DNA from: a virus | Taxonomy: Duplodnaviria > Heunggongvirae > Uroviricota > Caudoviricetes | Reading direction: 5' to 3' (one strand) | DNA: 7,973 nucleotides | IMG/VR virus record: IMGVR_UViG_2645727743_000016 | Location: 1 to 7,973 of that record | Part shown: positions 1-7,973 of the stretch, in pieces | Position numbering within the stretch: the first letter of the stretch is position 1 | Layout of the letters: every line of letters starts with the position of its first letter | Made by a program: the position numbers and the translations under genes | The notes under the pieces: model-generated | Told to the model about the DNA's origin: nothing | Seen by the model: the letters and a program-made list of their open reading frames with translations, nothing else | Databases searched by the model: none

Positions 1-79
1 TCCCCTGGATCCAGACGGCTTCCAGCGTTTTTAGACGTAAATGCTCGCCGCTTTTGCCTGTAATTTCCGGATATATCAT
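1..79 (-). CDS. Possible 5' end of the next gene downstream of rusA, truncated by the window edge
   Basis: Minus-strand ATG at 77-79, 9 nt after the rusA stop, open to the window edge (about 26 codons, MIYPEITGKSGEHLRLKTLEAVWIQG). No recognisable motif; a Q-antiterminator-position gene by synteny only. Confidence 0.2.
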   Translation of the reverse strand, partial: MIYPEITGKSGEHLRLKTLEAVWIQG

Positions 80-87
80 ATTTACGA

Positions 88-453
88 TCACTCACTCTCA
101 ATTTTGTAAATCTTCACGCCCAGCCGCCCCCCAGGAACGAGCTGACCGCGCACAATATTGATTTCATCAAACTGCTCGTCGTCTATGAGAAGTCCGGCAT
201 GCGTCAGCGCATCCAGTGGTGCTTTCAGGATATTGTCCAGGTCACGACGACGCTTATCCGGTGGCTCTGCAATAATCTTTATCGCCAACCTTCCGGACAG
301 GCTTAATTTCAGCCGCTGCTGGCGAACAATAAGCGCCACAGCACGGCGATAACGCTCACCGGCTTTTGATACAAAATATGTGCTGCCACGACGACGCCAG
401 TAAGTGTTCACCGTTGGCGGGTAAGGCAAAACAAATTCTATGCGTTCAGTCAT
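88..453 (-). CDS. rusA: RusA-family Holliday junction resolvase
   Basis: 121-aa ORF whose translation shows the RusA pattern (PYPPTVNTYWRRRG near the N-terminus, DKRRRDLDNILKAPLDALTHAGLLIDDEQ acidic catalytic core). ATG at 451-453 directly abuts the stop of the upstream gene (TGA then ATG). Recognised from memory of the RusA family, not searched. Confidence 0.88.
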   Translation of the reverse strand: MTERIEFVLPYPPTVNTYWRRRGSTYFVSKAGERYRRAVALIVRQQRLKLSLSGRLAIKIIAEPPDKRRRDLDNILKAPLDALTHAGLLIDDEQFDEINIVRGQLVPGGRLGVKIYKIESE

Positions 454-1512
454 TCATGCTTTCCACTTCAGAACACCCGAATTTCTCGCGTGCATTAAAA
501 AACGAATCAGCAACAACAGCTGGCTGCCGTGTTTTTCTTCAAAATCTTTTACCCCGGCGTGTAGTTCGCTATGGCATTTACGGCACAGCGGAATAACAAA
601 CAAATCATCAGCCTTTGTTCCCATCCCTCCCAGTCCATGACCAATGATGTGATGCGGATCATCTGCCTGATTGCCACACGTCATGCATTTCTGCGTTTTT
701 ACCCAGCGCGTGTATACAGGCATCTCTTCCCGTTGTGGTTTCTGGCGCTGGAGATACTGAGCCGGTGACTCCGGATCAACGGCAATGCTGACCACCGTCT
801 TTTCCTGTGGTGGATTCTGTTGCTGGTGGGCGTGAGGCAACGGCGCAATATTTTTTGTGCGCTGCTTCAGTATGCTGATGGCGGTCTGCTCTCCCGGTAC
901 GATGTCGCTCTCGCGGTATACTGAGCGGATTTTTTCACCCGGAAGCTTCAGGATTCGACGCGCCATATTTTCGGTCATGGCATCCACTACATCATTTACA
1001 GAAGCCCAGCAGCACAATTCAGCCAGCGATAATTCCCGCTCCTGCGTGCCATTCACTGCATGGCGTATGACGTCAATCATCCATGCTGACAGGTTTTGAT
1101 GAGCAAGTTGCCCGAGTGATTCGGAGGTCTGGTCACGCAGCTGGTTGTCGCAGTGCCAGCACAACACCATTGCGCCGATACCATAACGATGTATGACGGT
1201 TTCGCTGTGATGATAATCGCCGTGTGGCCACTGGCAGGATTTAACGTGGCGTAACAGCCAGTCAGACAGCGCACCAGCACCGCCAGCAGCACGAATCACC
1301 CGCTCATCGCTGAAAAATGGCAGTAGTGATTTATCCTCCGCCAATGGCTGGCGAACGGCAGGAACGACTCCGGACGGCAGACCGCGCATGCTTTTCGGTT
1401 CCGGCTCCACCAGAACTCGAGGGTTATGAAATACCTGCATGGATTCACGGCCCGGTTTTAGCACCACCAGCCCAAGTTCCGGTACCGGAACAGGTCGAAG
1501 TAATACCCGCAC
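454..1512 (-). CDS. ydfU: DUF968 family phage protein (YdfU-like) with a C-terminal Cys/His HNH-like zinc-binding motif
   Basis: 352-aa ORF. C-terminal CMTCGNQADDPHH...PLCRKCHSELH is typical of DUF968/YdfU-like prophage proteins. Start uncertain: GTG at 1510-1512 directly after the upstream stop, or ATG at 1438-1440 (MQVFHNP). Lies immediately upstream of rusA, as in Qin-type prophages. Confidence 0.75.
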   Translation of the reverse strand: MRVLLRPVPVPELGLVVLKPGRESMQVFHNPRVLVEPEPKSMRGLPSGVVPAVRQPLAEDKSLLPFFSDERVIRAAGGAGALSDWLLRHVKSCQWPHGDYHHSETVIHRYGIGAMVLCWHCDNQLRDQTSESLGQLAHQNLSAWMIDVIRHAVNGTQERELSLAELCCWASVNDVVDAMTENMARRILKLPGEKIRSVYRESDIVPGEQTAISILKQRTKNIAPLPHAHQQQNPPQEKTVVSIAVDPESPAQYLQRQKPQREEMPVYTRWVKTQKCMTCGNQADDPHHIIGHGLGGMGTKADDLFVIPLCRKCHSELHAGVKDFEEKHGSQLLLLIRFLMHARNSGVLKWKA

Positions 1513-1513
1513 G

Positions 1514-1792
1514 TTACCTCCAGATGCGTTGCTGGAATGTGCGGGACGGACGCGGTGGGCGTTCGGAATAAGGGAGTCTGACGTAGATTATCCAGAGACG
1601 ATAATCGAGGCTGAGGGCTTTCTTAATCTCGTATCCGTGTCTGCGGTAGCGCTGAATCAGCCATTCAGCCTGTTCTTCGGTGCAGGGATCGTGCTGATAC
1701 CAGTCATATTTGAATGCATGAGAGCGCCGCCCGTGTCTGCTGGCAAAGGCGGCTGAATTATCAGAATTGTGTAGTCTGGAATTTTGCGCCAT
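1514..1792 (-). CDS. Hypothetical phage protein (92 aa)
   Basis: ATG at 1790-1792 with GGAG about 10 nt upstream on the minus strand. Stop is adjacent to the DUF968 start, consistent with translational coupling. No recognisable motif. Confidence 0.55.
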   Translation of the reverse strand: MAQNSRLHNSDNSAAFASRHGRRSHAFKYDWYQHDPCTEEQAEWLIQRYRRHGYEIKKALSLDYRLWIIYVRLPYSERPPRPSRTFQQRIWR

Positions 1793-1858
1793 CGGCTTTC
1801 TCCGGTGGCACAGTGTTACTCAACAGGGGTTCAGCCCTGCGCTGAATTGTAGATGAAT

Positions 1859-2119
1859 TCACTCATCTTCAAAAGCAGAAAAACCAGCCTTAATCTCAGC
1901 TTCTTTCAGAGACGGCAACGATGTGACAAATTCATTTGCACGCAAAATAAAACCATCCGTCACAAGCCCATCCACCAAATGAATTAACGCAGCTCCACTC
2001 TTCCTTTGTTGAGACTGTAAACATTTAATACGGCAGTGGCTGACAATTGCGCCATTCTCAACGCGCACAGTATAGAGGCCATCTTCACTAAAAATTTCAC
2101 GTAATTCTTTGATTTTCAT
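1859..2119 (-). CDS. Hypothetical small phage protein (86 aa), rem-like position relative to hok and ydfU
   Basis: ATG at 2117-2119 with AAGGA about 9 nt upstream on the minus strand (the ORF track begins one codon earlier at a TTG). Sits between the Doc cassette terminator and the DUF968 gene. Identity not recognised; the rem comparison is positional inference only. Confidence 0.55.
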   Translation of the reverse strand: MKIKELREIFSEDGLYTVRVENGAIVSHCRIKCLQSQQRKSGAALIHLVDGLVTDGFILRANEFVTSLPSLKEAEIKAGFSAFEDE

Positions 2120-2200
2120 CAACAGAATCCTTCCAGATAAATAGCACTCCCCTGTTTGGGGTCCATCCCTCTTCTCCCTGCGCGCTACTTAAGTGCATCG

Positions 2201-2228
2201 ATTCTAGTCAGGCATACCAGCTAATCAA
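2201..2228 (-). promoter_or_regulatory. Candidate sigma70 promoter for the downstream minus-strand genes (86 aa, 92 aa, DUF968, rusA)
   Basis: Minus-strand reading: TTGATT, 16-nt spacer, TAGAAT (plus-strand 2223-2228 and 2201-2206). Lies just downstream of the strong terminator at 2270-2305 and about 80 nt upstream of the ATG at 2119. Sequence pattern only. Confidence 0.3.
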
Positions 2229-2269
2229 CAAACCCTGGTCGGTTAAATAGAAGAATTGGCTAAAATTTA

Positions 2270-2305
2270 GTCCATTAAAATAAAAAACCCGCCGAAGCGG
2301 GTTTT
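2270..2305 (-). terminator. Rho-independent terminator downstream of the Fic/Doc gene (hairpin is symmetric, potentially bidirectional)
   Basis: AAAACCCGC-cgaa-GCGGGTTTT perfect 9-bp stem at 2284-2305, followed on the minus strand by TTTTTTATTTTAA. Located 15 nt after the Doc stop at 2320. Confidence 0.65.
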
Positions 2306-2319
2306 CATTGGAAGCACCT

Positions 2320-2805
2320 TTAGTTTTGCTGTTCTATTTTAAGCTTGATAGTTTCATACAAAACAATAGTTGCGCTTGTTTTACATAATTCCCGGCTGTC
2401 ATACGCGCGAGACCAATAACACAACCAGTTCTCGAGATCTTCTCGAGTATAGGTTTTGCAGGCCAGTCCCTCTGCCATTTCCACGATTTCATCGCCTGGT
2501 GCTGTTAACTCATAGCCATTCAACAACAAGAAGACGTAACCAGCCATCATAGCTGTTCGTTTGTTCGCATTAGCAAACGGATGATTCTGAATCAGACTTT
2601 CAATCAATACCGATGCCAGTACAAACATGTCATTAGTCTGTTCATACCATCGAACCATGCTGGGACGGGCCTGAGAAGAACTTAAGTTATCTGGACTCAG
2701 AACACCAACGGGCTCATCTGGCGTCTGTAATTCAATTAGGGAATGATTGATTTCAACAAGATCATCAACCGTAAGGTAATGCACTCCTTCAACAATCTCA
2801 GCCAT
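2320..2805 (-). CDS. doc: Fic/Doc family toxin (death-on-curing-like)
   Basis: Translation contains HPFANANKRTAMMAGYVFLLLNGYEL, matching the Fic/Doc motif HxFx(D/N)(A/G)NKR. ATG at 2803-2805 (the ORF track starts 3 codons earlier at a TTG, 2814). Small partner gene ends 18 nt upstream. Confidence 0.82.
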   Translation of the reverse strand: MAEIVEGVHYLTVDDLVEINHSLIELQTPDEPVGVLSPDNLSSSQARPSMVRWYEQTNDMFVLASVLIESLIQNHPFANANKRTAMMAGYVFLLLNGYELTAPGDEIVEMAEGLACKTYTREDLENWLCYWSRAYDSRELCKTSATIVLYETIKLKIEQQN

Positions 2806-2823
2806 AGAGTACAATACCCATCA

Positions 2824-3003
2824 TTACACTTTTGAAAGTTCTTCCATGGCTTTCTCATAACGAGAAAAACCGAAATCAAAAGCATTTTTCACTTGTTCAC
2901 GATGTGCGCAGTTTTCATCAATCACTGGGCGAGGGACTGCCACAACGCTTTTATCGCGAGGCGGAATACTCAACCGCGTGTGTTTTTTGAGTGGGCAGCT
3001 CAT
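2824..3003 (-). CDS. Putative antitoxin partner of the Fic/Doc toxin (59 aa)
   Basis: ATG at 3001-3003 with AAGGA about 8 nt upstream; the ORF track's longer 75-aa form starts at TTG 3051. Small gene immediately upstream of the toxin is the canonical type II arrangement. Sequence family not recognised. Confidence 0.5.
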   Translation of the reverse strand: MSCPLKKHTRLSIPPRDKSVVAVPRPVIDENCAHREQVKNAFDFGFSRYEKAMEELSKV

Positions 3004-3119
3004 ACTAATGAGTCCTTTTGTTTTCCGATTATTGGCAAAGCCATGCACCAAATTTGATACAAAATAGATCTGTTTGAGATCCTTAGGATAGTCTCATGGT
3101 AGCTAAAATTACAACCTCA

Positions 3120-3150
3120 TAATGCGACGAAAAACCCGCCGAAGCGGGTT
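3120..3150 (-). terminator. Rho-independent terminator downstream of hok (hok mRNA 3' hairpin)
   Basis: CCCGC-cgaa-GCGGG hairpin at 3135-3148 with AA/TT extension, followed on the minus strand by TTTTTCG. Lies about 70 nt after the hok stop. The 21-bp core (3130-3150) is identical to 2283-2303. Confidence 0.6.
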
Positions 3151-3218
3151 AAGTGCGGGTGCGTTGAGGATGCCTGACACATCAGAGGCGGCGAGGGATT
3201 TCTCCCCCGCCGGGTCTC

Positions 3219-3374
3219 TTACTCCTCAGGTTCGTAAGCTGTGAAGACAGCGACCTCCGTCTGGCCGGTTCGGATTCGTACCTCGCAGAGGTCTTTCCTC
3301 GTTACCAGTGCCGTCACTATGACGGTTAAACAGATGACGATAAGGGCGATTAACATCGCCTTTTGCTGCTTCAT
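3219..3374 (-). CDS. hokD: Hok/Gef family type I toxin (51 aa), HokD/RelF-like
   Basis: Translation MKQQKAMLIALIVICLTVIVTALVTRKDLCEVRIRTGQTEVAVFTAYEPEE matches HokD/RelF as I recall it (not searched). ATG at 3372-3374 with AAGGAG about 10 nt upstream. An in-frame upstream ATG at 3429-3431 would give a 70-codon form. Confidence 0.88.
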   Translation of the reverse strand: MKQQKAMLIALIVICLTVIVTALVTRKDLCEVRIRTGQTEVAVFTAYEPEE

Positions 3375-3633
3375 AGCCTGCTTCTCCTTGCCTTTCGGCA
3401 CGTAAGAGGCTAACCTACATGTGTTCAGCATGGATTGAGCCTCAGATTAATGTTAAGCGTCTTGCAGGACGCGTAATGTTAACTGGGGCTTTTCTCTATC
3501 TGCCTTTTGGTGTTCATGCCTGAGACAGATAGCCTCAAGCACCCACAGTCATTCTACTTAACTAAGATTTCCCTGCAAACCGTTTTTGTCCGGCACAGTA
3601 AATATCCAACTAAACCAATAGCGTTCGCTGTAT

Positions 3634-3813
3634 TTACCGCCAGTATTCAATGCACGTGACCGCCATGAACACCCCTAAAAAAAGGGCATTTATATGTCCA
3701 AACATTAATATCAAAACATCAATTTTTTCCATATACCTTGCTGTGAAGATGATGGGCATACATGATGCGAACAACCAGAACGCAACAAACAAAAACTGCA
3801 ATGCGTTTTTCAT
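3634..3813 (-). CDS. Possible small hydrophobic (membrane) protein, 59 aa, in an AT-rich island
   Basis: ATG at 3811-3813 with GGGGGA about 5 nt upstream; the ORF track's 72-aa form starts at GTG 3852. Translation is strongly hydrophobic (LQFLFVAFWLFASCMPIIF...ALFLGVFMAVTCI). AT-rich sequence gives long ORFs by chance on both strands, so the call is weak. Confidence 0.3.
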   Translation of the reverse strand: MKNALQFLFVAFWLFASCMPIIFTARYMEKIDVLILMFGHINALFLGVFMAVTCIEYWR

Positions 3814-4024
3814 TATTCCCCCTACAATCAATGTGCAATTACATTTAAACACACCTCAATTTGGCCGGACATATAAATATCTAAACCAGAAAAAATCACT
3901 TACATAGCGTTACAAACTCTTTAGTCTAAATATTCATCGTAAAACATTCCCCATACTTATCAGCCCACTCTACGCCAGGTAGCTCATTGCCTTATCTGGG
4001 AATCTGTAATCAGGTTTCCGTTTT

Positions 4025-4447
4025 TCAGTCGGCTGGTCGTTTAACCGGCATAGTTAACCCATTAATCTGGTTGCCGGATGCTGGTGGATTTTCGCGTTTT
4101 AGTTGTTCATAAAAGTGCACAGCTTTAACCAGTTCTTCTGATGTAACAGGGACTGGTGGGGCAGTGAATAAGGCCTGAATTTCATAGTTCGGCCTGTCGT
4201 TACAATCCTCTTTTTTCGGTACATATTTCCAGTCACCAACCCACAACTCCCCCTGAGAGTCCATAACACCTTTTTTCACGTAGCGATATCGCCACGCTAT
4301 CGGCTCTGCTTCCAGCGATGCCAGTGCAATTTTGAATAACTCGCCCTCTACTCGCGCCATCCCTGAATTGGGGTGGCATTTCGTAATCGCTATTTTTAAT
4401 TTGGCTTCTTCGATTAATTGTTCTTTTGTTAATTCAGTCATTTTCAT
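4025..4447 (-). CDS. Hypothetical phage protein (140 aa)
   Basis: Two in-frame ATGs at 4445-4447 and 4439-4441 (MKM), with AAAGGG about 7 nt upstream and AGGAGG further upstream. No recognisable motif. Confidence 0.6.
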   Translation of the reverse strand: MKMTELTKEQLIEEAKLKIAITKCHPNSGMARVEGELFKIALASLEAEPIAWRYRYVKKGVMDSQGELWVGDWKYVPKKEDCNDRPNYEIQALFTAPPVPVTSEELVKAVHFYEQLKRENPPASGNQINGLTMPVKRPAD

Positions 4448-4537
4448 TACCGCCCTTTCAGGCGGCCTCCTGATGTTCTGAGGGTGCAGAAATCCCTCCG
4501 GTTAAGGATTAAATTTTATTTGCTGTGCTAAATTTAA

Positions 4538-4993
4538 TTATTCAGTTTTTATTCCTGCTCTCAAAACAGCCTCTGCCATTCTGATATCCGGATTTTCTGA
4601 AATCATCTTTTCCGGCGAGTCGCAATCACCACCACATTCAGTTATGCGTTCATGACCAAAACGAATTGTGGTTTTGTGCGCATTAATCATTTGTGTAAGC
4701 GCGTCTGTCAATTCTGCAATGCGTTTATCTTTAACTTCCAGCTCTTTCAGTAAAGCCAGTACGTCAGGATCGCTAACATCAACGACGGTTACGCGCGATT
4801 TCAGGTAATGCTCATCCGCAAAAGTTCGACCAGTTTTAAAATATCCATCATCCCCCTCACCTGCGCAGGCATACACAATATGCGTTCTGGAAAATATGCG
4901 CTGTATCGACATTTCATCGCCGCAAACAGGACATTCCGGCACCTGAATTGGTGAATAACGTTCACGTAATGCCTGGTAATTAGTCTTGCACAC
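4538..4993 (-). CDS. Hypothetical phage protein (151 aa) with paired-Cys motifs and a central coiled-coil-like segment
   Basis: GTG at 4991-4993 with AGGAGA about 7 nt upstream; overlaps the upstream gene's 3' end by 14 nt. Contains ECPVCGDE and ECGGDCDSPE pairs flanking LALLKELEVKDKRIAELTDALTQMI. Family not recognised. Confidence 0.6.
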   Translation of the reverse strand: MCKTNYQALRERYSPIQVPECPVCGDEMSIQRIFSRTHIVYACAGEGDDGYFKTGRTFADEHYLKSRVTVVDVSDPDVLALLKELEVKDKRIAELTDALTQMINAHKTTIRFGHERITECGGDCDSPEKMISENPDIRMAEAVLRAGIKTE

Positions 4994-5285
4994 TGGCTGT
5001 CTCCTGAAAAATCACCGCATGCCCCAGTTTCTCCGCCAGCGCCAGTTCTGCCTTAGCGCCTGCTGACCGCTGCCAGCCTTTCAGCATGTAAATCGCATCC
5101 ACACAACGAATCATTGCCATGCAAATATCCATGTAGTGCGGCTGTGTCAGCCCGTCCGGAAGTACTGCCGGGTTTAAGACGGTATGCCCTTCCCGTTTCA
5201 GTTCCTCTTCTGCCTTGTGAAACGCCTCACGGTTGAAATTTTCATACCCCGTCATTGGACCGGCGATATAAACCCTCACCCTCAC
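4980..5285 (-). CDS. DUF4406 protein (nucleoside 2-deoxyribosyltransferase-like fold)
   Basis: N-terminal VYIAGPMTG...NFNREAF is the hallmark of DUF4406/NDT-like proteins, recognised from memory. GTG start at 5283-5285 overlaps the upstream stop as GTGA; AGGAGG lies 7 nt upstream. Confidence 0.72.
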   Translation of the reverse strand: MRVRVYIAGPMTGYENFNREAFHKAEEELKREGHTVLNPAVLPDGLTQPHYMDICMAMIRCVDAIYMLKGWQRSAGAKAELALAEKLGHAVIFQETASVQD

Positions 5286-5698
5286 GCCATCACCTCCTGA
5301 AAATTACCCTGATAAAACGCCAGCACACGCTGCATAACCTTGCTTTTCCGGCACTCGAGACAGATTATGTTCTGACGCCTGTCGTAGTGGCGTATCTCTC
5401 CATCTGGTAATGAATAAATCAGGCCAGGGTCGCTCTTCTTTTTCGCTGCACCTTTAGACATCTCTTTATGGGCTTTTATCCAGTCTTTACGTGCCTGCTC
5501 AGAAGGGAATATTCCATGCCCTGAACCATATACAACACCACTGTCTACCAGTTCTTTCGCCAGAACTTCAATCAGATGTCTCGTCGCCCCTGTTTCATTT
5601 TCCAGTTGTTTACGCGTTTTCCTACCATCTCTGCGTACCAGTTCCACAATACGCGCCTTTACTTCTTCCCGTTGTTCGGGAGTAAAAACTTTTACCAT
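5282..5698 (-). CDS. Hypothetical phage protein (138 aa), possible N-terminal winged-helix-like segment
   Basis: ATG at 5696-5698 with a strong AGGAGG 5 nt upstream. Stop overlaps the start of the DUF4406 gene. N-terminal segment TRKQLENETGATRHLIEVLAKELVDSGVV looks helix-turn-helix-like; this is inference. Confidence 0.65.
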   Translation of the reverse strand: MVKVFTPEQREEVKARIVELVRRDGRKTRKQLENETGATRHLIEVLAKELVDSGVVYGSGHGIFPSEQARKDWIKAHKEMSKGAAKKKSDPGLIYSLPDGEIRHYDRRQNIICLECRKSKVMQRVLAFYQGNFQEVMA

Positions 5699-5712
5699 AA
5701 GTCCTCCTGAAA

Positions 5713-6459
5713 TTACTTCACAACCCTCAGGTGTCTGACATTCGAACGCCAGCTCTCCCAGTTAAAATTCACCCAGCGACCACCGTTCATGACCATGCGG
5801 TCCATCACACGCTCGCCAAGAAGCGTACTCATCGCTACGTGGTTCAGGTTCGTCAGCATTCCGACACTACGCATCGAAGCCGTTCTGCGGTCGACTATCT
5901 GGTTCAGTGTGACCTGCTCGTTGCGCGTATCCCGCTGCATTCCGATTTCATCCAGGACAAGCAGGTCAACATCACACAACCCCTGTAAAAATTTTTCGCC
6001 TGAGTTTTTGTTGTCGTAGCTGTTGTGTAACGCCAGCATCACATCAGCCACCGTTATCACAATCACGCTGCGACCTTTCGCCAGAAGATGATTGCCAATG
6101 GCGGCTGCAAGGTGGTTCTTTCCGGTACCCGGCTTACCGCTGAACACAAAATTCGTGCACCCGGTCATCAGTTCGTCAGCGATGGATTTTGCCTGGCTCA
6201 GCGCATGTTTTTGCCCGTCGTTCTGCACCTGATAATTCGCAAACGAGCATTTGCTGTGCAGAGGCTGGATGCCCGAACGATTCAGGATTTTTTCCACCCG
6301 CAACTGGCGATTCTGGCGGTTGATCTCCTCGCTACGTTTTCGCCCTTCAGCCAGTTGCCACTCGCGCCACTCATCCACTGTCCGGTACGGCGCGATTACA
6401 TGCTGCGGGGTCAGCTTACGGATACGCTCAAGAACACCACCTGCCGCGATATTTTTCAT
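5713..6459 (-). CDS. DnaC/IstB-family AAA+ helicase loader (phage replication protein P analogue)
   Basis: Walker A GKPGTGKNHLAAAIG and Walker B LLVLDEIG in a 248-aa ORF. ATG at 6457-6459 with GGGGG about 10 nt upstream. Lies immediately downstream of the O-like initiator gene. Confidence 0.9.
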   Translation of the reverse strand: MKNIAAGGVLERIRKLTPQHVIAPYRTVDEWREWQLAEGRKRSEEINRQNRQLRVEKILNRSGIQPLHSKCSFANYQVQNDGQKHALSQAKSIADELMTGCTNFVFSGKPGTGKNHLAAAIGNHLLAKGRSVIVITVADVMLALHNSYDNKNSGEKFLQGLCDVDLLVLDEIGMQRDTRNEQVTLNQIVDRRTASMRSVGMLTNLNHVAMSTLLGERVMDRMVMNGGRWVNFNWESWRSNVRHLRVVK

Positions 6460-6465
6460 GGCCCG

Positions 6466-7431
6466 TTACCCCCTGAACCCCGGCGGAATTTCGGTATCCG
6501 GCTCAGAAATATGATTCACACAACGCTGTACAGACGAACGCCCCAGGCGGATAACCAGTTCATCCCATTTTCCGCGAAGCTTTGACGGACTCATGATATT
6601 TTTTACCCAGAATGGATCCCGCTGCGCCCGACCAAACATTTCACAAATTTGTCTGTGAGTTCTGCCATCCAGCATCCGCATTGTGCGCACGTCGTTGGCC
6701 CATGCGGTCCAGTTGGGTTCTTTCGGTCGCGAAATCTCGCCATCATCGCTGGCGGCCTGCTCGTAAAGACTCACGATTCGCCCCCAGATCCACTGCGCAC
6801 ACGCCAAATCTTCCTGGTTGCCCCACTGGCGTTTTTTTGCACTGAACACAACCGCGTCAGGGTGTCGGGTTAAAAAATCCTGTTCAACCGTCTGCGGGTC
6901 CGGTTGCGAAGCTTCCGGACGAGAAGTGTTTTTATTCTCTGTAGTAATCTCTGTTGTATTCTCTGTAAGATCATCAGGCCATTTTGACCCGATGACATTG
7001 AGTCGTTTTGAACCAATGGAACGTGCCATTTTGGCCTCTTCCATCGTGTCATTCTGACCTGATGGAGCAGCGCATTTTGACCTGATGGATTCGCTCACTT
7101 TGCCACCATCTAAAAGCTCGCTCTCGTAATTAATCGTGTAAAAATTAGTCATATCACGCTTTGATTTATTGAGCTTTTCGCAACGCAAAAGCCCCAGCGT
7201 TTTCAGACTGGCAAATGCGCGTTTTAACGTTGACTCTGACCAGAACGGGAACTGCTCCAGCCATTGTTCTGTTGTGTTATAAATCCAGCGAACACCATCA
7301 CATTCCATGCCGGAACCGGTATCTCTCAACCAGTAGTGCAGTTGTTGCAAAACAATGGCTTCGTTTAAGCCAATTTTCATTGCCAGCTGCGTGTTTATAA
7401 CCAGTGGGCGTTCAGCAAAAAGAAGACTCAT
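6466..7431 (-). CDS. Phage replication initiator / replisome organiser (lambda O-like)
   Basis: N-terminal MSLLFAERPLVINTQLAMKIGLNEAIVLQQLHYWL resembles phage replisome-organiser N-terminal domains. An iteron array and an AT-rich tract sit in the central linker-coding region. Preferred start is ATG 7429-7431; the ORF track's 7485 start is 18 codons upstream. Confidence 0.82.
   Translation of the reverse strand: MSLLFAERPLVINTQLAMKIGLNEAIVLQQLHYWLRDTGSGMECDGVRWIYNTTEQWLEQFPFWSESTLKRAFASLKTLGLLRCEKLNKSKRDMTNFYTINYESELLDGGKVSESIRSKCAAPSGQNDTMEEAKMARSIGSKRLNVIGSKWPDDLTENTTEITTENKNTSRPEASQPDPQTVEQDFLTRHPDAVVFSAKKRQWGNQEDLACAQWIWGRIVSLYEQAASDDGEISRPKEPNWTAWANDVRTMRMLDGRTHRQICEMFGRAQRDPFWVKNIMSPSKLRGKWDELVIRLGRSSVQRCVNHISEPDTEIPPGFRG
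6927..6970. repeat. AT-rich tract with three TCTCTGT repeats at 12-bp spacing (origin unwinding element candidate)
   Basis: TCTCTGT at 6936-6942, 6948-6954 and 6960-6966 within gtgtttttattctctgtagtaatctctgttgtattctctgtaaga. Directly adjacent to the iteron array, on the side lambda-type origins carry their AT-rich region. Confidence 0.5.
6980..7093. repeat. Iteron array: five direct repeats at about 23-bp periodicity (candidate origin of replication inside the O-like gene)
   Basis: Repeats begin at 6980 (CATTTTGACCCGATGACATTG), 7004 (TCGTTTTGAACCAATGGAACG), 7027 (CATTTTGGCCTCTTCCATCG), 7050 (CATTCTGACCTGATGGAGCAG) and 7073 (CATTTTGACCTGATGGATTCG). Approximate consensus CATTTTGACCYGATGR. Confidence 0.6.
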
Positions 7432-7873
7432 AATTCCATCCAGCTTTTTGTTGGTATTGCTGTCGATACGCAAGCTTGAAAGCAATTGCTTTTTCTATAA
7501 GTTCGTCAGTTTCACGATCTACAACGGCAGGATCTGCAAAAAGCAGTCCGGATTCCACCACATCGCCATATTCTTTATTTAACCCGGCGATCATGTACGT
7601 AATACTTTTTCCATCACTGATCTCACGATACAACCTGAAATCACTAATCCGGATAGCCTCCATAATTGCAGGCACTAGCGCTGTGAACTTTTCACGCTTA
7701 TCCCTGGTGTCGATAGCCTTCCAGCGTTCGAATATCTTCACTCGATTAACGCTAAGCGCTCGCTGATCAACCGCGCCACCTTCATATGTGACACGCTGAA
7801 CATCGATGTTCGGGCGCTCTTTCAAAGCCCAGAATGCTTCAGTGATTAATATCGTCGCCTGCTCCTGTGTCAT
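7412..7873 (-). CDS. Hypothetical phage protein (153 aa) immediately upstream of the replication initiator
   Basis: ATG at 7871-7873. Its 3' end overlaps the preferred O-like start by 20 nt, out of frame. No recognisable motif; occupies the position of cII/YdaT-type regulators in lambdoid prophages, which is synteny inference only. Confidence 0.6.
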   Translation of the reverse strand: MTQEQATILITEAFWALKERPNIDVQRVTYEGGAVDQRALSVNRVKIFERWKAIDTRDKREKFTALVPAIMEAIRISDFRLYREISDGKSITYMIAGLNKEYGDVVESGLLFADPAVVDRETDELIEKAIAFKLAYRQQYQQKAGWNYESSFC

Positions 7874-7973
7874 TCCTGGTTGGATTTGCCCCTATATTTC
7901 CAGACATCTGTTATCACTTAACCCATTACAAGCCCGCTGCCGCAGATATTCCCGTGGCGAGCGATAACCCAGC

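Follow-up and report, generated by a model that had tools for sequence, protein, structure and literature searches.

Adjacent hok/sok and Doc modules of a lambdoid prophage end in identical terminators, which may act as short-homology crossover points

A stretch of 7,973 nt from an IMG/VR virus record (IMGVR_UViG_2645727743_000016, positions 1 to 7,973; hereafter the window) carries a 21 bp sequence twice, at the ends of two neighbouring toxin-antitoxin modules. The reading favoured here, and considered probable, is that the modules are two adjacent morons, each running from promoter to terminator, and that their identical terminators are short-homology crossover points. The first moron would be a hok/sok type I module in the nin (early-right) region of a lambdoid E. 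coli prophage, and the second, directly downstream, a type II module made up of a 59 aa candidate antitoxin and a Doc-family toxin. The right copy of the repeat would stop the hok mRNA just past its fold-back (fbi) element, while the left copy would stop the antitoxin-doc transcript and shield the rem-like gene beyond. The 20–21 nt of terminator identity would then offer a patch of homology where phage or host recombination could join, remove and re-assort modules, most plausibly by single-strand annealing of the Red/RecT type or by slippage between direct repeats.

The sequence AAAAACCCGCCGAAGCGGGTT occurs exactly twice in the window, both strands being counted, at nt 2283–2303 and 3130–3150, as given in a preliminary description of this DNA, and no third copy with up to three mismatches was found on either strand. 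A repeat search returned it as the sole perfect direct repeat of at least 21 nt in the window (spacing 847). It ends at exactly 21 nt, since the outer bases differ on both sides (a/g at 2282/3129, t/a at 2304/3151). Two copies were seen in 0 of 200 dinucleotide shuffles, a statistic that overstates the specialness of the identity, since the exact sequence is a widely used terminator. Read on the minus strand, both copies are AACCCGCUUCGGCGGGUUUUU, which forms a stem of 5 bp, all G+C, capped by a UUCG loop and followed by a U-tract. The right copy (3130–3150, minus strand), followed by five U, has a fold energy of −13.9 kcal/mol and is terminal in the fold of the hok mRNA, after fbi, which pairs with the 5′ end of that mRNA; it had been described as the hok terminator. 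The left copy (2283–2303, minus strand), followed by six U, has a fold energy of −14.9 kcal/mol (z −4.0), was flagged by the terminator scan and lies 16 nt past the doc stop codon, a position that agrees with its earlier assignment as terminator of the Doc operon. Matches of both hairpins to the Rfam families rsmX, isrK and istR were below threshold and anchored on the terminator alone, and were taken as false positives. To judge from these folds and positions, the same generic intrinsic terminator, AACCCGCUUCGGCGGGUUUU, most likely closes both modules (hok; antitoxin-doc), each with a copy of its own. In locus L009 the right copy has three mismatches and the left copy is intact, so the two copies are not being homogenised.

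The toxin gene of the first module is of the hokD type (51 aa, nt 3219–3374, minus strand; Pfam HOK_GEF, 3e-23; RefSeq hokD WP_000813254.1) and lies within an overlapping mok-like ORF (3219–3431). The full-length hok mRNA was placed at 3130–3544 on the minus strand from its fold and from the Rfam match to sok (RF01794, 3369–3544, 118.9 bits against a threshold of 59), the sok antisense region lying in the 5′ part of the mRNA. In the fold (−173.2 kcal/mol, z −7.3) the two ends of the mRNA pair with each other and the hairpin remains at the terminus; both the minimum-energy and the centroid structure show tac (GGGUGCUUGAGG, at the 5′ end, from 3544) paired with fbi (CCUCAACGCACCC, at the 3′ end, 3169–3157). 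A consensus scan placed a promoter-like site for this region at 3579–3551. The Hok peptide, the sok/mok region and the tac/fbi fold-back mark the locus as a predicted hok/sok type I toxin-antitoxin system, and all are shared with hok/sok of plasmid R1 and with hokD (relF) of Qin. The preliminary description had placed hok behind relBE in Qin-type prophages, and the order in K-12 Qin is indeed relB-relE-hokD-hairpin-rem; the hairpin after hokD and before rem is shared with the window, whereas the Doc module lies downstream, past the terminator, and relBE of Qin lies upstream of hokD. Alignments to plasmid hok loci stop 27–65 nt short of the hairpin (query 1358/1396, window 3157/3195). The hok homology block begins at window position 3130/3131 in most of the matches listed (4938 E. 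coli genomes had a match). The 5426 complete E. coli genomes contain some 12,000 hokD loci.

Between the hairpins lie 826 bp (2304–3129), which comprise a 59 aa ORF, a 161 aa Fic/Doc ORF and an upstream stretch of 126 bp, all oriented like hok, on the minus strand; the ORFs, family matches and structures agree with the content proposed earlier. The doc gene (2320–2805, minus strand) specifies a 161 aa toxin of the death-on-curing family with a Fic fold. Its product matches Pfam Fic (1.2e-11, 45.7 bits, threshold 24), NCBIfam TIGR01550 DOC_P1 (127.9 bits, cut-off 38.65) and solved Doc structures (9vzc, 6.7e-13; P1 Doc 3k33, 5.5e-5), and corresponds to RefSeq WP_000818165.1, which is annotated as a Doc-family toxin. 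The motif of the Doc family is HxFx(D/N)(A/G)NKR, where Fic proteins have G instead of the K, and the corresponding catalytic motif, H75-P-F-A-N-A-N-K-R83, was read from the translation and aligns with that of 9vzc. By these matches the protein is an ordinary member of the Doc family, with predicted toxin activity; in this family toxicity comes from EF-Tu phosphorylation and is countered by the partner protein. Among phage GenBank records only distant Doc homologues were found, in Salmonella phage SW-37 and a Pseudomonas phage, and the whole cassette adjoining hok was not found there at high identity.

The gene for the 59 aa candidate antitoxin (2824–3003, minus strand) lies 18 nt upstream of doc and accompanies it in all contexts examined, at 66–100% identity. 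No match to its product was found in Pfam, NCBIfam, PADLOC or PDB sequences, and its 15 homologues are all titled 'hypothetical' or 'phage protein'. The AlphaFold model, of modest confidence (mean pLDDT 73), has a sole C-terminal helix (residues 34–57). In its Doc toxin, the small gene directly upstream and its phage-borne state, the pair resembles Phd/Doc of phage P1 and the Doc-family type II systems. It differs from Phd/Doc in the partner, which shows no sequence similarity to Phd/YefM in Pfam, NCBIfam or PDB at permissive thresholds, and whose model has no folded N-terminal DNA-binding domain; for these reasons the protein was not filed as a Phd. It appears to belong to no described family, and gene order and co-inheritance with doc make it a candidate for the antitoxin.

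A candidate sigma-70 promoter of the cassette was read by eye at 3085–3114 (minus strand), with a −35 of TTGTAA (3114–3109), an 18 nt spacer and a −10 of TATCCT (3090–3085). It scores below the threshold of the consensus promoter scan, which reported none for the cassette. The surrounding segment (3004–3129, minus strand; variant 1), delimited by homology breakpoints, appears to be a mosaic unit itself, running from the right hairpin to the start codon of the antitoxin gene. In O157, O121, O104 and other genomes the homology to the window ends at 3003, and a different segment reaches the hairpin. The second upstream variant has an equivalent TTGTGA-18-TATGCT, and the variants share a conserved −10 block.

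The hairpin is widespread outside these modules. In the core genome of E. coli the exact 20–21-mer is the terminator of rpsI and of rnpB, with three copies 3′ of rnpB, and the 21-mer is present at 3–13 places per E. coli genome (median 6) and at least three places in all 5426 genomes. Some 85 of the 122 IMG/VR occurrences have flanks unrelated to hok. Since the hairpin is a generic terminator, its identity between the two modules proves little alone. An earlier concern was that the 21-mer might be a common REP-like element. Common it is, in the E. coli core genome as in phage contexts, but its copy number is not REP-like: REP/BIME palindromes number in the hundreds per genome, lie between genes and are often clustered, and the sites examined here are the ordinary terminators of rpsI, rnpB and hokD.

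Pairs of empty and filled sites were found for at least three downstream flanks, and in every case the single hairpin of the empty site links the outer flanks of both copies. For the window-type flank, L005 and L006 are empty and the window, L004 and L008 are filled; these two empty loci, like L001–L003, are the single-hairpin relatives without a cassette that the preliminary description had predicted. The other pairs have the 'gtaaaccagaatgccagg' flank (L015 and many others, against L007) and the 'gctaatcaactacgc' flank (L095 and L103, against L116). The backbone spacer past the left hairpin (2200–2282, minus strand) is the one that abuts the single hairpin, with hok beyond it, in L005 and L006. 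It contains a promoter-like site (2228–2201, minus strand; promoter scan) of the rem-like gene (86 aa, 1859–2119, minus strand; a hypothetical protein in RefSeq), which is the first backbone gene past the cassette and is joined to hok by a single hairpin in L001–L003 and K-12 Qin.

Mosaic breakpoints are concentrated at the hairpin, to within about 6 nt. Nearly all partial cassette matches start at window positions 2277–2284, and left flanks of at least 13 unrelated kinds begin to differ with the first base past the A-tract. One hairpin-backbone junction is common to three states: hok-hairpin-backbone, hok-hairpin-doc-hairpin-backbone, and doc-hairpin-backbone with neither hok nor a second hairpin (L250, L256). 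Elsewhere hok, doc and the backbone are each linked to the hairpin separately. All three linkages would fit only with exchange inside the hairpin. Crossover at the hairpin would also account for the single hairpin of cassette-free relatives, for the variety of downstream backbones that follow one and the same cassette, and for the presence of other cargo in that slot between two hairpins.

The slot after hok is a cargo hotspot, in line with the earlier suggestion that toxin modules are exchanged there. Five other cassettes occupy it, co-oriented with hok and bracketed by hairpins, including three variants of the Rosmer RmrT/RmrA defence system and an HTH and Peptidase_M78 pair. A cassette is present in 14 of the 120 IMG/VR hok-hairpin loci (6 Doc, 6 Rosmer, 2 HTH/peptidase), many of these loci being the same prophage sampled repeatedly, so that independent events number a handful, not dozens. 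All six cassette types abut the hairpin, with none of the 60–90 nt spacer left over. Doc and Rosmer cassettes also adjoin the same hairpin in front of the minor-tail gene gpM. Doc cassettes without hok carry the same or a diverged hairpin directly after the doc stop codon; among the 3′ hairpins of Doc cassettes, that of L301 is exact, that of L278 has a loop change, that of L289 has paired stem changes (CCCAC...GUGGG), and those of L274 and L283 are altered. The Doc terminator appears to descend with the cassette. Most likely each module brought its own copy of the hairpin, and the left copy next to hok was probably not made at insertion. No recent precise gain or loss was seen with a synthetic empty-site query: the matches at 99.7–99.9% (8 matches listed; 18 records at ≥99%) all keep the cassette, and the best cassette-free matches reach 95.7% identity only. 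Exchange is therefore rare.

The preliminary description had left two origins side by side, insertion with duplication and recombination through the terminator; the breakpoints favour the second. For the first, a Doc cassette with no terminator of its own would have inserted at the hok terminator and duplicated 21 bp in the manner of a long target-site duplication. The perfect 21 nt identity, the single copy at cassette-free sites and the like bracketing of the five other cassettes all accord with such a scar. It is nevertheless very unlikely, as hok-free Doc cassettes already have the hairpin or a derivative of it after the stop codon (with paired changes of the stem in L289), neither a transposase nor an integrase is encoded in the cassette (two ORFs only; ORF list, Pfam), and L250 and L256 hold doc and the backbone junction with neither hok nor a second hairpin. 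A duplication of 21 bp would also far exceed those that transposases are known to make. A transposon or IS element with target-site duplication was rejected, as neither ORF matches a transposase and the 'duplicated' sequence pre-exists on hok-free Doc cassettes. Under the favoured reading of crossover between terminators, the repeat would not be an insertion scar because each unit ends in its own generic terminator.

That generic nature lends some weight to a reading by coincidence, in which two morons arrived by independent, non-homologous insertion, each using the commonest small UUCG-loop terminator, and the hairpin had no part in recombination. The same 20–21-mer does terminate rpsI and rnpB and is found repeatedly in every genome searched, most IMG/VR occurrences are unrelated to hok, a 5 bp all-G+C stem closed on a UUCG loop would permit only about 16 sequences, and the hairpin is native to both modules. 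We consider this rather unlikely, for it leaves unexplained the nucleotide-identical hairpin-to-backbone junction of hok, Doc and Rosmer, the absence of any spacer remnant where the six cassette types abut the hairpin, and the clustering of the breakpoints. Highly improbable, finally, is a dedicated site, that is, a hairpin recognised by a particular protein, for instance a structure-specific nuclease or a recombinase encoded by the prophage, which would collect cassettes much as IntI does at attC. The co-oriented, array-like cassettes each end in the same palindromic element, structure-specific nucleases are encoded nearby (RusA, 88–453; a DUF968/HNH protein, 454–1512), and the authors of the work on T4-type phages discussed below raised the same possibility. 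Yet the window has no gene for an integrase or recombinase linked with the array (ORF list, Pfam), the element is just 20 nt with a 5–7 bp stem, housekeeping terminators of identical sequence show nothing of the kind, and no recent mobility was seen. An integron cassette array was rejected, as no integrase is found in the window; integron attC sites are also far longer than a 20 nt hairpin.

Crossover between identical terminators has difficulties of its own. A length of 20–21 nt is barely enough homology for recombination to be efficient, as known from recombineering, which counts against it. The unhomogenised copies of L009, the lack of any recent gain or loss and the small number of independent events count against it as well. 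The first arrival of a cassette between two hairpins is left unexplained, and a donor with one hairpin needs a second, non-homologous join. The hairpin is also so common that neighbouring modules may be expected to share it without any role in recombination. In its favour, experiments have demonstrated Red-beta-driven exchange between lambda and defective prophages where homology is short or diverged (PMC3945230), and in T4-type phages cassettes are shuffled in the same way by regulatory repeats bearing stem-loops (PMC2839356). A bolder version, which we consider distinctly unlikely, is that the hok terminator hairpin is a portable recombination site building an integron-like array of toxin-antitoxin and defence genes, one-hairpin cassettes moving as circles or by annealing, perhaps with the help of a nuclease, between the nin slot and the gpM slot.

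The closest parallel is in the PeSL cassettes of the T4-type phages RB49 and phi1, which have two flanking terminator stem-loop elements, with one at the empty site (Arbiol et al. 2010, PMC2839356). Shuffling of these transcriptionally insulated cassettes was proposed to proceed by homologous recombination between the elements (PMC2839356). As there, the element in the window is repeated on both sides of the cassette and single at the empty site. PeSL are about 100 bp long with a conserved strong promoter, whereas here 20–21 nt of terminator are shared and the promoters and post-hairpin sequence differ; mini-circles have been demonstrated for PeSL, and the phage family is another one. By analogy the locus may work like PeSL, without being a PeSL member.

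The moron concept reportedly goes back to Juhala and Hendrix and is said to be reviewed in 'The moron comes of age'. Like lambdoid morons, the Doc cassette is an independent unit between genes that are adjacent in related phages, with its own predicted terminator and a candidate promoter, a deviant base composition (42% G+C, against 48–50% in the backbone) and host-affecting cargo, and it may be counted among them. It differs from them in having both its joints at the terminator and in occupying a slot where several alternatives are found; the regulatory sequences of morons are usually not regarded as a vehicle of mobility (PMC2839356). Short conserved boundary sequences have been proposed to mediate lambdoid mosaicism (summarised in PMC3029335). 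The short shared sequence at the junction is alike, and here it is identifiable and a predicted functional terminator.

Defence hotspots of P2-like prophages and P4-like satellites are said to have been reported by Rousset et al. in 2022. A fixed position in a temperate phage with alternative toxin-antitoxin or anti-phage systems is common to those hotspots and the present slot, the phage family and the position being different; bracketing by identical terminators was seen here and is not taken from that work.

If identical terminators do serve as crossovers, the shuffling of accessory genes in lambdoid phages would be targeted and non-disruptive, not purely illegitimate, as has been argued for T4-type phages and not shown for lambdoid ones. 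Current views are not overturned, the Doc toxin and hok/sok being ordinary members of their families, and the 59 aa partner of Doc, should its role be confirmed, would represent an antitoxin family not described so far. Across thousands of E. coli genomes, the DNA from the hokD terminator to the next copy of the hairpin could be read as a list of the toxin-antitoxin and anti-phage cargo. In a search of genome contigs, the hok-hairpin junction was restricted to Escherichia and Shigella, plus two metagenome bins.

The 21-mer AAAAACCCGCCGAAGCGGGTT occurs in exact copies at 2283–2303 and 3130–3150, as the preliminary description had stated, and a repeat search identified it as the sole perfect direct repeat of at least 21 nt in the window. 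No third copy was found in the window with up to three mismatches allowed, and no shuffle of the window sequence produced two copies. The bases flanking the two copies are unlike, so the repeat length is exactly 21 nt. On the minus strand, each copy reads AACCCGCUUCGGCGGGUUUUU, a 5 bp G+C stem with a UUCG loop and a U-tract, and the folding energies are −13.9 and −14.9 kcal/mol. Sub-threshold Rfam matches to rsmX (2282–2371), isrK (3129–3210) and istR (2281–2360) are anchored on the terminator hairpins only, and are best taken as false positives.

All genes of the window are carried by the minus strand, and transcription from right to left meets the hok/sok module first, then the cassette. The module consists of a sok RNA match (3369–3544, minus strand; Rfam, 118.9 bits) and the Hok peptide (3219–3374, minus strand; Pfam, 3e-23). 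When the hok RNA is folded as 419 nt (3544 to 3126), its 5′ end GGGUGCUUGAGG is paired with CCUCAACGCACCC at 3169–3157, and the hairpin is the terminal structure (z −7.3). Pairing of this tac/fbi type is the classical architecture of hok mRNA, and the right copy can thus be assigned as the hok terminator, as previously proposed. The cassette begins with a 126 bp upstream segment (3004–3129, minus strand) between the hok hairpin and the 59-aa ORF, containing a weak candidate promoter (TTGTAA-18-TATCCT, 3114–3085, minus strand) that lies below the promoter-scan threshold. The ORF (2824–3003, minus strand) is separated by 18 nt from the gene of the 161-aa Doc toxin (2320–2805, minus strand), and the left hairpin (2283–2303, minus strand), with six U, lies 16 nt past the doc stop codon. 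Beyond it, in transcription order, are a promoter-like site and the gene of a rem-like 86-aa protein, then those of a 92-aa protein, a DUF968/HNH protein and RusA.

The Fic/Doc identity of the 161-aa protein was upheld: it scores 127.9 bits against the Doc family model (threshold 38.65), matches solved Doc proteins and carries the motif H75-PFANANKR-83. Both Doc and hok/sok are ordinary members of their families. The 59-aa protein, a candidate antitoxin, had no match among described families in the profile and structure-sequence databases searched. Its 15 homologues, all of them unnamed proteins of enterobacterial phages, do not vary in the C-terminal half; the model of the 59-aa protein shows a single C-terminal helix. 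The G+C content is 42% in the cassette versus 48–50% in the backbone, and the cassette fits the definition of a moron.

A common, REP-like 21-mer had been named as evidence against the insertion reading, and this applies in part: the 21-mer is a common terminator in E. coli genomes and in phage contexts, but is not REP-like. The hairpin is present at three or more places in all 5,426 complete E. coli genomes (median 6, maximum 13). The exact 20–21-mer is the rplM-rpsI operon terminator of the core genome, 37 nt past rpsI (loci L221/L222, ~1201–1221), occurs three times at 113 bp spacing in a tandem array immediately 3′ of rnpB (locus L223; 1203, 1316 and 1429), and in K-12 Qin the hairpin lies between hokD and rem. 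In IMG/VR, flanks of the 20-mer are unrelated to hok in about 85 of 122 occurrences among the matches listed (at least 120 contigs), and these hok-unrelated occurrences, again among the matches listed, vary widely in base composition. If the stem is 5 bp, all G+C, and capped by a UUCG loop, only about 16 sequences would be possible. Given this and the wide use of the hairpin, identity of two terminators is far less improbable than the shuffle test implies, a point in favour of a rival but less probable reading, the pure coincidence of a popular terminator.

The hairpin is nevertheless a real junction, though a generic terminator. The cassette was found in 129 of the 5,426 E. coli genomes, always chromosomal, and in all seven E. 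coli loci opened it directly follows hokD. The downstream flank of these loci varies (a rem-like gene, a DUF968 group, a DUF1367 group or a RelE/HTH pair), with the break at the hairpin. Among the matches listed, partial cassette matches begin at 2277–2284 in nearly all rows and hok homology, matched in 4,938 genomes, at 3130/3131 in most; at least 13 unrelated sequences adjoin the far side of the hairpin. In O157, O121 and O104 genomes a different sequence takes the place of the promoter segment 3004–3129, its limits being the right hairpin and the start codon of the candidate antitoxin. Two cassette-free loci (L005 and L006) have the left flank of the window, a single hairpin and then the hok flank, bearing out the prediction of one 21-mer in such relatives; two more empty/filled pairs have other downstream flanks.

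Single-copy empty sites are also what an insertion scar, a repeat made when the cassette inserted, would leave, as had been suggested. Comparison of 80 Doc loci from IMG/VR speaks against such duplication, since hok-free Doc cassettes already have the hairpin, or an altered form, after the stop codon. Close Doc relatives (at least 93% identity) mostly follow hok, and three loci (L250, L251 and L256) have neither hok nor the upstream hairpin and keep doc, hairpin and backbone with the same backbone junctions. More distant Doc cassettes (66–76% identity) are located among tail genes, ahead of a gpM-like gene or with gpK-like and gpI-like genes on either side (Pfam). When the 3′ ends were aligned, all lineages proved to have such a hairpin straight after the doc stop: L301 has the exact sequence, L278 differs in the loop, L289 shows paired changes in the stem, and the L274 and L283 copies are altered. 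This retention argues for descent with the cassette rather than creation beside hok, and on these alignments the left copy is most likely part of the Doc cassette. The hairpin is linked separately to hok, doc and backbone in different genomes, and the junctions are identical to the nucleotide for all three module kinds. Exchange within the 20–21 nt of identity would be the simplest account of these common junctions; a dedicated enzyme recognising the hairpin is a rival explanation of low probability.

Under exchange within the hairpin, a cassette would reach a new backbone by crossovers in hok, where homology is long, and in the distal hairpin. Its precise deletion would follow from recombination of the two direct copies with each other, and a circle bearing a single hairpin would enter by integration, the route put forward for PeSL cassettes (PMC2839356). 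Short or diverged homology is enough for Red-beta to promote exchange between lambda and defective prophages (PMC3945230). With a synthetic empty-site query, no recent gain or loss was detected, all matches of 99.7–99.9% identity still having the cassette. This model does not account for how a cassette was originally taken up between two hairpin copies.

The view of the locus as a hotspot was substantiated in IMG/VR, where 14 of 120 loci with the hok-hairpin junction have a second hairpin within 2.5 kb. The slot holds Doc in six (840–847 bp between copies), one of three Rosmer variants in six (1835 or 1865 bp; best scores 6e-105 for RmrA and 7e-93 for RmrT) and an HTH protein with a Peptidase_M78 protein in two (1348 bp), all 14 cassettes being co-oriented with hok. 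Rosmer cassettes of at least 97% identity are always in the hok-slot arrangement, and two different backbones lie downstream of them. The hairpin bracket has its nearest counterpart in the PeSL system known from T4-type phages, from whose definition the locus departs in element length and conserved promoter. The literature searched, of which coverage was incomplete, gave no account of a hotspot linked to hokD or of lambdoid phage morons bracketed by terminators.

In many IMG/VR contigs that look unrelated, a gpM-like minor tail gene is preceded by the hairpin, with TTTATGCCCGGAG (or TTTATGGAG) and a start codon after it. The hairpin lies in front of this gene or within tail genes in L283 (~52–75), L274 and L294 (both 3035–3065) and L344 (~4125–4150). 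Directly upstream of the hairpin before the gpM-like gene is Doc in L274 and L294 and Rosmer in L344, and this position looks like a second cargo slot; L283 has the Doc cassette, hairpin and a ribosome-binding site between gpK-like and gpI-like genes. A 22 bp perfect palindrome TACCAAAACGATCGTTTTGGTA is found upstream of the hok-free Doc cassette in L256 (~2170–2191), and at the corresponding position L250 shows a deletion.

In O121:H19 (L009, 3348–3368), three mismatches in the hok-side hairpin (AAAAAACCGCCGAAGTAGGTT) weaken its stem, and the Doc-side copy is intact. In O104:H4 (L010, 1908–2486), the distal hairpin of the Doc cassette is followed at once by genes for a RelE/ParE toxin and an HTH protein, both encoded on the opposite strand, so that three toxin-antitoxin modules are packed together. 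The upstream side of hok is variable too (Paa adhesin, Sll1717-type P-loop ATPase, a STAS-like and ATP-binding pair, relBE in Qin, or an IS3 element; L001 2532–3290, L003 2426–3866, L005 3737–5104, L224 1817–2343, L009 3695–4857), placing cargo on both sides of hok. In the window, a 38% G+C segment (3591–4024) between the hok promoter and a 140-aa gene includes a hydrophobic 72-aa ORF without a family match (3634–3852, minus strand), and may be another small moron. An inverted repeat (GATCTGTTTGAGATC, 3067–3081) just downstream of the proposed cassette −10 is a candidate operator, present in upstream variant 1 only. Three direct repeats of about 20 nt with a CATTTTGACCYGATG core (6975–7087, spacings of 70 and 23 nt), within a gene of the replication-gene region (minus strand), look like origin iterons.

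Follow-up and report, generated by a model that had tools for sequence, protein, structure and literature searches.

The window (the whole 7,973-nt stretch of viral DNA analysed here) comes from a lambdoid prophage of E. coli and covers its replication-to-nin part. Its genes are all encoded on the minus strand: a replication initiator-like gene and a DnaC-like loader are followed by DUF977, DUF4406 and an Ea22-like gene, the hok cassette, a Doc/Fic toxin preceded by a small ORF, and then DUF968 and RusA. The features of the hok cassette are as follows, with mRNA positions counted from the predicted 5′ end of the hok transcript:

3551..3579, minus strand: hok/mok promoter, with −35 TTTGCA at 3579-3574, a 17-nt spacer and −10 TAGAAT at 3556-3551
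3131..3544, minus strand: predicted full-length hok mRNA, 414 nt, from GGGUGCUUGAGG to the terminator U-tract
3533..3544, minus strand: tac element (mRNA nt 1-12), predicted to pair with fbi in the full-length RNA and with ucb when the RNA is 3′-truncated
3483..3491, minus strand: ucb, the mok anti-Shine-Dalgarno, AAGCCCCAG (mRNA nt 54-62)
3219..3431, minus strand: mok reading frame, 70 codons, sharing the frame and stop of hok, with Shine-Dalgarno (SD) sequence GAGG at 3440-3443
3406..3411, minus strand: dcb, AGCCUC, complementary to the mok SD region GAGGCU
3219..3374, minus strand: hok toxin gene, 51 aa, ATG at 3374, SD GGAG at 3384-3387
3157..3169, minus strand: fbi element, CCUCAACGCACCC (mRNA nt 376-388), complementary to tac
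3131..3150, minus strand: intrinsic terminator of the hok mRNA, which in the fold forms ACCCGC-UUCG-GCGGGU followed by U5
3388..3416, plus strand: candidate Sok promoter, with −35 TTGCCT at 3388-3393, 17 nt and −10 TAACCT at 3411-3416
3423..3499, plus strand: predicted Sok antisense RNA, ~71-77 nt, with ends taken from annotated sokW (phage 933W) and sokC (E. coli K-12)

The initial annotation described a 51-aa Hok within a 70-codon ORF that begins at an ATG at 3429-3431, and this description holds. Residues 20-70 of the 70-aa product of the ORF at 3219..3431 (minus strand) are the 51-aa Hok (MKQQKAMLIALIVICLTVIVTALVTRKDLCEVRIRTGQTEVAVFTAYEPEE), a small (~50 aa) membrane toxin of family PF01848. 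The Pfam HOK_GEF model matches it with E=3e-23 (81.6 bits, cutoff 22), and the NCBIfam Hok subfamily model gives 48.5 bits, below its cutoff of 73. The protein is identical to RefSeq WP_000813254.1, which is named HokD (HokD/RelF). The mok ATG at 3431 has a GAGG SD 8 nt upstream and the hok ATG 57 nt downstream, an overlapping leader frame with a ribosome binding site of its own. Since a 19-codon in-frame extension would stay free of stops by chance with a probability of (61/64)^19, or ~0.4, its significance rests on homology. That homology bears out the earlier suggestion that the upstream ATG occupies the mok position: the mok starts annotated in 933W (mokW) and K-12 (mokC) align with window position 3431, and the hok starts annotated in 933W and K-12 hokC align with 3374. 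Among 35 aligned hok loci, the mok ATG column is kept in 34 and the GAGG SD in all 35.

Within the hok coding sequence, the UAC codon for Tyr47 lies in a small hairpin, CAG-CUUACGAAC-CUG (window 3227-3241, minus strand), whose loop holds the UACG motif associated with A-to-I editing by TadA (Tyr to Cys). The hairpin stem covaries across homologues, with A-U changed to G-C in 13 and C-G to U-A in 3. Such editing has been reported for hokB and, according to a recent preprint, also for hokC, hokD and hokE (bioRxiv 10.1101/2025.08.07.668861).

The hok/mok promoter is the only sigma-70-like site that a generic scan found in 3050-3950. The mRNA 5′ end at 3544 lies 7 nt downstream of this promoter, both hexamers of which are conserved in 933W. 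The same scan listed neither the hok terminator nor the Sok promoter; because it missed the Sok promoter and an evident terminator, it was not used as negative evidence. The only Rfam family detected in the window is RF01794 (sok), which matches 3544..3369 on the minus strand over the full model length (1-157) with 118.9 bits against a gathering score of 59 (E=2.3e-27), placing the sequence within this curated RNA family. As the match lies on the hok-sense strand, it identifies the structured hok leader, not the Sok transcript itself.

The predicted 414-nt hok RNA has a minimum free energy (MFE) of −173 kcal/mol (z=−7.35 vs shuffles). Folding the leader in search of long-range pairing of the tac/fbi type, as had been proposed, gave a positive answer: in the full-length MFE structure a 12-bp helix joins tac (nt 1-12) to fbi (nt 376-388), a 5′-3′ closing pairing that is also found by pair counts in 35 sequences. 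In the same fold, nt 55-62 of ucb pair with nt 100-107, a segment that contains the mok SD GAGG. When the last 41 nt are removed and the RNA is folded without constraints, nt 1-8 of tac pair instead with nt 54-60 of ucb, and the mok SD is released. A tac/ucb conformational switch of this kind, with ucb acting as an anti-SD, has been described for the R1 hok mRNA (PMC9841398), and the in silico folds of the window RNA reproduce both its sequestered and its truncated state. Another segment, AGCCUC at mRNA nt 134-139, was considered as ucb and rejected. Forcing it to pair with tac costs ~7 kcal/mol relative to the MFE, here and in the R1 control, and the R1 nomenclature assigns ucb to the anti-SD at nt 54-62 and AGCCUC to dcb (PMC9841398).

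On the plus strand, the initial annotation had proposed a sok-type antisense RNA and a candidate promoter formed by TTGCCT and TAACCT. Both proposals agree with the annotated relatives. The 5′ ends of sokW and sokC map to 3423 and their 3′ ends to ~3493-3499; the two hexamers stand at 3388-3393 and 3411-3416 with a 17-nt spacer, and 3423 sits 7 nt downstream of TAACCT, so the proposed promoter is in the right place. The promoter is homologous in position to TTGCGC/TATCCT of the R1 type and identical in sequence to that of 933W, and its −35 TTG is kept in 34 of the 35 sequences. It matches the consensus weakly (7/12), which explains its absence from the results of the generic scan. Over 3388-3499, the span of the Sok promoter and Sok RNA, the window differs from 933W at one base, 3466, in the hairpin loop. 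The plus strand at 3423-3499 folds with −32.7 kcal/mol (z=−6.0) into a long hairpin between a single-stranded 5′ tail and a U-rich tail. The complementarity of predicted Sok covers ucb, the mok SD and the mok AUG but not the hok start region; any control of hok must thus be indirect, via mok, as in R1. At the level of sequence, the arrangement is that of a cis-antisense RNA transcribed from a promoter within the mok region and covering the mok start rather than the hok start.

Conservation was assessed on loci encoding Hok relatives (80 viral and 53 genomic), from which 35 distinct full-length hok mRNAs were aligned. These represent Escherichia, Shigella, Kluyvera, Pseudocitrobacter, Erwinia, Kalamiella and an R1-type plasmid. 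The absence of a conserved leader structure, together with that of an antisense transcript, had been named beforehand as the finding that would speak for a decayed remnant. When the pairs of the window MFE structure were counted on the alignment, 87.7% of cells were paired, compared with 36-45% when partners were slid by 1-3 columns. Compensatory changes, altering both sides of a pair, occurred at 43 pairs vs 24.2±2.7 in shuffles, and none of 500 shuffles reached 43. Seven of the compensatory pairs fall in the Sok/target hairpin. RNAalifold on the 35 sequences returned the tac/ucb hairpin, which is the other known conformer, together with a CUCUUAC/GUAAGAG helix, and did not return tac/fbi, which was for this reason examined by counting pairs explicitly: in the 35 sequences the tac/fbi helix shows 95.2% pairing and includes one compensatory pair (G-C to A-U in four Kluyvera). 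Pairing reaches 97.5% for tac/ucb and 89.7% for SDmok/dcb, and dcb itself is invariant in 35/35 sequences. As the tac/ucb and SDmok/dcb helices are almost invariant, covariation says little about the ucb switch.

The additional helix returned by RNAalifold is a 7-bp long-range pairing on the minus strand between CUCUUAC (~3402-3408, just 3′ of dcb) and GUAAGAG (3216-3222, spanning the hok stop). It joins alignment columns 158-164 with 348-354, was called invariant, is kept in 33-35 of the 35 sequences and is absent from the window MFE structure. Some of the gathered loci look decayed. The one in E. coli ECMA0423 (L089) has a mutated tac (GACTGCATGTGG) and a broken small upstream ORF, and in the one from Kluyvera ascorbata (L114) ATA replaces the mok ATG.

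Alignment with known hok/sok loci, which had been suggested as a check, showed that the mok, hok and Sok starts coincide with those of 933W and hokC. Among the closest known relatives are loci in Stx phages. The window hok mRNA shares 93-94% DNA identity with hokW/mokW/sokW of 933W and of Sakai prophage Sp5, and among phage records the window locus matches 933W, VT2-Sakai (Sp5) and many further Stx phages at 93% identity. The 933W record (AF125520) annotates mokW (213 nt, ending at the hokW stop), hokW and the antisense sokW, and shares with the window the 70-codon in-frame mok, the Sok promoter and the lambdoid prophage setting. The Hok protein of the window differs from HokW of 933W in a few C-terminal residues (window ...VFTAYEPEE, the HokD sequence). 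The 933W locus also differs in the 3′ terminator and in both flanks, with homology to the window only from ~3587 to ~3147, and its cassette lies near the end of the phage map and, unlike that of the window, not beside a Doc toxin. The Sp5 hokW-sokW locus is a functional type I toxin-antitoxin (TA) system that promotes lysis after induction and in which HokW is toxic (PMC8621323). Expressed from its own promoter, sokW is seen on Northern blots and protects against HokW, depending in part on RNase III and Hfq; after mitomycin C, sokW falls and HokW rises, and phage release is halved without the Sp5 locus (PMC8621323).

More distant relatives have the same architecture. In both K-12 hokC (gef)/mokC/sokC and R1 hok/mok/sok (parB), an in-frame mok ATG lies 57 nt before hok, the Sok 5′ end falls at the alignment column of the window, and tac, ucb, dcb and fbi are all present. 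DNA identity to the window mRNA is ~76% for hokC and less for R1, and the window type differs from hokC and R1 by an extra ~15-20 nt that lengthen the Sok/target hairpin. According to a preprint, chromosomal hok loci tested earlier did not mediate post-segregational killing (bioRxiv 10.1101/2025.08.07.668861), which makes the physiological role of the window locus uncertain. The type represented by the window is widespread in E. coli. Several E. coli chromosomes, in which the annotation is limited to ‘hokD’, match the stretch 3100-3650 (551 nt) with 100% identity. Of 5426 complete E. coli genomes, 4938 have sequence homologous to it, and 2316 of these cover at least 80% of 3100-3650.

The Hok protein of K-12 hokD (relF), in the Qin prophage, is identical to that of the window, and the DNA is 98.8% identical over window 3130-3388, a segment that comprises the hok SD, the coding sequence, fbi and the terminator. 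Homology begins only at 3388; upstream of this point K-12 has the end of relE, which abuts the hok SD. K-12 hokD accordingly lacks the hok promoter, tac, ucb, the mok start, dcb, the Sok −10 and the Sok RNA. In the window, ORF and domain searches upstream of hok gave no match to RelB or RelE, so the initial annotation was right that hok is wired differently here than in relBEF and that no RelE/RelB-like ORF precedes it. Its implication that the window arrangement is the unusual one was not upheld. Of the 80 best-matching viral loci encoding an identical Hok, 77 start at mRNA nt 1 with a full leader and 3 show the K-12-type truncation, which makes the window arrangement the common and complete one and the K-12 relBEF arrangement a disrupted derivative. 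This fits the statement that IS elements, point mutation or rearrangement have inactivated the hok loci of K-12 (Pedersen and Gerdes, 1999, cited in PMC7232551), and the accessible literature mentions only a genetic rearrangement among the causes.

A possible origin of the K-12 arrangement is seen in E. coli NZ_CM135829.1 (L143), where an intact hok leader is parted from the hokD coding sequence by a 3274-bp insert. Upstream of the insert, this genome has the AT-rich segment of the window and the intact hok leader up to GGAGAAGCAGGCTAT; at the left junction, the hok leader is followed by TGTTAACACC. The cargo comprises an ISNCY/IS1202-type transposase (NF033594, 445 bits), ydfW, flxA, ydfV, relB and relE. 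An exact copy of the 15-bp GGAGAAGCAGGCTAT stands on either side of the insert (L143 1431-1445 and 4720-4734), duplicating the sequence that in the window begins with the hok SD and reaches the AT of the ATG (3373-3387, minus strand). Its ends read 5′-TGTTAAC...GTTGACA-3′ and match as inverted repeats at 21 of 28 positions (P about 2e-7); as an internal control, none of 215,296 internal 28-mer pairs of the insert reaches 20 matches. MG1655 keeps only the right junction. The window may thus represent the uninterrupted target site of the transposition that made K-12 relB-relE-hokD (relBEF), a proposal for which we regard the balance of probability as even. If it is true, relBE reached Qin as transposon cargo, and the linkage of relBE with hokD would have arisen by chance, when the element inserted into a hok/sok locus, rather than through the evolution of a three-gene operon.

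The flanks of the cassette vary. The AT-rich island noted earlier upstream of hok is present, with a GC content of 0.34-0.385 at 3600-3999 vs 0.47-0.56 over hok. This segment is common to only ~17 of roughly 133 related loci and was not found in Qin of MG1655. Given that few loci carry the AT-rich flank and that 933W is homologous only over ~3587 to ~3147, the cassette behaves as a mosaic module of ~460 bp. An unannotated and strongly hydrophobic ORF of 59 aa (3634-3813, minus strand; 72 aa from a GTG at 3852) with a good SD, GGGGGA, lies in this segment, just before the hok promoter. It has no Pfam or NCBIfam match, is open in 20 of 21 related copies and shows very few substitutions among copies. 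Immediately downstream of hok is a second TA-like pair (window 2320-3051, minus strand), in which a Doc/Fic death-on-curing toxin (TIGR01550, 127.9 bits) is preceded by a 75-aa ORF without a family match. The 75-aa product is presumed to be the antitoxin; a 60-aa version in RefSeq is labeled hypothetical. At the other end of the window, the last 93 bases (7881-7973) are 100% identical to an IS2 end (IS2E of MG1655) and 7654-7880 are 98% identical to the ydfX region of Qin, so that in the source genome an IS2 seems to break up the left part of the prophage.

Two other readings of the locus deserve consideration, one concerning the product of mok and the other the state of the whole cassette. 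Because mok is in frame with hok and shares its stop, translation of mok must yield a 70-aa protein that contains Hok, and this holds for the window and for most of the 35 loci, including the R1-type plasmid, hokC and 933W (frame 0 relative to hok in 20-21/35). The Mok-Hok fusion could on these grounds be an N-terminally extended isoform of the toxin and not merely a coupling device. However, mok is in frame +1 in 9 of the 35 aligned loci and in frame +2 in another 5-6, where it is a 19-codon ORF whose ATGA overlaps the hok ATG and whose peptides are unrelated. The mok start is kept and its peptide is not, as translational coupling predicts, in agreement with mutagenesis of R1, which shows that translation need reach no further than the hok start (PMC9841398). 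An isoform role is thus extremely unlikely, and by its sequence the 70-codon in-frame extension is the canonical mok frame, as in plasmid R1, K-12 hokC and phage 933W.

It could also be argued that the locus is a relic that has lost a working antisense RNA and leader, and that transcription of hok depends entirely on read-through from the early-right operon of the phage. Decay is visible in some relatives (the tac of L089, the mok ATG of L114), K-12 hokD lacks the whole leader, and the cassette is co-oriented with the upstream phage genes, which makes read-through possible. In the window, however, every element is intact and matches the functional Sp5/933W type, the z-scores of −7.35 for the mRNA and −6.0 for Sok indicate structure in both RNAs, and the cassette has a promoter and a terminator of its own. 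Decay is on this evidence very improbable. The region ~3131-3590 is instead, with high confidence, an intact hok/mok/sok type I TA cassette of the hokW/hokD type, forming a self-contained module of the nin region.

From the sequence elements, the conserved structure and the near identity to annotated and experimentally studied loci, we infer transcription, processing, toxicity and a physiological role in the strain that carries the window. A mechanism can be drawn from the R1 paradigm (PMC9841398) together with the sequence and structure of the window. The hok promoter would produce a 414-nt mRNA in which the 5′ tac pairs with the 3′ fbi and ucb sequesters the mok SD, and this closed full-length RNA would be neither translated nor bound by Sok. 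Slow trimming from the 3′ end would remove fbi, allowing tac to pair with ucb and the mok start region to open. Ribosomes that initiate on mok (ATG 3431) would run into the hok start (3374) and so permit synthesis of Hok. As long as it is made, the unstable Sok RNA (plus strand, 3423 to ~3493) would pair with the mok start region, and the duplex would be degraded. Sok levels may drop when the element is lost or when the prophage is induced, the latter as shown for Sp5; Hok would then enter the inner membrane, and the cell would be killed or lysed. Processing of the hok mRNA at its 3′ end, cleavage of the duplex by RNase III and toxicity of Hok have been documented for the Sp5 homologue (PMC8621323) and for R1 (PMC9841398). 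By inference, the window cassette works like that of Sp5; its sequence fits both stabilization of the prophage and an aid to lysis and does not decide between them.

This type of locus is already known, being annotated in the 933W record (AF125520) and characterized experimentally in Sp5 in 2021. As a discovery it therefore matters little, as the locus is real but ordinary. It is of some practical use to annotators: in RefSeq the locus carries the single label ‘hokD’, with no entry for mok, Sok or the structured leader, and automated annotation thereby hides the fact that the window copy, unlike K-12 hokD, has every element for an active TA system. Such a TA module could influence prophage retention or the timing of lysis.

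Follow-up and report, generated by a model that had tools for sequence, protein, structure and literature searches.

A probable 59-codon membrane-protein gene beside hok in lambdoid prophages of Escherichia coli

Introduction

Small accessory proteins of the inner membrane that are carried by prophages, often called morons, are exemplified by HK97 gp15 and T4 Imm. Short accessory genes also lie between the replication genes and Q in phage lambda (ninA–ninI), and to our knowledge these nin genes are not annotated as membrane proteins. A further class of small hydrophobic products is formed by the type I toxins, most of which are under about 55 aa in length. Among them, Hok has one helix, and chromosomal hok loci are often inactivated by IS elements.

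Here, we describe a stretch of DNA next to such a hok locus. The whole sequence analysed (7,973 nt, hereafter the window) represents the early-right/nin-type region of an E. coli lambdoid (Qin/Rac-like) prophage, in which every gene is encoded on the minus strand. An earlier note, made from the letters of the window, had described positions 3634–3960 as an AT-rich island with a small hydrophobic open reading frame (ORF), typical in composition of horizontally acquired cargo, and had suggested that the region could equally hold a regulatory RNA or DNA silenced by H-NS. We re-examined this stretch using comparative analysis of related loci, complete E. coli genomes, protein and RNA family searches, and structure prediction.

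Results

The AT-rich stretch and its genomic setting

In minus-strand order the region begins with a YdaT-like gene, an O-like replication gene, a DnaC-like ATPase gene, DUF977 and DUF4406 genes, an Ea22-like gene and a gene of phrog_660. After the AT-rich stretch the order continues with hok/mok/sok, a Doc/Fic cassette, a rem-like gene, ydfU (DUF968) and rusA. The stretch does lie where it had been placed, between a block of hypothetical genes and hok (Table 1). The hok/sok leader matched Rfam family RF01794 with 118.9 bits and the neighbouring hok matched the Hok/Gef profile (PF01848 / NF007279) at 3e-23 (81.6 bits). The chromosome of ATCC 43886, like those of several other strains, is 100% identical to the window over positions 3560–4030.

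The Doc/Fic cassette (1.26 kb, window 1859–3051, minus strand) sits between hok and the rem-like gene, and encodes a 75-aa phrog_2208 protein, which is likely the antitoxin, a 164-aa Fic/Doc-like toxin (PF02661, phrog_577) and an 87-aa phrog_340 protein. With this cassette beside hok, the window holds two adjacent toxin modules. The cassette is missing from ATCC 43886 (L001), which is otherwise identical across the AT-rich stretch.

Table 1. Features in and around the AT-rich stretch, in window coordinates
Feature	Position	Strand	Remarks
Small ORF, 59 aa + TAA stop, MKNALQFLFVAFWLFASCMPIIFTARYMEKIDVLILMFGHINALFLGVFMAVTCIEYWR	3634–3813	-	Predicted two-helix membrane hairpin
Shine-Dalgarno-like AGGGGGA	3817–3823	-	3 nt 5' of ATG
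True intergenic spacer 5' of the small ORF, 121 nt, GC 0.31	3814–3934	-	
Decayed 3' tail of upstream gene	3935–4024	-	3935–3960 lie inside the AT-rich stretch
Upstream gene, truncated 140-aa allele, phrog_660 (function unassigned)	4025–4447	-	
Spacer from small-ORF stop to hok mRNA start	3545–3633	-	hok promoter-like site inside
hok/mok/sok module	3219–3544	-	Rfam sok 3369–3544, mok from 3431, hok CDS 3219–3374
Opposite-strand 85-aa ORF, judged a shadow frame	3650–3907	+	
A7 homopolymer (T7 in the coding strand) inside the small ORF	3677–3683		

Calculation bore out the AT-richness of the stretch. The GC content of 3634–3960 is 0.355, the minimum of all 327-nt windows across the 7973-nt sequence (mean 0.478, sd 0.051), with 0.09% of windows as low as this value. 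A 200-nt GC profile reached its minimum of 0.34 at 3701–3900 and fell to 0.37 at both 2201–2400 and 4501–4700, hence the stretch is the deepest dip in the window but not a unique one. The A/T-rich run quoted in the earlier note was found at approximately 3677–3729, within the small ORF and on its antisense strand.

The base composition of the small ORF explains much of this dip. Its GC content is 0.38, and 0.33, 0.30 and 0.52 at the first, second and third codon positions respectively, with T making up 50% of second positions; a GC3 of 0.52 is close to that of typical E. coli genes. The low GC of the ORF therefore results from its hydrophobic codons, in which positions 1 and 2 are low and T fills half of the second positions, and the low GC of the stretch as a whole is a by-product of these codons together with an ordinary AT-rich spacer of 121 nt. 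An AT-rich dip can thus merely reflect hydrophobic coding sequence. Acquired cargo with a foreign composition does not fit a GC3 of 0.52 and a low GC that is limited to codon positions 1–2 and the spacer. Neither does the stretch extend as one island, as its upper end (3935–3960, on to 4024) derives from the 3' end of the upstream gene, now shifted out of frame. Positions 3634–3960 are a composite of three parts (small ORF, spacer and tail) and not a single foreign island.

The decay of the upstream gene is visible by comparison with other haplotypes such as L104, where the intact gene is 171 aa long and ends ...KKAQPDCKLPEKAMDYLKRNGLISVEDVLR* at the equivalent of window ~3935. The window allele is cut short at 4025 (140 aa), and a second frame still gives EKRKPDYRFPDKAMSYLA*SGLISMGNVLR*. 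The 3935–4024 tail is the most polymorphic part of the region, with ~38 variable columns in ~85 nt. The phrog_660 gene is also broken in the commonest haplotype (L134).

A 59-codon frame is conserved across three lineages

The minus-strand ORF can be read as 3634–3852 (72 aa from GTG) or 3634–3813 (59 aa from ATG). The 59-aa hydrophobic ORF with its GGGGGA motif, as pointed out in the earlier note, stood up as a real feature, with frame, length, start and stop common to three lineages. The motif is present on the minus strand (3822–3817), although not at the 5-nt spacing that had been given, as 3 bases (ATA) intervene between it and the ATG at 3813; counted from the last G of GGGGGA, the distance is four bases.

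The three lineages comprise the window type, a TA280 type (L007:4580–4759; 84% nucleotide and 76% amino acid identity to the window ORF) and a B2-remnant type (L164:4001–4180; 59% and 44%, respectively). The ORF is exactly 59 codons long in each of them, the aligned start and stop are the same and there are no indels. Ratios of dN/dS were 0.34 (window vs TA280), 0.18 (window vs B2 type) and 0.22 (TA280 vs B2). When substitutions were placed at random, an open frame with as few amino acid changes was obtained in 0.1% of trials for window vs TA280 (P = 0.001) and in 0.005% of trials for window vs B2 type (P = 5e-5). No frame besides that of the small ORF is open across all three lineages, and tblastn detected the B2-type copy with E ~1e-16 at 44% protein identity, the DNA being only 59% identical. 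The selection tests draw on three lineages, the small-ORF family being tiny and of narrow taxonomic range. A further 47% match (L006) was left out, its assembly being ridden with indels.

A Shine-Dalgarno-like motif precedes the ATG in every lineage, namely AGGGGGA in the window type, GGGGGGA in the TA280 type and AGGGA with a 6-nt spacer in the B2 type. A polymorphism at position 3820 turns it into a perfect AGGAGG in 10 of 25 window-type haplotypes. Of 149 complete loci on viral and metagenome contigs, 147 had the 59-aa frame intact, although retrieval of this set by protein similarity favours intact copies. The B2-type copy was intact at every inspected locus but one, an error-prone draft assembly (L162). 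Frameshift variants of 55 aa and 83/84 aa, arising at the T7 run, occur in the protein database, many of them from Logan assemblies; none was seen among the 149 loci examined. These could be sequencing errors or rare slippage.

At shallow depth the picture is different. All seven polymorphisms within the ORF among 25 closely related window-type haplotypes (A16V, I31V, M37I, H40Y, A43V, T53M and Y57C) are nonsynonymous, and none is synonymous. Most of the changes are conservative, and against a neutral expectation of ~4:1 nonsynonymous to synonymous changes a 7:0 ratio has P ~0.2 in this small sample. The pattern still argues against strong constraint at shallow depth. Judged by the comparisons above, purifying selection on the predicted protein is shown to act between lineages, and we consider it very probable that the small ORF is a real gene under selection at the protein level.

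The 72-aa form from the GTG at 3852 was rejected as the main product. Its extension carries no codon-position bias (3, 2 and 2 changes; dN/dS 0.62), is out of frame and interrupted by a stop in the B2 type, and has no properly spaced Shine-Dalgarno motif.

The opposite-strand ORF is a shadow frame

An 85-aa ORF on the plus strand overlaps the small ORF (Table 1), and is annotated in phage records (L002, L003) as 'hornerin' (ON470612.1 and ON470619.1) or as a hypothetical protein (PV340562.1). This ORF is open in the window and TA280 types with a dN/dS of 0.30, a low value which follows from third codon positions being shared with the minus-strand frame. It contains two stops in the B2-type copy, the most diverged lineage, its length varies (85, 63 and 60 aa) and no Shine-Dalgarno motif was seen by eye 5' of either ATG. 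Given these stops, variable ends and the lack of a visible Shine-Dalgarno motif, the plus-strand ORF is interpreted as a shadow and the minus-strand 59-aa ORF as the gene.

The predicted product is a helical hairpin

Kyte-Doolittle analysis divided the 59-aa product (GRAVY 1.15) into two hydrophobic segments, roughly residues 4–25 and 33–55, separated by a short polar loop, and this pattern is present in all three lineages. The AlphaFold2 model of the window protein comprises helices at 2–25 and 30–58 which form a helical hairpin (mean pLDDT 74.5). The N terminus is basic (MK, MRK), as is the C terminus, which ends WR, and the loop varies from uncharged overall to strongly acidic (AEEMEEVD in TA280). 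Following the positive-inside rule, both ends of the protein are thus probably cytoplasmic, and we infer that it would insert into the inner membrane as an N-in/C-in hairpin. Invariant residues of the family include W13, S17, C18, P20, T24, G39, G47, E56 and W58. A Foldseek search of the model against BFVD returned only non-specific helical hairpins (best E = 0.57).

Distribution and annotation

The small ORF was found in 1,568–1,569 of 5,426 complete E. coli genomes (~29%). The 44%-identical 59-aa paralogue (MRKILMYLCISIW...ECWR), which constitutes the B2 type, was detected in 1,045 of the 5,426 (another ~19%). This paralogue is found between the ttcA and uspF genes, within the remains of an old prophage in the Rac attachment region (L164, at the coordinates above, and also L161, L163, L166 and L167), and its carriers include Nissle 1917, UTI89 and an ST131-type strain. 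The integrase, DUF1627 gene, hok and permease gene of the remnant are all pseudogenes, and the paralogue is intact.

No RefSeq/PGAP feature covers the small ORF in the 40 genomes sampled, and it was uncalled in every one of ~70 RefSeq genomes overall. The paralogue is also unannotated in the RefSeq genomes sampled. In GenBank and UniRef the small ORF appears as 'hypothetical protein' or 'membrane protein' (e.g., A0A0J2DWW3_ECOLX), with named homologues all from Escherichia/Shigella and one record of a Klebsiella oxytoca plasmid. The latter, a 9.5-kb record (NZ_CP069920.1), carries the ORF at 8758–8934 with 96.6% protein identity.

Searches of Pfam, NCBIfam, PHROGs and the anti-phage defence models of PADLOC (PADLOC-DB 2.0) gave no match for either paralogue, and a profile search of the PDB returned nothing. 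Deeper searches of 5.8 billion proteins (word-indexed) and of 1.84 billion representatives (HMMER profile) returned only the small-ORF family; a 1066-aa match in these searches was judged spurious. A full-text literature search for peptide strings found no mention of them.

The small ORF and hok are probably separate modules

Every copy of the small ORF that we found, in all three lineages, is directly 5' of hok or of a hok remnant. Among 121 loci with enough flanking sequence, hok was intact in 84 and missing in 36. Homology to the window ends at 3373 in the hok-missing haplotypes, one base into hok, and the small ORF stays intact. This is the commonest haplotype (L002, L005, L063–L085 and others), and in PhiR42_1 (L002) IS/transposase genes come next. 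In the B2 remnant, hok is reduced to a fragment of 22 codons located 55 nt downstream of the paralogue.

The hokD-type module was located 12,150 times, in 4,938 genomes, vs ~1,630 times for the small ORF, and ~87% of hokD-type hok copies have no small ORF. Between the window and TA280 types, identity is 84% in the small ORF and ~97% in hok. The discordant divergence of the ORF and hok, and the many hok copies without the ORF, indicate a separate mosaic module that has travelled with hok. Phage vB_EcoM-606R7 (L170) has hok but no small ORF, and its hok homology starts at window 3587, which is the hok -35.

Other genes occupy the same position elsewhere. An unannotated 27-aa hydrophobic ORF (MTWPEAFTTVGIAMAVALVVYSICRWG) is present at L170:~3914–3997 (vB_EcoM-606R7, ON470580), with a perfect AGGAGG Shine-Dalgarno sequence, and its start overlaps the stop of the preceding gene in an ATGA. 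The end of this 27-aa ORF coincides exactly with the beginning of homology to the hok module; the ORF is unrelated to the 59-aa ORF despite sharing its position, and had no Pfam or PHROG match. In K-12 Qin (NC_000913.3 1,645,119–1,645,872; L168), relBE is 5' of hokD in place of the small ORF and the hok/sok leader, and neither this Qin hokD region nor the Rac end, the two K-12 stretches that we checked, yielded a small-ORF homologue.

Promoter, terminator and RNA signals

A crude scan of the coding strand gave no confident sigma-70 promoter 5' of the small ORF. The sequence TGnTTAAnT, a poor -10, is invariant across lineages at ~30–38 nt 5' of the ATG. The same scan, a weak negative, found no coding-strand promoter-like or terminator-like site in 3634–3934 or just downstream. 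A hok promoter-like site (TTTGCA-17-TAGAAT) is present at 3579–3551, directly 5' of the Rfam hok/sok leader match, and no terminator was found between the small ORF and this promoter. The small ORF shares its orientation with the early-right/nin-type operon (cro-like, O, DnaC-like P ... phrog_660), hence it is most likely co-transcribed with it.

No plus-strand promoter-like site was found in 3150–4150 with a consensus scan, which a weak promoter could escape. The sole plus-strand terminator-like hairpin, at 3997–4020, was considered as the end of an antisense RNA. We rejected this reading because the hairpin falls within what is left of the 3' coding sequence of the upstream gene and lacks conservation, with many of its positions changed in 11 of 25 haplotypes. 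The suggestion of a regulatory RNA in the stretch found no backing: with Rfam 15, searched at both gathering and permissive thresholds, the only match was to sok (3369–3544), sub-threshold matches were snoRNA noise, the fold of the spacer had a z-score of -0.63, and the consensus fold had no covariation support (covariation term +0.4).

Discussion

A probable gene for a prophage membrane protein

Taken as a whole, the stretch probably contains a genuine minus-strand coding gene for a prophage membrane protein. Translation would start at the ATG at 3813, using the AGGGGGA/AGGAGG ribosome-binding site, and the 59-residue product would fold into a hydrophobic two-helix hairpin, inserted in the inner membrane with both ends in the cytoplasm. 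Transcription may occur mainly with the early-right operon of the prophage, possibly with the addition of a weak promoter of its own. The gene would be a mosaic module distinct from hok/sok, whose homology block begins at 3587, and would have been inherited beside hok in every lineage. Its product may be an accessory, moron-like membrane protein with the host envelope as its target, for instance excluding superinfecting phages or modulating a host membrane protein. We regard such an accessory role as an evenly balanced prospect, and any specific activity that might be assigned to the protein as unlikely to prove right.

Were the stretch non-coding, an AT-rich spacer possibly bound by H-NS or holding a regulatory RNA, the ORF would be a chance open frame. 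The lowest GC in the window, the absence of a PGAP annotation and of family matches, and within-lineage polymorphisms that are all nonsynonymous would be in keeping with this, but frame, length, start, stop and Shine-Dalgarno motif are conserved at 59% nucleotide identity, dN/dS is 0.18–0.34 with simulation P values of 0.001 or below, and GC3 is 0.52 vs 0.30 at position 2. An RNA is likewise opposed by the missing Rfam match, the fold z-score of -0.63 and a consensus structure without covariation support, making a non-coding stretch highly improbable. It is scarcely credible that the plus-strand 85-aa ORF (3650–3907) is the actual gene, even though it is open in two types at a dN/dS of 0.30 and annotated in PV340562, ON470612 and ON470619. 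The low ratio is expected of an antisense frame sharing third codon positions with a real gene, and the two stops in the B2 type, an end that varies between 85, 63 and 60 aa, the lack of a Shine-Dalgarno motif seen by eye 5' of either ATG and an orientation opposed to all other genes in the region speak against it.

Two further alternatives accept the minus-strand ORF and link it to toxin systems. A second type I toxin beside hok, with an antisense RNA of its own, would be small, very hydrophobic (GRAVY 1.15), unannotated and prophage-borne as this ORF is, adjoining a known type I system, and the plus-strand hairpin at 3997–4020 resembles a terminator. Yet that hairpin is not conserved, being altered in 11 of 25 haplotypes, and belongs to the decayed end of the upstream gene, no plus-strand promoter-like site and no conserved 5' UTR structure were found, a two-helix product of 59 aa is longer than most type I toxins, and the B2-remnant copy persists intact without any detectable partner, so that a second toxin is very unlikely. 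The small ORF might instead work with hok, either by encoding a partner in the membrane or an immunity factor, or through transcription that reads on from this upstream ORF and adjusts hok expression. The position of every copy directly 5' of hok or its remnant in all three lineages, and the missing terminator between the ORF and the hok promoter, are what this arrangement would lead one to expect. Against it, ~87% of hokD-type hok copies lack the small ORF, the ORF is intact where hok has been cut at its start by an IS (36 of 121) or deleted to a 22-codon fragment, and the divergence of the two is discordant between the window and TA280 types (84% vs ~97%). The chance of a functional tie to hok is accordingly very slim, and the small ORF seems to have no part in how Hok works.

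Beyond the membrane-protein gene as such, its origin invites speculation. The gene could be young and restricted to Escherichia, having arisen de novo from T-rich spacer DNA by hok and been retained for a function at the level of the host. This is a rather doubtful proposition, and if true, it would explain the intact copy in the otherwise decayed ttcA–uspF remnant of phylogroup-B2-type strains. In a bolder variant, the 59-aa protein would serve Hok as its partner in the membrane or provide immunity to it; if true, the hok locus would be a three-component system.

Carriers of the two paralogous copies include the well-studied strains Nissle 1917, UTI89 and ATCC 25922. Recognising the ORF would be a gain for annotation, given that RefSeq omits it from the sampled genomes and that two phage records place the gene on the wrong strand. 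For researchers of small proteins, it offers a conserved, predicted two-helix membrane protein to be considered in phage exclusion, envelope effects and interplay with Hok.

Comparison with known systems

Like morons, the small ORF is small, strongly hydrophobic, prophage-borne, non-essential in appearance, patchy in related prophages and located between functional modules; both mEp460 and vB_EcoM-606R7, the latter of which also has hok, carry the upstream-gene family and lack the small ORF. Unlike morons, no promoter or terminator of its own was found and its base composition is not foreign. It has no sequence similarity or significant fold similarity to any viral protein (best E = 0.57 in BFVD) and no PHROG. 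In being AT-rich relative to its flanks (GC 0.355 vs a mean of 0.478), the stretch resembles islands silenced by H-NS.

With Hok/Gef (PF01848) it shares the character of a small hydrophobic membrane peptide, the strand and the prophage region. The 72-aa ORF had no Pfam/NCBIfam match at E <= 1, this family (PF01848 / NF007279) included. It differs from Hok in its two helices (AlphaFold2) and in the absence of a mok/sok/fbi architecture and of a detected antisense RNA. The resemblance to type I toxins in general extends to its 59 aa, GRAVY of 1.15 and two hydrophobic segments. Holins and pinholins of the two-TM class II differ in location, since the small ORF is 5' of rusA and the Q region rather than in a lysis cassette, and it matched no PHROG lysis family.

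As in the nin region of lambda (ninA–ninI), we see a short accessory gene, variably present, in the early-right operon between the replication genes and Q; no homology to the lambda nin genes was detected. SMP7, from a preprint on small proteins of CFT073 (10.64898/2026.09.28.754932), maps elsewhere, to the microcin island. The small ORF is also similar to the E. coli small membrane proteins found by Ribo-seq (in K-12 and CFT073) in being intergenic by annotation, shorter than 100 codons, predicted to have transmembrane helices, narrowly distributed in E. coli/Shigella and T-rich in its coding strand. From the comparisons made here, the predicted protein represents a new, very narrow family of a familiar kind of gene.

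Follow-up and report, generated by a model that had tools for sequence, protein, structure and literature searches.

What are the four short genes that lie between the replication genes and the toxin genes of an E. coli prophage, and do they belong together? The window (the whole stretch of DNA analysed here, 7,973 nt) is 100% identical to a Rac/Qin-type lambdoid prophage in the chromosome of E. coli AST85. A first-pass annotation of the window had described the four genes as a block at a nin-like position, with a DUF4406 gene as its sole recognisable member and with a plausible role in defence or anti-defence. We found that all four genes belong to catalogued families and that nothing shows them to work jointly. 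The block and its immediate neighbours are as follows.

5713 to 6459, minus strand: DnaC/IstB-like replication loader ATPase, directly upstream of the block (Pfam IstB_IS21, 2.6e-18; PGAP 'ATP-binding protein')
5282 to 5698, minus strand: gene 1, DUF977, ORF of 138 aa
4980 to 5285, minus strand: gene 2, DUF4406, ORF of 101 aa
4538 to 4993, minus strand: gene 3, Ead/Ea22-like, ORF of 151 aa
4448 to 4537, minus strand: intergenic spacer between genes 3 and 4, 90 nt
4025 to 4447, minus strand: gene 4, PHROG 660 hypothetical protein, ORF of 140 aa
3219 to 3544, minus strand: hokD/mok/sok type I toxin-antitoxin locus, downstream of the block (PGAP hokD; Rfam sok)

Position and layout of the block

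The coordinates of the four consecutive minus-strand genes were confirmed. Each gene has hundreds of homologues and all four are included in the RefSeq annotation of the 100% identical chromosome, indicating that they are genes and not chance ORFs. The block is flanked by O-like and DnaC-like replication genes on one side and by hokD/doc on the other, in the order O-like, DnaC-like, block, hokD, doc, DUF968, RusA and a DUF1133 gene. The sok RNA of the hokD locus scored 118.9 bits against RF01794 in Rfam, at 3369-3544. The DUF1133 family elsewhere adjoins a weak Phage_antitermQ match. The gene order parallels that of lambda O-P-ren-nin-Q and places the block at the ren–nin position of the early-right operon, bearing out the nin-like position that had been proposed for it. 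As in lambda (O-P-ren-ninB..ninI-Q), the slot runs from the replication genes to the junction-resolvase/antiterminator genes and holds short, tightly packed, overlapping and largely dispensable genes. In contrast to lambda, the prophage lacks all of ninB to ninI, its resolvase is RusA and not NinG, its loader is DnaC/IstB-like and not P, and two toxin-antitoxin loci (hokD and doc) are inserted. The Escherichia phage Rac-SA53 (KU052037) has lygF - rac19 - ead in the same DUF977 - DUF4406 - Ead-like order, directly after ydaU/ydaV/ydaW-type replication genes and with the same 4-nt and 14-nt overlaps. Its DUF4406 protein is 93% identical to gene 2, but its DUF977 protein is just 69% identical to gene 1, its Ead gene is another, longer allele (225 aa), and rac21 and rac22 stand in place of gene 4.

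The TGA of gene 1 and the GTG of gene 2 share the GTGA at 5285-5282, as the first-pass annotation had read it. The GTG of gene 3 at 4993 produces a 14-nt overlap with the stop of gene 2 (4980-4993), and AGGAG lies ~7 nt 5' of both overlapping downstream starts. This second overlap is present in the sequence, but it vanishes if gene 3 begins at 4942, the start called by PGAP (which starts gene 4 at 4441). The long start of gene 3 is better supported, since the Pfam match begins at residue 4, the 14-nt overlap is annotated in Rac-SA53 and the N-terminal NYQALRE module is found in other alleles. The RefSeq annotation of the Ead-like gene probably lacks its first 17 codons, a point for minor correction.

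A promoter/terminator scan revealed no minus-strand terminator in 3400-5800 and two promoter-like sites compared to 4.0 expected from shuffles. An internal promoter or terminator parting gene 4 from genes 1-3 was considered and rejected, as the candidate site at 4564-4537 belongs to a count below the shuffle expectation and no minus-strand terminator was found. The absence of consensus terminators suggests that the four genes are co-transcribed by read-through in a pR-type early-right operon, and the overlapping stop/start codons may couple their translation. The 90-nt spacer before gene 4 contains the Shine-Dalgarno sequence of that gene and one promoter-like hexamer pair, not above chance. 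Positions 406-493 of the block have a 94% match in Stx2 phages that does not depend on the flanking genes; the spacer is a mosaic junction, common on its own to Stx and other lambdoid phages. The only Rfam match in the block was a chance-level one to MEG8_3, a mammalian lncRNA family.

Genes 1, 3 and 4

Pfam families cover three of the four genes (DUF977, DUF4406 and Ead_Ea22) and gene 4 is covered by PHROG only; the claim that DUF4406 alone is recognisable was wrong. NCBIfam gave nothing meaningful for the block proteins, and none of the four had a significant sequence match in the PDB.

Gene 1 matched DUF977 (PF06163) with an E-value of 2.5e-31 (109 bits against a cutoff of 22.1), its residues 1-134 spanning profile positions 1-134 of 134. 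The protein is named 'DUF977 family protein' by PGAP and 'LygF' in phage Rac-SA53, and it matched PHROG 142, 'Ren-like exclusion protein', at 2.2e-41, a group that also contains lambda Ren. BLASTP aligned 57 aa of gene 1 with lambda Ren (E 3e-6), and hhalign gave 89.6% probability over the C-terminal 24 columns. The alignment is confined to these C-terminal 24-57 residues, and the C-terminal motif N-I-I-x-x-E-C-R-x-S-x-x-M-x-R-V-L-A-x-Y is common to the two proteins. Lambda Ren itself has no Pfam DUF977 match, and the DUF977 profile found nothing in the PDB. Read by eye, the N-terminal part of gene 1 appears helix-turn-helix-like. The gene starts 14 nt past the DnaC-like gene; in lambda, ren overlaps the end of P. 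By sequence comparison, gene 1 appears to be a longer relative of lambda Ren; it sits in a ren-like slot directly after the replication-loader gene, and it may have a Ren-like role, Ren's being to shield the phage from Rex exclusion. A literature search for DUF977 and LygF returned passing mentions only, most 'LygF' matches being papers on goose-type lysozyme or stray.

Gene 3 matched Ead_Ea22 (PF13935) with an E-value of 1.5e-19 (71.4 bits against a cutoff of 27), residues 4-105 corresponding to profile positions 3-90 of 139. The protein combines the NYQALRE module at its N terminus with an inserted CxxC segment and a coiled coil; its C-terminal 45 aa are unique and contain CGGDC. Lambda Ea22 is set apart from its homologues by its C-terminal domain (PMC10834534), and gene 3 had no sequence match in the PDB, that domain included. 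The identification of gene 3 as lambda Ea22 proper was rejected, as it does not match the C-terminal dimeric domain and its place is the nin region of pR, outside the exo-xis interval. The slot after DUF4406 held four different Ead architectures across loci, the Ead family being found in 68 of 77 (clustering and Pfam). Ead/Ea22-like coiled-coil proteins are numerous, and gene 3 is one of them.

Gene 4 has no Pfam match and was detected as PHROG 660 (2.4e-47). An invariant core at about residues 47-121 (AWRYRY...GDWKYVP..EDCNDRP.YEIQ) follows an N-terminal helical hairpin that is hypervariable; the C-terminal tail is shortened and variant. Among 5426 E. coli genomes the gene is full length in 20 and present as fragments in 2332. 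No fold was assigned, because the AF2 model had a pLDDT of 64 and the best Foldseek E-value against the PDB was 1.0. Gene 4 is a mosaic protein.

Distribution and exchange of the four genes

Four genes packed tightly on one strand, with all four families in block order in 32-37 of 62 close relatives, could represent a co-adapted operon module. The distributions of the alleles, however, differ up to 60-fold: those of genes 1, 2, 3 and 4 were found in 885, 1209, 29 and 20 of 5426 E. coli genomes, the allele of gene 3 thus being rare. The four alleles occurred together in just 9 of 62 related viral loci, and the whole block in 19 of the 5426 genomes. Genes 3 and 4 are separated by gaps of 390-2912 nt with variable numbers of other genes between them, and the arrangement is absent outside close relatives. 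At the family level, the DUF977 - DUF4406 - Ead-like order is present in 46 of 62 close E. coli/Shigella relatives, as expected from the conservation of lambdoid gene order. None of the other three block genes was a regular neighbour of distant DUF4406 genes. The distribution data largely refute the four-gene module, which we regard as extremely improbable; the earlier treatment of the genes as a unit does not stand, nor, for the most part, does conserved co-occurrence.

A two-gene functional unit, in which DUF977 and DUF4406 travel at the end of the replication module and, for example, a Ren-like DNA- or replisome-binding protein steers a nucleotide-cleaving partner, was weighed on the same loci. 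Of 79 loci with DUF4406, 65 had DUF977 directly upstream, and there the codons of the two genes overlap or abut. The pair is frequent in close E. coli/Salmonella relatives, where it has a 0-4 nt junction behind three replication modules; in Salmonella the two genes, overlapping by 4 nt, stay together behind replication genes of the IstB-like, lambda-P-like and HTH_36 kinds. The GTGA overlap with its Shine-Dalgarno sequence suggests that the two genes are translationally coupled. When scored by what follows it, however, DUF977 was succeeded by DUF4406 in 36 of 79 loci and had no DUF4406 downstream in 43 of 79. Across the 65 loci, the identity of DUF977 ranged over 46-100% beside a near-constant DUF4406 (91-99%), which points to recombination exactly at the junction. 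DUF4406 occurs without DUF977 in pL/exo-xis-like regions of Edwardsiella and Enterobacter, in a P2/186-like phage of Citrobacter and, in Vibrio and Klebsiella, in further contexts, and DUF977 was absent from the 145 ORFs neighbouring DUF4406 at 20 loci from distant taxa. Ten long DUF4406 proteins (200-358 aa) were scanned, and Pfam showed DUF4406 only, with no recognisable second domain; their extra length is uninformative or due to miscalled starts. A functional pair of DUF977 and DUF4406 seems unlikely on this evidence.

Collectively, these results favour, with good confidence, a region that is the ren–nin segment of the early-right operon of a Rac/Qin-type lambdoid E. coli prophage and that holds four independent accessory genes, separately exchanged. 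Each gene would be swapped on its own by recombination at the conserved gene boundaries.

The DUF4406 protein and its likely chemistry

Gene 2 matched DUF4406 (PF14359) with 128.4 bits against a cutoff of 22, residues 4-93 covering profile positions 2-91 of 91. The family is very large, with 12,265 representatives (E up to 0.001) after clustering at 50% identity. Gene 2 gave a confident AF2 model (pLDDT 91) with a truncated NDT/DNPH1/MilB fold, that is, the flavodoxin-like five-stranded alpha/beta fold of the NDT superfamily, which stops right after strand 5, at residues 90-93, and carries no C-terminal helix. Foldseek placed NDT, MilB, BcmB and DNPH1 at the top of the structural matches, with DUF1937 also among the closest; the best match was the NDT 2A0K (E 2e-5 by Foldseek and 1.4e-4 by profile). 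Model and matches agree with the NDT-like fold given in the first-pass annotation and mark gene 2 as a pared-down representative of the N-(deoxy)ribosyltransferase fold superfamily.

Gly9, Phe22, Pro43, Ser74 and Glu80 are invariant in DUF4406, Ser74 and Glu80 each being present in all 59 homologues. At position 6, the aromatic site after strand 1, 50 of these have Y, 7 have F and 2 have another residue. In profile alignments, Glu80 fell on the motif Glu (S/D-x-G-x-x-x-E) of T. brucei NDT, BcmB and BlsM. Ser74 aligned with the Ser of SPGTHIE in BcmB and SPGTHVE in BlsM and with an Asp in T. brucei NDT, and it lies six residues before Glu80, as in NMP N-glycosidases of the DNPH1/MilB/BcmB type. 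In DNPH1, E104 acts as the covalent nucleophile, S98 (retained as S97 in MilB) is one of the residues that coordinate the phosphate, Y24 corresponds to F17 of the ribose-specific MilB, and the C-terminal helix provides the partner subunit with a second phosphate-binding serine (PMC10603095). On the catalytic residues of NDTs, for which the first-pass annotation had suggested a check, Glu80 is invariant, position 6 is mostly Tyr or Phe, and Ser74 stands where NDTs have the Asp. A true nucleoside 2-deoxyribosyltransferase was rejected as an identity for gene 2, which scored 14.3 bits against PF05014 (NDT proper), below the gathering score of 28.8, and has the invariant Ser74 in place of the Asp with which NDTs bind the 5'-OH of a nucleoside.

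The general-acid Asp of the superfamily is D80 in DNPH1 and D72 in NDT, and the second phosphate ligand of NMP N-glycosidases, whose active site is dimeric, is a Ser from the partner-subunit helix in DNPH1 and Arg23 in MilB. No Asp in the general-acid helix is invariant across the 59 DUF4406 homologues: 22 of them have D at position 53, position 50 varies among Q, E and D, and between the two lies a nearly invariant Tyr51. The C-terminal helix that carries the second phosphate ligand is absent from the gene 2 model. Without this helix and an invariant general-acid Asp, DUF4406 may be a binder or use other chemistry. The conserved residues suggest an activity directed at a nucleoside monophosphate. 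DUF4406 would bind a (deoxy)nucleoside 5'-monophosphate and probably cleave its N-glycosidic bond, through a covalent intermediate on Glu80 and with Ser74 on the phosphate, as in DNPH1, MilB and BcmB, and not by base transfer as in NDTs.

Compared to DNPH1/Rcl, MilB, BcmB and BlsM, DUF4406 is ~30-60 residues shorter, ends after strand 5 and lacks the helix by which these enzymes complete the active site of the partner; the likeness to them is at the profile level only (E 0.04-0.8). NDTs (PF05014; L. leichmannii, T. brucei and Chroococcidiopsis) share with DUF4406 the Y-x-A-G-P start and the catalytic Glu, but six residues before the Glu they have Asp (DCGTAFE) where DUF4406 has Ser, and their C-terminal region is missing from DUF4406. 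PA1492, of DUF1937 (PDB 1T1J), is 17% identical to gene 2, and the two belong to separate families.

A defence or anti-defence determinant, in which the block or DUF4406 alone destroys or sequesters nucleotide-derived immune signals or depletes nucleotides, was raised by the first-pass annotation. PADLOC-DB v2 returned no significant match for any of the four proteins, the sole match being LmuB to gene 3 (E 0.041). The closest structures to DUF4406 are NDT, MilB and DUF1937, not TIR, and its conserved Ser and Glu form a motif of the mononucleotide N-glycosidase type. The commonest recurrent neighbours of DUF4406 across taxa are replication genes and DNA methylases, which fit nucleotide or DNA metabolism better than defence. 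Literature searches returned passing mentions of DUF4406, with no support for a defence role and no experiment on any DUF4406 or DUF977 protein; for NDTs and anti-defence, they returned nothing beyond PF05014 NDTs of Z-genome phages and reviews related to retrons. We found no evidence for a role in defence or anti-defence and consider it improbable. The only defence-related lead in the block is the likeness of gene 1 to lambda Ren, an exclusion protein according to PHROGs and the lambda record.

A precedent from phages is DmtZ, an NDT-family dAMP N-glycosidase, acting as a dAMP hydrolase/phosphodeoxyribosyltransferase of Z-genome phages (PMC12884076). Like DUF4406, it is a phage-encoded protein of the NDT superfamily, and it acts on a dNMP and reshapes nucleotide pools (PMC12884076). 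In contrast to DUF4406, DmtZ has ~145 aa and is linked to dut and purZ in lytic Z-genome phages. As a speculation to which we give little weight, DUF4406 may be a minimal phage-borne NMP N-glycosidase or nucleotide binder with which temperate phages cleanse or reshape the nucleotide pool or blunt nucleotide-based immunity, and its partner in E. coli and Salmonella lambdoids could be the Ren-like DUF977. Modified dNMPs from methylated DNA would be one example of what is removed, an idea drawn from the recurrent DNA-methylase neighbours.

The block is the usual mosaic accessory cargo of the lambdoid nin region, and RefSeq already contains it with annotation. DUF4406 merits attention as a domain that is very widespread among phages and prophages and has next to no literature, and its invariant pair of Ser and Glu makes the predicted hydrolysis of an NMP or dNMP cheaply testable.

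Gene structure and family membership of the block

The first-pass annotation described four consecutive minus-strand genes with overlapping stop and start codons. Direct reading of the strand confirmed both the ORFs and their junctions:

5282-5698, minus strand, gene 1, 138 aa
4980-5285, minus strand, gene 2, 101 aa
4538-4993, minus strand, gene 3, 151 aa
4025-4447, minus strand, gene 4, 140 aa

The GTGA at 5285-5282 is common to the gene 1 TGA and the gene 2 GTG, and AGGAGG lies 7 nt upstream of this GTG start. The gene 3 GTG at 4993, preceded by an AGGAG Shine-Dalgarno sequence, lies 14 nt within gene 2, and a gap of 90 nt separates gene 3 from gene 4. A stretch 100% identical to the 1674-bp block is present in the E. 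coli AST85 chromosome, where RefSeq names the products 'DUF977 family protein', 'DUF4406 domain-containing protein', 'ead/Ea22-like family protein' and 'hypothetical protein'. The RefSeq/PGAP start of gene 3 is at window position 4942, 17 codons shorter than the GTG at 4993. We prefer the longer ORF because the Pfam Ead_Ea22 match starts at residue 4, because the Rac-SA53 annotation has the same 14-nt overlap, and because the family N-terminal NYQALRE motif, which the GTG at 4993 restores to gene 3, recurs in other alleles of the slot.

The earlier view that only the DUF4406 protein is recognisable did not hold. Gene 1 matched Pfam DUF977 end to end (E 2.5e-31) and PHROG 142, labelled 'Ren-like exclusion protein' in PHROGs (E 2.2e-41). 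Gene 2 matched DUF4406 (E 1.4e-37) and, weakly, DUF1937 and Nuc_deoxyrib_tr; gene 3 matched Ead_Ea22 over residues 4-105 (E 1.5e-19); and gene 4, with no Pfam match, belongs to PHROG 660 (E 2.4e-47). For the four proteins, an NCBIfam search gave nothing further and a PDB sequence search found no matching chain. None of them had a significant match to a PADLOC defence model, and we found no evidence for the defence or anti-defence role proposed earlier. The four genes are real and their setting is ordinary: each falls in a catalogued family, and annotated copies with the same sequence already exist.

In gene 3, the Ead/Ea22 N-terminal module and a coiled coil are accompanied by an inserted segment containing CxxC and by 45 C-terminal residues that are unique to it. 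The PDB sequence search gave no match to the solved C-terminal domain of lambda Ea22, the domain that, according to the authors of the structure, sets Ea22 apart from its homologues (PMC10834534). In the gene 4 alignment, the N-terminal helical hairpin is hypervariable, residues 47-121 form a core with essentially no variation, and the C-terminal tail is unlike that of most relatives. The tail, ASGNQINGLTMPVKRPAD (4025-4090, minus strand), corresponds to a segment ~30 residues further on in longer homologues (P0280, P0281 and P0386), past a second NPP motif, a pattern suggesting that the stretch between two NPP repeats was deleted and that the protein then ends early. The AF2 model of gene 4 was poor (pLDDT 64), and a structure search with it found nothing alike in the PDB.

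A lambdoid prophage setting and a proposed relationship of gene 1 to Ren

The ~20 kb around the block belongs to a Rac/Qin-type lambdoid prophage. Its order is integrase, excisionase, exonuclease and dicB; repressor, Cro and YdaT; an O-like gene, a DnaC/IstB-like loader and the block; then hokD, doc, DUF968/HNH and RusA; and finally DUF1133, a DNA methyltransferase, tRNAs and lysis genes. In the lambda order O-P-ren-ninB..ninI-Q, the slot of ren and the nin genes is exactly that of the block here. The first-pass placement, in a 'nin-like position' with the replication module on one side and the toxin genes on the other, was correct. Consensus scans of 3400-5800 found no terminator on the minus strand, and promoter-like sites were no more numerous than expected, consistent with, although not proof of, transcription of the block by read-through from the early-right promoter.

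Downstream of the block lie the following toxin-locus features:

3369-3544, minus strand, sok (Rfam RF01794), 118.9 bits
3219-3374, minus strand, hokD CDS

The sok score on the hokD CDS strand confirmed a complete hok/mok/sok locus, in which a 70-aa ORF reaching 3431 looks like mok. The strand given for the 'sok' match corresponds to the hok mRNA leader. Two sub-threshold matches, one isrK-like just downstream of hokD (3129-3210, minus strand; 26.7 bits against a gathering threshold of 50, E 0.013) and one rsmX/istR-like at the 3' end of doc (2281-2371), are probably due to chance. Between gene 4 and hokD, a 72-aa ORF (3634-3852, minus strand) with two hydrophobic stretches has no Pfam match and no PGAP annotation in the identical RefSeq record. 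It shows 92-99% amino-acid identity across many IMG/VR loci and may encode an unannotated small membrane protein.

The proposed relationship of gene 1 to Ren is newly added here. The C-terminal 57 residues of lambda Ren (96 aa) aligned with gene 1 at 33% identity (pairwise E 3e-6), and a DUF977 profile with Ren left out aligned with the last 24 residues of Ren (hhalign probability 89.6%); lambda Ren itself reached no match to Pfam DUF977. The two proteins have in common the motif N-(I/L)-(I/V)-x-x-E-C-R-x-S-x-x-M-x-R-V-L-A-x-Y and a second segment, T-G-A-T, which, judged by eye rather than with a tool, we read as part of a putative N-terminal helix-turn-helix. Gene 1 also lies directly after the loader gene, a position identical to that of lambda ren. 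On the basis of the C-terminal motif and this position, we regard DUF977 as a putative enlarged relative of Ren, with the alignment covering the C-terminal 24-57 residues. According to a preprint, ren is transcribed from pR and 'likely involved in DNA replication', and the Rex proteins are reported to interact with O and Ren in two-hybrid assays (10.1101/2021.04.19.439022).

Co-occurrence of the four genes

Allele distributions among 5426 complete E. coli genomes were very unequal.

Complete E. coli genomes with a match to each element of the block
DUF977 allele: 885
DUF4406: 1209
This Ead allele: 29
Gene 4, full length: 20
Gene 4, fragments: 2332
Whole block, at least 80% covered: 19

We also compared 80 IMG/VR loci chosen so that the identity of DUF4406 was 91% or higher. 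DUF977 was directly upstream in 65/79, at identities of 46 to 100% compared to 91-99% for DUF4406. When loci were anchored on DUF977, DUF4406 came next in only 36/79. This Ead allele followed DUF4406 in 15/76 of the DUF4406-selected loci, full-length gene 4 was found in 17/63 (at distances of 390-2912 nt), and all four alleles occurred together in 9/62. By family, the gene after DUF4406 was Ead/Ea22-like, in one of four architectures, in 68/77 loci; the trio DUF977, DUF4406 and Ead-like gene was present in 46/62, and was joined by a downstream gene 4-family segment in 32-37/62. This family-level order reflects synteny kept among close relatives whose alleles have been exchanged at the junctions, as is typical of lambdoid mosaicism. 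Some otherwise near-identical IMG/VR prophages (L033, L035, L036, L038 and others) carry 0.8-2.4 kb of extra DNA that separates either the Ead-like gene from gene 4 or the 72-aa ORF from hokD, and IS600 lies within the block of an O121 genome (H44).

At greater distance the association mostly dissolves. Salmonella loci (L196-L199) keep the DUF977-DUF4406 pair with a 4-nt overlap behind three replication modules (IstB-like, lambda P-like and HTH_36), followed by DUF4752 rather than an Ead-like gene. The Edwardsiella and Enterobacter DUF4406 genes are in an early-left, exo-xis-like region with RdgC or RecT, Dam, Ead, Eai, DUF551, xis and int as neighbours. In Citrobacter, DUF4406 has two DNA methylases on one side and a P2/186-like phage gpA gene on the other, and the neighbours differ again in Klebsiella and Vibrio. 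No DUF977 was present among the 145 ORFs that neighbour DUF4406 at 20 loci in other orders and phyla; recurrent neighbours were DNA methylases, replication proteins, RusA, NinB, NinG, Ead and DUF551. A 3-kb contig labelled as a Collinsella sp. MAG (L003) carries DUF977 and DUF4406 68% and 94% identical to the E. coli genes, and is probably a binning contaminant rather than a real actinobacterial prophage.

Collectively, the allele counts, the swapped junctions and the loss of association in distant taxa reveal essentially no conserved co-occurrence, an outcome that the first-pass annotation had named as refuting its reading, and we found no evidence for the four-gene unit that it implied. This quantified demonstration that the block genes shuffle independently is new. 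The only association worth noting is the facultative DUF977-DUF4406 pair of E. coli and Salmonella.

Predicted chemistry of the DUF4406 protein

DUF4406 is a very large family: HMMER, run exhaustively against 1.84 billion cluster representatives, gave 12,265 matches (E up to 0.001). Five residues, Gly9, Phe22, Pro43, Ser74 and Glu80, were invariant across 59 diverse aligned members, which were 44-60% identical to the query; position 6 was Tyr in 50 of these and Phe in 7. The AlphaFold2 model (mean pLDDT 91.1) has five strands and four helices and ends just after strand 5. Foldseek against the PDB retrieved nucleoside 2-deoxyribosyltransferases (NDTs), MilB, BcmB and DNPH1, with query TM-scores of 0.70-0.76.

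A profile search of PDB sequences aligned the family motif S-k-G-A-k-a-E with segments of three chains: T. brucei NDT (DCGTAFE, E 1.4e-4), the CMP N-glycosidase BcmB (SPGTHIE, E 0.04) and BlsM (SPGTHVE). The Ser and Glu of this motif are Ser74 and Glu80. In DNPH1 the equivalent Glu, E104, becomes covalently linked in the glycosyl-enzyme intermediate; S98 is one of the residues that coordinate the phosphate, its equivalent S97 being kept in MilB; and MilB F17, the counterpart of DNPH1 Y24, sets deoxyribose versus ribose preference (PMC10603095). Compared with the DNPH1, MilB, BcmB and BlsM residues, the invariant Ser74/Glu80 pair resembles the mononucleotide N-glycosidase branch rather than the nucleoside transferase branch, a residue-level argument, newly added here, for placing DUF4406 with the former. 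Caution comes from the general-acid position, which has no invariant Asp in the 59-member alignment, from the PF05014 score, which is under the gathering threshold, and from the C-terminal helix, which in DNPH1 reaches the partner's site and is missing from the DUF4406 model. We predict, at somewhat less than even odds, that DUF4406 binds, and probably hydrolyses, a (deoxy)nucleoside 5'-monophosphate. Phage precedent for such chemistry is DmtZ of Z-genome phages (PMC12884076).

The commonest recognisable neighbours of DUF4406 outside E. coli, in Enterobacter (L112-L115), Citrobacter (L200-L202) and the 20 distant genome loci, are DNA methyltransferases (Dam, Dcm, N6_N4_Mtase and Mom), which may hint at a connection with the metabolism of modified nucleotides. 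It is unlikely that DUF4406 would prove to be a phage nucleotide-pool or immune-signal enzyme, possibly acting with the Ren-like protein; if true, this would be of moderate interest, given that so widespread a family is unstudied.

Follow-up and report, generated by a model that had tools for sequence, protein, structure and literature searches.

A modular Ead/Ea22-like protein of a Rac-like lambdoid prophage of Escherichia coli, with a putative zinc site in its N-terminal cassette

A short open reading frame in a tailed-phage sequence raises the question of how a protein of 151 residues with one cysteine pair near each end, and a coiled-coil-like helix between them, is built and what it may do. 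It lies in what is called the window here, that is, the whole stretch of 7,973 nucleotides that was analysed (IMG/VR record IMGVR_UViG_2645727743_000016, positions 1 to 7,973). An earlier note, made from the letters alone, had proposed that the two cysteine pairs together could form a zinc ribbon around the helix of an orphan protein that might bind or inhibit a host factor. We therefore asked to which family the protein belongs, whether both pairs could serve the same metal, and what its architecture suggests about its role.

The ORF list and the sequence agree that the frame, with its stop codon, occupies exactly 4538-4993 on the minus strand, so that the frame and both cysteine motifs are where they had been placed before, with the strand, previously unstated, now added. 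The start codon is GTG (4991-4993) and the stop codon TAA (4538-4540), and the first 14 nt of the frame are shared with the terminal part of the preceding DUF4406 gene, stop codon included, which suggests translational coupling between the two genes. The motif ECPVCGDE makes up residues 20-27 (Cys21 and Cys24) and ECGGDCDSPE residues 119-128 (Cys120 and Cys124), and beyond these two pairs the protein, which is acidic as a whole (pI 5.3), contains Cys2, Cys43, and four histidines. Against a background cysteine frequency of 1.1%, six cysteines in 151 residues have a probability of about 0.007, and two C-x2-4-C pairs at least 50 residues apart occur in 2.6% of same-composition shuffles. A stronger argument for a real gene comes from conservation: 29 complete E. 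coli genomes contain and annotate it, and a homology search with the whole protein gave 1410 homologues, most of whose matches span only the first 60-70% of its length.

That no family could be recognised, as had been stated, turned out to be wrong, since Pfam PF13935 (Ead/Ea22-like; IPR025153) matches over residues 4-105 and profile positions 3-90 of 139 with E = 1.5e-19 and a score of 71.4 bits, the cut-off being 27, and the protein is 100% identical to RefSeq WP_000335372.1, already named "ead/Ea22-like family protein". Clear homology to a characterised family, which the earlier note had itself listed as evidence against its proposal, is what these two matches provide. The signature helix 'xI(N/D)xQALRE' of Ead proteins is present as TNYQALRERY (residues 4-13), the Ead junction '(D/N)PxxVLALLDE' into the coiled coil is present as DPDVLALLKELE (residues 75-86), and the gathering score of PF13935 is also passed by 51 of 65 diverse relatives of the N-terminal part. 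PHROG families 368 and 1138, both of unknown function, match as well. The DNA of the gene is 100% identical to that of a gene in several complete E. coli genomes; in the phage collection a megablast search with the gene found nothing, and at the protein level tblastn returned 11 phage records only. NCBIfam and PADLOC searches with the protein yielded zero matches, and hence no link to known defence systems, while the PDB sequence search produced only chance-level matches to CxxCG knuckles. Judged by its sequence, the protein is thus an ordinary, already-annotated member of the known, poorly understood mosaic Ead/Ea22 family.

The element that carries the gene is a Rac-like lambdoid prophage of E. 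coli, which uses a tyrosine integrase, and annotated prophages of the E. coli strains E200139 and AST85 match the window as a whole at 99% identity. The genes of the window are read almost entirely on the minus strand (Table 1), and the ead gene belongs to the early-right operon, where it follows the replication genes and precedes hok, DUF968, and rusA. No neighbouring gene was found to be conserved, those on either side differing between the window, ES18, and ST64B.

Table 1. Genes of the window and sequence features of the ead gene, in window coordinates and in the order of minus-strand reading.
Feature	Position	Strand	Basis or remark
YdaT-like gene	7412-7873	(-)	Pfam E = 3e-6; toxin-type
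Replisome organiser, 339 aa	6466-7485	(-)	
DnaC/IstB-like ATPase	5713-6459	(-)	
DUF977	5282-5698	(-)	
DUF4406, directly upstream of the ead gene	4980-5285	(-)	
Shine-Dalgarno AGGAGA, 6-nt spacer to GTG	5000-5005	(-)	Read off the sequence
Complete CDS of the 151-aa Ead/Ea22-like family protein	4538-4993	(-)	ORF list, sequence, Pfam, RefSeq identity
N-terminal cassette, residues 1-75, zinc-ribbon-like	4769-4993	(-)	AlphaFold2, conservation
Cys21-Pro-Val-Cys24 codons, first (predicted) zinc knuckle	4922-4933	(-)	C21 139/139, C24 138/139
Cys43 codon, motif Y-x-C-x-G, end of second hairpin strand; predicted third ligand	4865-4867	(-)	138/139
His62 codon, motif A-D-x-H-Y; candidate fourth ligand	4808-4810	(-)	139/139
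Predicted long helix, residues 76-119	4637-4768	(-)	AlphaFold2 pLDDT 96-98; heptads
Rare C-terminal module, residues 88-151, ends AGIKTE	4541-4732	(-)	
Cys120-Gly-Gly-Asp-Cys124 codons, predicted hairpin apex	4622-4636	(-)	C124 57/57, C120 7/57
140-aa hypothetical protein, next downstream of the ead gene	4025-4447	(-)	PHROG 660, no Pfam family
hok, Hok/Gef type I toxin	3219-3431	(-)	Pfam E = 3e-23
75-aa ORF just upstream of the Doc/Fic gene	2824-3051	(-)	No family match
Fic/Doc 'death-on-curing' toxin gene	2320-2814	(-)	Pfam Fic, E = 1.2e-11
DUF968	454-1512	(-)	
RusA	88-453	(-)	

The N-terminal cassette was modelled by AlphaFold2 at a pLDDT of 79-95 when a diverse alignment was supplied, within a monomer model of mean pLDDT 92.5, and this alignment cured the poor cassette (pLDDT 50-66) obtained with a shallow one. 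The predicted elements are a helix (6-13), the CPxCG knuckle, a hairpin (29-33 and 38-42), a loop, a second helix (61-66), and a strand (68-71). On either side of the CPVCG turn there is a bridge residue (20 and 27), Cys43 follows directly after the hairpin, a small loop has bridge residues 46 and 52, and the helix 61-66 carries His62.

An exhaustive HMMER search with residues 1-78 (E <= 0.001) found the cassette in 243 clusters at 50% identity, and conservation was counted over 139 usable representatives, likewise clustered at 50% identity. Cys21 and His62 are present in all 139 and Cys24 and Cys43 in 138 each, together with Pro19, Gly55, Asp60, and Ser66 (each 139 of 139). Two MAFFT alignments of diverse members, down to 28% identity, yield the same invariant columns (P19, C21, C24, C43, G55, R56, D60, H62, S66, and V78), the conserved arginines of the cassette are R10, R12, R56, and R67, and the remainder of the cassette varies while the three cysteines and His62 stay conserved. 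A fourth cysteine, in the motif 'GC(H/Y)Y', occurs in 54% of the representatives, the position varying in the other 46%, and in the 151-aa protein its place is taken by Tyr51, so that the fourth ligand, and even zinc binding in this particular protein, is uncertain. From conservation and the predicted structure, the cassette alone probably binds one structural zinc through Cys21, Cys24, Cys43, and His62, and the most economical reading of the sequences is a Cys3-His site lying wholly inside the cassette, with a Cys4 site possible in some relatives. Zinc binding as suggested before is, therefore, plausible for the N-cassette alone, where these four residues are kept in at least 138 of 139 relatives, and this does not extend to both cysteine pairs acting together.

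The assignment of this cassette to the zinc-ribbon fold class is supported weakly. It has a CPxCG knuckle, a beta-hairpin, and a further cysteine in common with classical zinc ribbons (LysW, ribosomal L37Ae, Rpb9, and PF13408), to which weak sequence and fold matches were obtained, but it differs from them in having a single CxxC knuckle, Cys21-x2-Cys24, instead of the two knuckles on two beta-hairpins of a classical C4 zinc ribbon, its second half-site consisting of the lone Cys43 and the distant His62. None of the matches is significant: the Pfam scores stay below threshold for YdjO (16.9 vs. 27), DUF2089 (16.7 vs. 27.6), SprT (13.3 vs. 28.1), and Zn_ribbon_recom (PF13408, at most 17 vs. a cut-off of 25.3); the single sequence and the cassette profile both met only chance-level CxxCG knuckles among PDB sequences, all at E >= 0.09; and all Foldseek matches of the better AlphaFold2 model had E >= 0.38. 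One relative carries the automatic JGI name 'Zn-finger/Zn-ribbon'. We also considered that the cassette might be a diverged form of the canonical Ead 'ATPGEW' N-module, and this was rejected, given that hhalign aligns the junction only ('DVLALLDE', 84% probability, E = 7e-6, against canonical Ead N-modules); relatedness between the cassette core and the canonical module is not detectable in the sequences.

The long helix starts at the family junction DPDVLALL(K/D)ELE and shows a heptad pattern over residues 78-103. The segment LALLKELEVKDKRIAELTDALTQMI, residues 79-103, falls inside this predicted 44-residue helix (76-119), and the two cysteine pairs do flank a helix of coiled-coil type, as had been observed from the letters. 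Taking 1.5 A for each of its 44 residues, the helix would measure about 66 A by geometry. After it the model has a loop (120-126) that holds Cys120 and Cys124 and two helices that run back (127-132 and 135-150); the latter part of the long helix pairs within the chain with helices 127-150, so that the predicted C-terminus is all-helical. Judging from the model and from the Ea22 family, either the heptad helix or the hairpin bundle probably drives oligomerisation. In the predicted monomer the two cysteine motifs lie at opposite ends of the 44-residue helix.

A different distribution was found for the C-terminal module. A profile search found 57 proteins with it, mostly of 78-118 aa and mostly from Enterobacter, Cronobacter, Citrobacter, and E. 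coli. The N-terminal CxxC is missing in 51 of these 57, most of which have no N-terminal cysteine at all. Cys124 is invariant, whereas position 120 is Cys in seven, Leu in 49, and Ile in one; Cys109 is present in all 50 proteins that lack Cys120, and Thr or Val stands at 109 in the seven that have it. Every one of the 57 modules, hence, has exactly two cysteines between residues 109 and 126 (4616-4669), namely Cys124 and either Cys109 or Cys120, and both of the latter never occur together (0 of 57, in a compared set that includes P0269 to P0314). This looks like a relocated partner cysteine, although the two-Cys pattern is divided between no more than two clades, so that one event might account for it. 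At position 114 of the module His alternates with Tyr.

The modules are joined in many ways. The sequences downstream of DPDV comprise dozens of unrelated coiled-coil blocks and C-terminal domains, all behind a single conserved N-terminal part; the relative P0070 combines the N-cassette with the C-terminal domain of lambda Ea22 itself, and ES18 gp41 combines it with a lambda-type coiled coil. In the other direction, the C-terminal 64 residues are joined to a canonical Ead 'ATPGEW' N-module in P0036 and in P0099, P0121 to P0123, and 46 others they stand behind N-termini that are short and lack cysteine. These sequence comparisons show clearly that the C-module can be swapped, and the protein, on the same evidence, is assembled from three independently recombining modules. 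This agrees with the layout described for Ea22, in which a variable N-region is followed by a coiled coil and by exchangeable C-terminal domains that end in a common +GE (PMC7093339; PMC10834534), a motif that was noted without explanation (PMC7093339). Other C-terminal domains on the same N-cassette include one with a Walker-A-like 'GFTGCGKS' (P0018, P0043, P0075, and others) and, in P0098, one with a DnaJ-like 'CPECFG..CDTCDGSG', and enzymatic domains or further metal-binding ones may be present among the variable C-termini.

The chain end deserves a separate comment. The 151-aa protein ends in AGIKTE, i.e., K-T-E in place of the K/R-G-E (+GE) of the family, many relatives ending in ...AGIRIKGE or ...GKGE. 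When the AGIKTE codons (4541-4558, minus strand) are compared with lambda Ea22 (L004:1048-1596) and many relatives, Ead/Ea22-like proteins whose C-terminal domains are otherwise unrelated are seen to end alike, in the short sequence '...AGI(R/K)(I/V)KGE' or something close to it, and this terminal tail could be a recombination joint instead of a functional peptide.

We suggest, as the likely reading of all these features, that the protein is an Ead/Ea22-like accessory protein made of three modules, with a zinc in the N-cassette, an oligomeric helix, a hairpin C-module, and an adaptor role by analogy with its family. The CPxCG knuckle, Cys43, and His62 would hold one structural zinc in the N-cassette, as conservation and the predicted secondary structure indicate; the LALLDELE junction would lead into the long heptad helix and so to oligomerisation, lambda Ea22 being a tetramer; and the rare C-module would turn back along this helix to form a helical hairpin, whose apex carries Cys120 and Cys124. 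The zinc ribbon proposed earlier, in which Cys21/Cys24 and Cys120/Cys124 bind one zinc either within the chain or across an antiparallel coiled-coil oligomer, is in comparison hardly credible. All four cysteines are indeed present in the 151-aa protein and its close orthologues P0002 and P0004, pairs spaced in this way are uncommon by chance, as the shuffles indicate, and an antiparallel oligomer remains compatible with a model that was built as a monomer. However, the two pairs belong to different, independently shuffled modules, which on sequence and model grounds argues against a shared metal: the N-cassette, present in 243 clusters and followed there by dozens of unrelated C-termini, has its own invariant Cys3-His set, whereas 51 of 57 C-module proteins lack the N-terminal CxxC and 50 of 57 lack Cys120. 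The independence of the cassette and this pattern in the C-modules rule out a zinc site that both motifs must share, and, with the motifs also placed at opposite ends of a helix of roughly 66 A in the monomer model, a single helix-spanning zinc ribbon is unsupported. It is also conceivable, if quite unlikely, that an additional inter-subunit site exists at the hairpin apex, where Cys124 and either Cys120 or Cys109 would form a Zn(Cys)4 'hook' or a reversible disulfide controlling oligomerisation; exactly two cysteines are kept in this region of every C-module, and the conserved CxxC at an antiparallel coiled-coil apex that characterises the Rad50-type zinc hook was not found in the module.

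A cassette that binds no metal, being a zinc-ribbon-like fold that lost its zinc and whose remaining cysteines are structural or relics, is unlikely. In its favour, zinc-less ribbon-like domains are known, such as the C-terminal domains of topoisomerase I, and Tyr51 stands at the place of the fourth cysteine of the 'GC(H/Y)Y' relatives, a position that varies in 46% of the family; every zinc-ribbon Pfam match is below threshold as well. Against this, three cysteines and His62 persist in 138 or more of the 139 relatives, even at 28% identity, and this is difficult to account for unless they serve together as ligands. We regard as improbable that the cassette is a nucleic-acid-binding zinc ribbon of the large serine recombinase or topoisomerase type, tethering the C-module to DNA at replication or recombination sites. 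Weak matches to PF13408 in 35 of 65 relatives (best E = 6e-4), a match to PHROG 95, an integrase family (E = 0.05), low-probability Foldseek matches to the Bxb1 and PhiC31 integrases, the conserved arginines R10, R12, R56, and R67, and the position of the gene, which adjoins replication genes here and recombination genes in ES18, all point that way; but the PF13408 matches reach 14-17 bits against a curated cut-off of 25.3, the better AlphaFold2 model gave no integrase match in Foldseek, the prophage has a tyrosine integrase, and the cassette is acidic (pI 5.6, net charge -2.3), as is the whole protein, which argues mildly against DNA binding. As a claim of membership, homology to the large serine recombinase zinc ribbon was rejected, all its scores being sub-threshold. 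Less probable still is that the cysteine features are thiol switches, the candidates being the Cys3-His site of the N-cassette and Cys124 with Cys109 or Cys120 in the C-module. An oxidant such as H2O2 would then expel zinc or create an inter-subunit disulfide and thereby alter the oligomeric state. If this were true, Ead/Ea22-like proteins would directly sense oxidative stress, which induces lambdoid and Stx prophages and whose effect Ea22 has been proposed to dampen (PMC10834534).

With the zinc-bearing N-cassette and the three-module architecture as the preferred reading, the function of the protein may be approached through its relatives. By family analogy, it would be an early, non-essential oligomeric adaptor whose terminal modules bind protein partners and which nudges the lysis-lysogeny or host-survival outcome; in other words, it is probably an accessory protein biasing the lysis-lysogeny decision. 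Host-factor binding, as suggested in the earlier note, is compatible with what is proposed for Ea22. The Ea22 proteins of lambda and of Stx phages favour lysogeny and host survival, and those examined from lambda and P27 are tetramers (PMC7093339, PMC10834534), two-hybrid screens having found no partner for lambda Ea22 (PMC10834534). The pro-lysogenic phenotype on deletion or over-expression is described only for lambda, Phi24B, and related phages (PMC7093339). A pairwise BLAST comparison of the 151-aa protein with lambda Ea22 was not significant, with no likeness beyond chance, and the transfer of the pro-lysogenic function by analogy is weak, because of this non-significant similarity and because the gene has an early-right position instead of the exo-xis one.

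Lambda Ea22 (NP_040612, 182 aa) belongs nonetheless to the same Pfam family (PF13935/IPR025153) and resembles the 151-aa protein in the helix 'I-N-x-Q-ALRE' at its N-terminus, in the 'LLDE' junction that leads to a long coiled coil, and in the C-terminal '...AGI+K-x-E' tail, both genes being early lambdoid genes of mosaic build, non-essential in lambda and presumably here too (PMC7093339, PMC10834534). In contrast, lambda Ea22 has a truncated N-region without the Zn-ribbon-like cassette, its C-terminus is a mixed alpha/beta dimer by NMR where a small helical hairpin is predicted here, and its gene lies between exo and xis, whereas the ead gene of the window follows the replication genes. Neither the early-left position nor the lambda-type C-terminal domain that would mark an orthologue of lambda ea22 was found for this gene.

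Closer relatives of the N-cassette are ES18 gp41 (annotated as similar to P22 eaD), with 68% identity over residues 1-92 and with Cys21, Cys24, Cys43, and His62 all kept when its sequence is read, and ST64B Sb32, with 43% identity over residues 1-133; phage D6 gave a match too. All three are annotated as ead/Ea22-like, and they are longer (205-274 aa), with other coiled-coil blocks and C-terminal domains. The ES18 and ST64B genes lie in the classical early-left 'ea' region, adjoining xis and int. The Ea22 proteins of the Stx phages 933W, Phi24B, and P27 share the family signature, the coiled coil, variable acidic C-terminal domains, and the terminal +GE, and they have a folded N-terminal segment that is missing from lambda Ea22 (PMC7093339, PMC10834534). 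No Stx phage was among the 11 phage records matched by tblastn with the 151-aa protein, and from this result and from hhalign we infer that the Stx-phage N-segment is of the canonical type and not detectably homologous to the putative Zn cassette.

The main value of these results is a correction: the reading frame is not an orphan zinc protein but an annotated member of the Ead/Ea22 family, a large mosaic group of early genes in lambdoid phages. Two features may be called mildly new: the alternative N-cassette, which is widespread, has a Cys3-His signature, and the second cysteine of the C-module is relocatable. A full-text literature search with the phrase 'Ead Ea22-like' returned zero papers, and the parts of the Ea22 literature that full-text search brought up do not describe the Cys3-His cassette as a zinc domain. 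Given that Ea22-type proteins influence the induction of Shiga-toxin prophages, it is of practical interest that the Cys3-His cassette and the two-Cys C-module could guide construct design for structural and partner-finding work on these proteins.

Some observations on the neighbouring genes may also be recorded. The 140-aa protein encoded next downstream of the ead gene has in common with the C-terminal part of the Ead/Ea22-like protein P0024 a 33-residue segment of 61% identity (E = 3e-9), which includes '...LVKAV(H/R)FYEQ(L/V)KREN..', so that parts of the pool of Ead C-terminal domains occur as genes of their own as well. The three toxin-related genes, hok, the YdaT-like gene, and Doc, flank the replication module within 8 kb, and the 75-aa ORF upstream of Doc could encode its antitoxin. 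The interval from ead to DUF968 is about 1.26 kb longer in the window than in the otherwise similar E200086 prophage, whose annotation has no Doc/Fic gene in that interval, this being a comparison of annotations. Finally, the last 22 residues of the replisome organiser (6466-6531, minus strand) weakly match the extreme C-terminus of the primosomal protein DnaT (NCBIfam NF002770, E = 0.003, profile positions 158-179 of 179), a likeness that may correspond to a common docking peptide.

Follow-up and report, generated by a model that had tools for sequence, protein, structure and literature searches.

A putative lambda-type replication origin inside the gene of a common lambdoid prophage initiator family

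The replication origin of phage λ (oriλ) consists of iterons and an AT-rich tract and lies in the middle of gene O (PMC7466680, PMC3349717). In the λ record J02459 the annotated iterons occupy 39034-39118 with spacings of 20, 24 and 23, corresponding to aa 117-145 of the 299 residues of O, and the least stable A-rich 40-mer of the gene comes after them (dG -43.0, 78% A+T, 0.73 purine). In oriλ and in the six-iteron origins of the Stx phages 933W and P27 the origin sits mid-way in the initiator gene and is built from four to six dyad-symmetric iterons at 20-24 bp spacing, and in oriλ a purine-skewed, least stable A+T-rich tract encoding a flexible linker lies 3' of the iterons in the direction of transcription. 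The prophage locus described here has the same arrangement. The iteron plasmids RK2 (TrfA) and F (RepE) likewise pair an iteron array with an adjacent unwinding element containing short repeated motifs, but their origins lie outside the rep gene and have DnaA boxes, whereas the element here is intragenic and has neither a DnaA-box nor an IHF consensus. Plasmids of the RepA_N type have their iterons midway through rep, flanked by the coding regions of a winged-helix N domain and of a host-specific C domain. This three-part layout resembles that of the element described here, which belongs to a phage or prophage and not to a plasmid.

The window analysed was the whole 7,973-nt stretch of the viral contig IMGVR_UViG_2645727743_000016 (positions 1-7973), in which all relevant genes lie on the minus strand. 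The O-like replication initiator gene (6466..7431, 321 aa, ATG at 7431) is flanked by cro/YdaT-like genes, with a YdaT-family gene at 7412-7873, and by a DnaC-like AAA+ helicase-loader gene directly downstream (5713..6459), which is followed by a DUF977 gene (5282-5698). The mechanical ORF list gives a longer initiator ORF with a TTG start at 7485. The initiator was assigned to PHROG 391 'replication initiation O-like' (E 6.6e-95), and a Pfam search with both halves of the protein up to E 10 returned no match. The DnaC-like gene was identified by Pfam IstB_IS21 (2.6e-18), by PHROG 50 'DnaC-like helicase loader' and by NCBIfam, where PRK12377 scored 499 bits (above its cut-off) and the DnaC model 316 bits (below its cut-off). 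The Rac prophage of E. coli K-12 has the same neighbourhood of Cro-like, YdaT-like, initiator, DnaC-like (YdaV) and DUF977 (YdaW) genes, and its origin, oriJ, was reported to be active (PMC3945230). We considered the Rac oriJ/YdaU replicon as a candidate identity and set it apart by annotation: YdaU of K-12 is annotated as DUF1376, and Pfam found nothing in the window protein.

The window is matched at 99.8% identity by a prophage next to potC in E. coli E200139, and phages PhiR42_1, HannyBb and mEp460 are cultured relatives. At least partial matches were present in 3070 of 5426 complete E. coli genomes, and the initiator family has 4212 homologues in the database. The prophage represented by the window may itself be a defective one. 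In the E200139 record the 966-nt O-like CDS, whose ATG corresponds to window position 7431, is labelled 'hypothetical protein' by RefSeq. This is an annotation gap, in that a common initiator family has no Pfam domain, is called a 'hypothetical protein' in RefSeq and has an origin that is not annotated. Among plasmid records there was no clear example of the O-like gene serving as a plasmid replicon.

The sequence-only reading had placed five direct repeats of about 21 bp at a regular 23-bp spacing at 6980-7093. The five clear copies held up and were far beyond chance, but the units are closer to 23 nt, one of the spacings is 24, and the array, essentially where it had been placed, extends over ~6973-7111 when a weak sixth copy is counted. 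On the minus strand the iteron core reads GGTCAAAATG, and the six ~23-nt units of the array (6973..7111, consensus cCATcaGGTCAAAATGnCncGaT) are It1 (weak, 7089-7111), It2 (CCATCAGGTCAAAATGCGCTGCT, 7066-7088), It3 (7043-7065), It4 (7020-7042), It5 (6997-7019) and It6 (TCATCGGGTCAAAATGGCCTGAT, 6973-6995). The five clear cores are at 6980-89, 7004-13, 7027-36, 7050-59 and 7073-82, with spacings of 24, 23, 23 and 23, and the weak sixth core at 7096-7105 is a closer match in two relatives, L002 and L003. A repeat search found GCCATTTTGACC at 6978, 7025, 7048 and 7071 with spacings of 47, 23 and 23, the 47-nt gap being occupied by the degenerate copy at 7004-7013.

When lags of 10-60 were scanned, the top self-match of the whole window was at lag 23 starting at 7004, with 56 of 92 positions matching; shuffled sequence gave a mean of 42.2 (sd 1.3, maximum 47) and none of 500 shuffles reached 56. 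None of 1000 shuffles contained a same-strand cluster of five core matches spanning no more than 110 nt, which is the weaker test because the pattern was derived from the data. Across the whole window GGTCAAAATG with up to two mismatches occurred 9 times against 10.1 expected, which is not above chance; it is only in their clustering and period that the cores are significant. It3, It4 and It6 have internal dyad symmetry of 8-9 of 12 pairs about a common centre (null frequency of at least 8 dyad pairs, 0.043). A 23-nt period does not divide evenly into codons, so the cores occur in each of the three phases (...SKC.., ..GQND.., ..AKMA.., ..SKR.. and ..SKW..) and the array is therefore not a protein repeat. 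Searching 6513-7391 for the DnaA box TTATNCACA with up to one mismatch gave no match, and the IHF consensus was also absent near the repeats. An Rfam search of the window returned sok as its sole match, away from the repeats.

On the coding strand the iterons are followed by an A+T-rich, purine-skewed tract (6927..6972, minus strand) that encodes the linker DLTENTTEITTENKN and is the proposed DNA-unwinding element. It contains three CAGAGA(W)TAC motifs spaced by 12 nt, which TRF reported as period 12 with 2.7 copies (score 50). These correspond to the TCTCTGT repeats that had been noted earlier on the plus strand, and the three copies, at 6936, 6948 and 6960, are the only ones in the window. 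The earlier description of this tract as AT-rich also stood, since the GC fraction of 6927-6970 is 0.295 against 0.479 for the window, although at 70% A+T the tract is only moderately so. Of all 40-mers in the gene, 6929-6968 has the lowest duplex stability (dG -44.3, z 2.5), and the coding strand of the tract is 0.67 purine. A single GATC (6969..6972), the only one in 6800-7300, marks the junction of the iterons and the tract, and the junction sequence GATGATCTTACAGAG is identical in relatives.

The iterons correspond to aa ~108-153 of the 321 residues. Order and proportions are as in λ, and the likeness to the λ origin that had been proposed from the sequence was borne out: iterons are followed by a low-stability tract in the middle of an O-like gene whose C half is homologous to λ O. 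The centre of the iterons, TCAAAA(C/T)G, resembles that of λ, TCAAAACG, whereas the iteron arms differ. The locus departs from λ in several other respects. The presumed DNA-binding N domain shows no detectable sequence relationship to that of λ O, the partner gene encodes a DnaC/IstB-like AAA+ loader in place of λ P, the initiator has at its end a DnaT-like tail that is absent from λ O, and the tract is made of 12-nt CAGAGA(W)TAC repeats instead of A-runs and is 70% A+T as compared to 78%. On the basis of sequence comparison we consider it very likely that the interval 6895-7119 serves a Rac/lambdoid-type E. coli prophage as its vegetative (theta-mode) origin of replication, placed inside the gene of its own initiator.

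The two halves of the initiator have different relationships. The N-terminal domain (aa 1-108; 7108..7431, minus strand) is presumed to bind the iterons and is predicted to be winged-helix-like. Its homologues are found in phages and prophages of Enterobacterales, Pseudomonas, Bacillus, Staphylococcus and Vibrio, and the N half had no BLASTP similarity to λ O and did not show homology to Pfam Phage_rep_O. An AlphaFold model was built on a 20-sequence alignment and is of low confidence (mean pLDDT 55); within it the helix/strand pattern of the N domain is winged-helix-like at pLDDT ~60-73. The best Foldseek matches of this domain in the PDB were 5kbj_H, a Rep-DNA complex, and 4pql_B, at a weak E of ~8e-3 from this low-confidence model and with a TM normalised to target of 0.55-0.57. 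These belong to the RepA proteins of the RepA_N theta plasmids of Firmicutes (pSK41, pTZ2162). The fold matches are taken as no more than a hint because the model is of low confidence, and they lend weak backing to iteron binding by the predicted N domain. Pfam and sequence searches for RepA_N in the initiator gave no match. The putative origin codes for residues 109-174, a stretch predicted to be disordered (pLDDT <35), so that protein-coding constraint on this stretch looks weak; the predicted disorder is consistent with the DNA and not the protein being selected there.

The C-terminal domain (6538..6900, minus strand) is homologous to the C-terminal domain of λ O, as determined by BLASTP against the J02459 protein (35% identity over 148 aa, E 2e-27). 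It is followed by a C-terminal tail, VNHISEPDTEIPPGFRG (6469..6534, minus strand), that resembles the extreme C-terminus of host DnaT, the resemblance lying in the last 17 residues of the initiator. In the tail, phmmer against the PDB matched 2ru8_A, 6aep_A and 9zbt_D (E 0.008-0.03), and NCBIfam DnaT matched with an E of 0.0028, far below its cut-off. Apart from the DnaT-like tail, the PDB sequence search with the initiator gave merely weaker, chance-level matches.

By analogy with oriλ we infer that the initiator would bind the iterons, that the CAGAGA tract would melt, that helicase would be recruited and that the site would be active as an origin. Bound to the five or six dyad-symmetric iterons, dimers of the predicted winged-helix domain would build a nucleoprotein complex resembling the O-some, and the resulting stress would melt the adjacent low-stability tract with its three CAGAGA(W)TAC motifs. 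The C half, comprising the λ-O-like domain and the DnaT-like tail, would then bring in host DnaB via the phage DnaC-like loader, and transcription from an early rightward-type promoter would read through the origin.

The sequence-only reading had named absence of the repeats from orthologous initiator genes as one refutation, and the repeats were present, distant homologues included. We compared 78 N-domain homologues, one genome per species, and in 67 of them the best repeat lag directly after the N domain was 21-24 nt, as compared to just 8-9 of 78 in flanking and shuffled controls. The repeat score of the homologues averaged 41.8 of 66 matches and that of the controls ~29 of 66. The 67 include Citrobacter, Pantoea, Proteus, Pseudomonas, Comamonas, Gilliamella, Geobacillus, Staphylococcus and Limosilactobacillus. 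Repeats of 21-24 nt together with CAGAGA units directly after the N domain could serve as an annotation rule. The iteron cores vary with N-domain lineage (GGTCAAAATG, GGGCAAATTGCAC, GGGACAATTTGTCCC and GGGAAACCC), as expected if the N domain reads the iterons, and with them E. coli prophages, Stx phages among them, can be mapped by their type of replication specificity (incompatibility). Natural mosaics were also found. In Stx phages a GGGAAACCC array is accompanied by a distantly related N domain and an unrelated C domain. An O157:H7 prophage mosaic has the same C domain as the window joined to an unrelated HTH N domain with its own TTGACCCGTCAAAT repeats. Homology of this mosaic to the window starts just past the A+T-rich tract, which indicates that iterons travel with the N domain. 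As read from sequence, the element is well delimited, and that it is a lambda-kind origin, itself undescribed, of an unannotated but very common initiator family is comparatively well supported.

An exact 26-mer of the tract, CTTACAGAGAATACAACAGAGATTAC, was found in at least 120 viral contigs, with at least six iteron types in front of it and, after it, one or the other of two unrelated C domains. The arrays upstream of it include GGTCAAAATG, a GGTCAAAATGACC variant, GGGCAAATTGCAC, GGGACAATTTGTCCC, others behind N domains that are homologous but diverged, and the GGGAAACCC array of the Stx phages. This placement of one 26-mer is among the observations that favour a different account, in which the conserved A+T-rich patch is above all a short shared joint where lambdoid phages swap N-terminal (iteron) and C-terminal (helicase-recruiting) modules by homologous recombination, and owes its conservation to that exchange and not to origin unwinding. 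A 40-nt patch of 97.5% identity is moreover the sole similarity to the O genes of many Stx phages, and homology breakpoints in E. coli genomes fall at window positions 6932/6933 and 6972. A joint of this kind leaves the iterons unexplained, however, and near-identical motif strings are present in Geobacillus, Staphylococcus and Limosilactobacillus, in which recent exchange is implausible because the flanking protein identity is ~50%. In the O157:H7 mosaic the breakpoint comes after the tract, in a gene that is without the motif altogether. We therefore regard the recombination account as improbable as a replacement for the origin, with which it would be compatible as a secondary consequence. 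CAGAGA may in this sense double as a homology patch for the shuffling of origin-specificity and helicase-recruitment modules.

The array could instead be a control site for autoregulation, copy-number handcuffing or the exclusion of related phages, with the true origin elsewhere. Plasmid iterons have such control roles, and cloned λ iterons inhibit the replication of incoming rep-λ phages (PMC3349717). We consider this very unlikely, as the array is always coupled to the low-stability tract in the λ order and no further array of repeats or similar element was seen in the window. In λ the corresponding sites act as the origin, and control roles would come in addition to this and not in its place.

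For the origin reading, selection on the DNA itself was assessed from nucleotide diversity by codon position in 16-17 orthologues that share both domains and are 91-97% identical; the first viral-contig scan, in which all relatives had 95-100% protein identity in the N domain and were thus too close for deep comparison, served for this test. The N domain had a normal coding pattern (pos1 0.024, pos2 0.015, pos3 0.172), and the values of the C domain were 0.028, 0.031 and 0.197. Over the putative origin the codon periodicity of substitution vanishes, with 0.049, 0.048 and 0.040 in the iteron array and 0.000, 0.019 and 0.010 in the A+T-rich linker. The difference at pos3 was significant by Mann-Whitney (p 7e-6 vs the N domain and 1e-8 vs the C domain). 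In sliding windows of 30 codons pos3 diversity was 0.024-0.055 in 6895-7119 and 0.13-0.23 on either side, and this trough of extra DNA-level constraint (~6895..7119) is our best estimate, from sequence comparison, of the probable functional origin footprint. Candidate fragments of the origin could be put to use in phage defence (as an 'origin decoy') or in vectors. Beyond the opposite end of the iterons lies another segment that is just as unstable (7131-7170); its pos1,2 diversity of 0.000 and pos3 diversity of 0.225 are plain coding constraint and therefore indicate that nothing further constrains it as DNA. Recent recombination, and not selection, may account for part of the low diversity seen around the linker. 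The earlier suggestion that this DNA is under both coding and cis-acting constraint was borne out by the collapse of pos3 diversity and the fixed codons of the linker, with the qualification that the protein constraint looks weak in a region predicted to be disordered.

The codons of the linker were examined in the same genes. On the coding strand after the iterons CAGAGA is enriched 40-fold (8.57 vs 0.21 per kb) and is spaced by 12 nt in 114 cases and by 11 nt in 7. Within the T-E-x-T units of the linker, Glu is encoded by GAG over GAA at 137:4 as compared to 495:604 elsewhere in the same genes, and the first Thr is ACA in 118 of 118 cases (118:0) as compared to 192 of 921 (192:729) elsewhere. 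This codon bias is separately present in Enterobacterales, Firmicutes and other Proteobacteria. Seven loci have the motif in another frame or at 11-nt spacing, and in Staphylococcus caprae, Limosilactobacillus and Paenalcaligenes it is retained in other frames or at an 11-nt period. The enrichment, the fixed ACA GAG codons and the retention across shifts of frame and period together indicate that the motif is selected as DNA. It is hardly credible that the repeats do no more than follow from the coding of a low-complexity, repetitive protein linker and have no cis-acting role. The 12-nt CAGAGA repeat is indeed in frame, encodes T-E-x-T units and lies in a region between two folded domains. The 23-nt iteron period, however, is out of frame and gives different peptides in its three phases, variability relative to the flanking domains is 4- to 17-fold lower at pos3 but higher at pos1 and pos2 of the iteron array, and both the GAG and ACA counts and the seven loci that keep CAGAGA in another frame or at 11-nt spacing speak against it.

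The CAGAGA(W)TAC element is common to Enterobacterales, Bacillus, Staphylococcus and Lactobacillus and is found behind many iteron specificities and with several helicase-recruiting C domains. We tentatively propose, as somewhat less likely than not, that the CAGAGA(W)TAC units are more than generic A+T filler and act in cis, by virtue of their sequence, in a very widespread and so far undescribed class of origins found in phages and prophages. A search of the available literature found no paper with the motif string or describing this origin type. λ O was reported to bind single-stranded DNA of the A+T-rich region (PMC7466680), and in iteron plasmids Rep binds one strand of the repeated 13-mers of the unwinding element in a sequence-specific manner (PMC4081077). 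Together these suggest a model for the CAGAGA repeats, in which, speculatively, the initiator would recognise them as repeated motifs in single-stranded DNA, much as Rep does the 13-mers of RK2 or DnaA the DnaA-trios. An equally speculative role would be that of a helicase-loading mark. CAGAGA, with its fixed codons, is recodable with the protein unchanged, which would separate the sequence requirements of the unwinding element from those of the protein.

The DnaT-like tail bears on a further group of phages. 'O-only' lambdoid replication modules have been reported as not understood (PMC12315714), and one possibility is that the tail lets such phages borrow the host DnaB-DnaC loading route. 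Of 98 related loci, 71 had the tail, and in 54 of the 71 there was no DnaC-like gene downstream.

The A+T-rich tract of the proposed origin contained a 40-nt patch (window 6933-6972) that was common to the initiator gene and the O genes of Stx phages, as in the related loci L004 (2001-2040) and L289 (1801-1840), and was 97.5% identical between them. In many Stx1 and Stx2 phages the O gene resembled the initiator gene nowhere else, and in E. coli genomes the breakpoints of homology coincided exactly with the borders of the A+T-rich tract. The patch looks like a mosaic joint between an origin-specificity module and a helicase-recruitment module. A GATC (6969-6972), the single one in window 6800-7300, lay exactly where the last iteron meets the A+T-rich tract, and the junction sequence around it, GATGATCTTACAGAG, was unchanged in relatives. 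A Dam methylase was encoded beside or near the initiator gene in several relatives.

Past the A+T-rich tract, the stretch at window 6850-6939 (minus strand, about amino acids 165-194 of the initiator), which begins KNTSRPEASQPDPQ, showed substitution without codon periodicity, as in the origin, with a diversity among orthologues of 0.055 at third codon positions and 0.059 at first and second positions. Because codon-periodic substitution was absent here, the origin footprint may continue past the A+T-rich tract into this stretch. Alternatively, it may simply be unconstrained linker. If the footprint is indeed longer, oriλ offers a parallel as it also reaches past its own A+T-rich region.

A mosaic initiator gene was found in E. 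coli O157:H7 (locus L288, 1799-2761), which encoded the same C domain as the window initiator joined to an unrelated HTH N domain. This gene carried a repeat set of its own, TTGACCCGTCAAAT, spaced 15/30 nt apart and coding for TVDPSN units, and the CAGAGA motif was absent from it. Its A+T-rich part contained three GATC sites.

The initiator ended in a DnaT-like C-terminal tail, VNHISEPDTEIPPGFRG (window 6469-6534, minus strand), that was similar to the very C-terminal end of E. coli DnaT, VNTVSEPDSQIPPGFRG, in matches to PDB entries 2ru8, 6aep and 9zbt (E 0.008-0.03). A DnaT-like tail with the DnaC-like gene after it, the arrangement seen in the window, parallels the dnaT-dnaC operon of the host. 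Among 98 related loci, 71 encoded the tail; a DnaC-like gene was missing downstream in 54 of those 71. Homologous initiator genes in phages PhiR42_1 (L001, 3001-3966), mEp460_4F5 (L002, 1804-2784) and Klebsiella phage ST147-VIM1phi7.2 (L003, 1585-2499) were followed by no helicase or loader gene. Downstream of the initiator homologue were LygF and methyltransferase genes in PhiR42_1, a gene for a hypothetical protein preceding one for a Dam methylase in mEp460_4F5, and directly a Dam methylase gene in the Klebsiella phage. Such "O-only" modules have been reported in 34 of 314 lambdoid phages, none of them studied (2025 paper, PMC12315714).

A database search gave the initiator protein (window 6466-7431) 4212 homologues with E no higher than 1e-5. 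The closest 120 had no Pfam domain of their own, a few fused products showing Pfam domains only from neighbouring genes, and almost all source names read "hypothetical protein"; the family is effectively without annotation in reference databases. N domains 98% identical at the protein level to that of the window initiator occurred on contigs L209, L210 and L273, assigned to metagenome-assembled genomes of Veillonella parvula, Bacillota and Collinsella; these are most likely mis-binned Escherichia contigs.

Elsewhere in the window, the minus strand carried a type I toxin-antitoxin locus of the hok/sok kind at 3219-3431 and 3369-3544: its Hok-like ORF is annotated as hokD in the near-identical prophage genome of E. 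coli E200139, and Rfam found sok at 118.9 bits. Annotation of that record also gave a Doc (death-on-curing) family toxin gene (2320-2814, minus strand) with a small ORF upstream; further on lay the DUF968 (454-1512) and RusA (88-453) genes.
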